Shown piece after piece: positions 1 through 64,000 of a DNA stretch of 64,000 nucleotides (within the stretch, counting starts at the first letter, position 1; each line of letters opens with the position of its first letter). Under the pieces are notes generated by a model. That model worked only from the letters and a program-made list of their open reading frames with translations. It was not told the origin of the DNA and did no database searches. This DNA is from Candidatus Eiseniibacteriota bacterium (GTDB taxonomy: Bacteria > Eisenbacteria > RBG-16-71-46): contig JBGPFC010000010.1 of NCBI GenBank assembly GCA_041483195.1, positions 39,448 through 103,447 of the forward strand, written 5' to 3'. Position numbers and translations under genes: made by a program.

Positions 1-23
1 GCGAACGCGCGCGGGAGGCTGAC

Positions 24-827
24 ATGCCATCACGGATCGTGACCTTCACCTCCGACTTCGGACGACAGGACTGGTTCGTGGGAGTGGTGCACGGCGTCGT
101 GCACGACCTCGCCCCCGAGGCGCGGCTGGTGGATCTCACGCATGAGATTCCGCCGGGCGCGGTCGAGCGCGCGGCGTTCGTGATCGAGGCGGCGGCTCCC
201 GACTTCCCGCCCGGCACCGTCCACCTCGCGGTGGTCGACCCCGGCGTCGGCACGGCGCGGCGCGCGCTCGCGGTCCACGCCCACGATCAGTGGTTCGTCG
301 GCCCCGACAACGGCATCCTCGAGTGGGCGCTCGCCGACCCGCGAGCCGAAGCGCACGCGCTCACCGAGGCGAGATACTTCCGCGAGCCGGTGAGCCGCAC
401 GTTTCACGGCCGCGACGTCTTCGCCCCGGTCGCCGCGCACCTCGCGCGCGGTGTCGCGCTCGAGGCGCTCGGGCCCCGGATCGCCGATCCCGTGCGCCTG
501 CGCCGTCCGCCGCCGCGGGCGATCGACGGCGAGATCGAGGGCCGGATCATGTGGGTGGACCGCTTCGGCAACGCGCTCACCAGCATCACGGCCGACGCGA
601 TCGCCGCGGCGTTTCCGGGCGCGCGCGAGGAGGACGTCGAGGTGCGAGTGGGGCTGCTGCGCCTGCGCGGGGTGGCACGCTCGTATGGGGACGCGCCGGT
701 TGGCACGGCGATCGCGATCGTCGGCTCGAGCGGACGGCTCGAGATCGCGCAGGTCGGCGGGCACGCCGCCTCGCGCCTCGGGCTCGGCATCGGGGACACG
801 GTAGGGGTGACGCACCACGGCGCCTGA
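24..827 (+). CDS. SAM hydroxide adenosyltransferase (DUF62 / chlorinase-fluorinase superfamily)
   Basis: Motifs TFTSDFG, VHLAVVDPGVGT, VGPDNG, SRTFHGRDVFAPVAA and VDRFGN. Confidence 0.9.
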   Translation: MPSRIVTFTSDFGRQDWFVGVVHGVVHDLAPEARLVDLTHEIPPGAVERAAFVIEAAAPDFPPGTVHLAVVDPGVGTARRALAVHAHDQWFVGPDNGILEWALADPRAEAHALTEARYFREPVSRTFHGRDVFAPVAAHLARGVALEALGPRIADPVRLRRPPPRAIDGEIEGRIMWVDRFGNALTSITADAIAAAFPGAREEDVEVRVGLLRLRGVARSYGDAPVGTAIAIVGSSGRLEIAQVGGHAASRLGLGIGDTVGVTHHGA

Positions 828-832
828 GCTTG

Positions 833-883
833 ACGCGCGCGAAAGCCCCGGCCTCGCGTCGAGACCTGGGGCTTCGCGCGTGT
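833..883. terminator. GC-rich hairpin between convergent genes (putative bidirectional terminator)
   Basis: Arms acgcgcgcgaaagccccgg / cctggggcttcgcgcgtgt; no long U tract. Confidence 0.5.
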
Positions 884-892
884 GACGTGCAG

Positions 893-2509
893 TTACGGGT
901 GCGCTCGCTTCGGCGCGTCGAGCGCCTGCGACATGAGCTTGCTCGCGCGCGGGAACAGCTCGAGAGCGCTCTGCAGCTGGGTGTCGTCTTCGACCAGGAT
1001 GCGATAGCGCGCGAGCTGGCCGCTGGTGTCGAGGGCGAGCTCGGAGCGCACCTGCCGCATGATGAACGGACGGTCCGCGGTCCAGATCGAATCGGTGATC
1101 GTGACCTTGTGGCTCTCCATCGACTTGCGCAGCTCGGCCCAGTCGGCGTCGGACAGCTGGAAGTCCTTGTTGAAGGAGTCGGCCGTCCACTTCGCGTCCT
1201 TGTGACGCGCGACGTAGTGGGTCGCGAAGTCCACGATCGGGCGCTTCTGGAGCATCTCGACCTGCGGGTTGGTGAGCCGGTCGGGCTCCTTGAGGACCAC
1301 GTCCGGGTAGATGCCGCCGCCGCCGTACACCGTGCGGCCGCCCGCGGTCTTGAACTTGGGACGGGTCGCGAGCTCGGAATCGCTCGGCACGTCCTCGCGC
1401 ATCGCGTCCATCGCGTAGGCCTCGCGGTCCGAGAACTTCGTGTAGTCGCGCTGGATCAGCCGGCCGCTCGGCGTGTAGTAGTGCGCGATCGTGAGCAGCA
1501 GCTTCGAGCCGTCGGAGAGCCGGAGCTGATTCTGCACCAGCCCCTTCCCGAACGAATTCGTACCGGCCACGATGCCGCGGTCGAGATCCTGGATGGCGCC
1601 GGCCACGATCTCGGAGGCCGAGGCGCTGCCGTGATCGATCAGCACCACGGTCGGCATGTCGGCCAGCTTCGGCCGGTCGGTGCTCTTGTAGTCCATGTTC
1701 GCCGAAGGGGTCCGGCCGCGCGTGTACACCAGCAGCTTGTCGGACGGCACCAGCTGGTCGAGCACGTCCACCGCCTGCGAGAGCAATCCGCCCGAGTTCG
1801 AGCGCAGGTCCACCAGCAGCGATTTCATGCCCTGCGGGCGCAGCGTCGTGATCGCCTTCTCGAGCTCCTCGCCCGTGGTCTGCGCGAAGCGGTTGATTCG
1901 CACGTAGCCGATGCCGGACCGGATCATGTAGGCGTAAGGCACGCTCTCGATGGGGATCTTGGCGCGCTCGATCGTGAAGTGGAGCAGCTCGGCCTCGTCC
2001 TCGCGCGCGATCGAGACCTGAACGATGCTGCCGGTGGGCCCCTTCAGCAGGCGGAACACGTCGTTCTCGACGATCGATTTCGGCACCGGCTTGCCGTCGA
2101 CCTCGACGATGCGGTCGCCGGCGCGGATCCCGAGCCGGTGGGCGGGCGTGCCTTCGAGCGGCGAGATCACGGTGATCACGCCGTCGCGGATCTCGAATGC
2201 GACCCCGATCCCCGAGTACTCGCCCTGGAACTGCTCGTCCATCCGCTCCGCGCGCGCCTGGGGCATGTACACGGTGTGCGGATCGAGGGTCTTCAGCATG
2301 CCGTCGATCGCGCCGTGGATGAGCTTCTCGTTGTCCGGCACCTCGACGTAATGGTTCTGCACCAGGTAGAGCACCTGTGTGAAGAGGTCGAGCTGCGAGC
2401 GCAGGTCGTCGGTGGCCTGCAATCCCCGCGCGAGGCCGAAGCCCAGGAACAGTGAGAGCGCCATGGCCACCACGAGGGGGCCCAGCGAAGTGCGACGAAA
2501 GAACGCCAT
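893..2509 (-). CDS. ctpA: S41 family carboxyl-terminal processing protease (CtpA/Prc-like) with PDZ domain
   Basis: LDPHT, GIGV (PDZ), DLRSNSGG, SASASEIVAGAIQD and FGKGLVQ motifs; N-terminal signal/TM segment. Confidence 0.92.
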   Translation of the reverse strand: MAFFRRTSLGPLVVAMALSLFLGFGLARGLQATDDLRSQLDLFTQVLYLVQNHYVEVPDNEKLIHGAIDGMLKTLDPHTVYMPQARAERMDEQFQGEYSGIGVAFEIRDGVITVISPLEGTPAHRLGIRAGDRIVEVDGKPVPKSIVENDVFRLLKGPTGSIVQVSIAREDEAELLHFTIERAKIPIESVPYAYMIRSGIGYVRINRFAQTTGEELEKAITTLRPQGMKSLLVDLRSNSGGLLSQAVDVLDQLVPSDKLLVYTRGRTPSANMDYKSTDRPKLADMPTVVLIDHGSASASEIVAGAIQDLDRGIVAGTNSFGKGLVQNQLRLSDGSKLLLTIAHYYTPSGRLIQRDYTKFSDREAYAMDAMREDVPSDSELATRPKFKTAGGRTVYGGGGIYPDVVLKEPDRLTNPQVEMLQKRPIVDFATHYVARHKDAKWTADSFNKDFQLSDADWAELRKSMESHKVTITDSIWTADRPFIMRQVRSELALDTSGQLARYRILVEDDTQLQSALELFPRASKLMSQALDAPKRAHP

Positions 2510-2531
2510 GATGTCCCCGCGAGTTGAGGTT

Positions 2532-3707
2532 CTACGCCGCCGGAGCGCGAGCCTTGAGCCGGCTCAGGCGCTCCACGGCCGCTTCGAGTGTTTCACGACG
2601 GCGCGCGAAGTGAAAGCGGAGCCGCTGCCGTCCCGCAACCGGATCCGAGTAGAAACTCGAACCGGGCACCGCCGCCACGCCCACGCCCGAGACCAGGTCG
2701 CGCGCGAAGCTCACGTCGTCTGATGCGCCAAATCCCGAGATGTCGGTCATGACGTAGTAGGCACCCCGCGGCATGAACGTCCGGAAACCCGCGGCGGCGA
2801 GCGCGGGGACCAGATAATCGCGGCGTTTCCGGTAGTCGTCGGCGAGCTTCCCGTAGTAGCCCGGCGGCGATTCCAGCGCCACGGCCGCGGCCTCCTGCAG
2901 CGGCGCGGGCGCCCCCACGGTCAGGAAGTCGTGAACTTTGCGGATCGCAGCGCTGAGCGGCGGGGGAGCGAGACACCAGCCGATGCGCCAGCCCGTGACG
3001 CTGTAGGTCTTCGAGAGCCCGCTGATGGTCACGGTGCGCTCCCGCATGCCTTCGAGCGTCGCGAGCGAAACGTGCTCTGCGCCGTCGTAGAGAATGTGCT
3101 CGTAGATCTCGTCGGTGATCGCGACCACGTCCCACTTCCGGCACAACGCCGCGATGTGCGCGAGCTCCTCGCGGCTGAACACCTTTCCCGTGGGATTGTT
3201 CGGGGTGTTGATGACGATCGCCTTGGTGCGGTTGCTGAACGCGCGCTCCAGCTCGTTTTGGTCGTAGCCCCAGTCGGGCTCGCGCAGCCGGACGAAGCGC
3301 GGAGTCGCGCCGCAGAGGATGGCGTCGGGCCCGTAGTTCTCGTAGAACGGCTCGAACACGACGACCTCCTCCCCCGGATTGACCAGCGCGAGGAGGGTCG
3401 CGGCCATGCACTCGGTGGATCCGCAGCACACCGTGATCTCGGTCTCGGGATCGAACTCGAGGCGATTGGTCCGGCGCGTCTTCGCGACCAGCGCGTCGCG
3501 CAGCCGCTTCGCGCCCCAGGTGATGGCGTACTGATTGACGTCGGCGCGCACCGCCCTCGCCGCCTCGTCCTTGAGCGTGTCCGGGGCGGGAAAATCGGGA
3601 AAGCCCTGCGCGAGATTGACGCCATGGTGCTGCTGGCACAGCCGGGTCATCTCGCGAATCACCGACTCGGTGAACAGCGTGCTGCGCAGCGAGACGAGGG
3701 ATCGCAT
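2532..3707 (-). CDS. PLP-dependent aminotransferase class I/II (YbdL/kynurenine aminotransferase-like)
   Basis: NLAQGFPDF, NTPNNPTGK, DEIYEH and SKTYSVTGWRIG motifs; start trimmed to ATG at 3707. Confidence 0.9.
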   Translation of the reverse strand: MRSLVSLRSTLFTESVIREMTRLCQQHHGVNLAQGFPDFPAPDTLKDEAARAVRADVNQYAITWGAKRLRDALVAKTRRTNRLEFDPETEITVCCGSTECMAATLLALVNPGEEVVVFEPFYENYGPDAILCGATPRFVRLREPDWGYDQNELERAFSNRTKAIVINTPNNPTGKVFSREELAHIAALCRKWDVVAITDEIYEHILYDGAEHVSLATLEGMRERTVTISGLSKTYSVTGWRIGWCLAPPPLSAAIRKVHDFLTVGAPAPLQEAAAVALESPPGYYGKLADDYRKRRDYLVPALAAAGFRTFMPRGAYYVMTDISGFGASDDVSFARDLVSGVGVAAVPGSSFYSDPVAGRQRLRFHFARRRETLEAAVERLSRLKARAPAA

Positions 3708-3810
3708 GTGACCGTCAAGTGTACCCGCGCGCCCCCCCTCGCCCAACATGCGATTTGCACGATCGCCGAGCAAGCCGCGACGAGCGCGGGGGGCGGGCGG
3801 CGGGAAGAGG

Positions 3811-4028
3811 GCGGCGGGCGGCGTGACATGCTGCGGCCGTTCGGACGGAGGTCGGGGGCGGCGGGCGGCGAGACATGCGCGGCGTGCGGGGTGCGGTGGG
3901 AGACATGCGGCGGCGACTCGGAGCCTCGCGGGAGCCAGGGATGGCGGAGCGAGGCTTCGCGTCAGTGAGGACTCGCAGGATGCGAGTCCGAACGGCCGCC
4001 GCATGTCTCCCACCGCGCCCCGCACGCC
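3811..4028. repeat. Palindromic MITE/REP-like element with a 34-bp inverted repeat and inner hairpins, plus degenerate partial copies upstream
   Basis: 3881-3914 is the reverse complement of 3995-4028 (33/34 match). Inner hairpins ggagcctcgc/gcgaggcttc and ggactcgca-gga-tgcgagtcc. A gacatgc core occurs three times. Confidence 0.7.
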
Positions 4029-4087
4029 CCCCGGACCCTCGCTCCAATGTTTGACTTCGCATCCACCCTCCCCCAACTTCCAGCGCC

Positions 4088-5509
4088 ATGGACGCACAGC
4101 GCGGCGTCGCGCGCCGCATGGTGATCGGCTTGCCGCGCGAGGGCCTCTTCCCCGCATGGGAACGCGACTTCGCATCGTATCCGCCCGCCGGAGTCATCCT
4201 CTTCGCGCGCGACTTCGCCGATCTCGACGCGTTGCGGCGGCTCACCGCGCGGCTGCGCGAGCTCGCGCGCCCGCGGCGCATCTTCATCGCGATCGACGAG
4301 GAGGGCGGCTTCGTCTCGCAACTCGCGGGGCATCTGATCGTGCCTCCCTCCGCCGCGCTGCTCGCGCGCGGGGCCGAGCCCGGCGAGATCGAGTGGGTGC
4401 ACCGCGTGACCGCGCTCCGCATGCGCGCGCTCGGGCTCGACTGGGCGTTCGCCCCGGTCGCGGACGTGCACTCGGAGCCTCTCAATCCCGTGATCGGGCC
4501 ACGCGCGTTCGGCGCGGACCCCGACGCCGTGGCGCGCTGCGTCGGCGAGGCGTTGCGCGGCCTGCGGGCGGGCGGCGTGGCCTCGTGCCTCAAGCACTTC
4601 CCCGGTCACGGCGACACCAGCGTCGATTCGCATCTGGCGCTGCCGGTCTGCCGCGCGGACGCCCGCCTGCTCGAGCGCCGCGAGCTCGCGCCGTTCCGCG
4701 CGCACCCGGACGCCGACGCGATCATGACCGCTCACGTCGTGTACCCCGCGCTCGACCCGGAGCGCCCGGCGACGTTCTCGAAGGCGATCACCTTCGACCT
4801 GCTCCGCGAGCGGCTGGGCTTTCGGGGGGTGAGCATCACCGATGCGCTCGAGATGAAGGGCGCCGCCGCCGGGCGCGAGCCGCTCGAGATCGCGGAGCTG
4901 GCGCTCGAGGCGGGATGCGACCTGCTGCTGTTCGCGTTTCACGACGAGGAGGTGCGACGCGTGCGGCTCGGTCTCGCACGCGCGGTGCTGGACGGGCGCA
5001 TCGACCGCGCGCGATTCGACGCGGCCCGGCCGCGGCTCGCGGCGTTCGACCGCGCGCACCCGGAACCCGACGCCGGCTCGCTCGCCGCCCCGCTCGCCAC
5101 CCTCACGCCTCCGGAGTGGGAGGCGCGCCTCGAGCGCATCGTCGAGCGCGGGCTGGAGCTGAGGGGCGAGTGGCCGGCCATCGCGCGGTCCGGCCCCTGG
5201 CGCGTGACGGAGCCCGAGAGCGGTTCCACGTCGACCCTGCGCGCGGCGCTCTCGTCGCTCGGGGTCGCCGTCGTCGAGGACGGCGCGGCCGCCGAGGTGA
5301 TCGCGATCGCGACCCGCGTGCCGCTCGGCGCGGCGGAGATCGATGGCCTGCGCGCCCGCTGTCGCGCGCGCCCTTGCGCGCTCGTCGCGCTGCAGGCCGG
5401 CGCGTTTCTCGAAGCGCTGCCCGAGGCCGCGCTGCGCGTCGCGGCGTCCGACGCCACGCCGCTCACCCGCCGCGTGGTCGCACGCGCGCTGGCCTCGCGC
5501 CCGGCCTGA
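4088..5509 (+). CDS. nagZ: GH3 beta-N-acetylhexosaminidase (NagZ-like)
   Basis: IDEEGG, FAPVADV, KHFPGHG, IMTAHV and ITDALEM motifs. Confidence 0.88.
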   Translation: MDAQRGVARRMVIGLPREGLFPAWERDFASYPPAGVILFARDFADLDALRRLTARLRELARPRRIFIAIDEEGGFVSQLAGHLIVPPSAALLARGAEPGEIEWVHRVTALRMRALGLDWAFAPVADVHSEPLNPVIGPRAFGADPDAVARCVGEALRGLRAGGVASCLKHFPGHGDTSVDSHLALPVCRADARLLERRELAPFRAHPDADAIMTAHVVYPALDPERPATFSKAITFDLLRERLGFRGVSITDALEMKGAAAGREPLEIAELALEAGCDLLLFAFHDEEVRRVRLGLARAVLDGRIDRARFDAARPRLAAFDRAHPEPDAGSLAAPLATLTPPEWEARLERIVERGLELRGEWPAIARSGPWRVTEPESGSTSTLRAALSSLGVAVVEDGAAAEVIAIATRVPLGAAEIDGLRARCRARPCALVALQAGAFLEALPEAALRVAASDATPLTRRVVARALASRPA

Positions 5510-5572
5510 GCGCCGCGCCGGGCGAACGACAACGGTGACTGGCGCGGGGTCCGGGCCGCCCTGCGTTTCGCC

Positions 5573-6808
5573 TCAGTACGAGAAGTGGAATTGGAGATAC
5601 ATCTGATTCTCGTTGTCCACCTTCTTGCTGCTCACGAACGAGAACTGGTCCGCCTTGTAGTCGACGTGCCGCAGCGTCCAGCGCAGCTCGCCGAACGGGA
5701 CCGGCACCACTTCCCCTTCGAGCGCGTAGCGTGAGTAGGTGTTGTTGTCGCGAACCGACTGGCGGCTGTTGCGGTCGAGCACCAGGTAGTCGTAGCGCAC
5801 GCGCACGTTGACCGTGCGGCGCGGTGCGTAGTCGAGCTCACCGAAATACGCGAGCTTGTTGATCTTCGAGCCGAACGGCGGAATCGGCACCTCGCGTTCG
5901 TCGGTGCCCGCCCCGATCTCGCCCAGCACGGAGAACGGCCCGCGATGGGTCATGCCGTAGTAGCCCCAGCGCGTCGCGCGGCGGAGCGACGAGGTTTCCT
6001 TGCGATAGTCGTCGTAGAGCGAGATCGCGCCCTGGTAGTAGGCCGCGTTGTAGCCGAGCTTCAAGGTCTTGGCCTCCGCGAACGTGTTCCCGGAAACGCC
6101 GAACGGATCGGACGCGCCGTTGGTGTAGGCCATGCGCCCGAAGAACGGGCCGCGGGATCCGCCCAGCTCGATTCCCTGATCCGGATTGCGAGGATCGAAC
6201 GGGAGGAACGACCGCTGGTTCAGGAAGTCGAGGAAGCCGTTGCGAGTCGCGACCGTGTGGTCGTCCATCCGCAGCCCGTAGGGCGTGCGAAAGCGCCCCG
6301 CCTTGAGGTAACCGTCGAGCGGGAACCCGCCGATCATGCCCCATGCGTCCTTGGGCTGCGCGGGGTTCCCGGCGATCACGTTGAGCTCGGTCGTGTAGAC
6401 GAGCGTCAGACGCGGATGCGGCTGGAACGCGATGTGGAGCGAATTCTCCATGTTGAAGAAGCCGAAGCGGTCGAGCGAGTCCTTCAGCACCTGCGCGTTG
6501 GCGAGCACCATGAAGCGCTGATTGACCCCGAGGTAGACCGGCATGTTCTCGCCGATTCGATTGGTGAGCGCGAGCTCGTGGAACGGACTCTTCTCGCCCT
6601 CGGGCTCGAGCGCATGGCGGTTCTTCGCGAACGCGAAGCCAAACTCGTTGCGCGGTCCGCCGCCGTTCGGATCGAAGTGGCAGGTCTGGCACATGAAGCC
6701 GTTGCGCGCGGCGTACTGCGGCACGCTCCGCGCGCGGCGCGGCAGGACGAGCACGGTGAGCGACGCGAGCAGCAACACGACGGGAATCGCGCGAAATCCG
6801 AGACGCAT
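5573..6808 (-). CDS. Exported monoheme cytochrome c / beta-barrel fusion (Cyc2-like architecture)
   Basis: GGAGGAG RBS before ATG 6808; signal peptide; VPQYAARNGFMCQTCH...RNEFG; alternating aromatic beta-strands; C-terminus YLQFHFSY. Confidence 0.7.
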   Translation of the reverse strand: MRLGFRAIPVVLLLASLTVLVLPRRARSVPQYAARNGFMCQTCHFDPNGGGPRNEFGFAFAKNRHALEPEGEKSPFHELALTNRIGENMPVYLGVNQRFMVLANAQVLKDSLDRFGFFNMENSLHIAFQPHPRLTLVYTTELNVIAGNPAQPKDAWGMIGGFPLDGYLKAGRFRTPYGLRMDDHTVATRNGFLDFLNQRSFLPFDPRNPDQGIELGGSRGPFFGRMAYTNGASDPFGVSGNTFAEAKTLKLGYNAAYYQGAISLYDDYRKETSSLRRATRWGYYGMTHRGPFSVLGEIGAGTDEREVPIPPFGSKINKLAYFGELDYAPRRTVNVRVRYDYLVLDRNSRQSVRDNNTYSRYALEGEVVPVPFGELRWTLRHVDYKADQFSFVSSKKVDNENQMYLQFHFSY

Positions 6809-6866
6809 GGGCTCCTCCAAGGGTGCGACGCGGCCCGACTCCCCGGTCGCGGAACGCGCGCGACGC

Positions 6867-8540
6867 CTAGCCGCGCGCGCGAGGAGCAGTTCTGGGGCGC
6901 GCGCGCGCCGTGGAGTGGCGCGCGCGCGCGGTGCGACCGTACCCACCGCCGCCGGGGCTCGCGACCGTTATCACCGCGCCCGCTTCGAGGTCAATCTGGA
7001 ACTTGCCGGGCATCACGATCGGGCGTGTGCGAGTTAAGCGATACCGAACCCCGCGCCGCCGCTCGCGCGCGGGAGGCGCCTCGACGAGGTTCACTCCGGC
7101 CGATCCGGGCGCTCCGCCCTTCAGCCCGTAGGGCCCGCGCGTCCGCCGATCGGAGATCACGGTGACGCGCGCCGGAGCGAGCAGCTCGAGCTCGCGCACG
7201 ATGCCGTCGCCGCCGCGCCAGCGCCCGCGGCCGCCGCTGCCCCCGCGCACGCGCGTCGCCCGCATCCGCAGCGGATACGCGTGCTCGAGGGACTCGATCG
7301 GCGTGTTGCGCGTGTTCGTCATGTGCGCCTGCATCGCGCTCGCGCCATCCCAGCCCGGGCCAGCTCCGTGCCCGCCACCCAGCGTCTCGTAGTACGCGAA
7401 CGGCGAGCCTCCCCGCGGATCGACCCCGCCGATCAGGAGGTTGTTCATCGTGCCGCTGCTGGCCGCCGGCACTCGATCCGGGCACGCGCGCGCAAACGCG
7501 CCCAGCACCGCGTCCACGATGCGTTGCGAGGTCTCGACGTTGCCGGCACTCACCGCGGCCGGGAGCCGCGCGTTCACGATGCTGCCCGCCGGAGCGAGCA
7601 CCTCGATCGGACGGAACGCGCCGTGATTCACCGGAAAGTCCCCGCCCAGCACGCAGCGCACCGCGTAGTAGGTGGCGGCCCGGGTCACCGGCTCGACCGC
7701 GTTGACCGGCCCCCGCGCCTGCGGGCTCGATCCGGCGAAATCGACGCACGCGCGTGGACCGTCGAGGCTCAGCGTCACCGCGATGGTCTGGGGTCCGCTC
7801 CCGAGGCCGTCGTCGTCGAGCGCGTCGCGGAAGCGGTAGACGCCCCGCGGCAACGCCCGCAACGCGGCGCGCACGCAGCGTTCGGCGTGCGCGATCAGCG
7901 CCGTGGCCGCGCGCGTAAGCGCTCCGCGGCCGCGCGAGCGCGCGAGCGCTCCGAGCCGCCGGGCGCCGGTCGCCTGCGCGCCGAGTTGGGCGGCGAGATC
8001 CGCGCCGCGCTCGTCGGGCGTGCGCACGTTGGCGAGCAGCAGCGCCAGCACGTCGCCCACGATGCGCCCCTCGCGCGCGAGGAACACCGGCGGCAGTCGC
8101 AGGCCCTCCTCGTAGATCTCGCGCGCGAGCGGCATCGAGCCGGGCGCCGCCCCGCCGATGTCCGCGTGGTGCGCGCGGCTCGCGACGAAGAACTCCGGCC
8201 GCCGCGCCCCGGCGAGAAACACCGGCGACACCAGCGTGACATCCGGCAGATGGGTGCCGCCCGCGAACGGATCGTTGAGCGCCACGGTGTCGCCGGGACG
8301 GAACGGCGCTCTCGCCAGCGCGGCCTCGACCGCGCGCGGCATGCTGCCGAGGTGCACCGGAATGTGCGCGGCCTGTGCGACCAGCCGCCCGGCCGCGTCG
8401 AACACGGCGCACGAGTAGTCGAGCCGCTCCTTGATGTTGGGTGAGTACGCGGTCCGCATCAGGGTCGCGCCCATCTCCTCGGCGCAGGCCGCGAACAGTC
8501 CCTGGTCGAGCGCGAGCGCGACCCCGTCGAATCGCGTCAT
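6867..8540 (-). CDS. Hydantoinase B / 5-oxoprolinase subunit
   Basis: AYSPNIKERLDYSCA, HIPVHLGSM, NDPFAGGTHLPD, HHADIGG and HMTNTRNTPIE motifs; ATGA overlap with the upstream gene. Confidence 0.92.
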   Translation of the reverse strand: MTRFDGVALALDQGLFAACAEEMGATLMRTAYSPNIKERLDYSCAVFDAAGRLVAQAAHIPVHLGSMPRAVEAALARAPFRPGDTVALNDPFAGGTHLPDVTLVSPVFLAGARRPEFFVASRAHHADIGGAAPGSMPLAREIYEEGLRLPPVFLAREGRIVGDVLALLLANVRTPDERGADLAAQLGAQATGARRLGALARSRGRGALTRAATALIAHAERCVRAALRALPRGVYRFRDALDDDGLGSGPQTIAVTLSLDGPRACVDFAGSSPQARGPVNAVEPVTRAATYYAVRCVLGGDFPVNHGAFRPIEVLAPAGSIVNARLPAAVSAGNVETSQRIVDAVLGAFARACPDRVPAASSGTMNNLLIGGVDPRGGSPFAYYETLGGGHGAGPGWDGASAMQAHMTNTRNTPIESLEHAYPLRMRATRVRGGSGGRGRWRGGDGIVRELELLAPARVTVISDRRTRGPYGLKGGAPGSAGVNLVEAPPARERRRGVRYRLTRTRPIVMPGKFQIDLEAGAVITVASPGGGGYGRTARARHSTARARPRTAPRARG

Positions 8541-10525
8541 CCCCGCCCCCGGCGCAGCACCAGCGTGCCGCTCGCGTGCAGCGCGCCGTGCCAACCGGAC
8601 GGCACCCACAGCGTGGCGCCGGATTGCGTGACGATCGCCGGCCCGCGCACCGCGCCGCGCGCGGCGAGCGCGTGCGGATCGAGGCACACCGCCTCGAGCC
8701 ATCGCCCGGCCTCGCGCACGCGCGCGCGAGCGACGCCGGACGCGACGACGGCGCCCGCCGCGAGTGCCCGGCGCGGCGCCGCATCGAGGACCGGCGTGCC
8801 CGGTGTGGCGCCGCGCACCTCGAGAGTCACCACCTCCACCGGGCGATCCGGGTGCGCGAATCCGAAGCGGCGCGCGTGCTCGCGATGGAAGCGCGCGACC
8901 AGGTCCGCGCCTGCGGGAAGCGAGAGCTCGTGGGATTGCCCGCGGTAACGCACCTCCGCCCAGCGCTCGATCGAATATCGCGCGCGCGCGCCGAACTCCG
9001 CGCGCACCTCGCGCTCCAGCGCCCGGAGCTGTCGCGCGATGGCGCGCGCATCGCCGGCCGGCGCGAGCACCGAGCGCCCGCGCTCGTGCCGCTCCCCGCC
9101 CGACAGCGCGCCGAGCGCGGAGAGCACGCCGGCATGGGGCGGGAACAGCACCGCAGCGCAGCCCAGCGCGCGAGCGAGCGAGCACGCGTGCAATCCGCCC
9201 GCGCCGCCGAACGCGACCAGCGCAGCGCCGCGCGGGTCGTGCCCGCGCTCGACCGAGACCGCGCGCAGCGCGGCCTCGATGCGCCCCTCCGCGACCGCCA
9301 CCACGCCTTCTGCGGCGGCGGACGCATCGCGGCCGCCGAGCGCCCGGCCCAGTCCCGCGAGGGCGCGAGTGGAGGCGTCGCGATCGAGCCGCAGCGCGCC
9401 GTCCGCGAGCGATGTGCCCGGGATCCGGCCCAGCACCACCAGCGCGTCGGTGACCGTCGCGAGCCCGCCGCGCCCGTAGCACGCGGGACCGGGATCGGCG
9501 CCGGCGCTCTGCGGCCCGACCCGCAGCAGCCCGCCCGCGTCCACCCGCGCGATCGATCCGCCCCCCGCGCCAACGGTGTGAACGTCGAGCAGCGGGAGCT
9601 GCACCGGGAATCCCGCGACCTCGCGCGCGCGCCGCCGCGGAAGCTCGCCGTCCACGAACGCGCAATCGGTGGAGGTTCCGCCCACGTCGAGCGTGAGCGT
9701 CCGCGCGAATCCACACGCGCGCGCCACCTCGCGTGCGGCGGCCAGCCCCGCGGCCGGGCCCGAGAGCAGCTGCCGCACCGGCTCGCGGGCGGCGTTCGAT
9801 GGCGACGCGACGCCGCCGTGCGAGAGCACGATCTCGAGCTTCGCGCGCGTGCCCGCCGCGAGCCTGCCGAGGTAGCGCGCGACCCGCGGCATGAGGTACG
9901 CGTTGGTGACCGTGGTCGCGAAACGTTCGTACTCGCGGATCTCGGGGCACAGCTCGGACGAGACGCTCACCGTGAATCCGGCACGCCGAAACGCGCGGGC
10001 GATGGCGCGCTCGTGGGCGGGATTCGCGTACGCGTGGAGCAGGCCGACCGCGATGGTCTCGGGCCTCCGCGCGCGCGCGGCGCGCAGGGCGCGGCGGATC
10101 GCGGCCGGGGTCAGACGCTCGAGCACCTCGCCGCGGGGACCGATGCGCTCCGCGACGCCCACCCGCCGCGCGGAGGGGACCAGCGGCTCGACCCGGCGCG
10201 TGCGAAGCGCGTACAGGTCGGGGCGGTCCTGCCGGGCGATCTCGATCAGGTCTTCGAAGCCCGCCGTGGTGAGCAGCGCGACGCGCGCGCCGCTGCGCTC
10301 CAGCAGGGTGTTGGTGGCCACCGTCGAACCGTGGCGCACGCGGGACGCGGCTCCCGCCTCGAGCCGCGCCAGCCCGGCAAGCACCGCGCGCTCCGGCGCC
10401 CGCGGCGTGGAGGGCAGCTTGAACGCGACCAGCGCGCCTCCCGAGCGCGCGACGAAATCGGTGAACGTGCCGCCGGTGTCCACCCCCACCACGCTCGCGG
10501 GCGGGTTTCGGGCGGCGCGTCTCAC
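8537..10525 (-). CDS. Hydantoinase A / 5-oxoprolinase ATP-binding subunit
   Basis: GVDTGGTFTD, HGSTVATN, SGPAAG, DVGGTSTD, VGAGGGSIA and SAGADPGPACY motifs; GTG start overlaps the upstream TGA. Confidence 0.92.
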   Translation of the reverse strand: MRRAARNPPASVVGVDTGGTFTDFVARSGGALVAFKLPSTPRAPERAVLAGLARLEAGAASRVRHGSTVATNTLLERSGARVALLTTAGFEDLIEIARQDRPDLYALRTRRVEPLVPSARRVGVAERIGPRGEVLERLTPAAIRRALRAARARRPETIAVGLLHAYANPAHERAIARAFRRAGFTVSVSSELCPEIREYERFATTVTNAYLMPRVARYLGRLAAGTRAKLEIVLSHGGVASPSNAAREPVRQLLSGPAAGLAAAREVARACGFARTLTLDVGGTSTDCAFVDGELPRRRAREVAGFPVQLPLLDVHTVGAGGGSIARVDAGGLLRVGPQSAGADPGPACYGRGGLATVTDALVVLGRIPGTSLADGALRLDRDASTRALAGLGRALGGRDASAAAEGVVAVAEGRIEAALRAVSVERGHDPRGAALVAFGGAGGLHACSLARALGCAAVLFPPHAGVLSALGALSGGERHERGRSVLAPAGDARAIARQLRALEREVRAEFGARARYSIERWAEVRYRGQSHELSLPAGADLVARFHREHARRFGFAHPDRPVEVVTLEVRGATPGTPVLDAAPRRALAAGAVVASGVARARVREAGRWLEAVCLDPHALAARGAVRGPAIVTQSGATLWVPSGWHGALHASGTLVLRRGRG

Positions 10526-11046
10526 GCCGGTCTCCGCGAACGGCGCCAGCGGTCGATCAGGACGCCCAGCACGATGATCGCGGTCGCCGCGATCAGCACC
10601 CAGGTCGGGATCGCGAGCTTGCGCCCCACCAGCGCGAGGGCGAAGTAGTAGGGGAGCGCGCCCAGATACACCGCGAGCGCGTAGAGCGGGGCCGGATAGT
10701 TCACCGCCGCCGCGACCAGCTTGAGCGGCGCGTCGGGCAGCGGCGTGGCGCGCGCCACCATCAGCGCGACGAACGACGCAGACGGATACGCGCGGGCGGC
10801 GTCCTGCAGCTTCTGCTTCGATGGCGCGAAGCGCCGCATCCACGGATGCGCGGAGCTCAACAGCCAGCGCAGCACGAGCAGCTGGAGCGCGCTGCCCAGC
10901 GCGCTCGCGGCGCCACCCACCACGGCCACCACCCACGGCTCGTGAAAATGCCCGTAGCGGAGCAACAGCGGAGTGGTCGCGAACGCGAAGGTCGCGCCGT
11001 CGAGCAGCAGCAGCAGACACAGCACCCAGATCGAATCGGCGCTCAC
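10522..11046 (-). CDS. DedA/VTT (SNARE-associated) family membrane protein
   Basis: Multiple hydrophobic segments and an RATPLPD re-entrant motif. Confidence 0.65.
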   Translation of the reverse strand: MSADSIWVLCLLLLLDGATFAFATTPLLLRYGHFHEPWVVAVVGGAASALGSALQLLVLRWLLSSAHPWMRRFAPSKQKLQDAARAYPSASFVALMVARATPLPDAPLKLVAAAVNYPAPLYALAVYLGALPYYFALALVGRKLAIPTWVLIAATAIIVLGVLIDRWRRSRRPA

Positions 11047-11130
11047 GCGCGACCGTCCCCGCTCGTCGTGGCATCGCCCCCCGCGCCCCGCGTCGTGCGG
11101 GGCGTGCGGCGGGCGACGTGCTCGCCTGCG

Positions 11131-12480
11131 TCAGCCCAGGGCGGGCGGTGCCGGCGGATCGACCGGCGGAGGCGCCGGCGGACTCATCGGCGGCTGCGCG
11201 GTTGCCGCGGCGACCGGAGGCGCCGCGATCACCGATTCCGCGGCCGTGCGCGAAGCGCGCCGGCCCCAGAGCCGCGACAGCATGCCCGACTCGAACTCGA
11301 CACGCAGCCAGGCGCCCGACCCGAGCAGCGTCACGACCGAGAACGTCAGAAACGCGGCCACCCGGAACAGCGTGCCGATGGCGCCGAGCCCGACCTGATG
11401 CAGCAGCGTACCCACCAGGCCGGCGCCACTGATGAGCAGCACGCCATAGAGCGCGGCCCGCGTCAAGCTCACGGGGCCGGGTCCCTGCCGGGCGGCAACT
11501 CGTTCGCCGAGCGCGGTGGCTCCCACCACGAACCCCCATACCCACAGCAGGGCGAGGAAGCAGAAGTATCCGAGCAGCGCGGCCACCGCGAGCGGGATCC
11601 CGATGATCGTGATGCAGAGCAGCGCGGCGACCAGCGCGAGCGCGACGATCGACGGCACGGCGAGAATCACGGCGAGGAAACCGGTGAGCGCCGCGCTCCC
11701 CGGCTCGCGCTTGAGGCTCGCAAGCGCCGCGCCGGTGCGGCCCGGGGCGAGAGCGGCCAGCATCCAGGCGAACAACAGGGTGATCACCAGCCACACCATC
11801 GAGGCGGCGATGTGAGCGCCCCGCCGGGCCTGATCCATGGCGATGCTGCGCGGGAAGTGGCGCCGGCCCTTGCCGATCGCGGTCACGCGCTGGCCGCCGA
11901 TCGAGGAGCCCTCTTCCTCGTGAAGCTCGCCGCCCATGCACACGACGTCACCATCGACCCGTGCCGTCGAATTGAGCGTGACGTCCCCGCCCATCGCCAC
12001 GACGTCGCCTTCGACGTGGCCGTCGACGACCACGTCACCGCCCACCGCCATCACGTCACCCACCACCACCTGTTCGGACTCGATGTGGATGTCCGCGCCG
12101 ACCCGCATGATGTTGCCGGACTTGCCGAACGTGATCTGGTTCGAGCCAGCATCCAGGGGCGGGGCATGCGCCGTCGGTGCTTCAGGCGCCTCGGACGCCG
12201 AGGGCGCGGGCGGCGGCGATGGCGCGCCGCGCCGGCGCGGACGGGCGGCCTCGATGCGCGCGGCGCTCTCGGGCGACACCGGCTTGAACTCGAGCACTTC
12301 CTGTGCGCCCGCCGGAGTGCCGAGGGACCACGCGAGCGCCGAGAGCGCGCGATGCCGCGCGCCGTGCACCACTCGCGCGAACGGACCCACCATGCGCGCG
12401 GGATGCGACATCATTCCCGCCGCCAGCAGGGTGGCGCCGGCAACCAGCGCCAGAACGAGCAACGCGGGGAGTCGTCGCAT
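11131..12480 (-). CDS. Membrane protein with a bactofilin/polymer-forming-like beta-helix region and multi-TM C-terminus
   Basis: Signal peptide; repeated GDVxAxGGDV units; about six TM helices; Pro-rich tail. Confidence 0.7.
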   Translation of the reverse strand: MRRLPALLVLALVAGATLLAAGMMSHPARMVGPFARVVHGARHRALSALAWSLGTPAGAQEVLEFKPVSPESAARIEAARPRRRGAPSPPPAPSASEAPEAPTAHAPPLDAGSNQITFGKSGNIMRVGADIHIESEQVVVGDVMAVGGDVVVDGHVEGDVVAMGGDVTLNSTARVDGDVVCMGGELHEEEGSSIGGQRVTAIGKGRRHFPRSIAMDQARRGAHIAASMVWLVITLLFAWMLAALAPGRTGAALASLKREPGSAALTGFLAVILAVPSIVALALVAALLCITIIGIPLAVAALLGYFCFLALLWVWGFVVGATALGERVAARQGPGPVSLTRAALYGVLLISGAGLVGTLLHQVGLGAIGTLFRVAAFLTFSVVTLLGSGAWLRVEFESGMLSRLWGRRASRTAAESVIAAPPVAAATAQPPMSPPAPPPVDPPAPPALG

Positions 12481-12482
12481 GA

Positions 12483-13547
12483 TCAATTGCCTCCGGCCAA
12501 CAGGTGGATGTCACCGGACGAGCTGCGCAGGACGACCGGGGCCGTCCCCTGTCGCACGCGTCCGGTCACGAGATGACGCGTCACGGTCTTCACTTCGAGC
12601 GGCAGGTCGGTGTTCAGCGCCCCGTTCGAGGTGCGCAGCTCGAGCTCGCAGCCCAGACCCGGGGCGAGGCCCACGGTGATGTCGCCACTGCCGGTGGAGA
12701 TGTCGGCGCGGCGCAGCGGGGAGACCAGGCGCAGGTCGACGTCGCCGCTCGAGGCTCCGATCCTCACGATGCCGGATCCCGCCCGCACCTGGATGTCGCC
12801 ACTGGTGGTGGTCGCGCTCAGGCCGCGCGGCGCGCGATCGACGTGAATATCGCCGCTCACCGAGCCGAGCACCAGCGAATCGGTGGCGCCGCGCACGGTC
12901 AGGTCGCCGCTCGTGGTGTGCACATCGAGCGGGCCGGCGACCTCGGACGCGACCACGTCGCCGCTGACGGTGCGCAATACGCCGGCCGCCATGCCGCTCA
13001 GCTCGAGGTCGCCGCTGGTGCTCTCGGCCCGCAGCGGGCCCCGCGCATCCGCGACGCTGATGTCGCCGCTGGTGGTCTGCACGTCCTGGATGGCGGCCAG
13101 CCCCTCGGTCTGAATGTCGCCGCTGGTCGAACGCAGCACGAGCGGCAGGGTGGGTGGAACTGAGACGGTGAGCCGCACCTCGACGACCGGGAGCTCGAGC
13201 CCGCAGAACATCTGCCAGAAGCTGATGTGAATCGACTCCCGCTGAGGATAACGAACCCGGACGTCGCAGCGTCCGCCCTCGGTGGCGAGCGTCACCTGGG
13301 TCTCGCGCGCGATCTCGGCGGCCCGCTCGCGGCTGGCCGAGCGCACGATCTTGAGGGCGGTGAGGTGGATCTGGCCGTCGGTGCTGGGGAGGATGTGGAC
13401 CAGACCACGTGGGTTCTCCACCCGCAGGCTCGCGATGCCGTGCGCGTCCAGGACCCGGCCGCTCTGCTCGCGCAGGGCCTCGCCCGCGGTCGCGGGGGCC
13501 GCCAGCACGGCGAGCCAAGCGATGACGGTGAGGATCGTGGATTTCAC
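12483..13547 (-). CDS. DUF4097 beta-strand repeat (adhesin-like) exported protein
   Basis: AGGAGG RBS and GTG start; signal peptide; many T/S-S-G-D-I/V repeats. Confidence 0.85.
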   Translation of the reverse strand: MKSTILTVIAWLAVLAAPATAGEALREQSGRVLDAHGIASLRVENPRGLVHILPSTDGQIHLTALKIVRSASRERAAEIARETQVTLATEGGRCDVRVRYPQRESIHISFWQMFCGLELPVVEVRLTVSVPPTLPLVLRSTSGDIQTEGLAAIQDVQTTSGDISVADARGPLRAESTSGDLELSGMAAGVLRTVSGDVVASEVAGPLDVHTTSGDLTVRGATDSLVLGSVSGDIHVDRAPRGLSATTTSGDIQVRAGSGIVRIGASSGDVDLRLVSPLRRADISTGSGDITVGLAPGLGCELELRTSNGALNTDLPLEVKTVTRHLVTGRVRQGTAPVVLRSSSGDIHLLAGGN

Positions 13548-13730
13548 GGCGTCTGCCCTCCTGGTACGCCCGCCTCTACGCGGCGCCGGGGCCGCGGGTT
13601 GCGCCGATCGAGCCATGGCGGGCGCGAGGGCCAGGGGGGGCGGCGCCCCATTTCGCATGGCCGATCCACGCGCCGACCCGGCGCGAGGCGTGCCCGCGCG
13701 GCCGGCGCGGGGGTGGCGCGAAGCGGGATG

Positions 13731-13770
13731 AAGAGGGGGAGCACCCGGATCCGGATGCCCCCCCCGTTTT
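13731..13770 (-). terminator. Rho-independent terminator-like hairpin downstream of the small lipoprotein gene
   Basis: Arms gggggagcacccgga / tccggatgccccccc flanked by aagag and gtttt. Confidence 0.6.
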
Positions 13771-13801
13771 CGGCACTGCATCATGCAATGAAGACTGGCG
13801 G

Positions 13802-13978
13802 CTACTGGTGCATCGAGGTGTCGGCCATGGTGCTTTCGGGCGCGGCCTCGGTCGTCGTGGTCGTCGTCGTGGTCGGTGCCGCAGACTCCTCGCTGCTCTT
13901 CTTGCTGCAGCCCATCACCGCGACAGCCAGAGCCAGCGCCACCAGGGCGATCAATGCCAGAGCGGAAATTTTCCTCAT
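13802..13978 (-). CDS. Small (58 aa) Thr-rich lipoprotein
   Basis: AGGAGGT RBS; MRK + hydrophobic stretch + VMGC lipobox, then poly-Thr. An alternative GTG start lies at 13987. Confidence 0.75.
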   Translation of the reverse strand: MRKISALALIALVALALAVAVMGCSKKSSEESAAPTTTTTTTTEAAPESTMADTSMHQ

Positions 13979-14212
13979 CGGGTTCACGTTCACCTCCTCT
14001 CGGTCTTGCCGCCTGAGAGCAAACGCCAGGCTCCCCGGCGACCCCGTTCATTTTGAATTGGAATCGAAGACACAGAAGCAACACCACGCGTGAGCGGTGT
14101 CGGGGCTGGCGACGTCCCTGTTGCGCTGCCGAAGCAAGGATGAGGAGCTGTCGCGAGACCTTGAAGCGCACGCGCTCGGGGACGAGGGCACTTCAATCCA
14201 TAAGCGCGCGAA

Positions 14213-14241
14213 AGGCTAGGGTGGCACCCCCCGCTTGTCAA
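14213..14241 (-). promoter_or_regulatory. sigma70-type promoter for the small lipoprotein gene
   Basis: TTGACA-N17-TAGCCT on the minus strand. Confidence 0.65.
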
Positions 14242-14338
14242 CCTCGATTTTGGAAAGAAATCCCCCCGAATCCTCCGGAATCGCCGTCCGGCACGGCCTG
14301 GCCCGCCCGGATCGCGGCCGCGCGGTGCTTCGCGAATC

Positions 14339-15520
14339 TCAGCCCCCGCTCCCCTCGAGCGCCTGCTCGAGGTCCGCGCGAAGATCCGCGACGTCTTCGA
14401 TCCCCACCGAGAGCCGCAGCAGCCCATCGGCGAATCCCATCGCGAGCCGCGTCTCGCGGGGGACCGAGGCGTGGGTCATGGACGCCGGGTGGCATACCAG
14501 GCTCTCGACCCCGCCCAGGCTCTCGGCGCGGGTGAACAGCCGGAACCGATCGAAGACTCGCCGGCCGCTCTCCAGCGATCCGTCGCCGGGGATGAACGAG
14601 ATCATGCCCCCGAATCCCGAAGCCTGGCGGCGCGCGAGCGCGTGCTGCGGATGACTCTCGAGTCCGGGATAGAACACCGCGCTGACGCGCGGATGTGCCT
14701 CGAGCACCGCCGCGAGCGAGCGCGCATTCTCATCGTGCCGCTGCATGCGCACCGCGAGCGTCTTCGTGCCCCGCAGCGCGAGCCAGCAGTCCATCGGCCC
14801 CGGCACCGCGCCCGCCGCGTTCTGGAGAAACCGGATCTGCTCGGCGAGCGGCTCGTCGCTGGTGATCAGCGCCCCGCCCACCATGTCGCTGTGCCCGTTC
14901 AGGTACTTGGTCACCGAGTGGACCACGACATCGGCGCCGGCCGCCAGCGGGCGCTGGAAGAACGGGGTCATGAACGTGTTGTCCACCACGACCCGGATGC
15001 CGCGCCGGTGGGCGCGCGCGCTCACGTCGGCGATGTCGGTGATCTGCATCATCGGGTTGGTGGGCGTCTCGATGAACACCAGCCGGGTCTCGGGCCGGAT
15101 GGCCGCCTCGACCCCCGCGGCATCCGCGGCGGGTACGAACGTGAAACCGAGCCCCAGCCGCTTGAACACGCGTTCGAACAGCCGATAGGTGCCACCGTAC
15201 AGATTGTCGCCGGCGACCACGTGATCGCCCGCCGACAGCGTATGCATCAGCGTCGTGGTCGCCGCCAGCCCCGACGCGAAGCAGAAGCCGTGGCGCCCGC
15301 CCTCGAGCGCGGCCAGGTTGTTCTCGAGCGCGGAGCGCGTGGCGTTGTGGGTGCGCGCGTATTCGAAGCCCTTGTTGCGGCCGAGCGCCTCCTGCGCGTA
15401 AGTCGAGGTCTGATAGATCGGCACCGTGACCGCGCCGGTGGTGGGATCGGGCTCCTGTCCCGCGTGGATCGCCAGCGTGCTGAAGCCCGACCGCGGCCTC
15501 ACCGCCCCTTCTCCGCCCAT
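14339..15520 (-). CDS. Cystathionine gamma-lyase/synthase (PLP, Cys/Met metabolism)
   Basis: IYQTSTY, YAR, IETPTNP, VDNTF, HSVTKYLNGHSD, AESLGGVESL and RLSVGIED motifs; TGATG coupling to cbs. Confidence 0.92.
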   Translation of the reverse strand: MGGEGAVRPRSGFSTLAIHAGQEPDPTTGAVTVPIYQTSTYAQEALGRNKGFEYARTHNATRSALENNLAALEGGRHGFCFASGLAATTTLMHTLSAGDHVVAGDNLYGGTYRLFERVFKRLGLGFTFVPAADAAGVEAAIRPETRLVFIETPTNPMMQITDIADVSARAHRRGIRVVVDNTFMTPFFQRPLAAGADVVVHSVTKYLNGHSDMVGGALITSDEPLAEQIRFLQNAAGAVPGPMDCWLALRGTKTLAVRMQRHDENARSLAAVLEAHPRVSAVFYPGLESHPQHALARRQASGFGGMISFIPGDGSLESGRRVFDRFRLFTRAESLGGVESLVCHPASMTHASVPRETRLAMGFADGLLRLSVGIEDVADLRADLEQALEGSGG

Positions 15521-16911
15521 CACACCCCTCCCGCGATGAAGTGGAGCATGTCGAACCGCGTCAGGATGCCGGTCACCGCGCCGTCCTCGCTCACCAGCAC
15601 CGCCGGGTTGCGGCTCGCGAGCAGGCGCGTGACCTGCGCGACCGGCTCGTCGCTCTTCACGACCGGCAGCGGCTCGCCCATCAGGGACTCGACCGGCTGA
15701 TCGAGCGTCGAGGAATCCGCGAGCACGCGCTTCAGGATCTCGCTGTCGACGAGCGTGCCCACCACCTCGGCTCCGCGCAACACCGGAATCTGCGAGATGT
15801 CGTGCTGCTGGACCAGCGCGAGCGCCCGGCGGAGCGGCTCGCCGACCTGCACCGTGAGCAGCCGCGGCGACTGCCGGCCCTTGATGCCGAGCACGTCGGC
15901 GACCCGCGTCGCGGCGGGATCGAGCAGGTGATTGTCGCGCATCCACTCGTCGCTGTGCACCTTCGTGAGGTAGCGCTCGCCGGTGTCGGGGAGCAGCACC
16001 ACCACCAGCGCGTCGGCCGTCAGATCCTTCGCGACCTGGAGCGCGACCCACACCGCCATCCCCGACGATCCGCCGACGAAGATCGCCTCCTCACGCGCGA
16101 GACGGCGCGCCATGTTGAGCCCGTCGCGGTCGTTGCACGCGACGACCTGGTCGATCACCGAGAAGTCGGTGGCGGTCGGGATGAAGTCCTCGCCGACGCC
16201 CTCGATCTTGTAGGGATGCGCCTCCGCCATCTCGTGCGTCTCGTGATAGTGCTTGAGGATCGACCCCACCGGGTCGGCCCCGATCACGCGCACGCGGGGG
16301 TTCTTCTCCTTGAGATAGCGCCCGGTCCCGGTGATGGTGCCCCCGGTCCCCATGCCGCACACGAAGTGCGTGATCTTCCCAGCGGTCTGCTCCCACAGCT
16401 CGGGGCCGGTGCTGGCGTAATGGGCCTGCGGATTCGCGGGGTTGTGATACTGGTCGGTCAGAAACGCGCCCGGGCGCTCTGCGGCGATGCGCTTCGCGAC
16501 CGAGTAGTACGACTGAGGGGAGTCGGGCGGGACCGCGGTCGGCGAGAGCATCACCTCCGCGCCGAATGCCTTGAGCAGATTGACCTTCTCGCTCGACACC
16601 TTGTCCGGCATGCAGAAGACGGCGCGGTAGCCCTTGATCACCGCCACCATCGCGAGTCCGAGCCCGGTGTTTCCCGATGTGCACTCGACGATGGTTCCCC
16701 CGGGCTTGAGCTTGCCCGCGCGCTCCGCGCTCTCCACCATCGCGAGCCCGATGCGATCCTTGACGCTTCCGCCGGGATTGAAGAACTCGAGCTTCGCGAG
16801 CACCGGGGCCGCGCTCTGCCGCGCGACGCCACCGAGCCGCACCAGCGGCGTGCGCCCGACGGTCTCGAGGATGTTCTCGTGGTAGCGCACACCGTCCAGG
16901 ACGTGACTCAC
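15520..16911 (-). CDS. cbs: Cystathionine beta-synthase with C-terminal CBS domains
   Basis: NPGGSVKDR, SGNTG, GTGGT, IEGVGEDF and PDTGERYLTK motifs, plus tandem CBS domains. Confidence 0.92.
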   Translation of the reverse strand: MSHVLDGVRYHENILETVGRTPLVRLGGVARQSAAPVLAKLEFFNPGGSVKDRIGLAMVESAERAGKLKPGGTIVECTSGNTGLGLAMVAVIKGYRAVFCMPDKVSSEKVNLLKAFGAEVMLSPTAVPPDSPQSYYSVAKRIAAERPGAFLTDQYHNPANPQAHYASTGPELWEQTAGKITHFVCGMGTGGTITGTGRYLKEKNPRVRVIGADPVGSILKHYHETHEMAEAHPYKIEGVGEDFIPTATDFSVIDQVVACNDRDGLNMARRLAREEAIFVGGSSGMAVWVALQVAKDLTADALVVVLLPDTGERYLTKVHSDEWMRDNHLLDPAATRVADVLGIKGRQSPRLLTVQVGEPLRRALALVQQHDISQIPVLRGAEVVGTLVDSEILKRVLADSSTLDQPVESLMGEPLPVVKSDEPVAQVTRLLASRNPAVLVSEDGAVTGILTRFDMLHFIAGGV

Positions 16912-17022
16912 GGGGAACAGACTCCTGTCGAAGATGGGCCTTGCGGATTCGGCTGGCGGCCGGCGCGCCTGTTCGCGGCCGCGTGGGGTGCGGCCAGGCC
17001 GCGCACTCTGGGCCGGACCGGC

Positions 17023-17051
17023 AGATTAGGCGCGGGGCTTTTCGCGGTCAA
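17023..17051 (-). promoter_or_regulatory. sigma70-type promoter upstream of cbs
   Basis: TTGACC-N17-TAATCT on the minus strand. Confidence 0.55.
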
Positions 17052-17118
17052 GCGGGCGGACTCGGGGTCCGCGGCCGGACGAGGCGGGCGCGCCCGCGGT
17101 GGTGGGGCGCGCCCGGCG

Positions 17119-18471
17119 CTAGTGGATGATCTTCGACCGCTTCTGGGCGAAGTTCCAGCTCGGATCGTTGTCGCCCTGGTGGCAGGTGACGCACACCTGC
17201 TCTGTGACGGCGCGATGCTCCTTCGTGTAGGCGTCGTGCTGGGTTCCCATGCCGTGGCAACTTTCGCACTGGACGTTGACGAGCGCCGGCGATTCGCTGG
17301 CATTCACGAATCCGCCTGGCTTCTTGTAGCCCACCACGTGGCACGAGACGCAATCGGACGACGTGTCCTTGTGGTTGTCGATCAGCGTCTGCCAGGCACG
17401 CGCGTGGGGCGTCGTCTTCCATTGCTCGGCCTGCTGGGCGTGGCAGCGAGTGCAGACCTCGGCGCCCACGAACTTGTCGGGGCTGTTCTCGAGATCCTTC
17501 TGGGCCTGCTGCACGACCTGTTCCTTCTCGCGCTTGCGCAGTTTCTCGTTCCAACTGTCGTCGAACAGCTTGACCATCTGCGCGATCTCGGGCTTCTCGC
17601 CGACCTCGGGCCCGAGGATGAAGGTCTCGTTGTCGCCGGTCGTCACGTGGCGCTTCGCGTCGAGCGCGAGCACGGTGCGCCCGATGTACTGGCCCTGCTC
17701 GCCGCCGTAGCAAGCGACCGTGGTCTTGATGAGACGGCCCTTCTGGAGCATCGGCGCGTTGCGTCCGACGATCAGCGCGTCGATGCCGTCCACCGCGGTC
17801 ACCAGGTCTTCGCTCTCGACCTTGCCGAGCTGCGAGAGCAGCACGATGACCGTCGCGCCCTTCTTGCGCATCTCGGCCACGGCCGCCTTGGCCGCCGCGA
17901 CCGGATCCTGGACGACGAGCGAGTCGCGGGCCGGGCCGAGGTCCACTTTGTCGCTGATGACTCCCATGATGCCGAGCGTGGCCGTTCCCACCTTCTTGAC
18001 GACGTAGGGCTGGAGCACGGGCTTCTTCGTCTTCTTGTCCATCAGGTTGACGCACACGACCGGGAGATGGTCGGCCGCGGCGCGCGACTTGATGAACGCG
18101 AGCCCGTAGCGCAGATCACGATCGCCCACGCCCACCGCGTCGGTGCCGAGCACCTTCATCGCGTCCATCAGGAACCAGGCGACGTCCTCGTACTGATCCT
18201 GCTCCGGGAAGTAGCCGCCGTTGTCGACGAGCACCACCTGTCCGTACTGCGCCTTGATGCTGTCCGTGAAGCTGGCCCGCCGGGCCAGTCCGCCCTTGGG
18301 GGTGTGTCAGCCACAGGGACCGGTCTTGCCCTTCACGTCGGTGGTCGAAAGGATGATGACCTTGTCGGGCTCGAGCGTGGAGTGACTGGCCGTCGTGGCG
18401 CCCGAGAGCATGACCCACAACAGGACGGCCATCACGGCGGACGCGAGCAGGCGGGAAGCCAGCGACTTCAT
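17119..18471 (-). CDS. Putative selenoprotein: UshA/5'-nucleotidase-like domain (CGU motif) fused to a tetraheme cytochrome c554-like domain, 450 aa
   Basis: ATG at 18471 gives signal peptide MKSLASRLLASAVMAVLLWVMLSGA..., then ILSTTDVKGKTGPCG-TGA(18309-18307)-HTPKGGLARRAS, in frame with track ORF 17119..18237. Four heme motifs: CTRCH, CVSCH, CESCH, CVTCH. Confidence 0.85.
18268..18291 (-). promoter_or_regulatory. Bacterial SECIS-like hairpin
   Basis: mRNA CUGGCCC-GGC-GGGCCAG (18288-18272) starts 18 nt after the UGA and has a G-starting apical loop; the stem can be extended by GGA/UUC pairs. Confidence 0.7.
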
Positions 18472-18535
18472 GGAGTGCGATCTCCGGTCTCGAGGGTGGC
18501 ATCGCGTCGAAGCGTGGCGCGCGAAAACGCTTGCG

Positions 18536-18565
18536 ATTCTACGGGTCTGGCTCCGGCAACGTCAA
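18536..18565 (-). promoter_or_regulatory. sigma70-type promoter upstream of the selenoprotein gene
   Basis: TTGACG-N18-TAGAAT on the minus strand, about 65 nt upstream of ATG 18471. Confidence 0.6.
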
Positions 18566-18587
18566 GAATATGGGCGTCCGGATTTTG

Positions 18588-18881
18588 CTAAACCTCGACC
18601 CGATAGCGCCGCAACAGATCCTTCGATGGCACCCGCTTGCGGGAGCCGCCATGGACGACCAGGACGCGGAACCCGTACCGCTCGAGTCCGAAGTGGCGCT
18701 CGATGATCCGGACCAGCCCATCGATCGTCGCGTCGCCGCGGATGGTTCGGCCGCGGCGGCCCTGCCCGTGCGCCCGGGCCAGCCCCGCCTCGTAGCCTTC
18801 CTCGTATGAGCGCTTGAGCAACCGTTGCAGAGTCCGCCAGTGGGTGAGGCGCAGCTTCTTCAGGACCTGTGTCTGGGTCAT
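18588..18881 (-). CDS. Small basic hypothetical protein, possibly with a beta-grasp/ubiquitin-like C-terminal half
   Basis: GGGAGGG RBS; extended -10 TGCTAGAGT at 18917-18925; 97-aa ORF with typical codon usage. Confidence 0.7.
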   Translation of the reverse strand: MTQTQVLKKLRLTHWRTLQRLLKRSYEEGYEAGLARAHGQGRRGRTIRGDATIDGLVRIIERHFGLERYGFRVLVVHGGSRKRVPSKDLLRRYRVEV

Positions 18882-19181
18882 GACGTGCCCTCCCTGAATA
18901 CTTGGAGCCCGCCGGGACTCTAGCAGACGGCCGCACCGGCCGCTCGGAAACCGGGGAGTCCCCCCGGCGCCGATGAGCCGGCGGTCGGCATCGGGGTCCG
19001 GCCGCGCTCCCGCCCCGCGGGATTGCGAGGTCCGCGCGAGGGTCTTACACTGAGTGGTCCCTTAAGGACCTCCGGACCGCACCGATGCGGGGGCCGGAAG
19101 CACGCCGATCGGACTCCCGGTTCGGGCCGCGAGACGGGAGACGATCGAAGACCGAAGGCCGATCATGGGAGCGAGAGGCGC

Positions 19182-20039
19182 ATGGCGATTCCGGAGCATT
19201 CCGATCGCGGTCCGAGCGGCGATGAAACCCTGCGATTCGCACTTCTGATACTCGTGATCGGGATCGGTCTCGGGATCGCGTACAACGCGCTCGGGCTCGC
19301 GAGCCGGCCCGCCCGGGGCCTGCCGTGGGTCGGGCACGCCACGAGCGTGCAGAGCCTCGAATCGCTGGAGTCGCTCCCGGATGCGACGCCCGCAGCGGCC
19401 TCGACCCGCGCACCGACCACGACGCCCGCGCCGAGCGGCACGGGGGCACAAGCTGCGAAGACGCCTCCGTCGCACCCGGATTCGACAGCGCGGGCGGCGA
19501 CTCCCGCGCGCGGCACCAGGTCCCCGTCCAAGACGCCCGCCGCTCCCCCCCGGCACGCCGCGGTCACCACTCCCGCCCCGATCACGGCGCCGCCCCCCGC
19601 CGCGACGCCGCCCGCCGCGATGCCGCCCGCCGCGCCGGCCACGGCGCCCCGCACCGCCGACCTGCCGGTGATTCCGGACGTGAGCGGTCCGCTCAAGCTG
19701 GAGATCGCGACGCTCCGGCGGCTCTACGACGCCGACGCGGCGCTCATCATCGACGCCCGGGATTCCGAAGACTACAAAGACGGCCACATCGCGGGCGCCA
19801 TCGGCCTCTCTTACAACGACGCCCTCGCCGAACCCGACAGGGTGAAGCGGCTCGATTCGGGCGGGCGCCCGTTCGTGCTCTATTGCAGCGGCGGGGATTG
19901 CGAGCTGTCCATGGATCTCGCGAAGGTGCTGGTCGCCGCCGGCAAGCGGAAGGTTCTGGTGTACGAGGGTGGCTTCCCCGAGTGGCAGGCGGCGGGCAAT
20001 CCGGTCGCCAAGGGCCCGGACCCCGGAGCGCGTCCATGA
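19182..20039 (+). CDS. Membrane-anchored rhodanese-domain protein with Pro/Ala/Thr linker
   Basis: N-terminal TM helix; IIDARDSEDYKDGHIAGA, YCSGGDCELS and YEGGFPEW motifs. Confidence 0.85.
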   Translation: MAIPEHSDRGPSGDETLRFALLILVIGIGLGIAYNALGLASRPARGLPWVGHATSVQSLESLESLPDATPAAASTRAPTTTPAPSGTGAQAAKTPPSHPDSTARAATPARGTRSPSKTPAAPPRHAAVTTPAPITAPPPAATPPAAMPPAAPATAPRTADLPVIPDVSGPLKLEIATLRRLYDADAALIIDARDSEDYKDGHIAGAIGLSYNDALAEPDRVKRLDSGGRPFVLYCSGGDCELSMDLAKVLVAAGKRKVLVYEGGFPEWQAAGNPVAKGPDPGARP

Positions 20040-20464
20040 GCGCCGGCGGAAATTTCCTCACCTCGCGCGCGCTCGTCGGCCTGTGCCGAATCGTGGTCGG
20101 ACTCGTCATGATCGCGGCGGCGCTCGGCAAGATCGGCGACCCCGCGGCGTTCGCATCGCAGATTCATCACTACCGTCTCATCCCGGCGGCCCCCGAGAAC
20201 CTGCTCGCCATCACGCTTCCCTGGATCGAGCTGGTCGCGGGGCTCGCTCTGGTGCTCGGCGTGCGGGCGCGATCGGGAGCATGGCTGGTGGCGGCGATGA
20301 TGGTGGTCTTCACGCTCGCCGTGACCTCCGCGCTCGCGCGCAACCTGAACATCGACTGCGGTTGCTTCGGCACCGCCGACGCCTCGCGGATCGGATGGAC
20401 GAAGCTGCTCGAGAACATCGCCCTGACCGGCGCTGCGGTGGTCGCCTCGCTGCGACCGAGATGA
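20036..20464 (+). CDS. MauE/DoxX family redox-associated membrane protein
   Basis: KIGDPAAF, LPWIELVAG and NIDCGCFG motifs; ATGA overlap with the rhodanese gene. Confidence 0.88.
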   Translation: MSAGGNFLTSRALVGLCRIVVGLVMIAAALGKIGDPAAFASQIHHYRLIPAAPENLLAITLPWIELVAGLALVLGVRARSGAWLVAAMMVVFTLAVTSALARNLNIDCGCFGTADASRIGWTKLLENIALTGAAVVASLRPR

Positions 20465-20588
20465 TCTCGCCCACGCCGCGCGGCGCAGGCTCGCCCCGCG
20501 CGACGTTCGGGCTCCCCGCCCCGCGCGCATTGCCAGATGCCGGAGGGGGTTCTACTCTGCGGTTCGCGCGAAGGGAGCCCGGAACCGC

Positions 20589-21407
20589 ATGAGCTACGAG
20601 ACCCTCAACGAGACCGAGTGGGACCAGGTCCGTCACATCTGGGAGATGCTCGACGACGGCGAGACCGACCGGGCGCGCATCCAGCTCGACGACCTGATGC
20701 GCAGCCGCCCCGGGCATCCGGATCTCCGCATCGTCGACGCCTCGATCGCGCTCGACGAGGGTGACGCGAAGCGCGCCCACGATGCGCTCGATGGCGCCGA
20801 GCGCTCGGCCGATCCCGCACTCTTCTTCCAGCTGCGCGCGGTCGCGGGGTTTCAACTCGTGCGCTTCGAGGAAGCGCTCGCCGACGCCGAACGCGCGCTC
20901 GCCGTCCAGCCCGAGATGGCCGAGTCGCACGAGCTGCTCGCACGCATCCACGAATTCCTCGGGAACGCCGCGAAGGCGCGCGAGCACGCCCTGGAGGCGG
21001 CGGAGCTGGATCCCGAGCTGTGCCCGCTTCCGCTCGACGTGAGCGACGAGGACTTCGACGCCGTGGTCGAGAAGAGCCTGGTCGAGCTGCCGGACGAGGT
21101 GCGCGCCCATCTCGCCGAAATTCCCGTGATCGTCGACCCGTTGCCCGACCGCGCGGTGCTCACCGCCGAGAATCCGCCGCTCGCGCCCGACCTGCTCGGG
21201 CTGTTCGTCGGCCGCCACCTGCTCGAGCGCCAGCACGACGACGTGCCGGGCTCGCCGGGATCGATTCACCTGTTCCGCCGCAACCTGCTGCGCGCGTGCG
21301 CCGACCGCGAGGAGCTCGAGAAGGAGATCCGCATCACCGTGCTCCACGAGGTCGGGCACCTGCTCGGTCTCGACGAGGACGATCTCGAGCGCTGGGGGCT
21401 GGGCTAG
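20589..21407 (+). CDS. TPR-containing minimal zincin metallopeptidase (Zincin_1)
   Basis: TPR-like N-terminus; LLGLFVG, IHLFRRNL and ITVLHEVGHLLGL motifs. Confidence 0.85.
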   Translation: MSYETLNETEWDQVRHIWEMLDDGETDRARIQLDDLMRSRPGHPDLRIVDASIALDEGDAKRAHDALDGAERSADPALFFQLRAVAGFQLVRFEEALADAERALAVQPEMAESHELLARIHEFLGNAAKAREHALEAAELDPELCPLPLDVSDEDFDAVVEKSLVELPDEVRAHLAEIPVIVDPLPDRAVLTAENPPLAPDLLGLFVGRHLLERQHDDVPGSPGSIHLFRRNLLRACADREELEKEIRITVLHEVGHLLGLDEDDLERWGLG

Positions 21408-22591
21408 CCGCTCCCGGTTTCGTCCTCCACCACCTCGTCCACCCCGATCGCGCCGCTCTCGCATCGCGCGCACGGCAGCCGGTAGCGCGAGACCTCCGCG
21501 CGCCGCGCCAGCGCCGTGACCGCCACGCGCGCAGCGGCGGGGCCCCCCGCATCCAGCGCGGATGCGATCGCGCGCAGCGCGGGACCGAGCGTGGTGCCGC
21601 GCGCGAAGGGTTCCTCCATCAGGCGCGAGAGCCGCTCGCGCGCGAGCGGCGCCGACGCGCGCCCCGCCTCGTCCTTCATGCCGAGCGCCGCGTACCCGTG
21701 CGCCACCAGCGCGCGATCCCAGAACGTCTCGTGCTCGAGCTCGCCCTCTGCCGCGCGCAGCACGCGCGCATCCACGCACGCCGCGCCGTCGCGTGGCGCC
21801 CGCGATCGCGCGCGCTCCACCAGCAACGACCACAGCAGGCGGCCGACCGTCGCGTCGCTCCAGTATTCGGACGGCGGCCCCGCCTCCTCGCGCGCGGCGG
21901 CGATGACGGCGGCCGCCGGGAGCCCGGGCGTGACGGCCACCGCCTCGACGATTGCGAGCGCCGCGCGATTCCAGCGCACCTCGCGCCGATCGCCGGCGTG
22001 CGCGAAGTCGTCGCGGGCGCCGGCGAAATCCGCGCGTGTCGCGCGCAGCGCGCCGCGTGCCAGGCGCGTCGCGGGGTCGTCCTCCGCCGCGAGCGCGCGA
22101 TCGTATGCGCGCTCGGCGAGCGCGAGATCCCGCGTCCGCTCGGCCGCGATCCCGACCGCGCGCGCGACCCGTCCCGTCGCCCCGCCCGCCGCGCGCAGGG
22201 CGCTCAGGCTGGTGAGCGCGCGGCGCCACGCGCCGGCGCGCAGCGCGCCGAGCGCATCGCGGGTCGCGGCGTCGTCACCCGGCGCGGCATCGGGCGGGGT
22301 GAGATCGGTGAGAAATCGCGGCCGCTCCGGGAGGATCGCGCCGAGCGGCGCGGCGTCCTCCAGCCAGGCGGCGAGCACGGCGTCCAGATGCTGCAGCGTG
22401 GAGGACAGCTCGACGAAGCGCGGCGCGCCGAGCGTGAGCTTCGCGCCGCACGCGCAGCGGGGCGGCGGCGCTTCGCGCGGGACCGTCGCGCCCCGCTGGC
22501 ACGCCTCGCACCAGGCGTCGATCGCCGCGCCGCGCGGGCCGATCCACGCGCCGGCGCCGCAGGCATCGCAGCTCAGACGCCAGCGCGCCAT
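21404..22591 (-). CDS. Hypothetical helical/TPR-like protein with terminal Cys motifs (putative Zn ribbon)
   Basis: CDAC, CEAC and CACG near the N-terminus, CARC near the C-terminus; Ala/Arg-rich helical repeats; follows lptD on the same strand. Confidence 0.6.
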   Translation of the reverse strand: MARWRLSCDACGAGAWIGPRGAAIDAWCEACQRGATVPREAPPPRCACGAKLTLGAPRFVELSSTLQHLDAVLAAWLEDAAPLGAILPERPRFLTDLTPPDAAPGDDAATRDALGALRAGAWRRALTSLSALRAAGGATGRVARAVGIAAERTRDLALAERAYDRALAAEDDPATRLARGALRATRADFAGARDDFAHAGDRREVRWNRAALAIVEAVAVTPGLPAAAVIAAAREEAGPPSEYWSDATVGRLLWSLLVERARSRAPRDGAACVDARVLRAAEGELEHETFWDRALVAHGYAALGMKDEAGRASAPLARERLSRLMEEPFARGTTLGPALRAIASALDAGGPAAARVAVTALARRAEVSRYRLPCARCESGAIGVDEVVEDETGSG

Positions 22592-22619
22592 GGCGTGTTC
22601 CCGCGCATCGTGCCCATCG

Positions 22620-25600
22620 CTACTGGATGCCGCCGATGCTGCCGGTCCTCGTGCCGCGCTCGACGAAGATCTCCTTCTGATCCTTCACCGAGAGACGGAA
22701 GTAGTACTCGGCCTCGCCGCCGGTGGTGAAGCTCCGCGAGAAGGCGACGATCCAGCAGTGGAGATCGCGCGACAGCCCGAAGCGCTGGGTGAGGATCTCG
22801 CGCTGGCCGAGATCCATCGAGGTCGAGTAGTCGAGGCCCCAGCCCGGACTGATCTGGTATTGGAGCACCGCGTTCGCGGTCTGGCTGCTGCTCCACAGAT
22901 TGCGGAACACGTAACCGCCCGAGTACGAGTAGGCGAGCCCCAGCGTCCAGCTCTCGCGAGCCTCGGGCTCGGTGGGCGCGCCCTGATCCACCGGCAGCTC
23001 GGGGGCGGCCGACGGATGGCGGCCGCTCGAGAGGCTGAGCCCGGTGCTGTAGCCGAGATTGCGCACCGGGTGCGGGTTGTACACGTCGGTGTTCCAGCTG
23101 AAGCTCGCGTTGAAGACGCCGGGCGGCTGGAGGAAGAGGCTCGAGCCCAGCGTCGAGAGCGGGTGCAGCTGCTGCTGCTCCTTCCACAGGAAGTTGTATG
23201 AGCCGCGCGTGCTGAACGAGACCAGGTTGTCGAGCCGCTGCACGCGCTCGCCATGCTGGAGCTTCACCTGGAGCCGCTGATCGAGGCCGAAGCTCATGAA
23301 CGACTGCTTGAAGCCCGACACGCCGAAGCCGCCGAAGCTGTCGAACCGCTGCTGGCGCTGTCCGTTCGCGTTCACGAACGTCAGGCTCTCGAACTCGGGG
23401 CTGTACGAGTACGAAGCGCTCGGCGTCACGACGTGGCGGATCCCGACCAGCGGGCCGATCCGCCGGCGAAACGTGCCGTAGAACGACGCGCTGGTCGTGA
23501 CCCCCGAGCTCCACACCCCCGCCGCCGTCCGGCCCAGGGATTTCGGATCGCTCAGGTCGAGATGGTGCCCCTGTTCGTCGAAGTCGAAGATCACCGTGTT
23601 CGCGTCGACGAAGGGTTGGAGGTTGAGCCAGCCGAACATCCGCCGCGAATCGGAGAGCGAGGCGCTCGACGCGAACGCGCGCCGCGTCGTGTTCCGCTGC
23701 CCGAGCACCGCGATCGAGTCGGGAACGCCGCCCACGCTGAACGTGTCCTGCCGCGCGACGAAGGCGCGGCGCTCGCGCTGAGATGCGAAGCGGGTGCTGA
23801 GCGAGAAGTAGAGCGTGCTGAGCGGCTTCTGGAGGAACGTCTTCTGCAGCGGGCCGAACGCCCCCACCGAGCGGGTGGGGAACGACACCGAGAGGTTGGG
23901 CGCGGTCTCGAGCAGGTTGGGCAGCGACGCGAGGGTGCCGGTCGGGCGACCGTGCAGCGGACCGCTGCCGTCGGGATCCTCGATCCCGACGTCGGCGTCG
24001 AGGTCCTGCCGCCGGTCGAGCGCCGCGCTGATGCCGGCCCAGTCGGCGTTGTGGTTGATCGAGAGGCTCGAGGTCAGGAAGCGATTGAGCCGCTGGCTCA
24101 GCGTGCGGCCGAACTGGTTGCTGGTGCTGTAATCGCGGCTCGAGACGAACGAGGCGAGCGCCGCCAGTTGGGTGCGCGGCGAGAGCTCCTGCCAGTGATT
24201 GGCGGTGAAGTCCCAGTCTTCGTGCTGCTTGGCCTCATCGCGGGTCAGCGTGCCGCGGAACTGGCCGTTCAGCGCGTAGAGCAGCTTGTATTCGCCCTCG
24301 GTGCGCATCACCCACGAGGGCTCCGCCTGGTAGTAGTCGCCAGAGAACGTGAGATCCATGTAGTCGTTCGGCGCCCAGTAGTAGCCGGCATTGCGCAGGA
24401 ACTGCCCCGCGCGATTGCTGAAGCCGAACTCGAACTGCGGGAACAGGAACCCGGAGTGACGCCCGGGCTTGATCGGAAAGATCCAGAACGGCAGCGCGAG
24501 CAGCGGAACGTTCTTCACGTAGAACACGACCGGCTTCGCGATCAGCTTGTCCTTGAGATAGATCTTCATCCAGTGGGCGGCGAAGTGATAGTGGGGCGCC
24601 TCGAGGTTGCAGGTGCTGTACGAGCCCTGCATGACGTCGAGCTCCTTGTCGCCCACCTTGCGGATGCGCTCGCCGTGGTAGAGGCCCTGCTCGTAGGCGG
24701 TCTCGGCCTGGTAGATGGTGCCCACGCGCGACGCCATCTCGTAGGTCATCAGGTGGCCGGTCACGCGGTCGCCCCGATCGACCAGGTCCGGCTCTCCGCT
24801 CGCGACCAGCGACTGGCGGTCCACGTCGTACTCGACGCGCCGCGCGTGAAGCTCGAGGTCGCGATAGACCAGGTGCGCCGCGTGATCCAGCACGATCCTG
24901 CTCTTCGGCACCACGAAATGGATGCGCGAGGCGTCGTAGTACACGACCTCCTTGCGCGCTGCGGTGGTGTCGGCGGGATCGACGCCCAGGTGGTATTCGC
25001 CCTGCGCGCCACCCTCCACCCGCGCGTGGTCGATCTTCCCTTCCTTGAAGAACACGGTGATGGTGTCGCCTTCCGCCGAGTTGCGCTCCGCGCTCTTCCC
25101 GGCCTGGGGGAGCGCCGCGTAGAGGTTCATCGCCTTTCCGGTCGCGACCAGGCTGTCCATCCGGTCGCCGGTGAAGTGCGCGTCGAGCCGCGCGCCGGTC
25201 AGCCGGCTCGATTCGCTCTGGGCCGGAGGGCGCGCGCCGAGGTAGTCCATCTCCGCGCCGCCACGCACCACCACCCGCTCGAGGCGGCGCTCGTGGGTCC
25301 ACATCTCGAGCGTGTCGCCCCGCACCGTGCTGTGGCCGTCCCAGGCGCTCGGGTGCCCGAACAGCCAGCCGCGGTTCGCGCGGTCGTCGAACAGCGCGTA
25401 GTCGGCGCGCGCGCGCAGCGTGTCGCGCTGCACCGTGACCGAATCGATCGCCTCGGCGACGCGGCTCTCGGTGTTCAGCCGCAGCGTGGTCGCGCGGATC
25501 TCGGCCGCCTTGCCCCGGTCGTCCTTGACCAGCATCAGCGGCGCGCCGGTCGCGACCGCCTCGTGGCGGCCGCGGTCGTAATCGATGGCGCGCGCGCGCA

Positions 25601-26177
25601 GCTCGAGCTGGTGCTGATCGTCGAACCCGCGCACCTCGCCGCGGGCGTGGATCAGCATCGAGTCGCGGATGTAGGTGGCGCGCTCGCAGAGCAGGCGCTG
25701 CTCGCGATCGTGTCCCTCGACGCCGCCCCACAGCTCGGCGATCCCGCTCTTGCGGTAGTACGTGCCGGATGGGGCGAGCAGCGTGGCGTCGCGGTCCACG
25801 ACCGTGACGTTGCCGGAGAGTTGCAGCACGTCGTCGGTCTCGGAGTAGGAGGCGTGATCGCAGGTCGCGGTGGTCGTGCTGTCCACCATCTTCACGTGAC
25901 CGTCCAGATACAGCATGCCCCGCGCGCGCAGGTAGCGCCCCGCGTCGGCGGTGAGCAGGCTCCGGTCGCGCGTGACGTGCAGATTGCCCTTCAGCAGGAC
26001 CGTGTCGCCCTCGGGGCCATGGGTCCCCGAGACGTTGTCGGCCGTGATGTTGAGCGGCGGCTCGGGCGGCGCCGCGGCCTGCGCGGGCGCGGAGCGCGGC
26101 GCGATCGTCGCGAGCGCGGCCGCCAGCAGGCACGCGTGCGCCGCCGCCCATCCCGCGCGCGCCCCGTTCACTGCCAT
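22620..26177 (-). CDS. lptD: LPS assembly protein LptD with extended OstA/LptA-like N-terminal region
   Basis: Repeated beta-jellyroll segments; YSTCNLEAPHYHF, RHSGFLFP and C-terminal RDLHCW motifs. Start is ATG 26177 or GTG 26171. Confidence 0.85.
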   Translation of the reverse strand: MAVNGARAGWAAAHACLLAAALATIAPRSAPAQAAAPPEPPLNITADNVSGTHGPEGDTVLLKGNLHVTRDRSLLTADAGRYLRARGMLYLDGHVKMVDSTTTATCDHASYSETDDVLQLSGNVTVVDRDATLLAPSGTYYRKSGIAELWGGVEGHDREQRLLCERATYIRDSMLIHARGEVRGFDDQHQLELRARAIDYDRGRHEAVATGAPLMLVKDDRGKAAEIRATTLRLNTESRVAEAIDSVTVQRDTLRARADYALFDDRANRGWLFGHPSAWDGHSTVRGDTLEMWTHERRLERVVVRGGAEMDYLGARPPAQSESSRLTGARLDAHFTGDRMDSLVATGKAMNLYAALPQAGKSAERNSAEGDTITVFFKEGKIDHARVEGGAQGEYHLGVDPADTTAARKEVVYYDASRIHFVVPKSRIVLDHAAHLVYRDLELHARRVEYDVDRQSLVASGEPDLVDRGDRVTGHLMTYEMASRVGTIYQAETAYEQGLYHGERIRKVGDKELDVMQGSYSTCNLEAPHYHFAAHWMKIYLKDKLIAKPVVFYVKNVPLLALPFWIFPIKPGRHSGFLFPQFEFGFSNRAGQFLRNAGYYWAPNDYMDLTFSGDYYQAEPSWVMRTEGEYKLLYALNGQFRGTLTRDEAKQHEDWDFTANHWQELSPRTQLAALASFVSSRDYSTSNQFGRTLSQRLNRFLTSSLSINHNADWAGISAALDRRQDLDADVGIEDPDGSGPLHGRPTGTLASLPNLLETAPNLSVSFPTRSVGAFGPLQKTFLQKPLSTLYFSLSTRFASQRERRAFVARQDTFSVGGVPDSIAVLGQRNTTRRAFASSASLSDSRRMFGWLNLQPFVDANTVIFDFDEQGHHLDLSDPKSLGRTAAGVWSSGVTTSASFYGTFRRRIGPLVGIRHVVTPSASYSYSPEFESLTFVNANGQRQQRFDSFGGFGVSGFKQSFMSFGLDQRLQVKLQHGERVQRLDNLVSFSTRGSYNFLWKEQQQLHPLSTLGSSLFLQPPGVFNASFSWNTDVYNPHPVRNLGYSTGLSLSSGRHPSAAPELPVDQGAPTEPEARESWTLGLAYSYSGGYVFRNLWSSSQTANAVLQYQISPGWGLDYSTSMDLGQREILTQRFGLSRDLHCWIVAFSRSFTTGGEAEYYFRLSVKDQKEIFVERGTRTGSIGGIQ

Positions 26178-27472
26178 TCCCCCGGTGCGCCGCCGAAGGC
26201 GGCCATCGCCTCGCCCACCGCGAACAGCGATCCGGTGAGCATCACCCGGTCCGCGTGATGCGATGCGGAGGCGCCGGCGGTCGCATCGAGCGCGAAGCGC
26301 ACCGCGTCCTCCACCGAGGGCTGCACGCTCACCGCCCAGCCCGCGCGCAGCGCGGCGTCGGCGAGCGCGTCGGCCGGAAGGGCGCGTTCGTGGTCGGCGC
26401 GCGTGACGATCAGCCGTGCGCCGGGAGCGATCGAGCGCAGCCGCCGCAGCAGATCGTCCGCCGGCTTGTCGCGCGAGAGCGCGAGCACGATCGCGCCGGC
26501 CATCCCGTTCACCCAGGTCGACGCCAGGCTCTCGATGCCGTCGGAATTGTGCGCGCCGTCCCACCACAGCCGCGGCTCTGCGGGACACGGCTCGAACCGG
26601 CCGGGCCAGCGCGCCCGCGCGAATCCCGCGCGCAGCGCGGCCATGGGGATCACGACGCCGGCGTTCGCGAGGGTCGCGAGCGCCTCGATCGCGACCGATG
26701 CGTTCTCGGCGGCTCGCCCGCCCCGCATGGCGATCGGCAGCGTGAGGTGCCCGCCCCAGGGCGCCGGTCCGCACCGCAGCTCGACGATCGCGCCGCCCTC
26801 CCGCGCCTCGGCGAGACCGGCCGCGGATCGAAGCGGCGCTTCCTGTGTCCGCGCGACCTCGCGCACCACGGCTTCGGCGGCGGCCTCGAGGCCGCCGGTC
26901 ACCACCGGCACGCCCCGCTGGATGATGCCCGCCTTCTCGGCCGCGATCGCTTCGAGCGTGCCGCCCAGGATCTCGGTGTGATCGAGTCCGATGCTGGTGA
27001 TGACGGTGACATCGGGCGCGAGCACGTTGGTGCAGTCGAGGCGTCCCCCCAGCCCCACCTCCACCACCGCCCACTCCACGCCGCGATCGGCGAAGTCGTC
27101 GAAGGCGAGCGCGGTGCAGACCTCGAAGAACGTGCGGTCCGCCCCCTCCGGAAGGCTCTGGATCTTCGCCAGCCGCGCCTCGAGCCGCGCCTCGTCGGCC
27201 CAGCGTCCGCCCACGCGAATCCGCTCGCGAAAATCCACGAGGTGCGGGGAGGTGAAGAGGCCGGTGCGGTGTCCGGCCTCGCGCAGCACGCGCTCGATCA
27301 GCGCGCACACCGATCCCTTGCCGTTGGTGCCTGCCACGTGCACCGCGCGGAAGCGGCGCTGCGGATCGCCGAGCGCGCCGAGCAACGCGCGGATGCCCTC
27401 GAGGCCGAGCTTGTCGCGACGGCGTTCGAGACCGTAGAGCGCTTCGAGTGCCTGCTGGAGCTTGAGACTCAC
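26168..27472 (-). CDS. folC: Folylpolyglutamate synthase / dihydrofolate synthase
   Basis: HVAGTNGKGS, FTSPHL, EVGLGGRLD, WPGRFE, DGAHN and TGSLF motifs. Confidence 0.93.
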   Translation of the reverse strand: MSLKLQQALEALYGLERRRDKLGLEGIRALLGALGDPQRRFRAVHVAGTNGKGSVCALIERVLREAGHRTGLFTSPHLVDFRERIRVGGRWADEARLEARLAKIQSLPEGADRTFFEVCTALAFDDFADRGVEWAVVEVGLGGRLDCTNVLAPDVTVITSIGLDHTEILGGTLEAIAAEKAGIIQRGVPVVTGGLEAAAEAVVREVARTQEAPLRSAAGLAEAREGGAIVELRCGPAPWGGHLTLPIAMRGGRAAENASVAIEALATLANAGVVIPMAALRAGFARARWPGRFEPCPAEPRLWWDGAHNSDGIESLASTWVNGMAGAIVLALSRDKPADDLLRRLRSIAPGARLIVTRADHERALPADALADAALRAGWAVSVQPSVEDAVRFALDATAGASASHHADRVMLTGSLFAVGEAMAAFGGAPGEWQ

Positions 27473-27476
27473 AGCT

Positions 27477-28424
27477 TCAGGAATTCGGCCTGGGTGTGCC
27501 GTCCGCCGCGGGGAGATCTCGGAAGCCGGGGTGAGGACTCTCGGCGCCGTCCGCGGCAAAGCCGCGGGTCGAGCGCCAGAGAAAATCGAGGAGGCGTGAG
27601 GCCTCCTCGCGCATGTTCTTGCGGTGCACGATCCGGTCGATGAAACCCTTCTCGAGCACGAATTCCGCGCGCTGGAAACCGGGCGGCAGGTCCTCGCCGA
27701 TGGTCTGCCGGATGACGCGCGCCCCCGCGAAGCCCACCAGGGCGCCGGGCTCGGCGAGGATCAAGTCGCCGAGCGATGCGAACGACGCGAGCACGCCGGC
27801 GGTCGATGGATCGGTGAGGATCGAGAGAAACGGCAGCCGCGCCCGCTGCAGCCGCGCCAGCAGCGCCGCGGTCTTCGCCATCTGCATGAGCGAGAGGATG
27901 CCCTCCTGCATGCGCGCGCCCCCGGTGGCCGAGACGATCACCAGCGCTCGGCGCTCCGCGAGCGCGGCCTCGATCGTGCGCGCGATCTTCTCGCCGACGA
28001 CCGAGCCCATCGAGCCGCCCATGAAGAAGAAATCCATGATCGTGAGCGCGACCGGCTTCCCGCCGATCGCCGCCACCCCCGAGAGCGCGGCGTCCTTCAT
28101 CCCGGTGTCCTTCTGCGCTGCGCGCAGCCGCTCCGGGTAGCGCATCTTCGCATCGCGGAACTCGAGCGGATCGCTCGCCTCGAGGTGGTCGAACCGTTCC
28201 TCGAACGAACCGGGATCCACCAGGAACTGAAGATAGGTGCGCGCCGGAACCCGAAAGTGATGGTCGCAGTGCGGGCAGGTCCACGCGTTTTCCTCGAGCA
28301 CGGTCTGGAACAGCGCCTCGCCGCAGCCCTCGCACTTGGTCCACAGCCCTTCGGGCACGTCGGAGCGGCGCTCCTTGCGGGGCTTGGCCTTGATCCCCTT
28401 GCGCTCGCGTTTGAGCCAGGACAT
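27477..28424 (-). CDS. accD: Acetyl-CoA carboxylase carboxyltransferase beta subunit
   Basis: Zn finger CEGC...CPHC; GGSMGSVVGEK, GGARMQEG and FQRAEF motifs. Confidence 0.95.
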   Translation of the reverse strand: MSWLKRERKGIKAKPRKERRSDVPEGLWTKCEGCGEALFQTVLEENAWTCPHCDHHFRVPARTYLQFLVDPGSFEERFDHLEASDPLEFRDAKMRYPERLRAAQKDTGMKDAALSGVAAIGGKPVALTIMDFFFMGGSMGSVVGEKIARTIEAALAERRALVIVSATGGARMQEGILSLMQMAKTAALLARLQRARLPFLSILTDPSTAGVLASFASLGDLILAEPGALVGFAGARVIRQTIGEDLPPGFQRAEFVLEKGFIDRIVHRKNMREEASRLLDFLWRSTRGFAADGAESPHPGFRDLPAADGTPRPNS

Positions 28425-28451
28425 GGTTCCTTTCGCTTCCGTGCGGCCGGG

Positions 28452-29648
28452 TCAGGCCCGGGACCCGCTGCGCGCGGCCGGCGCGCGCCATTCCATCACC
28501 AGGGCGTCTTCCCCCGTGTCACGATAATACCCGCGCCGCAACCCCGCCAGCCGGAATCCGCGCGCGCGGTAGAGCGCCTGGGCCGCGAAGTTCGAGACCC
28601 GCGCCTCGAGCGTGATGGTGTGGACCGCCTCCCGCGCCGCGCGATCGAGCAGATCGTCGAGCATGCGACCCGCGACGCCCCGCCTGCGCTGGGCGGGAAC
28701 GACCGCCAGGTTGCCGATGTGGCCGGTACCGGCCGCGAGCCACGCCACGATGTACCCCGCGAGCGTGCCCTCGCGCTCGGCAATCGTGGCGGTCACCGCC
28801 GGCTGCGCGAGCTCGCCGAGAAAGAAGGACTCCGGCCACGGGTCGCTGAATACCTCCCGTTCGATCGCGGCGATGGCGGGCGCGTCCTCGCGCCTGAACG
28901 GCCGCAGGGTCATGGGCTCGGCCGCGCTCACGCGGTGGCGCACGCGCTCCTCGGCCTGCGCCGAGCGCACGTAGAGCGGCCGCGGCGGCTCGCCGGCTCG
29001 CGGCAGGCCGGCCGCCGGCCCCCGCCCGGCCCGTGCCGCCTGCGCGAGATCACGCGCGGACAGTCCCTCGTGCCGCCACCCGTGCACGGTGCTCTGAGGT
29101 CGCGAGCGCTCGAGCGTCTCGCGCTCCCGCTCCGCCCCGGGACCCACGAACCACACGGTCGCGCCGGGCAGCAGCGGAAGCGTCTCGTCCACGTCGAGCA
29201 GCACGCGGTCGACGTTGCCAACGCGCGGCGCCGCCAGCAGCGTGACCGCGCCCCGCGAGTCCGCGCGGAAGAATCCCGCGAACAGGTCGCGACGCCCGGC
29301 CGGCACCAGCGGCACGATCAGCGCGCGCCGCGCCGGGGTGGCGAGCGCGAGCGCGGCGAGCGACGAGGCTCCGCACAGCGATGCACCCACCGCGAGCGCC
29401 AGCGCCTCGGCGGTCGCGAGCCCCACGCGCACGCCGGTGAACGATCCGGGGCCGAGATCGGCGGCGATCCATTCGAGCTGGCTCGGGGCGAGCGCCGCGC
29501 GCTCGAGCGCGCGCCGCACGATGGGCGTGAGACGGCGCGTGTGCCCATGCGCCACCTCCTCGATCTCGATCGCGCGCTCCGCGCCGTCCGCGCCGAGCAC
29601 CAGCACCTCGACGCGCGCGGTCGCGGCCTCGATGGCGAGTCCGGTCAC
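28452..29648 (-). CDS. tsaB: TsaB (t6A synthesis) fused to a RimI-like GNAT acetyltransferase
   Basis: GPGSFTGVRVG and PLYVR (TsaB), followed in frame by FSDPW, NLAVVPAQRRRG and RRGYYRDTGEDALVM (RimI). Confidence 0.9.
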   Translation of the reverse strand: MTGLAIEAATARVEVLVLGADGAERAIEIEEVAHGHTRRLTPIVRRALERAALAPSQLEWIAADLGPGSFTGVRVGLATAEALALAVGASLCGASSLAALALATPARRALIVPLVPAGRRDLFAGFFRADSRGAVTLLAAPRVGNVDRVLLDVDETLPLLPGATVWFVGPGAERERETLERSRPQSTVHGWRHEGLSARDLAQAARAGRGPAAGLPRAGEPPRPLYVRSAQAEERVRHRVSAAEPMTLRPFRREDAPAIAAIEREVFSDPWPESFFLGELAQPAVTATIAEREGTLAGYIVAWLAAGTGHIGNLAVVPAQRRRGVAGRMLDDLLDRAAREAVHTITLEARVSNFAAQALYRARGFRLAGLRRGYYRDTGEDALVMEWRAPAARSGSRA

Positions 29649-30151
29649 GTCCCGAGCGCTCCCCCGGGCGGGAGCGCCTGCCACAGCGCGAGCAGTTCCC
29701 CGCCGCGGCCCCGGGACGCGTGTGCGACGATCGCCCGCTCGCGCTCCGAGACGATCTCGAATTCGAGCGTCAGCGCCGGAGCGCGGAGGTGGGCCGGCAG
29801 CCGCTCGCCCCACTCCACCACCACCACCCCGCGCTCCAGGCTCTCCTCGAGGCCCAGCCCCTCGACCTCCGCGCGCTCGAGACGGTAGAGATCGAGGTGC
29901 AGCAGCGGCAGGTGTCCGCCGTACTCGTGGAGCAGCGTGAAGGTCGGGCTGCGCACGCGACCGCTCTTTCCCATCCCGCGGGCGAGCCCCGCCACGAAAC
30001 GAGTCTTGCCGGCGCCCAGCGGGCCGGTCAGCACCAGCAGGTCGCCCTCCGCGAGCCCCGGCGCGAGCGCCTCGCCGAGCCGCTCGGTTTCGGCGGCGGA
30101 GCGCGTGAGCCGGCGGGCGCCCGCCGTGGCCTCGCCGGGCGCCGCGCTCAC
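29645..30151 (-). CDS. tsaE: tRNA threonylcarbamoyladenosine ATPase TsaE
   Basis: [21 protein letters not shown] and VEW motifs. Confidence 0.93.
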
Positions 30152-31719
30152 GAGCGTCGCGGCGTGAGCGTCACGAGCGGCAGGATCATCTCCTCGACCG
30201 AGATGCCGCCGTGCTGGAGGGACCCGCGGTATTGCCGCTCGAACTCGTGGAAGCGCGTCGGGTAGACGAAGTAGAAGTCCTCGCGCGCGAGGATGTAATT
30301 CTTGTTCACGCTGTCGTCCGGAAGCATGAAGTCCATCGGATGGCGGAGGATCACCGCCTGCTTCGGGTCGCAGTTGAGATTGAGGCCGTACTTGTACCTC
30401 AGGTTCGTCGAGGTGTCGCGATTGCCATACACCAGGGCCGCGCGCCGGCCGAGCACCGCGCCGTGATCGGTGGTGAGCACCACCGTGCAATCCTGGGTCG
30501 AGAGCGCGCGGAAGATGTCGTAGAGCGGGCTGTGAACGAACCACGCCTTCATCACCGCCCGAAACGCGGCTTCGTCCGGCGCGAGCTCCTGGAGAATGTC
30601 GCTCTCCGAGCGGCCGTGCGCGAGGATGTCGAGGAAGTTGAACACCATGCTGACCAGCGACAGCCCGGCGAACGAGCTGATCTGCCGGCGGGTCTGGTGG
30701 GCTTCGTCGGCGTCGTAGATCTTGAGGTACTTGGTGGGCTTCTCGGGCACGACCTTGAGGCGCTCGAGCTGGAAGTCGAGCAGCTGGCGCTCGAAGCGGT
30801 TCTTGGTGCGCTCGTCGTTGCTGGTCTCCTGCCACAGGTCGGGGTGGCGCTGGTGCAGCTGCGCCGGCAGCAGGCCCGAGAAGATCGCGTTGCGTGAGTA
30901 GGGCGTAGCGGTCGGCAGGATCGAGCAATAGTACTCGCGCTGGATGTCGAACAGCTCCTCGAGCAGCGATTCGAGCGTGAACCACTGATCGAGCCGCATG
31001 CAGTCGATCAGGATGAACAGCACGCGGCGTTTCTGCTGGAGCAGCGGCGCCACCGTGTGACGCACGACGTCGGTGGAGAGCAGCGGGCGATCGGCGGCGC
31101 CGTGTGCCCACGCGCCGTAGTGGTCCTCGATGAAGCGGCCGAAATCGATGTTCAACCCGCGGCGGAAATCGGCGTGGGCCTGGCTCAGGCCCTCCTCCTG
31201 CACGGTGTCGAACCGCACGTCCCAGCGCGCGACGTCGATCGCCAGCTCCACCCAGCCCGCCCAGTCGAGGCGCTTGAGATCGAGCAGCTGCCAGTGCTGC
31301 ATCTCGCTCACGTAGTCGCGGGCGCGCTGCGAGTCCTGGATCTTCTGGGTATCGAACACGCGCTTGCACGCGAGAAACACCTGGGAGGGATTGACCGGCT
31401 TGATCAGGTAGTCGGCGATGCGGCGCCCGATCGCGTCGTTCATGAGCGACTCTTCCTCGCTCTTGGTGACCAGGATCACCGGAACGCCGATCTCGCGCGA
31501 CTGCATCGCGTCGAGCGTCGCGAGCCCCCCCTGACCCGGCATCATCTCGTCGAGCAGCACGACGTCGAATCGCGACTGCTGGAGCTCGCGCAGCACGTCC
31601 TCGCCGCTCGGCACCGCGGTGACCGCGAAGCCTTTCTGCTCGAGGAATCGGATGTGGGGCCTGAGCAGATCGATCTCGTCGTCGGCCCACAGGATCTTGC
31701 GTCGGGTGTCTTCGGGCAT
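30148..31719 (-). CDS. PorX-like response regulator with PglZ/alkaline-phosphatase domain
   Basis: [56 protein letters not shown] and HGGIS motifs. Confidence 0.9.
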
Positions 31720-31897
31720 GGGTTCGAGGTTCCGGAGTGGGCGGCCGAGGGACGCGCGGCCGGGCGCCGCGCCGGCCGTGGCGGCACGCAGCGCGCAGAA
31801 TACTCTGCGGCTGGGACGCACGCCACCCGCGGCGCGGCGGGTAGGGCGCGCCCCGGGCCGGCGGATGAGCATCGGCACGCGCGCGGCGCGTGCCGCC

Positions 31898-33190
31898 TCA
31901 GCCGTGGAGGCTGATCACCATGGTGGTGCCCTCGCCCGGGGCGCTGTTCCGGATGTAGAGCCGGCCCCCGTGGTACTCCTCGACCACGCGGCGCGCGAGC
32001 GCCAGCCCCAGGCCCCAGCCGCGGCGCTTGGTGGTGAATCCGGGCTCGAAGACGCGATGCTGATCCGAGGGGGCCATGCCGCGCCCGTTGTCGCTGATCA
32101 CGACCTCCACCGTCCCGCCCTTCTCGGGGCGCTCGATCGCCACCTCGATGCGGCCCGGATGGTGCTCGAGCGCGGAGATCGCGTTGGTGAGCAGGTTCTC
32201 GATCGCCCACTCGAGCAGTTCCCGGTTCAGGCTCACCGGAGGCACCTCGGCATAGCGCTCCTCGATCGTCACCTCGCCGACGTTCTGCGGCAGACGCCGC
32301 CGCATGTACTCGACCGCCCCGCGCACCACCGGAGTCAGGTCCTGGATGTGAAGGCTGGGCGTCGAACCGACGTGGCTGAAGCGCTGGGCGATCTTGTTGA
32401 GGCGCTCGGCGTCGCGCTCCATTTCGCTGAGCGTTTCGTCGAACGCGCCGGCGGGCAGCCGCACCGCCTCGCCGGGACTCTCGCTCTCCGCCTGCGCGCG
32501 CAGCAGCTCGATCCAGCCCATCAGCGAGGAGAGCGGCGTGCCGAGCTGATGCGCGGTCTCCTTCGCCATGCCGACCCAGATGATCCGCTGCTCGGCCTGG
32601 CGTATCCCGGCGAGACCCCACAAGCCGAGCGAGACCAGCAGCACCATCCCGCCGATCGAGAGAAACGGCATCCAGCGCAGGTGCTGCAGCACCTGCGGCT
32701 CGCCGTAGTGCACGGCGCCGAGCTTCTCCCCGGTTTCGGGTTGGGTCATGACGATCGGCTTGTTCTTGCGATCGAGCAGCCCGACGCGGCGCTCGACGCG
32801 CGCGAGCCGCGCGCGAATCACGGGTGAGATCTGCACCCCGGCCTTCAGGCTGTCGATCGAGAGGTCCGGGACCAGCGCCGCGTCGACGTCCACGTTGCGC
32901 CACGCGCGCGGGACGCCCTTGTCGTCTGTGATGATGATGGGGAAGTCGATGCTGGCGATGATCTCGGAGAAGATCTTCTGCAATTCCGGGTTGCGAGTGG
33001 CCGGAATCGAGGCCTGGGCGCAGAAGCTCGCGAGCACGTGGGAGGTGGTCTCGACCGCGTGCGTCAGCCGGGTGATGATATTGTGCGTGAACACGAACAG
33101 CGCGAACACCAGCAGGCCGCTGCCCACGTAGAGCCCGGCCTTGAGCAGCATCGGCCGCGGCGCGCGCGGCCGGAATCCAGTCCGCTCCAT
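31898..33190 (-). CDS. Membrane sensor histidine kinase
   Basis: Two TM helices; H-box AKETAHQLGTPLSSL; ENLLTNA, DNGRG and GWGLGL motifs. Confidence 0.92.
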   Translation of the reverse strand: MERTGFRPRAPRPMLLKAGLYVGSGLLVFALFVFTHNIITRLTHAVETTSHVLASFCAQASIPATRNPELQKIFSEIIASIDFPIIITDDKGVPRAWRNVDVDAALVPDLSIDSLKAGVQISPVIRARLARVERRVGLLDRKNKPIVMTQPETGEKLGAVHYGEPQVLQHLRWMPFLSIGGMVLLVSLGLWGLAGIRQAEQRIIWVGMAKETAHQLGTPLSSLMGWIELLRAQAESESPGEAVRLPAGAFDETLSEMERDAERLNKIAQRFSHVGSTPSLHIQDLTPVVRGAVEYMRRRLPQNVGEVTIEERYAEVPPVSLNRELLEWAIENLLTNAISALEHHPGRIEVAIERPEKGGTVEVVISDNGRGMAPSDQHRVFEPGFTTKRRGWGLGLALARRVVEEYHGGRLYIRNSAPGEGTTMVISLHG

Positions 33191-33197
33191 CGGATCG

Positions 33198-34478
33198 CTA
33201 CCTCTCCGGTTCGAGTTCCGCCTGGTCGTCGACGTAAGGCCTCAGCGCTGCGGGAATGCGAACGCTCCCGCCCGCGGTCTGGTGGTTCTCGAGCAGCGCC
33301 GCGAAGGTGCGCGGCAGCGCCACCCCCGACGCGTTCAGGGTGTGCGGGTGTTCGGCCTTCGCCCCCGCCTCGCGGCGGAAGCGCATCGCCATGCGCCGAG
33401 CCTGGAAGTCCCCGAAGTTCGAGCACGACGAGCATTCCAGCCACTGCCCCACCCCGGGCGCGTGCACCTCGAAGTCGTAGCACTTGGCCGCCGCGAAGCT
33501 GAGATCGCCGCTGCACAGCAGCACGACCCGGTACGGCAGCTCGAGCGCCTCGAGCACGTCCGCCACGTCGCGCGCCAGCTTCTCGTGTTCGTCGTCGCTG
33601 GTCTCATGCGGAACGATCTTCACCAGCTCGACCTTGTCGAACTGGTGGACGCGCACCATGCCGCGTGTGTCCTTGCCGTAGGCGCCGGCTTCGCGGCGGT
33701 AGGAGGCGCAGTGCGCGGCGAGGTGCATGGGCACCATGCCCGGCTCCAGGATCTCGTCGCGGTAGATGTTGGTGACCGGCACCTCGGCCGTCGGATTCAG
33801 GAACAGGTCGTCTTCGCCGATGTGGTACATGTCGCCCTCGAGCTTGGGCAACTGGCCGGTTCCGAACAGCGCGGCGCGGCGCACCAGGTGCGGCGGCGAG
33901 ACTTCCCGGTACCCGTGGCGACGGGTGTGGAAGTCGAGCATGAAATTGATGAGCGCGCGCTCGAGCCGGGCGCCGCGGCCGGTGAACAGCAGGAAACCCG
34001 CCCCGGCGATCTTCGTGGCGCGATCGAAGTCGAGCAGTCCCAGACGCGTCGCGAGATCCCAATGCGTCAGCGGCGGGAAGTCGAAGCGCCGCGGCTCGCC
34101 CCAGGTGCGCACGATCTGGTTCTGCGCGGCGTCTCGCCCCGGCGGAACGGAGGGATGCGGGAGGTTCGGGATCCAGGCCGCGAGCGCATCGCTCTCCTCC
34201 TCGAGCGTCTTGAGCTCAGCGTCGAATTCCCGGATGCGCTCTCCCACCGCGCGCATCGCCCCGATCTCGGCGTCGGCCGATTCCCCGCGTTTCTTCCGGG
34301 CCGCGATCTCTTCGCTGGTCGCGTTGCGCCGGGCCTTCAGCTGCTCGGCCTCGTGGAGCAGATGGAGCCGCCGCTCCTCGATGGCGTAGAAGCGCGCGAG
34401 GTCCACGGTCATGCCCTTCAGCGCGGTGCCCGCCTCGACCAGCTCGCGATGCTGACGGAGAAACTTGAGATCGTGCAT
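33198..34478 (-). CDS. serS: Seryl-tRNA synthetase
   Basis: GTGQLPK, PTAEVP, YRREAG, RVHQFDKVE and HTLNASG motifs. Confidence 0.97.
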   Translation of the reverse strand: MHDLKFLRQHRELVEAGTALKGMTVDLARFYAIEERRLHLLHEAEQLKARRNATSEEIAARKKRGESADAEIGAMRAVGERIREFDAELKTLEEESDALAAWIPNLPHPSVPPGRDAAQNQIVRTWGEPRRFDFPPLTHWDLATRLGLLDFDRATKIAGAGFLLFTGRGARLERALINFMLDFHTRRHGYREVSPPHLVRRAALFGTGQLPKLEGDMYHIGEDDLFLNPTAEVPVTNIYRDEILEPGMVPMHLAAHCASYRREAGAYGKDTRGMVRVHQFDKVELVKIVPHETSDDEHEKLARDVADVLEALELPYRVVLLCSGDLSFAAAKCYDFEVHAPGVGQWLECSSCSNFGDFQARRMAMRFRREAGAKAEHPHTLNASGVALPRTFAALLENHQTAGGSVRIPAALRPYVDDQAELEPER

Positions 34479-34492
34479 GGGATCCGGTCCGA

Positions 34493-34840
34493 TCAGGGAT
34501 GAGCGGTGGTGGCCGACTGACGGCGGTCGCGGGCCGCCAACTCGCGCGAATGCGCGTACGCGCTGCGCGCCTCCTCGCTGCGGCCGAGCTTGGTGAGCGC
34601 CATGCCCATCCCGAAATACGCCGCCGGGTCGTCACCCCCCGCGACCGCCGCCGCGGCGTAGCGCTTGGCCGCGAGCTCGTAGTCGCCGCTTCGATAGGCC
34701 TGGTTGCCGGCGGTGATCAGCGCCTGCGCGCGCGCGGCAGCGTCCTCGGCCGCGCGCCCGGGCGATGACTCCCGCGCGCAGCCCGCCGCGCATAGCACCG
34801 CGAGCGCGAGCGACCATCCGATGGCGAGCGAGGCCCTCAT
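34493..34840 (-). CDS. TPR-containing lipoprotein
   Basis: Lipobox AAGC; TPR patterns GNQAYRSGDYELA and AYFGMGMALTKLG. Confidence 0.75.
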   Translation of the reverse strand: MRASLAIGWSLALAVLCAAGCARESSPGRAAEDAAARAQALITAGNQAYRSGDYELAAKRYAAAAVAGGDDPAAYFGMGMALTKLGRSEEARSAYAHSRELAARDRRQSATTAHP

Positions 34841-34930
34841 CGGCTGACGATCATGCACGAGTCCGTCCCGGCGCAAAAGGCGGCTCTCGTTCGCCACCGG
34901 ACCGCGCTTCAGCCCGGCGACGCGCGAGCG

Positions 34931-35368
34931 TCAGGCCTTCGCCGCGGGCTTCGGGCTCGCCTTGGCCGCGACCTTCTTGCCGGTCTTGCGGGCGGCCTTC
35001 GCCTTCACCTTGCGCTCGGAGGACTTGCGCTGCACCGCACGCTTCGCGGCCGGCTTCGCCTTCGGCGCAGGCGCCGGAGCGATCCCGGCGGCGGCCCGCG
35101 CCGCCTTCACGGCGTGCGAGGGGCTCGCGGTGATGCCGAGCGTGCGCAGCAGCGAAGCGACCTGCTCCGAGGGCTGGGCGCCGAGCAGGATCCAGCGCTC
35201 GACCTTGTCGCGATGCACGACCAGCTCGTAGGGCTGGGTGAGCGGATTGTAGTGGCCGAGAATCTCGAGGAACCGACCGTCACGCTGACGCCGCGAATCG
35301 GCCGCGACCATCCGGTAGAAGGGCCGCTTCTTCGCGCCGGCCCGCATCAGGCGAATGACCACCGACAT
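34931..35368 (-). CDS. rpsP: 30S ribosomal protein S16 with Lys/Ala-rich C-terminal extension
   Basis: IRLMRAGAKKRPFYR, DSRRQRDGRFLE and GAQPS motifs. Confidence 0.95.
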   Translation of the reverse strand: MSVVIRLMRAGAKKRPFYRMVAADSRRQRDGRFLEILGHYNPLTQPYELVVHRDKVERWILLGAQPSEQVASLLRTLGITASPSHAVKAARAAAGIAPAPAPKAKPAAKRAVQRKSSERKVKAKAARKTGKKVAAKASPKPAAKA

Positions 35369-35426
35369 GAATTGACCTCCGTGCTGGGTTATCGAGTCGC
35401 GCCTTCGCGCGCCCGTCCTGTACCGT

Positions 35427-36752
35427 TCATCGCATCCGCCCGCGCAGGCCGGCGAGGCCGCGCGGGCCGTGGCGCAGCCGCTTCATCAGCGTGCGCGCCT
35501 GATCGAAGTCCCGCAGCAGTTGATTGACCTCTGGCACCGAGGTTCCGCTGCCCGCGGCGATTCGCCGCCGCCGGCTCCCGTCGATCACGCGGGGCGACCG
35601 GCGCTCGCGAGGCGTCATGCTTTGCAAGATCGCCTCGTACTTCCTGAACCGCGCGGTGTCCGGCGCCTGCGCGAGCGCCGCCTTCGGCACTCCGGGCATC
35701 ATCTTCACCAGATCTTCGAGCGGCCCCATCTTCTTCATCTGCTGCAGCTGCTCGAGAAAATCCTCGAGCGTGAACTCCGAGTGGCGCATGCGCTGCGCCA
35801 GCTTCTGCGCCTGCTCTTCGTCGACCGCGAGCTTCGCGCGCTCGACCAGCCCGACGATGTCGCCCATGCCGAGAATGCGTCCCGCGATCCGCGCGGGGTC
35901 GAACACCTCGAGCCCGTCGAGCTTCTCGCCCACCCCGAGGAAGACGATGGGCTTGCCCGTCGCCTGCCGCAGCGAGAGTGCTGCGCCGCCGCGCGCATCC
36001 CCGTCCATCTTCGTGAGCACCAGGCCATCGACCCCGACGCGCTCTGCGAAGGTCTGCCCGATGCGCACCGCTTCCTGCCCGGTCATGCCATCCACGACCA
36101 GCAACACCTGGTGCGCGCGACACGCGCGCTTCAGCTCCTGCAACTCCGCCATGAGCGGCTCGTCGACGTGGAGACGCCCCGCGGTGTCGAGCACCATGAA
36201 GTCGAACCCGCGCACGCGCGCCTGCTCGAGCCCGCCGCTCGCGATCCCCGCCGGGGCGGTGCCCTCCTCGGCCCGCCAGAATCCCGCGCCGGCGCCCTCC
36301 GCCACCCGCTGGAGCTGATCGATGGCCGCCGGCCGGTAGACGTCGGCGCTCACGAGCAGCACGCGCTTGCGCTTTTCCAGGAGCCAGCGCGCCAGTTTCC
36401 CGGCGAACGTGGTCTTGCCCGAGCCCTGGAGGCCGGCGAGCAGCACCACGGTCGGGACGTGCGGCGAGCCCGCGAGCGTGACCTTAGTCTTCCCGAGCAG
36501 GCTCTCGATCTCTTCGCGGACGATTCCGACCACCTGCTGACCGGGCGTGAGGCTCTTGAGGACACCCTCGCCCACCGCCCGCGCCTCGACGCGCGCGACG
36601 AAGTCCCGCACGACCCCCACCTGAACGTCCGCTTCGAGCAGGGCGCGCCGGACTTCACGCAGGCTATCCCGGATGTTGTCCGGGGTAAGCTTCCCCTGCC
36701 CGGTCAACTGCCGGACGATCCCCTGCAGTCGGTCGGTCAGCGCGTCGAACAC
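35427..36752 (-). CDS. ffh: Signal recognition particle protein
   Basis: GLQGSGKTT, DTAGR, TKMDGDARGG, GMGD and SRRRRIAAGSG motifs. Confidence 0.97.
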   Translation of the reverse strand: MFDALTDRLQGIVRQLTGQGKLTPDNIRDSLREVRRALLEADVQVGVVRDFVARVEARAVGEGVLKSLTPGQQVVGIVREEIESLLGKTKVTLAGSPHVPTVVLLAGLQGSGKTTFAGKLARWLLEKRKRVLLVSADVYRPAAIDQLQRVAEGAGAGFWRAEEGTAPAGIASGGLEQARVRGFDFMVLDTAGRLHVDEPLMAELQELKRACRAHQVLLVVDGMTGQEAVRIGQTFAERVGVDGLVLTKMDGDARGGAALSLRQATGKPIVFLGVGEKLDGLEVFDPARIAGRILGMGDIVGLVERAKLAVDEEQAQKLAQRMRHSEFTLEDFLEQLQQMKKMGPLEDLVKMMPGVPKAALAQAPDTARFRKYEAILQSMTPRERRSPRVIDGSRRRRIAAGSGTSVPEVNQLLRDFDQARTLMKRLRHGPRGLAGLRGRMR

Positions 36753-36841
36753 GAGTCCTTCAGTCTTGGCAAAGCGGGCAAGCTACCACACTCGCGAATG
36801 GCGGAAAAGGCGCGATTCGGGCGGGGCCCGCGAAATGCGGG

Positions 36842-37198
36842 TCAAACCCGCGACGCGCCGGCCGCATCTCCCGCGATCTCGAGGCGCCGCTCGCGGTGAA
36901 GGAGGAACAGGGGCAGCGTGCCCCCCAGCCCGAAGACGAGCGTGAGGAGCCAGTAGACCCAGATCCTCCGCATCCCGAGCCGGCGCCCCTCGCGCTGAAA
37001 CCAGATGCAGGCGACCAGCACCACCGCGACCAGATCCAGCGCAAACGCCGTCGAGATCGGCGTCGCGAACAGCCCCGCGAGCGTTTCGGCCGGCCGGGTC
37101 CAGAGCATCAGATTACCGGTGCGGATGCTCACCAGCACCACGAACCAGTTGGCGGCGGCGTATCCGCACACCACGAGCAGCGCGTAGAGCGGCCTCAA
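36842..37198 (-). CDS. DUF2834-like small membrane protein
   Basis: Three hydrophobic segments; EGRRLGMRRIW and LPLFLLHRE motifs. Confidence 0.7.
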   Translation of the reverse strand: MRPLYALLVVCGYAAANWFVVLVSIRTGNLMLWTRPAETLAGLFATPISTAFALDLVAVVLVACIWFQREGRRLGMRRIWVYWLLTLVFGLGGTLPLFLLHRERRLEIAGDAAGASRV

Positions 37199-37244
37199 CC
37201 CCCGGCCCCGCGCGCCATGGCGATTCGTGAGCGCGGCGCGCGCC

Positions 37245-37922
37245 TCATCGAATCGCCTCGCGCAGCGATTCGAGCGCCACGAACGGATCGCGCTGCCGGA
37301 AGACGGCGTGACCCGCGACGAACACGTCGGCGCCGGCGGCGCGCGCGAGGGTGGCGGTGGCGGGCACGATCCCGCCGTCGACCTCGATCCGATAGCGCGC
37401 GCCGTTCCGCTCGCGCCACTCCTTCGCCTCGCGCACCTTGTCGAGCATGCCCTCCATGAACTCCTGGCCGCCGAAGCCGGGCTCCACCGTCATGATCAGC
37501 AGCGTGTCGAGCGATGCCAGGTGGCGCTCCACCGCGGCGAGCGACGTGCCGGGCTTGAGCGCGAGCCCGACGCCCGCGCCGCTTCCGCGAACCCCGTCGA
37601 GCACCGTCGCGAGCGCGCGGTCGTGAGGCGCCTCGCAATGCACGGTGATCTGATCGGCTCCCGCCTCGCGGAAGGCCGGCACGATGCGCTCGGGATGCTC
37701 GATCATCAGGTGGACGTCCACGAACGCCTCGGTGAGCGCGCGCACCGCCCGCACGACCAGAGGCCCGAAGGTGAGATTCGGCACGAAGTGATTGTCCATC
37801 ACGTCGCAGTGCACCCAGTCGCGGGCCGGATCGACGATCCCGAGCGCGAGCGCGAGCCGAGAGAAATCCGCGGACAGGATGCTGGGCGCCGCGATCGGCG
37901 GAGCGGGTGAGCGGTCGCTCAT
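37245..37922 (-). CDS. rpe: Ribulose-phosphate 3-epimerase
   Basis: APSILSADF, HCDVMDNHFVPNLTFG, MTVEPGFGGQ and EVDGG motifs. Confidence 0.96.
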   Translation of the reverse strand: MSDRSPAPPIAAPSILSADFSRLALALGIVDPARDWVHCDVMDNHFVPNLTFGPLVVRAVRALTEAFVDVHLMIEHPERIVPAFREAGADQITVHCEAPHDRALATVLDGVRGSGAGVGLALKPGTSLAAVERHLASLDTLLIMTVEPGFGGQEFMEGMLDKVREAKEWRERNGARYRIEVDGGIVPATATLARAAGADVFVAGHAVFRQRDPFVALESLREAIR

Positions 37923-38956
37923 CGGATCATGCGCCCCGTCGCCTGCAGCAGGATGTTGTCTTCGCGCGTGACCCGCGAGCCGGGCGCCGGGTTCTGGTAG
38001 GCGACGGTGCCGATCGACGCAGCGGCCGGGGGCGTGAAGACGCGGAAGCCCTCCGCCTCGAGCTGGCGGCGCACCCCGCCGATCTCGCGGCCCAGCAGGT
38101 CGGGCATCACGAAGTACTCAGGGCCGGCGCCGCTCGACACCAGGATTCCGATCGGCGTGTCGCGCGGCAGCACGCTCTCCGCGCGGGGATCCGAAGCGAC
38201 CACCAGCCCCTCGCCCACTTCGTCGGACGGCGCGCGCGAGACGCCGCCCAGCTTGAGCCCCGCGCGGTCGACCAGCAGCCGCGCGCCGCGGAGCGATTCG
38301 CCGAACAGCTCGGGCACCGAGCTGAACTCCTCGCCCAGGCTCACCATCACCATCACGCGCTTCTTTCCGCGCACCGGCGTATCGGCGGGCGGATCCTGCG
38401 CGAGGATGAAACCGGTCGGCACCGAAGGATCGAACCGCTCGCCGGCTCGGGAGAGCTGCAGGCCGAGCGCCGCGAGCTGCTTCTCCGCCTGCAGCACCGT
38501 GAGGTTCGCGAGGTCGGGCACCTTGACCTCGGCCACGCTGTGAATGAGGCGTGGCATCACCATGTTGTTGAACACCACGAGCCCGGTCGCGAACGCGGTC
38601 ATCGCGAGCAGCAGGAGGGCGGCCGCGCCCGCGATCCGATGGCGTCGCGTGGTCGCGGGGTACGCCAGCTCGGTGAAAGCCGTGTCGGACTCGACCAGCA
38701 CCTCGCCGGCCGGAACTTCGGGGCCCGTCTCATCGTCGGGCGCGATGTCCTCGTCGATCGCGATCTCGTCGTCGCGACCGATCTCGTCGTCGGGCGCGAG
38801 CTCGTCGTCGAACTCGATCGCATCGCCGAATTCGGCATCGTCGCCGGCCGCGAGCTCGTCGTCGAGCGCCGCCTGTTCGTCGGGCGCCGTCGCGTCCGGG
38901 CCGGGCGCGTCGGGCGGCTCGGCTTCGCGATCGCGTCCGCCGCGCCGGCGGGTCAT
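37919..38956 (-). CDS. PASTA-domain membrane protein (three PASTA repeats, acidic N-terminus)
   Basis: TM helix followed by VPDLA, VPELFG and MPDLLG repeats; ATGA overlap with rsmB. Confidence 0.85.
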   Translation of the reverse strand: MTRRRGGRDREAEPPDAPGPDATAPDEQAALDDELAAGDDAEFGDAIEFDDELAPDDEIGRDDEIAIDEDIAPDDETGPEVPAGEVLVESDTAFTELAYPATTRRHRIAGAAALLLLAMTAFATGLVVFNNMVMPRLIHSVAEVKVPDLANLTVLQAEKQLAALGLQLSRAGERFDPSVPTGFILAQDPPADTPVRGKKRVMVMVSLGEEFSSVPELFGESLRGARLLVDRAGLKLGGVSRAPSDEVGEGLVVASDPRAESVLPRDTPIGILVSSGAGPEYFVMPDLLGREIGGVRRQLEAEGFRVFTPPAAASIGTVAYQNPAPGSRVTREDNILLQATGRMIR

Positions 38957-40716
38957 GTCTTGCGGAAGCGCGCGGCGAACGCGCCGTCGCAGCCGTGCAC
39001 GTGAGGCAGCAGCTGCATGAATCCGCTCTCGTTCACCACCGGATCCGGCAGCAGCCCGGTGGCGGATTCCAGCACGAACGAGGCGCTCTGGCGCAGGAAG
39101 CGCTCGACCACCGCGAGGGTCTCCTCCGGCTCGAACGAGCAGACGCTGTAGACCACCACGCCGCCCGGACGCGCGCGACGGCCGCCGGCGGCGAGCAGAT
39201 CGAGCTGGATCGGCGGCATCTCGCGCAGCACTTCCGGGCCCTTGCGCCACCGTGCGTCCGCCCGGCGGCCGAGCACGCCGAGACCCGAGCACGGCGCGTC
39301 GACCAGCACGCGATCGAACGGCATCGGGAAGTTGTAGGTGCGCCCGTCGCCCTGCACGACGTGCACGCTGTGCGCGCCGAGGCGATCCACGGTGGACTGG
39401 AGCGAGCTCATGCGCGCCTCCGCGCGCTCCATCGCCCACACCTCGCCCTCGTCGCCCATCAGCTCCGCGAGGTGCGTGCACTTGCCCCCCGGCGCCGCGC
39501 ACAGATCGAGGATGCGCTCGTGTGGCTGCGGCGCGACGAGGCGCCCCACCAGCGCCTCGCTCTCGTCCTGCACGGTGCACAATCCCTCGCGGAACACCGA
39601 GAGCGAGCCCGGCCCATGATGGCCATCGACCCACAGCATGTCGGGGGCGAAGCGCGCGGGCGAGGCCACAACGCCCGCCGCGGCGAGGCGCTCGATCAAC
39701 TGCTCGCGGGTTCCCCGCAGACGGTTCACGCGCAGCCCCACCGGCACCGCGCGGTTGTTCGCCAGCATCAGCGCGCGGGTGTCCTCCACGCCGAAGCGTG
39801 CGAGCCAGCGCTCGGTGAGCCAGAGCGGATGAGATCCCCAAGCTGCGAGGGTCGCCGCGTCCTCGCCTTCGGGCGGCGCGATCGTGTCCTTGCTGTCCGC
39901 GAGACGGCGCAGCACGCTGTTCACCAGGCCGGCGGTGCCGGGGTGTCCGTACTTGTGCGCGAGCTTCACCGCCTCGTCCACCGCCGCGTGCGCGGGGACC
40001 CGGTCGAGGAACAGGATCTGGTAGGCGCCCATGCGCAGGACGTTCTTGATCCACGGCTGGACCTGCGAGAGCCCGATGTGCACGAGCGGATCGAGCGTCC
40101 AGTCGATGCGGCCGCGCCAGCGCAGGGTGCCCTTGACCAGCTCGTGGAGCAGCGCCTGGTCGCGCGGATCCGGCCCGCCGCGCTCGTGGGCGCCATCCAG
40201 CATGCGATCGCTGAACGCGCTGCGCGTGTCCACCGCGTGCAGGATGCGCAACGCCGCTTCGCGCGGGTTCGATGGAAGCGGCGGCGCCTGATCCTCGTCG
40301 GGCCGCGAATCGCGCCCGCCCGCCGCGCGCGGATCGGGACGCGGCCCGCCTCCCCGCCAGTTCGGATTGCGCCCTTCGCGCGGAACCTGGCCCCCGCCGT
40401 TGCGCCCGGGCCAGCGTCCCCGGCCGCGGGCCCGCACGTCGTCGTAGATGGGTCGCGAGCGGTTGATCGCGCCCGCCTGTCCGCGCGAGGCGTCGGGCGG
40501 ATCCGATGGCAGCGGGTCGGGTGGCGCCTCTCGCCGCGCGTCGGGACGGCGCGGACGGCGCGCGCCTTCGCGGTTCGCGCGTGCCGGATCGGATGGAACG
40601 CTGGAATCGGGAGGCGTCGCGCCTTCGGCCCCGCCTTCGCGGGGCGGCGGCTGCGCGCCGGGTTCGCCGGATGGGGAACGGCGCGGACGCCGGCCGGCCG
40701 GAGGTCCTGGGCTCAC
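38953..40716 (-). CDS. rsmB: 16S rRNA m5C967 methyltransferase RsmB (start uncertain; possible long N-terminal extension)
   Basis: NusB-like domain; VQDES, DLCAAPGGK, DAPCSGLG and VYSVCS motifs; GTGA overlap with fmt. Confidence 0.9.
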   Translation of the reverse strand: MSPGPPAGRRPRRSPSGEPGAQPPPREGGAEGATPPDSSVPSDPARANREGARRPRRPDARREAPPDPLPSDPPDASRGQAGAINRSRPIYDDVRARGRGRWPGRNGGGQVPREGRNPNWRGGGPRPDPRAAGGRDSRPDEDQAPPLPSNPREAALRILHAVDTRSAFSDRMLDGAHERGGPDPRDQALLHELVKGTLRWRGRIDWTLDPLVHIGLSQVQPWIKNVLRMGAYQILFLDRVPAHAAVDEAVKLAHKYGHPGTAGLVNSVLRRLADSKDTIAPPEGEDAATLAAWGSHPLWLTERWLARFGVEDTRALMLANNRAVPVGLRVNRLRGTREQLIERLAAAGVVASPARFAPDMLWVDGHHGPGSLSVFREGLCTVQDESEALVGRLVAPQPHERILDLCAAPGGKCTHLAELMGDEGEVWAMERAEARMSSLQSTVDRLGAHSVHVVQGDGRTYNFPMPFDRVLVDAPCSGLGVLGRRADARWRKGPEVLREMPPIQLDLLAAGGRRARPGGVVVYSVCSFEPEETLAVVERFLRQSASFVLESATGLLPDPVVNESGFMQLLPHVHGCDGAFAARFRKT

Positions 40717-41657
40717 GCGTGCGCCTCCGTTTCGATCGCCAGCCGCTCGCCGCGCGCGAGGCGCGCGCCGCGCGCCCAGTCCGCCGCGCCCATCTCGTTC
40801 CGGCCTTCGGGCTTCACCCGTGTCACGAGCAGCACTCCGGGCTCGCAGGCCACCGCCACGCCGTCCTCCACCACCGCTAGCACCGTGCCGGGAGGCTCGC
40901 CGGCCGGCAGCAGATGATGCGGCCACGCGCGGGTGATGATCAGCCGGCGCCCGCGATGCGCGGTGGCGGCGCCGGGCCACGAGGTGAGCGCGCGCTGTCG
41001 GTTCCAAACCGTGACCGCGTCGAGCGACCAGCTCACGACGCCATCCTGCTTGCGCAGCTTGGGGGCGTATGATTGCGTCGCGCGATCCTGGGGCCGTCGC
41101 GGCGCGCGCCCCGCGTGCGCGAGCAACAGGCTCTCCGCCAGCAACGGCGCGCCCAGGCTCGCGAGCCGTCCCCCCAGCGCGTCGGCGTCGTCGTCGGGCT
41201 GGATCCCCACCCAGCGCTGCAGCACGCAATCGCCGGTATCGAGCCCCTCGTCCATCCACATCGTGGTGACGCCGGTGCCCGCGCAACCATCCCACAGCGC
41301 GCGCTGCACCGGCGACGCCCCGCGGTAGCGGGGCAGCAACGAGCCGTGCAGGTTGATGCATCCGAGTCGCGGCACGCGCAGCAAGTCGGCCGGGAGAATG
41401 GCGCCGAACGCGACGACCGCGAACAGATCCGCGCCGAGCGCCGCGAGCGGCTCGCGCGCCGCGCCGGAGCGCAGGTCGACGGGCTTGAGCACCGGAACGC
41501 CGAGCGTTTCCGCGGCCGCCGCCACCTCCGACGCGGAGGATTTCTGTCCGCGCCCGCGCGGGCGATCCGGCCGCGTCACCACCGCGACCACGTCGCAGCA
41601 GCCGGCCACCGCGGCGAGCGACGGCACCGCGAATCGCGGAGTGCCCATGAAGACCAC
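40713..41657 (-). CDS. fmt: Methionyl-tRNA formyltransferase
   Basis: FMGTPRFA, INLHGSLLPRYRGASP and MDEGLDTG motifs. Confidence 0.95.
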   Translation of the reverse strand: MVFMGTPRFAVPSLAAVAGCCDVVAVVTRPDRPRGRGQKSSASEVAAAAETLGVPVLKPVDLRSGAAREPLAALGADLFAVVAFGAILPADLLRVPRLGCINLHGSLLPRYRGASPVQRALWDGCAGTGVTTMWMDEGLDTGDCVLQRWVGIQPDDDADALGGRLASLGAPLLAESLLLAHAGRAPRRPQDRATQSYAPKLRKQDGVVSWSLDAVTVWNRQRALTSWPGAATAHRGRRLIITRAWPHHLLPAGEPPGTVLAVVEDGVAVACEPGVLLVTRVKPEGRNEMGAADWARGARLARGERLAIETEAHA

Positions 41658-41668
41658 GCGCGGCCGGC

Positions 41669-42226
41669 TCAGGAGGCGCCTCCCCGGCTCACGGGAGGCG
41701 CGTACCCTTCGGGCAGCTCGCCGCGCGCCAGCGAATCGAGCTGCCGTCGCAGGAACTGGCGCTTCAGCGGCGAGAGGCGATCCACGAACAGGATGCCGTC
41801 GAGGTGATCGATCTCGTGCTGGATCGCCCGGGCGAGATAGCCGTCGGCGGTGAGCTCCGCGGACCGGCCGGATTCGTCGACGAACCGAACCCGAACGCTC
41901 AGCGCGCGCGACACCTCGTCGTAGAGACCCGGAATCGAGAGGCAGCCCTCCTCGCCGCTCGCGCTGCCTGTGCGCTCGAGGATCGCGGGGTTCACGAGGG
42001 TGTGGGAGGCGACGGTCTCGCCCTCCTCGCCCTGGGGGACGCCGACCACCAGCACGCGCTGGAGCACGCCGACCTGGTTCGCCGCGAGGCCCACGCCGTG
42101 ATACGCGAGCATGGTGTCCCGCAGGTCTAAGACCAGCGAGCGCAGCGAATCGTCGAACTCCCGCACGTCCTGCGCCCGCTGGCGCAGCACCGGGTCTCCG
42201 TAGATCCTCACCGCCCGCACCGCCAT
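41669..42226 (-). CDS. def: Peptide deformylase
   Basis: GVGLAANQVG, EGCLSIP and QHEIDHL motifs. Confidence 0.97.
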   Translation of the reverse strand: MAVRAVRIYGDPVLRQRAQDVREFDDSLRSLVLDLRDTMLAYHGVGLAANQVGVLQRVLVVGVPQGEEGETVASHTLVNPAILERTGSASGEEGCLSIPGLYDEVSRALSVRVRFVDESGRSAELTADGYLARAIQHEIDHLDGILFVDRLSPLKRQFLRRQLDSLARGELPEGYAPPVSRGGAS

Positions 42227-42552
42227 TACTTCGAATCCCCCGCCATGACCTGTGCGATCGCGCTCTTCGAGAACTCCGCCTTCACGTCGTCCGCGATCTT
42301 GAGTACGACCTTGGCATCGTCGACGCCCACCACCGTGCCGAACATTCCACCCGAGGTGAGCACGCGGTCGCCCTTCTTGAGCGCATCGATCATCAGCTTC
42401 TGCTTCTTCTTCTGCTGCTGCTGGGGCCGGATGATGAGCAGGTAGAAGATCAGGAAGATGACGATGAAATAGGGCAGCTGGAGCAGCAGCGCCATGTTCG
42501 GATTCGCGGGCGGCGCGCCGCCCGCGGCCTGCGCGAAAGCATCAGTCGGCAT
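42226..42552 (-). CDS. yajC: Preprotein translocase subunit YajC
   Basis: FYLLIIRPQQ and LKKGDRVLTSGG motifs. Confidence 0.95.
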   Translation of the reverse strand: MPTDAFAQAAGGAPPANPNMALLLQLPYFIVIFLIFYLLIIRPQQQQKKKQKLMIDALKKGDRVLTSGGMFGTVVGVDDAKVVLKIADDVKAEFSKSAIAQVMAGDSK

Positions 42553-42602
42553 GGAGATCTCCTCGGGTCACTTATGTCCGCCGCGTCGTGCGGCCGGATG
42601 GA

Positions 42603-43751
42603 TCAGAGCGGCGCGAGCGCCTCGCCGCTTTGGTACTTGCTCAGGAACTCGTCGCGAAACGCCTCGTAACGCCCCGCGACGATCGCCGCCCGCGCGCGAC
42701 GCGCGAGCTGAATCATGTGGTGCACCGCGTGCACCGACGCGAGCCGCATCGCGAGCAGCTCGCCGGCCGCGAACAGGTGCCGCAGGTACGCCCGCGAGAA
42801 CCGCCGGCAGGTGTAGCACTCGCACTCCGGATCGAGCGGGCGCGGGTCGTGCGCGTACGCGGCGTTCTTCACGACCAGCCGTCCGCTCGATATGAACACC
42901 GTGCCCCGCCGCGCGTTCCGCGTCGGCAGCACGCAATCGAACATGTCCACGCCCCGCGCCACCGCCTCGATCACGTCCACCGGGTGCCCCACTCCCATCA
43001 GGTAGCGCGGCCGGTCCCTCGGAAACGTCCCGCAATCGCGCTCGACCATGTCGAGCCCCAGCGAGCGGCCCTCGCCCACCCACAGCCCGCCGATCGCGAA
43101 CCCGTCGAACGGCAGCGCCGCGAGTCGATCGAAGCAGCGCCCGCGCTCCAGGGCATCGGTGCCGCCCTGGTTGATGCCGAACAACGCCATCCCCCCGCCG
43201 CCGTCGTCGCGCAGCCGTTCGCGTGCTTCGAGCCCGCGTCGCGCCCAGTCCACCGTGCGATCCACAGCGGACCGGATGGCCTCCGCCGGCGCCGGCAACT
43301 CGACCAGCTCGTCGAGCGACATCGCGATGTCGGTGCCGAGGCCGTCCTGGATGCTGACGGCTTCCTCCGGCGTCAGCAGCCGCCTGCTGCCATCCAGGTG
43401 CGACCGAAATTCGACGCCGTGATCGGTCACCTTGCGCAGCGGCGACAGGCTCATGATCTGAAAACCGCCGCTGTCCGTCAGGATCGCGTGAGGCCAGCTC
43501 ATCAGCCGGTGCAGCCCACCCATGCGGCGCACGGTGTCCACCCCCGGGCGCAGCGAGAGATGGTAGGTGTTCGCCAGCAAGATGTCGGCGCCCGCTCCAA
43601 TCAGCTCGTCGGGCGTCAGCGTCTTCACCGATCCGGCGGTGCCGACCGGCATGAAGGCCGGCGTGAACACCTCGCCGTGACCCGTGGACATGCGCCCGGC
43701 ACGGGCCGCGGTGCGCACATCCTCTGCTTCGAGCGTGAACAAGAAGGCCAT
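42603..43751 (-). CDS. tgt: tRNA-guanine transglycosylase
   Basis: TPAFMPVGT, TDSGGFQ, PRYLMGVG, DMFDCVLPTRNAR and CECYTC motifs. Confidence 0.96.
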   Translation of the reverse strand: MAFLFTLEAEDVRTAARAGRMSTGHGEVFTPAFMPVGTAGSVKTLTPDELIGAGADILLANTYHLSLRPGVDTVRRMGGLHRLMSWPHAILTDSGGFQIMSLSPLRKVTDHGVEFRSHLDGSRRLLTPEEAVSIQDGLGTDIAMSLDELVELPAPAEAIRSAVDRTVDWARRGLEARERLRDDGGGGMALFGINQGGTDALERGRCFDRLAALPFDGFAIGGLWVGEGRSLGLDMVERDCGTFPRDRPRYLMGVGHPVDVIEAVARGVDMFDCVLPTRNARRGTVFISSGRLVVKNAAYAHDPRPLDPECECYTCRRFSRAYLRHLFAAGELLAMRLASVHAVHHMIQLARRARAAIVAGRYEAFRDEFLSKYQSGEALAPL

Positions 43752-43795
43752 CAGGGCCAGGCGGGCCTGCCGGGACTGGTAATGTTCGTCGGCTG

Positions 43796-43825
43796 AATGT
43801 AGGGGACCCGGGGCGCGAGCGTCAA
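43796..43825 (-). promoter_or_regulatory. sigma70-type promoter for the tgt operon
   Basis: TTGACG-N18-TACATT on the minus strand. Confidence 0.5.
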
Positions 43826-43951
43826 GCCGCGCGGCGCAGGCGCGGGTTGACGCCCGCCGGCCGCGCGATGCAGATTGCGCACGCGGGCCGGGCGCGTGCG
43901 CGGCTCGCCCGGTGGGGCGCGGGCGTGTACATCCGGGGTCGAGGGGTCGTG

Positions 43952-46366
43952 ATGGTCGTGCCCGCACTCATGCTCCTGTTCGCCGCGCTCCCCGCGGCGC
44001 GCGATACGGCCGCGGCGGTCGCGCCCGATTCAACGCGCGGGGCGCCGTCGCGCATCGTGCGGCGGCTCGAAGAATTCCTGGTCCGGGCGCCGCGCCTCCA
44101 CGACCCGCGTTCCTCCCAGAACGTTCGCGTGATCACGCCCGCCGCGCTGCGCGCGCTCCCGCTGGACGGACTCGCGGGCGCCGTCGCGCTCGAGCCCGGC
44201 GTCGTGGCCGTAGGCGATGCCCTCCACGTTCGCGGCGGGCGCGCGGGCGAGCTGCGCGTGGAGATCGCGGGGCTCTCGCTCGGCGAGCCGCTCCGCGAGC
44301 GGGCGCCGGAGCTGCCGTTGCTCGCGGTGGAGAGCGCGATGCTGGTGAGCGGCGGACCGGACGCCGAGTTCGGCGGCGCGCTGGGGGGCGTGCTCGCCGT
44401 GCGCACCGTGGATCCCGGACCCGCATGGAGCGGCGAGGCGCGCTGGAGCGGCGATGGGCGCCGCGACACCCACTTCGATCGCGTGAGCGCGCGGCTCGGC
44501 GGACCGCTCGGGGTGCTGGGCCTCGGCGCGGTGGCGAGCGGTGACGCGCGGCTCGACGACACCTTCATGCCGGCCCTGCGCACGGAGGGCCGGCACGACG
44601 TGCTGGGCGGGTCGTTCGGATGGCGCGCGGACGACCGAATGCTCGGCGACTTCAAGCTCGCGCCGGTCTCGGGCGGGCGCGGCGTCTCCCTCGAAGTGCT
44701 CGGAAGCCGCACGCTCGATGCGCCGTACGACCCGATGTGGTCGCTCGATGGCTGGACGATTCCCTGCGACGATCCGATGTGCATCCTCGGCCCGCATTTC
44801 AGCCCGGTGCCGCTCCCCGGCTACACGCGCTACCGCGCGGCCGACCACGCGGTGATGACCGACGAGCGGCGGATCGCGGCGATCCTCTCGCTCTCGCTCC
44901 CGCGCGGCCGCGACCGGATCAGCGCGGCGCTCGGCGTCTCACGCGCGCGCAGCATCACGTCGCTCGGGGCGCACGACGACGAGTCGTACCTCACGAAGGC
45001 GCGCGCGCCGCTGTTCGGATTCGTCGAGTCGGCCACCAGCGATCCGATCCTGGTGTACGCGGGCGACGAGCCCTATTTCCGCAAGAGCGCCGGCGACCGC
45101 TGGACGGCGCGGGCCGACTACGAGCGCTGGACGCCCCGCGGCGACCGCGGCAAGGCGGGGCTGGGCGTGACCTACGACGCGGTGCGGCTGCGCGAGCTCG
45201 ACGTGACCACGTTCAACTCGGGCCTCGACTCGTTGCGCGCCTACCGCGCGTTCGCCCCCGGCGCTTTCGCGTACGCGCAGGGCCGCTGGGTCTTCGAGGG
45301 GATGGTGCTCAACGCCGGACTGCGCGCCGAGTATTTCACCGCCGGCCCGCAGGCGGCGGAGCAGAGCTTCGGCGCGAAGGTGCCGGGCACGTGGTCGCTC
45401 TCGCCGCGAATCGGCGTCGCGTATCCGATCTCGGTGCGCGACGTGTTCTCGCTGGCGTACGCGCGCATCCAGCAGAACCCCGGCCGCGATTTTCTATACG
45501 ACGATCGCACCCGGCCGAACAACTACCGGCCGCTCGGGAATCCCGCGATCGCGCCGGCGACGGACGTCTCGTGGCAGGCGGCGGTGAAGCACCTGTTCTC
45601 GGACCGCTGGTCGATGCAGAGCGCGATCTTCGGCCGCGATTTCTACGGCGAGGTCGGCGCGCGCAACTTCGCGCCGCCTTACTCGGCGCCGTTGTTCCGG
45701 TACGAGGGCGCGGACGATGGACATGTCGACGGGTGGGAGCTGAGCATCGCGCGCGGCGCGCCGGAGGGGCCTAATCTCGAGCTGCACTACACGTGGATGG
45801 AGGCGCGCGGATCGGAATCGCTCGAGGACGGCATCCCCGCCTACCTGCGCACGGGTTTGCGGCCGGTCCCGATCGGGGATCACGCGCTCGACTGGGATCG
45901 CCGCCATTCCATCGACCTCGCGGCGTGGTGGGACGCGCCCCGGCGCTGGTCGCTCGCGTGGACCACGCGGATCGGCTCGGGGCTACCGTGGACCCCGGCC
46001 GCTCGCCGCCAGCTCGCCGCCGATCTCTCCGACGTGAACACCCTGCGCTTCAAGTGGTCGGAGTCGAGCGCGCTCGCGGCGCGCTGGACCCCTCCCCGCC
46101 TCGGCCGCGTGACGGTGGGGCTCGACGTGCGCAACGTTTTCGATCATCGTGACGAGACTCGAGCGACGGTGAACGGCTATCCGCAGCCCGCGATCAACAC
46201 CATCTACGACGACTACGGCGCGTTCCGCGCCGAGACCGGTCTGCCGGGCGGCGCGTACTGGGACGACCGCGACGGCGACGGCGTGCCGGGCTGGGTGCGC
46301 GTCCACGATCCGCGCCTGCTCGCCCCGCCGCGCACCGTGCGTCTCAGCGTGGGCGCGGCGTGGTGA
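43952..46366 (+). CDS. TonB-dependent receptor-like outer membrane protein
   Basis: Signal peptide; plug motifs LHVRGGRAGE and GGPDAEFG; LNAGLRAEYF, SPRIGVAYPIS and LDWDRRH; C-terminal PRTVRLSVGAAW. Confidence 0.85.
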   Translation: MVVPALMLLFAALPAARDTAAAVAPDSTRGAPSRIVRRLEEFLVRAPRLHDPRSSQNVRVITPAALRALPLDGLAGAVALEPGVVAVGDALHVRGGRAGELRVEIAGLSLGEPLRERAPELPLLAVESAMLVSGGPDAEFGGALGGVLAVRTVDPGPAWSGEARWSGDGRRDTHFDRVSARLGGPLGVLGLGAVASGDARLDDTFMPALRTEGRHDVLGGSFGWRADDRMLGDFKLAPVSGGRGVSLEVLGSRTLDAPYDPMWSLDGWTIPCDDPMCILGPHFSPVPLPGYTRYRAADHAVMTDERRIAAILSLSLPRGRDRISAALGVSRARSITSLGAHDDESYLTKARAPLFGFVESATSDPILVYAGDEPYFRKSAGDRWTARADYERWTPRGDRGKAGLGVTYDAVRLRELDVTTFNSGLDSLRAYRAFAPGAFAYAQGRWVFEGMVLNAGLRAEYFTAGPQAAEQSFGAKVPGTWSLSPRIGVAYPISVRDVFSLAYARIQQNPGRDFLYDDRTRPNNYRPLGNPAIAPATDVSWQAAVKHLFSDRWSMQSAIFGRDFYGEVGARNFAPPYSAPLFRYEGADDGHVDGWELSIARGAPEGPNLELHYTWMEARGSESLEDGIPAYLRTGLRPVPIGDHALDWDRRHSIDLAAWWDAPRRWSLAWTTRIGSGLPWTPAARRQLAADLSDVNTLRFKWSESSALAARWTPPRLGRVTVGLDVRNVFDHRDETRATVNGYPQPAINTIYDDYGAFRAETGLPGGAYWDDRDGDGVPGWVRVHDPRLLAPPRTVRLSVGAAW

Positions 46367-46378
46367 GGCCGCGGCGCT

Positions 46379-46825
46379 TCAGCGCTTGCCGCGTGCGGCC
46401 CTCACCTCGGCCAGCGTCGCGCGATAGATGGAATCGCGATCGCCGGAGCCGCGCACCGCGCGGGCGGCGAGCGATTCGGCCTCGATCAACGACCCGCCGC
46501 GGCGCAGCAGCGCCACCGCGAGATTGTTGAGCGCGTCGGGGTCGCCGGGACCATCGCGCAGCGCGCGGCGGTAGCAGCGCTCCGCCTCGGGCCAGCGGCC
46601 CGCCGCGGCCTCGAGGTTGCCGAGATTGACGCGCGCGCGCACCCAGCCGCGCTGCTTGTGGAGCGCCGCGCGATACTCGCGGCGCGCCAGCTCGGGCTTC
46701 CCGGACGACTCGTACGCGACGCCCAGGTCGTTGTGCTCAGCGGCCGTGAGCGGATCGTGCAGCACGACGAGGTGCGAACAACCCGCGGCGGCCGCCAGCA
46801 GCAGCAGGAAGGCGGCGCGCTTCAC
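46379..46825 (-). CDS. TPR lipoprotein
   Basis: Lipobox AAGC; HNDLGVAYE, NLGNL and ALNNLA motifs; GTGA overlap with the C39 gene. Confidence 0.85.
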   Translation of the reverse strand: MKRAAFLLLLAAAAGCSHLVVLHDPLTAAEHNDLGVAYESSGKPELARREYRAALHKQRGWVRARVNLGNLEAAAGRWPEAERCYRRALRDGPGDPDALNNLAVALLRRGGSLIEAESLAARAVRGSGDRDSIYRATLAEVRAARGKR

Positions 46826-47367
46826 GGCGAGCGCTGGCTCACGATCAGCGCGAGCGAGCCGGCCGCCTTCCAGCGCCGGAGCAGGTCGTCGCGCGGGACG
46901 CGCGCGGTGCGAGCACCGCCGTCGTTCACCAGATACTCGCGGCGATCGGGATCCCACCCCACCAGCACGCCGAAGTGGCCGCGCGCGAGCGGCGCGGGGC
47001 CCCGCCGGTAATGCAGGATCGGGGGCACGCCCGCGCGGAGAAAATCCAGCAGCGAGTCGGCCCCGGGACTCGCGATCCGCGCCGGGTATCCCGCGCCGGT
47101 CGCGCAGCGCGCGAGATCGGTGATCAGCGCCCCGCGCAGGGCCGGCGAGTACGCGCGCTCCGTGCCCGCCACCGCCGAGTCGGGCGCGCGGTAGAAGCTC
47201 AGCACCATCGCGAGCGCTGCGGGCCCGCAGCGCTCCGGCGCCTGCTCGATGACCGGCACCTCGATGCGCAGCGGCGCGGCCGCGGGCCGGGCCGGTCCGG
47301 CGCGCGCCGGGATCGCGAGGAGCGCCGCGCCCGCGAGGAGCATCCACTCAGGGCGCAGCGCGCGCAT
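46822..47367 (-). CDS. Exported C39-family cysteine peptidase (PA2778-like catalytic domain)
   Basis: VPVIEQAPERCGPAALAMVL and GHFGVLVGWD...ND motifs (Cys-His-Asp). Confidence 0.85.
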   Translation of the reverse strand: MRALRPEWMLLAGAALLAIPARAGPARPAAAPLRIEVPVIEQAPERCGPAALAMVLSFYRAPDSAVAGTERAYSPALRGALITDLARCATGAGYPARIASPGADSLLDFLRAGVPPILHYRRGPAPLARGHFGVLVGWDPDRREYLVNDGGARTARVPRDDLLRRWKAAGSLALIVSQRSP

Positions 47368-47762
47368 TACTTGATGACGACCTGCTTGTTCAGCGCCTTG
47401 AGGATCAGGATCACGAGCAGGATCACGATCAGGAGCGCGATGAGCGAATCGTCAGAGCCGCTCGGCAGGCCCTTCGAGTACGACGCCAGCGTATGGAGGT
47501 CCTGGTCCGACATCGAGGCGAGGCGCGCATCGGCCTCGGCCGGCGCGACGCCGTAGTCGCGCAGTTTCTGGACCACCACCTTGTGCTCGAGGGCGCGCTG
47601 CACCGTGAGGACATCTGCATCGCGGCTGGACGCGATCGCGGTCGTTCCGGAGACGCGCGAGGGCACGAGCCCGGCGAACGCCGGCGCCACCTGGATCGAG
47701 CACCACCAGGTCAGCGTGAACAGCGCCGTCCAGAAACCGAGCGAACGTCGAAACAGGCGCAT
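47367..47762 (-). CDS. PA2779-family protein
   Basis: Signal peptide; KLRDYGVAPAEADARLASMSDQDL...LPSG; C-terminal hydrophobic helix followed by basic residues. Confidence 0.8.
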   Translation of the reverse strand: MRLFRRSLGFWTALFTLTWWCSIQVAPAFAGLVPSRVSGTTAIASSRDADVLTVQRALEHKVVVQKLRDYGVAPAEADARLASMSDQDLHTLASYSKGLPSGSDDSLIALLIVILLVILILKALNKQVVIK

Positions 47763-47972
47763 GGGGATCCTCCGTGACTGACTCCTGGAAAGGCTTGAGC
47801 GTTCGGGCGGCCCGTTCCAGGCGCCGCGTGCGGCCAGCCTATGCGTTGGGGGCGCCGGCAGGCAAGCGTCGGAACCCGGCGGCCAGGCGGTCCCGCGGCG
47901 GCGAAGCGGCGACGCGCCCCGCGGCGCGGGGGCCGCGGGGCGCGCCGACTCACGGCGAATGGGGCGCGCCGT

Positions 47973-48599
47973 CTAGAGGTCGCCGCCCTCGTGACGCTCG
48001 CGGATCTTGCGCTCGATGCGAATCCGCTCGCCCCCATCGCCCCCCTCCCGCCGCTCGTGCAGCTTCTTCTGCTGCTCGGGGGTGAGCAGCGCTCGCACCT
48101 CGAGCATCGCGGCGATCCGCGACTTCTGGAGCCCCGCGCGCACCGTGGCCATCCGGTCGATCTGCGCGTCGATCGCCCGCTGATCGGGCTTGTCCGCGCG
48201 CATCAACTTCCCGAGGTCGAGCCTCGCGAGCCGGAGATCGGCCTCGGCCTGGATCGCCTTGCGCTGCTGGCGATCGTGCACATCCGCGATCTGGCCGCGC
48301 TGCGCCTCGGCGAGGTCGAGATCGCGGAGCGTCATCCGCATGCGCATCGCGCCCCCGCCCATCATGCCGCCGCGGCGGCCCATCATCGGCCCGCCGTGCA
48401 TGTCGCCGTGCATGTCCATGTGCGGCTGGCCGCCCGGCTGCATCCCGGCATCCGGCCCGTCTTCGTCGTCGAGCCCGGCCCACAACATGGGATCCCCGGC
48501 CGCGGGTGGGCCTTCGGGCTGCTGCGCCCGCGCCGCCTTCGCGGCCGGGAGCGCGATCAACAGGGCCGCCACGCACATCATCGCCATCGTTCGTCTCAT
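47973..48599 (-). CDS. Spy/CpxP family periplasmic chaperone
   Basis: Signal peptide; Met/Gly/His-rich region; LDLAEAQ and LLTPEQQ motifs. Confidence 0.85.
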   Translation of the reverse strand: MRRTMAMMCVAALLIALPAAKAARAQQPEGPPAAGDPMLWAGLDDEDGPDAGMQPGGQPHMDMHGDMHGGPMMGRRGGMMGGGAMRMRMTLRDLDLAEAQRGQIADVHDRQQRKAIQAEADLRLARLDLGKLMRADKPDQRAIDAQIDRMATVRAGLQKSRIAAMLEVRALLTPEQQKKLHERREGGDGGERIRIERKIRERHEGGDL

Positions 48600-48628
48600 C
48601 GCGTACACCTCGATGCGGGATCCGCCCG

Positions 48629-49033
48629 CTACGGTCGGTCCATGCGCCAGGGCTCGCGCGGGCCGGGGCCGCGTCGCTCACGCATGATCCGCTTGTCCAT
48701 GGTCTTCCATCGTTCGCGCTGCTCGGGCGTGAGCGTGCGCTCGACTCGTGCGCGAGTGCTGTCGCGCACCGTCTCGAAGTTCACGCGCGAGCTGTCCAGG
48801 ATCGCCTCGATCCGGGCACGCTGGTCCGGCGAGAGGTCGAGCCGGCTCTCGAGCGCGTGGAGAACCGGGCCGCGCGCGCCCCGTGGGCCGCGTTCAGCGT
48901 CGTGCCGCCCGAACGGCGAGTGGAACGATGGGTGGGTCGAGAGTGAGAACACGATGCCGCCCACCATCCCCGCCGAGAACCCGACGATGAACGAGGCCAC
49001 GATCGCGATGACGAGGCCGCGCGTGCCGTTCAT
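48629..49033 (-). CDS. Membrane-anchored LTxxQ-motif protein (heavy-metal sensor/Spy-like)
   Basis: N-terminal TM helix; LDLSPDQ and LTPEQ motifs. Confidence 0.75.
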   Translation of the reverse strand: MNGTRGLVIAIVASFIVGFSAGMVGGIVFSLSTHPSFHSPFGRHDAERGPRGARGPVLHALESRLDLSPDQRARIEAILDSSRVNFETVRDSTRARVERTLTPEQRERWKTMDKRIMRERRGPGPREPWRMDRP

Positions 49034-49064
49034 CGTCCGCTCCGCGACGCGCGCGCCGCCGCGC

Positions 49065-49439
49065 TCATCCGGCCCTCGAGCTGTCGCCGCGCTCCGCGGG
49101 AGCCGGCGACTCCGGAGCGACGGACGGCCCGGACTCGAGCCCGGTGCTGGAATCGATGCCGCGCTCGGCGAGGATGGTTTCGATCAGGGTGGCGCTCGTC
49201 GGGTCGTCCGAGTCGGGCGCGCTCGCCACCAGCAGCAGCGACAAACCGCACGCCGCGACCAGGGTCGCGAGCGCCATACCCAGCGCCGCGGGCCGCATGG
49301 CCCACGTGACGAGCCACGGCGCGCGCGCGCGCGCTTCGATCCTGGCGCGCGCCCGGGTCCACAGCGCCGGATCGGCGTCCGCGCGAATCGCGCGCAGCAG
49401 CTGGTTCAGTCGTCGGTCGCGTTCGGGTTCGTCGAGCAT
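49065..49439 (-). CDS. Putative single-TM anti-sigma factor
   Basis: Directly downstream of the ECF sigma; LWTRARARIE followed by a TM helix. Confidence 0.6.
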   Translation of the reverse strand: MLDEPERDRRLNQLLRAIRADADPALWTRARARIEARARAPWLVTWAMRPAALGMALATLVAACGLSLLLVASAPDSDDPTSATLIETILAERGIDSSTGLESGPSVAPESPAPAERGDSSRAG

Positions 49440-49446
49440 GATTCCC

Positions 49447-50013
49447 TCATCCGTCCAGCCATTGGCGCAGCTCGCGCTTCAGTGTCTCACGCGCGCGGAA
49501 CAGGCGCGATTTCACAGCCCCCACGCTGATGACCAGCGTCTCGGCGACTTCCTCCATCGACAGCCCCAGCCGGTCGCGCAGGATCACCGCCTCGCGCTGC
49601 TCTGCCGGCAGCGTCTCGATCGCGCGTTCCAGCGCCGCGATCGCCTTCGTCTGATCCATCGCCGCGTCCCAGGCCTCCACCGGTTCGTGCCGGAGCCCCG
49701 CGAACGCGAGCGGGTCCATGTCCTCCGGCCGGCCCCCGCGAAAGCGCCTGCGACGGAGCAGATCGCGGCAACGATTGCCCACGATCCGGAGGACCCAGGT
49801 CTTGAGCCCTCGCTCGCCTCGAAATCCGTCCGCCTTCTCGCGGATCTTGAGCAGCGATTCCTCGACCACGTCGTCGGCCTCGTCGCGATCGTGCAGCAGG
49901 CTGCGGGCGAGCGTCGTCATGGCGCCGCCCAGCTCGCGGTAGAGCTCGCCCAGCGCCTCGAGATCGCGCGCGCGCAGCCGCGCGATGAGTTCCGCTTCAT
50001 TCCATCGGCCCAG
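49447..50013 (-). CDS. ECF RNA polymerase sigma factor (start uncertain; CTG at 50013 proposed)
   Basis: EADDVVEE, LKTWVLRIVGNRCRD, LPAEQREAVILR and VGAVKSRLFRAR motifs; the frame stays open upstream of ATG 49920 through EAELIARLRARDLEALGELY. Confidence 0.88.
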   Translation of the reverse strand: MGRWNEAELIARLRARDLEALGELYRELGGAMTTLARSLLHDRDEADDVVEESLLKIREKADGFRGERGLKTWVLRIVGNRCRDLLRRRRFRGGRPEDMDPLAFAGLRHEPVEAWDAAMDQTKAIAALERAIETLPAEQREAVILRDRLGLSMEEVAETLVISVGAVKSRLFRARETLKRELRQWLDG

Positions 50014-50068
50014 GCCATTGCCTCCCGCGTGCAGTCAATGGACGATCCGCCCCTCTGGGAAGTTCCGC

Positions 50069-50097
50069 TTGACCCTCCCCTCCCCCGTCCCTAGATT
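50069..50097 (+). promoter_or_regulatory. sigma70-type promoter for the acpS-carboxylase-mutase operon
   Basis: TTGACC-N17-TAGATT. Confidence 0.6.
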
Positions 50098-50140
50098 GCC
50101 AACGCCATTACTTTCAGGATGTTATCTCCCGGAGGCGGAA

Positions 50141-50521
50141 GTGGCCATCCGCGGCATCGGCGTGGACGTCGTCAAAGTCGAACGGCTCTCCGCTTCGCTC
50201 GAGCGGTTCGGCGCGCGCATGGAGGCGCGGCTCTTCACCGAGAGCGAGCTCACGTATTGCCGCGGTCACAAGAACCCGCTCCCCCATCTCGCGGCGCGGT
50301 TCGCGGCGAAGGAGGCGGCCTCCAAGGCGCTCGGGACCGGGATGAGCGGCGGGGTCGGCTTCAAGCAGTTCGAGGTGGTGCAGCCCGGAGGCCGCCAGCC
50401 GACGCTGCGCTTTCACGGCGCGGCGCTCGAGCGCTACCAGGCGCTGGGCTGCACGGCCTCGCACGTCTCGCTCACTCACGACGGCGGGCTCGCGATCGCG
50501 TGCGTCGTGGTGGAGGCCTGA
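50141..50521 (+). CDS. acpS: Holo-ACP synthase
   Basis: GGAGG RBS and GTG start; GIGVDVV, ARFAAKEAASKALGTG and VSLTHD motifs. Confidence 0.95.
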   Translation: MAIRGIGVDVVKVERLSASLERFGARMEARLFTESELTYCRGHKNPLPHLAARFAAKEAASKALGTGMSGGVGFKQFEVVQPGGRQPTLRFHGAALERYQALGCTASHVSLTHDGGLAIACVVVEA

Positions 50522-50522
50522 C

Positions 50523-52036
<1,514 letters not shown>

Positions 52037-52040
<4 letters not shown>

Positions 52041-52548
52041 AGCTCTGGGTCATGCTCGAGGGCCGCGACGCCGAAGTCGAGTTTCACACCGAGGGCGAGC
52101 GACTCGTTGTGGAGATCGAGGGCCGCCGCCTGGACGCGGATTTCAGGCGACTGCCCGACGGCGAGGTCTACTCGCTGCTGGTGAACGGGCGCTCGCACGA
52201 AGTGCGCGTGAGCCCGGGGGGCGCGGCGCTCGACGTCACGGTGCGCGGCGCGACGATCCCGGTCGAGGTGCGGCACCCGCTCGAGAAGGTGCTGCAGGCG
52301 ACGCGCAGCCTGGCGGGCGCCGGGTTCGACGAGGTGGTCGCGGCCCCGATGCCCGGGATGATAGTGGCGATCAAGGTGAAGGCGGGCGACCTCGTCGCGC
52401 GCGGCCAGGCGGTGGCCGTGATCGAGGCGATGAAGATGCAGAACGAGCTGGTGGCCCGCCACGGCGGCATCGTGAGCGAGCTGCTGGTGCGCGAGCGCGA
52501 GGCGGTGCGCTCCGGGCAGGCGCTCATGCGGCTCAAGCCGGTGACCTC

Positions 52549-52552
<4 letters not shown>
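52037..52552 (+). CDS. Biotin carboxyl carrier protein
   Basis: APMPG and EAMKMQNE (biotinylation) motifs. Confidence 0.92.
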
Positions 52553-54170
<1,618 letters not shown>

Positions 54171-54174
<4 letters not shown>

Positions 54175-54596
54175 GCGGCGCCCGCGGCCCATCCCCCTCC
54201 CTCGCGCACGTCGCGATCGCGGCGGAAGACGCCGACGCGCTCGCCGCGGTGTTCGTCGCAGCGCTCGGGGCGACGCGCGGGGCCGAGGAGATCCTCGACG
54301 GAGGCGCCCTGCGCGTGGTCTTCGTCCAGCTCGGGGCCGTCACGTTCGAGCTGCTCGAGGCGCGCGACCCGGGGCACACCGTCGCGAAGTTCGTCGCGAA
54401 GCGCGGCGCCGGACTGCACCACGTGAGCCTCGAGGTCGCGGACATCGCGGCGACGCTCGCGCGCTGCCGCGCGGCGGGAGTCGAGCCGGTCGACTCGGCG
54501 CCGCGCGCTGGCGCGCACGGCAGCCGCGTGGCATTCCTCCACCCGAAGCGCCTGGGCGGGGTGCTGATCGAACTGAGCGAGCGACGGGCGCCGTGA
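54171..54596 (+). CDS. mce: Methylmalonyl-CoA epimerase (VOC family)
   Basis: [22 protein letters not shown] and FLHPK...GVLIEL motifs. Confidence 0.9.
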
Positions 54597-54649
54597 GCCG
54601 CGCCTGAATCACGCGCGACTCACCGGCGCCCGCCGCCCCTGACGCGCGG

Positions 54650-57148
54650 TTACCTCAGGAAGGCCACTCGCGCGGTGCGCACCTCGCTGCGGTCGCTCAT
54701 CCGCAGCGTCGCGCGCGCGAAGTAGATGCCACTCGGCACCGCAGCGCCCGCGCCTCTCAGATCGAACTGATACGTCCCCGCGGGCCGGCGCTCGTTCGCG
54801 AACGTCGCGACCTCGCGTCCCGCGACGTCGAAGGCCCGCACGGTTACGTCGGCGTCCTGCGGCAGGTCGAGCCCGAAGCCGCCGTTGCGGCTGTAGAAGC
54901 GGACGACGGCGGGCAGTCTCGAATCGTCGCCGAGCGGTAGCGGCCTCGGCTTCACCAGCGAAGGAACCGCCTTGAGCGTGAGATCCGCGATGCCGTAGAG
55001 CGGGGCCATCGGCGGCCCGGCGTTGGACTCCATCTGCGCGATCTGCCCGGTGAGCGAGGAGAACGCCATCACCTTGAAGTCCTGCCCGATCGTGGGAACG
55101 AACCCCGAGGTCGCCGACACCGCGACGGTGCCGCCGAGGGTCGCCTTGCCCGTGACGTTCAGGTGCCCGTACTGAGCGGCGGCGGGTCCTGCGATCCCGA
55201 AGCTGAGCCGCCCGGCCGAGAGCTGGCTGTAGTCGCCCTGGATGGTGATCCCTGGCGATGAGGCATCGAGGCTCACTTCACCCTTGTTCGTCAGGCTCCC
55301 CACCACGGTCCCGGTCCCGCTCAGCGCGCCCTGGAGCTGGATCCCGCGGGGGACCGTCAGGGTCCCTCCGTGCAGAAGCGTGACCCCGTCGGTCTGGACG
55401 TAGTCGCTCGAGGCGTCGGCGACGAACGATCCGCCCGACTCGATCATGTTGGTTCCGTGATTCGTGACGGTGGAGCCGACCACGTTCGTCGTCGCGCGGT
55501 TGAACGTCTTGAGCGTGGCGCCGGGTCCGATGGTGACGCCCTGCAGCTTCAGCGTTCCGAGGGTTCCGAAGATCCCGTTGTCGGAGGAGGTCAGCGTGCC
55601 GCCCATGACGGTGGAGCCGGGGGCCTTGCGGTCGAAGTAGATGCTGTAGAGGCCGGCGTTGATCTTGCCTGAATAGTTGTTGATGGTCGCGCCGCCCTGC
55701 ATCGTGATTCGGCCGCCGCCGCCCGAGATCGTGCCGCGGTTGACGATCATGTTCCCGTTCAGGAACAGGTTGCCGCCGAGGACCTCGATCTTGTTGTAGT
55801 TCGTGATCGTGCCGCCGGTCACGTTCATGGCGCAGCCCTGGCCATTCACGTCGATCACGCCCTGGTTGATGATGTTCGCGGTGATCGTGCCGCAGCCCGT
55901 GATGGTGTGGCCTGCCGAATTGGTCAGGATCGAGCCGCCCGGCGATCCGAGGTTGCCGCCGTCGAGCACCAGCGCGCCGTCACCCGTGAGCGCGATGTTG
56001 ATGTTGTCGACGAAATTGCCGTCGAAGTTCAGCGTCCCCACGACGCGAATCGTGCCGTGGTTCTCGATGGTGCTGCCGTTCACGCCGACGTCCATCAGGC
56101 CGCCCGGGCCGACGGCCAGCTCGGCGCCCGGCTGCACGACCAGGTACGAAGGCGTCGCGACCGAGACGATGGTCACCGCGCCGGCCGAGCCGGTCCGCTC
56201 GATGCTTCCGTTCGCGATGACGCCGCAGCCGATGTTGAGATCGCCGTCGTCGGCCACGAACGAGCCGCCGTTGAGGTTGTCGATCGAACCTCCGACGGCG
56301 TAGGGCAGCATGACCGTGAACGTGCCGTTGTGGCCCACGATCCTGCCGCCGAAGCTCTTGACCAGCGGACAGTCCACGTTGATCGAGGCGCCGTCGTTCA
56401 CGCGGATGGTCCCGTAGTTGTAGAGGTAGCAGTGAAGCGTGAGCAGGCCGCCCGTCAGGCCGTCCTGCCGCAGGGTTCCGTGGTTCTCGAGCGGCACCCA
56501 GAAATCGCCGGAGCCCGCGATCGTATGGCCGGCGTCGTTCTTGAGCCAGATGTTGTGCTGCGGCCTCGCCAGCGGACAGTTCACGCGAGCGTGCCCCGAC
56601 ATCACCACCCGGCCGGAGCCGGTGAACGTGGTGTACGCGGCCAGGTACAGGGCGTTCTGGAGGCTCGAGCCGATGTCGATGGTGCCATCGTTGGTCACCG
56701 AGCCGCTCACGACGATCGAATCGCTCGCACCCGCCTGGATCGTCCCGCCCGCCTGATTGTGGAGCTTGGCGCTGTTGTAGAGGCCCCGGAAGTTGAGGAT
56801 CGTCCCCGCGTTGTATACTTGCCCGACCGAGCCCAGCGAATGGCTTCCGAGATCGAGGCTGGATCCGGATCGGACGTCCAGCTCACCGATCGCGGGGTCG
56901 AGATCGACGCTCACCGAGTACGCGCCGCCGAGGTCGGGGAGCACGGCGACGTCGCCGCTGGTGTTGGGAACGCCGTTCGGAGTCCAGCTCGAGGCATCCG
57001 ACCAGCTCCCTCCGCCGGCGTTGTTCCACGTGAAGGTCGTCGCCCCGGCCGGAAGCGCCGCAAGCATGCAGAGCAGAAACCCGGCGGGGAACAGCACGGA
57101 CTGCGTACCCCGGCGACAGCTTCGGGGATGAGGATCGCACGGCGACAT
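54650..57148 (-). CDS. Large secreted Gly/Asn/Thr-rich beta-helical protein with C-terminal FlgD-Ig/T9SS-CTD-like domain
   Basis: Signal peptide; WNNAGGGSWSDASSWTPNGVP; repeated NxGTI units; C-terminal FDVAGREV...GIYFAR. Confidence 0.8.
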   Translation of the reverse strand: MSPCDPHPRSCRRGTQSVLFPAGFLLCMLAALPAGATTFTWNNAGGGSWSDASSWTPNGVPNTSGDVAVLPDLGGAYSVSVDLDPAIGELDVRSGSSLDLGSHSLGSVGQVYNAGTILNFRGLYNSAKLHNQAGGTIQAGASDSIVVSGSVTNDGTIDIGSSLQNALYLAAYTTFTGSGRVVMSGHARVNCPLARPQHNIWLKNDAGHTIAGSGDFWVPLENHGTLRQDGLTGGLLTLHCYLYNYGTIRVNDGASINVDCPLVKSFGGRIVGHNGTFTVMLPYAVGGSIDNLNGGSFVADDGDLNIGCGVIANGSIERTGSAGAVTIVSVATPSYLVVQPGAELAVGPGGLMDVGVNGSTIENHGTIRVVGTLNFDGNFVDNINIALTGDGALVLDGGNLGSPGGSILTNSAGHTITGCGTITANIINQGVIDVNGQGCAMNVTGGTITNYNKIEVLGGNLFLNGNMIVNRGTISGGGGRITMQGGATINNYSGKINAGLYSIYFDRKAPGSTVMGGTLTSSDNGIFGTLGTLKLQGVTIGPGATLKTFNRATTNVVGSTVTNHGTNMIESGGSFVADASSDYVQTDGVTLLHGGTLTVPRGIQLQGALSGTGTVVGSLTNKGEVSLDASSPGITIQGDYSQLSAGRLSFGIAGPAAAQYGHLNVTGKATLGGTVAVSATSGFVPTIGQDFKVMAFSSLTGQIAQMESNAGPPMAPLYGIADLTLKAVPSLVKPRPLPLGDDSRLPAVVRFYSRNGGFGLDLPQDADVTVRAFDVAGREVATFANERRPAGTYQFDLRGAGAAVPSGIYFARATLRMSDRSEVRTARVAFLR

Positions 57149-57578
57149 CGGGGAGTCCTCCTTGTTGGATCTGGCCTGAGACGGCCGTCCCTGCGCGGGG
57201 TCGGAGACGCGCCGCGCGGGGGGGCATGCGCACCAGTGACGCCACCGTGAGGGTCGGTAGGAAGGATGTCACGCGCCGCAAACAATAGCATCGGGCGGGG
57301 GCGGTTGGATGACAAATCTCGCGGTGGTCCCTCGAATCTTCTTCCCGGATTGCTTCCGTGATGTCCGCGGCGAGCTGCGCGACCGGATGCGTGGCGTGTT
57401 CGGCATGTCCTGCTCCCGCGCGGAGTGCTAGGCTTTTCAGCGTGAAGCATGGTCCCGCGCCGGGCCGACCCACCATCGGGCGCGGGCGGCAATAGGGGCG
57501 CCCGCTCGAAGCATCGCGGGGGCGCTTCGCGAACGCCGTCGCGGGCCATGGACCCACCGTCGCAATTGGAGGCTCGCC

Positions 57579-58340
57579 ATGAGGCCGTTCCTCATCGCTC
57601 GCTCACCGCAACGCTTGCGTGAATCGAACCGGGCCGCGGGTGCGATCGGGCATGCGCGGGCCGCGCTGGCCGCGATCGCGGGACTCGCCTTCGCCACCAC
57701 CGCGTACGCCGGCGCCGTGTGCGTGCCCGACGACTGCCTGCCGCCGCCGGACGGGGTGTACGCCGGCCAGTTTCACGCGCAGTTTCCGGTGCTCGGCATG
57801 AGCCTCGGCGATCCCGTCTACTCGGGATTCACGAACTGCGACCTGCCGCCACCGCCCATCCAGGGCGCGTCGACCACCCACACGTTTCAGTCCAGCGTGC
57901 TGGTGAACCTGAGCATCGGCAACGGCCAGCCGCAGCCCGTGCAGGCGCCGGCCGTCGTGACGGTGCGCACGACCTTCAACCGGCTGGACGGCGCGACTAG
58001 AATCTACGATACGGAGATGCTCGCGCTCGACATCAGCGGCGGCTCGCTCCCGCAGGGAGTCCGGATCCGTGAGAGCCCGGCGCTCGCTTCGTCGGGAACC
58101 ACCACGCTCCGCTCCGTGGGACCCGGAGGGGGTTGCATCGTCGCGAGCTTCTTCGACGTGCACGTGGAGATGAGCGCGGATGGCGGCCAGACCTGGGAGC
58201 CGGCAGAGGGGCCTCCCGGGCGCATGATGCTGGTCGCGCCGGCATGTCCGGTACCGGGCTTCGGAGGGCCGGGCCTGCTGGTGCTCGCGTCCCTGTTGAT
58301 CGCGGGCGCGAGCCTCACGATCACGCGTCGCCGCGCCTGA
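57579..58340 (+). CDS. Secreted protein with a C-terminal IPTL/PEP-CTERM-like sorting signal
   Basis: GGAGG RBS; signal peptide; YDTEMLALDISGG...IRESP...SFFDV...DGGQTW domain; tail VPGFGGPG + TM + RRRA. Confidence 0.75.
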   Translation: MRPFLIARSPQRLRESNRAAGAIGHARAALAAIAGLAFATTAYAGAVCVPDDCLPPPDGVYAGQFHAQFPVLGMSLGDPVYSGFTNCDLPPPPIQGASTTHTFQSSVLVNLSIGNGQPQPVQAPAVVTVRTTFNRLDGATRIYDTEMLALDISGGSLPQGVRIRESPALASSGTTTLRSVGPGGGCIVASFFDVHVEMSADGGQTWEPAEGPPGRMMLVAPACPVPGFGGPGLLVLASLLIAGASLTITRRRA

Positions 58341-58531
58341 GCGCGAAGCGCCGCGCCGGATCACCCACCCCGCAGCGGCATTCCCCGCACCGGGCGCGGC
58401 CCGATCGCGTTCGCGGGCGCGGCGGGCCGTGCGGGCGATGCGCGCCGCATGCCGCGCGCCCTCGCGATTGCAGTTCGCCCGGGCCGGGCGCGATCGGGCG
58501 CTGGCCCGATCCTCGCACGCTCTCGCGCGTG

Positions 58532-60199
58532 ATGACGCCTCGCTCGCTTCGCCTCCCCGCCGCGCTCGGCGCGGCGCTCGCCTCCGCGTGCCCCGCGGCG
58601 GCCGCCATCACGCTGCCGCCCGATTTCGTCGCGGAGAGCCTGCCGTTCGCCTTCGACGTGCCCACCAGGATCACGTTCATCCCCGGCGGACGTTTGCTGG
58701 TCGCCGAGAAGGGCGGCATCGTCTACGTCGTGGATGGCGCGGCGCGCCATCCGCTCTGGGTGCGTGAGGAGGAGGTGCTCAACACCGACGACCGCGGGCT
58801 GCTCTCGGTCGCGGCGGATCCCGACTACGTCCACAATCACTACCTCTACTTTCTCTACACGGTCGATCCCGACAGCGACGGCATCGAGCTGAACAACGCG
58901 GACGACGCGTTCGCCCGGCTCACGCGCTACCGGTTGAGCGCGACGGATTCCAACACCGTGGACTACTCCACGCGCACCATCCTGCTCGGCGCCACGTGGC
59001 GCGAGGGCTTCGCGTCGGGCTCCGGGACCCACACCATCGCCGACCTCGCGTGGGGCCGCGACGGCAGCCTGCTGGTCTCGGCCGGCGACGGCGCGCACTT
59101 CGAGGTGATGGATCCGGGCGGGCTCGACCCCGGCATGTTCACGGCGGGCCGCACGGATTCGAGCGAGGACGTCGGCGCGTTTCGCTCGCAGGATCTCACG
59201 AGCCTCGACGGCAAGGTGCTGCGCATCGACCCCGCGACCGGCTGGGGCTACCCGAGCAACCCCTACTTCGACGGCGACCCCGCCTCACATCGATCGCGGG
59301 TGTGGGCGTACGGCCTGCGCAATCCGTTCCGCATGACGCGCAAGCCCGGCACCGGCTCGCTCGATCCCGCGCTGGGCGATCCCGGGACCCTCTACCTGGG
59401 CGAGGTGGGCTGGCAGACCTGGGAAGAAGTCGACGTTGTGAACGCGCCGGGACTCGACTTCGGCTGGCCGTGCTACGAGGGCCTGCCGCAGCAGCCCGAC
59501 TACCAGGCCGCGACGCCGCTTCACTCCGGCTGCGGCACGATCGGCACGCTGGAGAACCCCGGGGCGCTGCGGCCGCCCACCGTCTCGATCCATCACTGGG
59601 ACGACACGCTGAGCACGCCGCCCGGCCACGTCGGCCTGGTCGTCGCGGGCGGCGTCTTCTACGAAGGCGCCGGGTATCCGCAGCAGTACCGCCGCCGCTA
59701 CTTCTTCGGCGACTACGGCGCGAGCTGGATCAAGATGCTCACCACCAACGCGCTCGACGAGTTCGTGTCGGTCGAGGACTTCGCGGGCAATGCGGGCGGC
59801 CCGGTCAGCTTCGCCGCCGATCCGGTGAGCGGCGACCTGTACTACGTCTCGATCTACACGGGCCAGGTGCGGCGCATCCGCTACACCGGAACCGTCAGCG
59901 CCGGGAGCGCGCCGCCGCGCGAGAGCATCGCGCTGTCGCCGGCGCGGCCCGATCCGAGCCGCGGGCCGATCGCGTTCGACGTCGACCTGCCGCGCGCCTC
60001 GCGGGTGGCGTTCGGCATCTTCGACGTCGCGGGGCGAGTGATCTGGCGCGCTCCCGCGCGCGAGCTCGGCGCGGGGCGCTCGCTGCTGCTCTGGCCCGGA
60101 ATCACGAGCGCCGGATCGAGCGCACGCCCGGGCGTCTATCTCGCGCGGGTCGATGCGGACGGACGGACGCTCACGCGGCGCTTCGTCGAGGCGCGATAG
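58532..60199 (+). CDS. PQQ-dependent sugar dehydrogenase (GSDH beta-propeller) with C-terminal FlgD-Ig/T9SS-CTD-like domain
   Basis: RGLLSVAADP, SAGDG, GKVLRID, WAYGLRNPFR, GEVGWQTWEEVD and FGWPCYEG motifs; tail FDVAGRV...GVYLAR. Confidence 0.88.
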   Translation: MTPRSLRLPAALGAALASACPAAAAITLPPDFVAESLPFAFDVPTRITFIPGGRLLVAEKGGIVYVVDGAARHPLWVREEEVLNTDDRGLLSVAADPDYVHNHYLYFLYTVDPDSDGIELNNADDAFARLTRYRLSATDSNTVDYSTRTILLGATWREGFASGSGTHTIADLAWGRDGSLLVSAGDGAHFEVMDPGGLDPGMFTAGRTDSSEDVGAFRSQDLTSLDGKVLRIDPATGWGYPSNPYFDGDPASHRSRVWAYGLRNPFRMTRKPGTGSLDPALGDPGTLYLGEVGWQTWEEVDVVNAPGLDFGWPCYEGLPQQPDYQAATPLHSGCGTIGTLENPGALRPPTVSIHHWDDTLSTPPGHVGLVVAGGVFYEGAGYPQQYRRRYFFGDYGASWIKMLTTNALDEFVSVEDFAGNAGGPVSFAADPVSGDLYYVSIYTGQVRRIRYTGTVSAGSAPPRESIALSPARPDPSRGPIAFDVDLPRASRVAFGIFDVAGRVIWRAPARELGAGRSLLLWPGITSAGSSARPGVYLARVDADGRTLTRRFVEAR

Positions 60200-60211
60200 G
60201 CGTAAACGCCA

Positions 60212-60239
60212 GGCGCCCCGGCCGGAGAGCCGGGGCGCC
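60212..60239. terminator. Perfect 11-bp hairpin between convergent genes
   Basis: ggcgccccggc-cggaga-gccggggcgcc. Confidence 0.55.
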
Positions 60240-60277
60240 GATGGCGAAGGCGTGGCGCGTGTCGACGCGGCGGGCGA

Positions 60278-60643
60278 TCAGGCCGCGCGCGCGTGTACCG
60301 GTGGCGCGACCGAGCGCGACGGGCCGCGGTACGTGGCGTCGCCCCATGCGAGCATGCACAGGGGGATCGGCAGAATCAGAAGCAGCGCGATGGCGTACCC
60401 GTTCCCCTTGTTGAACACGCGTGCGAGATCCCAGCACAGCACGACCGCGAGATACAGGTTGACGACCGGCACCAGCAGCAGCAACAGCCACCACCAGGGG
60501 CGGCCCGTGATGCGCAGCAGGACCAGCGCGCCCAGCACCGGAATCAGCGACTTCCATCCGGCCTCGCCGGCCTTGGAGTAAATCGTCCAAGTCGCCGCCA
60601 TCAACAGAGCGACGCAGCCCAGAACCACCCACATGAACCACAT
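60278..60643 (-). CDS. DUF5684-family membrane protein
   Basis: GGGGAGG RBS; WTIYSKAGEAGWKSLIP, GRPWWWLLL and LARVFNKG motifs. Confidence 0.85.
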   Translation of the reverse strand: MWFMWVVLGCVALLMAATWTIYSKAGEAGWKSLIPVLGALVLLRITGRPWWWLLLLLVPVVNLYLAVVLCWDLARVFNKGNGYAIALLLILPIPLCMLAWGDATYRGPSRSVAPPVHARAA

Positions 60644-60957
60644 GATGAAGCCTCCCCTTGAGAAATGACTCGGGCGAGCGCCGAACAAGCGGCCATGAGG
60701 AGCGGAGGCGGTGCGCGGAGGCGGCGGCGGCCGGTCGCAGATCGTTATCGGCCCGGCCGGGCGGACAATTGAGCCCGATCGCCGCGGCCGGTCGGCGAGG
60801 CCCTCAATCTTCGGCGGACACTCCCGGGTCCGTTCGCGTTATGCTCCGTGGAAGCTCGGAATGCCGGGGGACATCGGCGTTCGAAACTTCGGAGCGGCCC
60901 CTCCGCGCAGGCCGGGGGCCATCGATGGTCACGCGTTCCTACGGGGAGGACCAGGGC

Positions 60958-61893
60958 ATGATTGGATTCGGCTCGAAGCTTCGACTCTGCACTTCACTCC
61001 TGCTGGTCGCAGTCGGGGCGGCGGCCAGCTCCGTGGCCTCCGCGGCGGATGAGAAGGAGACCAAGATTCCGGTCTGCGACAAGAAGATCGGCACGCTGGC
61101 GGTGGTCGAGCCCGAAACGAAGTGGTGGATCCAATACAACCTGGAATCTCCCGAAGCCCTGATCAAGGTGTTCGTCGCCGACAGCAAGTGCTTCACCCTC
61201 GTGGATCGCGGCAAGGGGCTGGCGGCCGCGCAGCAGGAGCGCGCGCTCGCTTCGGGCGGAGAGATGCGCGTGGGTTCGAACCTCGGCAAGGGCCAGATGA
61301 AGGCCGCGGACTACGTGCTGGTGCCGGACATCGCGAACAAGAACGCGAACTCAGGCGGCAAGCGGATCGGCGCGGCCCTGGGCGGATTGATGGGCGGCAA
61401 GGCGGGCATGGTGTTGGGCGGGGTCAGCCTCAAGAGCAAGACCGCCGACGTGGTGCTCACGCTGACGGACGTGCGTTCGACCGAGCAGGTCGCCGTCGTG
61501 CAGGGTCATGCGAAGAAGACCGATCTGGGCTGGGGCGCCGGAGGCGGGGCGTTCTTCGGTGGATTCGCGGCCGCGGGTGCGAGCAGCTACGCCAACACCG
61601 AGATCGGCCAGGTCGTGGCCATGGCCTATCTCGACGCGTACAAGAAGCTCCTCGAGGAGGTCCAGAAGAACACGCCGGACGCCAAGGCCGACAACGTCTC
61701 TCAGTCGGTGACCATGGCGAAGCCGGGCCGCATGTACGAGCAGCCCGACTTGAAATCCACCGTGGTGCGCGATCTCGACCCCGGGATGATGCTGTATCCG
61801 ACCGGGGAGAAGCAGGGGATCTGGTGGAAGGTCACCGACGAGCTCGGCAACGCGGGCTGGGCGCCATCGGCCCTGTTCAACCTGGCGAAGTAG
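60958..61893 (+). CDS. CsgG/HfaB-family exported protein with C-terminal SH3-like domain
   Basis: GGAGGA RBS; signal peptide; SKCFTLVDRG, GKGQMKAADY and YANTEIGQ motifs; tail GIWWKV...GWAP. Confidence 0.8.
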   Translation: MIGFGSKLRLCTSLLLVAVGAAASSVASAADEKETKIPVCDKKIGTLAVVEPETKWWIQYNLESPEALIKVFVADSKCFTLVDRGKGLAAAQQERALASGGEMRVGSNLGKGQMKAADYVLVPDIANKNANSGGKRIGAALGGLMGGKAGMVLGGVSLKSKTADVVLTLTDVRSTEQVAVVQGHAKKTDLGWGAGGGAFFGGFAAAGASSYANTEIGQVVAMAYLDAYKKLLEEVQKNTPDAKADNVSQSVTMAKPGRMYEQPDLKSTVVRDLDPGMMLYPTGEKQGIWWKVTDELGNAGWAPSALFNLAK

Positions 61894-61935
61894 CGGAGAC
61901 CCGGTCGACGGGGTGAGCGCCGATGCACGTGGCGA

Positions 61936-63057
61936 CTACACCTTCTGCAGCGCCACCCCGTCGCCGTAGGCGCCGAACAGCTTGCCCCACGGCGTCTTCA
62001 TGATCTCCCGCACGCGCTTCCTGCCGTTCACCGGGAACCAGAACCCGTCGTGGTAGAGCCGCGATGCGAAGTACGACCACGGCACGATCGGCGAGCGCAG
62101 CAGCAGGTTCTCGAGCGGCTTGAGCGGGCCCCAGTAAATGAGCTTCTGCCCGCGCGAGGCGAGCGTGTTCTCGTTGAGGCTCCCGCGGAATCCGAAGTTC
62201 ACGTTCTTGATATCGTCGCCCACGATCTCGATCTCCGACGGATTGCCGACGCCCAGCCCGTTCTCGTGCGCGAGCCGGATGAACTTGAGATCAGCCATCG
62301 GGTCGAAGCCCATCATCTTCGCGGCGATCGCGTCGATCGCAACGCAGTCGTCGGATGCGAGAATGTAGTTCTTGATGTGCGGGCGCATGCAGCGCGGGCC
62401 CGGCCCGTCCCCCGCGATGGTTCCGTCCATCACCGCGAAGATGCCGGGGTGGATCTCCTTCTGGATCCGCAGCAGATCCACCAGCGTCTCGTGGATCACC
62501 GAGTGCGTCCAGTGGCGGTTCAGGTTCAGCAGCCCGCCGAACGCGTTCTTCATCGAGCCGGTGGTGCCGGTGAAGATATGCGTCTTCACGGTCGGCATGT
62601 GGATCACGTTGCGCCCGATCAGCGCCTTCGGGATCTGGATGCCCTGCTTCTCGAACACGCGGTCGAGCACCAGCAGCTTGCCCTTGGGCTGGTAGCGCAC
62701 CCACTCGGTGGGCGGCTCGCTCAGGTACTGGATCGGCACCTTGTAGCGGTCGAGCACCGGCTGGAGATGGTTGTTCACGGCGCCCTCGCGGCAGCTCACC
62801 ACCACCGTGTCGTTCTGCGCGGCGATCAGGTCGCGCGAGACGTTGTAGTTGTCGCGCTTCAGCTTCTCGATCACGCCGTGCATCTGCCAGGGCGTGGTCG
62901 AGCACGCCGGCATGTAGACGTGCCACGAGATATTGATGCGCAGGCAGGTCTGCTTGTCGAACGGCAGGGCCGCGCGGTAACCGGCCAAGTCCATCAGGCG
63001 GCCGTAGTCTTCGACGACGGTCTCGGGCGAGGTGCGTAGAACGGCGACTTTCGACAT
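61936..63057 (-). CDS. DUF362-domain protein (putative Fe-S associated)
   Basis: INISW...PACSTTPWQ, PTVKTH...TGSMKNAFG, MDGTIAGDGPGP and DCVAIDA motifs; extended -10 TGCTAGAAT at about 63120-63128. Confidence 0.85.
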   Translation of the reverse strand: MSKVAVLRTSPETVVEDYGRLMDLAGYRAALPFDKQTCLRINISWHVYMPACSTTPWQMHGVIEKLKRDNYNVSRDLIAAQNDTVVVSCREGAVNNHLQPVLDRYKVPIQYLSEPPTEWVRYQPKGKLLVLDRVFEKQGIQIPKALIGRNVIHMPTVKTHIFTGTTGSMKNAFGGLLNLNRHWTHSVIHETLVDLLRIQKEIHPGIFAVMDGTIAGDGPGPRCMRPHIKNYILASDDCVAIDAIAAKMMGFDPMADLKFIRLAHENGLGVGNPSEIEIVGDDIKNVNFGFRGSLNENTLASRGQKLIYWGPLKPLENLLLRSPIVPWSYFASRLYHDGFWFPVNGRKRVREIMKTPWGKLFGAYGDGVALQKV

Positions 63058-63183
63058 GAAGGGTCCTCGGAAGGGGTGCCCGCCCCGCGGGGGACGGGCG
63101 TTCGCGCGTGCGGGCGCGCATTCTAGCAGATTCCCGGGGCCGGCTTCACGCGCGGCCGCGCCTCCGTTATCGGCCGGCGGCGG

Positions 63184-63711
63184 CTACTTCTTCGTCGTCT
63201 CGCAGCCCTTCTTCAGCGCGGCCATGTTCTGCGCCATGCTGGTTTCCATCTTCAGCGCGGTGGCATCCATGTCCCTGGGCGAGCTCTCGTCGGTGTACTG
63301 CTCCCAGTACTCCACCCGGGTGCCCGTCGCGGTGGGGGCGAGGATGAGCTTGGCCTGGCACATGTAGTCGCCCTTGTTGGGCTCGTGCGCGACGCGCAGC
63401 TCCTTGTCCTTCACCAGGTAGGTCACGATCGAGCTGCCGCCGTTGCCGAACTCGTCGGAGTAGTCGAGCACGTCGCCGACCTTCGTCAGGTTCACCGAAG
63501 CGTTTCTCGTGCTCTTCCACTCCGGGCACCATGTCACCAGGTTCTTTCCCGTCGTGATCTCGGACCAGACGGCCGACGGTGGCGCCATGACTTCGGTCGA
63601 CGCGAAGAGCCGCATGACCGGAACCTGCGCGTGCTTCGCGGATGCGACGCCGCACAGGGACACGACCGCGAGACTGAGGAGCGCTGCGCCCGCTCCGACG
63701 TTGCCACGCAT
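63184..63711 (-). CDS. Exported SRPBCC/START-like domain protein
   Basis: AAAGGAG RBS; signal peptide; APPSAVWSEIT...W.P motif; C-terminal helix MAALKK. Confidence 0.75.
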   Translation of the reverse strand: MRGNVGAGAALLSLAVVSLCGVASAKHAQVPVMRLFASTEVMAPPSAVWSEITTGKNLVTWCPEWKSTRNASVNLTKVGDVLDYSDEFGNGGSSIVTYLVKDKELRVAHEPNKGDYMCQAKLILAPTATGTRVEYWEQYTDESSPRDMDATALKMETSMAQNMAALKKGCETTKK

Positions 63712-63866
63712 ACACTTCACTCCTTTCCTCAAGTACGCCCGCCTTCCATGAGGCGGGCCTTCAGACATCGAGGGCGGCGGGCCGCGGGTGCGGCCGGCCG
63801 TGGACCGGGGCGCCACTCTAGCGCCGCGCGTGTCGGGAGTGCGAGCGGGAAATGGAAAGTGTGGGA

Positions 63867-64000
63867 CGTCAGTGAAAATGTCACCCCGTAACGCGTCTGT
63901 GAAAATGTCCCCCCCATGGACCTCATACTCATGGGCAACCGGGACGCCCGGCGGCTGGGTGTGGTGCAAGCCGCAGTGCAGGGACGGATCACGAATCGCG
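63867..64000 (+). mobile_element. Left end of an IS1202/ISNCY(IS481-like) insertion sequence, truncated by the window edge
   Basis: Tandem 21-bp repeats cgtc(a/t)gtgaaaatgtc(a/c)cccc at 63867-63887 and 63894-63914, then ATG 63916 encoding MDLILMGNRDARRLGVVQAAVQGRITNR. Confidence 0.7.

Follow-up and report, generated by a model that had tools for sequence, protein, structure and literature searches.

Gene structure and flanking signals

Two open reading frames are listed on the minus strand of the window (the whole stretch of 64,000 nucleotides that was analysed), 18307..18471 with an ATG start (54 aa) and 17119..18237 with a GTG start (372 aa), and the locus raises the question whether the two are one selenoprotein gene and, if they are, what its product does. 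Both are in the same frame, which is continuous except for the TGA at 18309-18307 that separates them. With TGA translated as selenocysteine (U), the minus strand could be read from the ATG at 18471 through this single TGA (codon 55) as far as the stop at 17119. The whole gene (17119..18471) then has 450 codons and a TAG stop, and its product of 450 residues and 47 kDa includes ...ILSTTDVKGKTGPCGUHTPKGGLARR... and four CxxCH motifs. Cys-type full-length homologues aligned along the entire 450 residues. The joining of the 372-aa frame to the ATG at 18471 by read-through, as stated in the original prediction, was thus borne out by the single frame and its translation.

Read-through had also been claimed to supply a signal peptide, and the N-terminus, MKSLASRLLASAVMAVLLWVMLSGATTAS, does have the appearance of a Sec-type signal peptide, predicted at approximately residues 1-28 (18388..18471, minus strand) from K2, R7, a hydrophobic stretch and small residues before S29. 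Residues 4-24 of this predicted signal peptide formed a helix in the AlphaFold2 model and the N-termini of relatives were similar to it. The promoter claimed upstream was recovered as a sigma-70-like pattern, TTGACG and TAGAAT separated by 18 nt (18565-18536, minus strand), which is a pattern match only (10/12 positions) and was the single site found in a scan of 16900-18800, where 0.1 were expected from shuffled sequences. A possible Shine-Dalgarno sequence, GGAG, lies 10 nt before the ATG (18482..18485, minus strand). Right after the stop codon there is a GC-rich hairpin (17086..17114, minus strand), a possible terminator lacking a T-run, and the 76-nt stretch with this hairpin had a folding energy of -42.1 kcal/mol (z = -3.2, equally stable shuffles 0/200); it was not called as a terminator in the pattern scan. 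Among the 23 runs listed there was no RNA run with the gene.

The in-frame TGA in related loci

Eighty related loci were fetched, of which 77 were informative and three ended before the TGA site. The codon aligned to the TGA was TGA in 41 loci and a cysteine codon (TGC or TGT) in 36, and Trp or any other residue was found in none of the 77. The 41 loci with TGA at this codon span several phyla. Among 24 aligned homologues, 22 were full-length with PCGC and the remainder were truncated gene calls (three such calls in all). The genome itself encodes SelB (352.7 bits, cut-off 242), SelA (552 bits, cut-off 268) and SelD (348.6 bits, above the cut-off, with one TGA in selD itself), and a tRNA-Sec with the anticodon tca was identified by ARAGORN. 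Contigs from four other metagenome runs (X3-X6) had identical letters at the TGA. Given that the aligned codon was always TGA or Cys in the informative loci, the sequence comparisons indicate that the in-frame TGA (18307..18309, minus strand; P52-C53-G54-U55) is a genuine selenocysteine codon of an exported protein. The selenoprotein that the TGA had been claimed to hide was therefore upheld.

If the TGA were instead a real stop, a nonsense mutation or a sequencing error, the gene would either be dead or yield the 372-aa product of the frame from the GTG at 18237. The 21 best database matches (P0002-P0022) are indeed called in this way, at 372-382 aa and with 83-85% of the query covered. This is nevertheless highly improbable, given that 41 loci of several phyla share a TGA at this codon and the others have Cys, that the contigs of the four other runs have the same letters, that the Sec machinery is present in the genome and that the 54 upstream codons are conserved and supply the signal peptide required by a c-type cytochrome. 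Reading of the TGA as another amino acid (such as Trp or Gly) through a changed genetic code, for which the open frame was the sole argument, has next to no probability, since relatives invariably have Cys, and never Trp or Gly, at the aligned position, the other long frames matched in the genome had no internal stops except selD, a classic selenoprotein gene, and a dedicated tRNA-Sec and SelB are present. These comparisons supported a genuine selenoprotein gene that gene callers have divided in two.

A hairpin downstream of the UGA

The 7-bp hairpin with a G-starting loop that had been described 18 nt after the UGA was found at 18288-18272 (minus strand) and was specific to Sec-type loci. It is a SECIS-like structure, CUGGCCC-GGC-GGGCCAG, with a folding energy of -12.1 kcal/mol, and its GGC loop begins 25 nt after the UGA. 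The bSECISearch model has 16-37 nt from the UGA to the apical loop and a G in the loop. In the proposed mechanism the hairpin starting 18 nt downstream would guide SelB and tRNA-Sec in decoding UGA codon 55 as selenocysteine.

Related sequences are not independent, so that the statistics overstate the signal, those for the hairpin included: the best hairpin had a median of -11.5 kcal/mol in 39 Sec-type compared with -4.35 kcal/mol in 34 Cys-type sequences (Mann-Whitney, p = 1.6×10−10); compared with synonymous-codon shuffles the median p was 0.10 for Sec-type and 0.70 for Cys-type sequences, and the hairpin of the window reached only p = 0.05; within the 39 Sec-type sequences 78.9% of cells were paired compared with 70.1% in shuffles (0/500 shuffles reached 78.9%), and four of nine pairs were changed on both sides, with 22-49% for pairing in slid controls. 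The hairpin recurs with compensatory changes in other Sec-type loci and is absent from Cys-type loci, and in the Acidobacteriota-type group it is formed on different codons at a similar distance from the UGA. Folding of the whole segment after the UGA was unremarkable in the window (z = +0.44), and such whole-segment z-scores did not separate Sec-type from Cys-type sequences (p = 0.24), the two being separated only by the position-specific hairpin test. An Rfam search of 17000-18700 gave no bacterial SECIS family and nothing else relevant, only a chance miRNA match (E = 0.91).

Relation to a catalogued selenoprotein family

The protein family is already catalogued, so that the prediction, although right, concerns a selenoprotein of a known kind. 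When U was read as C, NCBIfam NF041198, 'UshA_like_PCGU', was the top match and the single strong one among the family models (E = 3.5×10−81), with positions 7-269 and 344-518 of the 519 in the profile matched, so that both domains were covered. The whole-protein score of 273.3 bits is 1.7 under the curated cut-off of 275, which is an operational naming threshold. Among 26 relatives 9 passed (275.7-359.2 bits) and 17 scored 202.5-274.9 bits; the Eisenbacteria-type clade straddles the cut-off (267.6-287.8 bits, with 280.7 bits for L030, which is of the same clade as the protein in the window) and core members score 350-359 bits. The protein shares with the family the P-C-G-U/C motif, the signal peptide and a 5'-nucleotidase-like N-domain followed by a tetrahaem domain, and it differs in having a linker that left profile positions 270-343 unmatched and in lacking the short C-terminal tail of many relatives. 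The fusion of a nucleotidase-like domain to haems is therefore the standard architecture of a curated family and is not special to this gene.

The family appears as 'COG0737, UshA-like, CxU' in the selenoprotein survey of Zhang and Gladyshev 2008 (PMC2398784) and also in selenoprotein reviews (PMC9312934, PMC13188914), these surveys and reviews dating from 2008, 2022 and 2026. In the accessible parts of the literature on UshA-like selenoproteins the family was found in tables only, with no experiment on it and no text on the haem domain or on function.

A nucleotidase-like domain with a degenerate metal site

Approximately residues 36-326 (17494..18366, minus strand) make up a 5'-nucleotidase-like domain of the metallophosphoesterase fold together with a long linker helix. 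The AlphaFold2 model had a pLDDT of 92.1 and a pTM of 0.86, and its N-domain matched the N-domains of CD73, UshA and the Thermus 5'-nucleotidase 2z1a in Foldseek (E about 1×10−21, about 305 columns). The fold of this N-domain, the long linker helix and the start of a helix at GG-x-A-R-R are shared with 5'-nucleotidase, UshA and CD73, from which the protein differs by lacking the two-metal ligands, by having a Cys-Gly-Sec loop inserted after the first strand and by having a cytochrome in place of the C-terminal substrate domain. Pfam found no 5'-nucleotidase domain in the protein, and the C-terminal nucleotide-binding domain is missing.

The metal ligands were compared with those of 2z1a by profile alignment, using the UshA residue numbers, and one of the seven positions compared was retained (D45); the others were changed from His to K47, Asp to G86, Asn-His to D117-R118, His to Q214 and GH to G236-R237/N238. 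An alignment of 56 family members, out of 91 sequences collected, had the Asn or His of motif III in 0/56 members, the Asp of motif II in 8, the His of motif IV in 10 and the His of motif V in 11. The degenerate phosphoesterase ligands that the original prediction had pointed out were thus evident, and the alignment suggests that the degenerate metal site is a trait of the whole family beyond this protein.

The fold of the 5'-nucleotidase catalytic domain is retained, but the protein is not a phosphoesterase because the two-metal site is lost and the nucleotide-binding C-domain is replaced by a cytochrome. That the protein still acts as a phosphoesterase or nucleotidase, or as a SoxB-like hydrolase, with the haems as accessories, is very unlikely: the fold is that of the 5'-nucleotidase N-domain, the models for CpdB, UshA and SoxB gave weak matches (64, 40 and 55 bits, respectively) and the GD, His and GH motifs are retained in some subfamilies, but these scores are far under the model cut-offs, D45 is the sole ligand kept among seven, Asn and His of motif III are missing from every member aligned and Pfam found no substrate-binding C-domain of nucleotidases. 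The SoxB-like reading in particular (TIGR04486) was rejected on a score of 55.4 bits against a cut-off of 550 and on the missing ligands. The best explanation, and a very probable one, is that a single gene encodes an exported member of the 'UshA-like, Cys-x-Sec' selenoproteins that is not a phosphoesterase.

The tetrahaem domain

Residues 333-450 (17122..17475, minus strand) form a c554-like tetrahaem cytochrome c domain with CxxCH motifs at C340-H344 (17454-17440), C374-H378 (17352-17338), C402-H406 (17268-17254) and C427-H431 (17193-17179). Pfam PF13435 matched with 63.2 bits (cut-off 20.8), residues 332-439 matched cytochrome families only, and at least three CxxCH motifs were found downstream in 73/73 related loci with enough sequence. 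The claimed fusion of an UshA-like C-G-U domain to a tetrahaem cytochrome was confirmed by the four motifs, by PF13435 and by the NF041198 profile, which was matched in both halves. Nitrosomonas europaea cytochrome c554 (1bvb/1ft5; E = 4×10−15 for 1bvb) likewise has four haems, with haem motifs I-III collinear and H356 corresponding to His27 of c554, but it is a stand-alone electron carrier without Sec and the match is limited to its residues 4-97.

The four CxxCH motifs together with H356, H412 and H450 are invariant or nearly invariant in the family, which gives three distal His for four haems, and haem 2, bound by C374xxC377H378, is the sole haem for which the family retains no distal His. 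In the OcwA preprint (10.1101/641308) haem 2 of the c554-type scaffold is described as the active site.

Possible function of the Cys-Gly-Sec loop

Within the 56-member alignment C, G and U/C of the P-C-G-U/C motif were found in 56/56 members and P in 55/56, and the N-domain invariants were limited to C53, G54, U/C55, G60 and G85; therefore the Cys-Gly-Sec loop is most likely the catalytic centre. According to the 2z1a alignment the loop occupies the place of the former metal site. We prefer to read the protein as a chalcogen redox enzyme of the periplasm, whose Cys53 and Sec55 would act beside haem 2 of the c554-like module. After export to the periplasm, directed by the predicted signal peptide, the C-terminal domain would receive its four c-type haems. 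A small chalcogen compound (polysulfide, selenite or similar) would be the substrate for thiol/selenol redox chemistry at the Cys-Gly-Sec loop, and electrons would pass along the haem chain. Whether the loop and haem chain do serve in chalcogen redox chemistry is about an even call.

The multihaem selenoenzyme MccSep, or ExtKL (GSU2937-2936), is a polysulfide reductase of Geobacter sulfurreducens, an enzyme type discovered in 2026 in which a Sec beside a Cys-ligated haem reduces polysulfide (PMC13510729). The UshA-like PCGU family is an obvious next candidate for such chemistry because MccSep works with a Sec next to a Cys-ligated haem. Both are multihaem c-type cytochromes of the periplasm in which a non-haem domain contributes a single Sec and an invariant Cys accompanies the Sec chemistry; both have Sec- and Cys-type relatives and a SECIS-like hairpin no more than about 30 nt away, and in both one haem (haem 2) is without a distal His (PMC13510729). 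MccSep carries five haems, its Sec belongs to an Ig-like domain and is close to the C-terminus, and its haem-ligating Cys is 86 residues from the Sec (PMC13510729), whereas the protein in the window has four haems and a nucleotidase-like domain in which C and U are two residues apart, with the Sec at residue 55. Direct homology to MccSep/ExtKL was rejected, there being no match in family-model or profile searches, and 21 families reached E ≤ 1 for this protein without the ExtKL model NF040886 being one of them; any mechanistic likeness would therefore be analogous, not homologous.

It is possible, and we propose it tentatively, that the UshA-like PCGU family is a second, independently evolved architecture of the MccSep enzyme type, in which a dead nucleotidase metal pocket was rebuilt as a Cys-Gly-Sec loop on the distal side of haem 2 to give a periplasmic reductase of the polysulfide/selenite type or an oxidase working in reverse. 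Cys53 would then be a ligand or a close neighbour of the iron, with Sec55 attacking a chalcogen-chalcogen bond. If this were true the enzyme would be widespread in Eisenbacteria, Acidobacteriota and Myxococcota, with the Cys form in sulfur-cycling Gammaproteobacteria. The invariant C-G-U loop offers a sharp, testable target for the function of the family.

Cys53 and Sec55, with His56, might instead bind a metal such as copper beside the haem, in a haem-metal centre like that of MccA, or might serve to sense or trap metals or metalloids. The sulfite reductase MccA reportedly has a haem-metal (copper) centre, and weak sequence matches to MccA were obtained (E = 0.003-0.008); two chalcogen ligands two residues apart fit linear metal binding and the loop is at the position of the old metal site. 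Metal binding is nevertheless unlikely, given that His56 is not conserved (H in 18 of 56 members, S in 21, T in 6) and that no metal-handling gene was found among conserved neighbours.

Neighbourhood, annotation and distribution

When 2,484 ORFs flanking 81 loci were compared all against all, conservation of a partner never extended past a single clade; the largest clusters of true neighbours comprised 12 and 9 loci, and Pfam assigned unrelated functions to the cluster representatives. Since no neighbour conserved across the family indicates a substrate, functional inferences were not drawn from gene context. The 21 closest database entries are cut at the UGA and so lack the signal peptide and the putative active-site loop. 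Source names of relatives are 'cyclic-nucleotide phosphodiesterase (5'-nucleotidase family)', 'multiheme cytochrome' and 'hypothetical', none of which signals a selenoprotein without a phosphoesterase site.

The gene is nearly universal in the order to which the window belongs, with a match in 30/31 genomes searched from the same genus, family or order (own genome included), so that it probably belongs to the core set of periplasmic redox proteins in these uncultured bacteria of sediments. The best match had exactly one TGA in 27 of the 30 genomes (26/29 when the unpublished G020 is left out), was of the Cys type in one and was partial in two.

Gene structure and the read-through frame

The gene runs on the minus strand from ATG 18471 to the TAG stop codon at 17121-17119 and encodes 450 residues, with a TGA at codon 55 (18309-18307) as the only break in the frame. 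A mechanical ORF list splits it at this codon into two minus-strand pieces, one of 54 aa (18307..18471) and one of 372 aa with a GTG start (17119..18237), and as originally predicted, reading through the single in-frame TGA joins both to ATG 18471. The read-through product contains the string ILSTTDVKGKTGPCGUHTPKGGLARR, carries four CxxCH motifs (residues 340-344, 374-378, 402-406 and 427-431) and begins with a basic and then hydrophobic, signal-peptide-like N-terminus. This signal peptide had also been claimed, together with a promoter; the latter was found in the site scan as a sigma-70-like pattern (TTGACG, 18 nt, TAGAAT; 18565-18536, minus strand) matching at 10 of 12 positions, one site in the 1.9 kb scanned versus 0.1 expected. 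The ATG has a GGAG 10 nt ahead of it on the same strand. Directly 3' of the stop codon (17114-17086, minus strand) the self-complementary GGGCGCGCCC forms a GC-rich hairpin, which the terminator scan misses because it has no T-run; the surrounding 76-nt stretch has a fold energy of -42.1 kcal/mol (z -3.2). Flanked by the promoter-like site and this strong hairpin, the gene is unaccompanied in the window. The 21 closest database entries (P0002-P0022) were called from starts past the UGA, with lengths of 372-382 aa and 83-85% coverage of the query, and some relatives are named at source as cyclic-nucleotide phosphodiesterases (5'-nucleotidase family).

The TGA codon as selenocysteine

Four independent lines of evidence make it almost certain that codon 55 specifies selenocysteine. 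Contigs of four further sediment-metagenome runs, possibly from one campaign, cover 18180-18600 or more with zero differing letters, and the TGA is not an assembly error. Among 24 aligned database relatives, P-C-G-C stands at the TGA position in all 22 that are full-length, three rows of the alignment being gene calls that start past this site. Of 80 related loci taken from species-representative genomes, three end before the site and 77 hold the region, and in these the aligned codon is TGA (41 loci, Sec-type) or TGC/TGT (36 loci, Cys-type), never a codon for Trp or any other residue, as the selenoprotein reading predicts. By their MAG labels the loci range over Eisenbacteria, Acidobacteriota, Myxococcales, Latescibacterota, Nitrospirota and many Gammaproteobacteria. 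Within the genus, family and order of the window, a match was found in 30 of the 31 genomes searched, and the best match has exactly one TGA in 27 of the 30 (26/29 when the unpublished G020 is left out), the others being one Cys-type and two partial matches. The genome itself encodes the machinery that had been proposed as a check: selA, selB and selD all score above curated cut-offs and a tRNA-Sec gene (anticodon tca) adjoins selD. SelD is a selenoprotein too, as its gene (G000:C9:87191-88583; L018/L022) contains a TGA in frame.

The SECIS-like hairpin

The predicted 7-bp hairpin with a G-starting loop was located as CUGGCCC-GGC-GGGCCAG (18288-18272, minus strand), starting 18 nt past the UGA. 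When the best perfect-stem hairpin within 10-40 nt downstream of the codon-55 site was taken at each locus, the median energy was -11.5 kcal/mol for 39 Sec-type loci versus -4.35 for 34 Cys-type loci (Mann-Whitney, p = 1.6×10−10; the sequences compared in this and the following statistics are related to one another). When shuffles preserved both the encoded protein and each gene's codon usage, Sec-type loci had a median empirical p of 0.10, Cys-type loci one of 0.70, and the window's own hairpin p = 0.05; the folding energy of the whole segment after the UGA was unremarkable. Most Sec-type hairpins have a 7-9 bp stem and a GGC or GGA triloop. In the alignment of the 39 Sec-type sequences 78.9% of the pairing cells are paired versus 70.1% in shuffles (reached by 0/500), with just 22-49% in a slid-register control, and both sides have changed at 4 of 9 pairs (e.g. 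C-G 15 / G-C 11 at one and C-G 26 / U-A 8 at another). In an Acidobacteriota-type group (loci L058, L059, L064, L076, L080 and L102) an insertion displaces the peptide and the hairpin lies on QLGGLY codons, not on LARRAS as in the window, while it still starts 12-14 nt past the UGA. That the distance is kept on other codons argues for selection on the hairpin at the RNA level.

Family assignment

The top family is NCBIfam NF041198, "UshA_like_PCGU: UshA-like (seleno)protein" (E = 3.5×10−81; runner-up family 64 bits). The match splits into profile positions 7-269 and 344-518 of 519, the latter being the cytochrome domain; the fusion of a UshA-like domain to a tetrahaem cytochrome is therefore present as predicted, and it is how members of this curated family are normally built and not a peculiarity of this gene. 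At 273.3 bits the protein falls 1.7 bits short of the naming cut-off of 275, which was passed by 9 of 26 relatives scored, NF041198 being the top family in all 26. Eisenbacteria-type sequences fall on both sides of the cut-off (267.6-287.8 bits), the model core (Acidobacteriota, Deltaproteobacteria and Latescibacterota-type) scores 350-359 bits and Cys-type gammaproteobacterial forms 203-258 bits. The gene is a new, slightly divergent member of a catalogued family. A table in Zhang and Gladyshev 2008 has the entry "COG0737, UshA-like, CxU" (sequences: 76 Sec-type, 92 Cys-type), and their Discussion ranks it among the major families (PMC2398784); "UshA-like protein, CxU" is listed in a 2022 review (PMC9312934) and the accession NF041198 in a 2026 review (PMC13188914). 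These are table entries, and the literature search turned up no account of what the protein does or of its haem domain.

The nucleotidase-like domain

Foldseek searches with a confident AlphaFold2 model built on 56 family members (pLDDT 92.1, pTM 0.86) recovered CD73, UshA and Thermus 5'-nucleotidase at E about 10−21, the alignments spanning about 305 columns and falling on their N-terminal catalytic domain and linker helix. The nucleotide-binding C-domain of these enzymes has no counterpart here, the cytochrome standing in its place. In a profile alignment to the Thermus structure 2z1a, only the D of DxH is kept (D45); the H of DxH is K47, the D of GD is G86, the N-H of GNHE is D117-R118, the motif IV His is Q214 and GH is G236-R237/N238. 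The metal site had been described as degenerate from this sequence, and the tallies extend this to the family: the motif III Asn or His occurs in 0/56 aligned members, and the motif II Asp, motif IV His and motif V His survive in 8, 10 and 11. With the metal ligands lost and the C-domain replaced, the earlier view that the protein is not a nucleotidase, the N-domain lacking a phosphoesterase site, is well supported. The conserved feature is instead Cys-Gly-Sec, in the loop following the old DxH motif: only C53, G54, U/C55, G60 and G85 are invariant in the whole N-domain, and P52, G48, G61, R64, N142, D231 and G260 are nearly so.

The cytochrome domain and a possible mechanism

The C-terminal part matches Pfam Cytochrome_C554 (63.2 bits) and aligns to Nitrosomonas cytochrome c554 (1bvb, E = 4×10−15) with haem motifs I, II and III in identical order and H356 opposite c554 His27. 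Besides the four family-wide CxxCH motifs just three further His are conserved (H356 in 56/56, H412 in 55/56, H450 in 53/56 members), and no conserved Met, Lys or Tyr was found in this domain among the 56 members, which leaves one haem without a conserved distal ligand from the cytochrome domain. Haem 2 of c554 is five-coordinate. In an OcwA preprint haem 2 is given as the active site of the c554 scaffold (10.1101/641308).

The product is an exported selenoprotein with four haem-binding motifs and an invariant C-G-U/C loop, devoid of a phosphoesterase site. The Cys-Gly-Sec loop would be the catalytic centre and would exchange electrons with the haem chain; that it is "wired" to all four haems, as originally proposed, is plausible. 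A precedent is MccSep (ExtKL) of Geobacter, described in August 2026 as a periplasmic five-haem selenoenzyme in which haem 2 has His and Cys as ligands and the Sec of a separate non-haem domain lies 3.6 Å from that Cys; it reduces polysulfide and, less well, selenite (PMC13510729). Outside the generic haem module the UshA-like family is not homologous to MccSep: the ExtKL model gives no match at E ≤ 1, there are four haems versus five, and the Sec is at the opposite end of the protein. The same ingredients are nevertheless on offer, which leads us to favour, with middling confidence, thiol/selenol chemistry on a chalcogen substrate beside haem 2. The more specific version, in which Cys53 would ligate or flank the haem 2 iron, is tentative.

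Neighbouring genes and other family members

Directly downstream on the same strand is a PALP+CBS-domain gene (cystathionine-beta-synthase-like, 15520-16911, minus), with a Cys/Met-metabolism PLP enzyme also downstream within 14339-16051 (minus); upstream and divergent are a rhodanese-domain ORF and a MauE/DoxX-domain ORF (19023-20464, plus), whose stop-to-stop frames overlap. The order PALP+CBS then Cys/Met PLP occurs only in 7 close Eisenbacteria-type loci, and the sulfur-related neighbours are confined to the 7-8 Eisenbacteria loci nearest to the window's. Among the related loci compared, none of the neighbouring genes is kept throughout the family, and the sulfur-related context was therefore given no weight.

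A second, Eisenbacteria-type subfamily (L041-L052; 34-37% identity, motif APCGUHAHPLGG) retains the phosphoesterase motifs GD, His and GH and not motif III; conserved neighbours of its own include an upstream ORF of about 1,130 aa with no Pfam match. There are tandem paralogues as well: Cys-type copies adjoin Sec-type copies in locus L053 (2831 and 3986) and genome G008 (C29:28696-31597), and in two family-f3 genomes (G029:C183, G025:C175) the Sec-type gene is followed by a shorter, N-domain-only copy without a TGA (residues about 6-315). Eisenbacteria-like copies, as much as 60% identical to the protein in the window, occur in records labelled Saccharimonadaceae (L037), Limnocylindrales (L043), Binatia (L045) and Patescibacteria (L097), labels that may be binning errors. 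The window's own genome also holds a 1,198-aa frame (G000:C22:30017-32536, no TGA) with two matches, of 87 and 35 bits, to the nucleotidase-like part of NF041198; it is a different, larger UshA-like protein.
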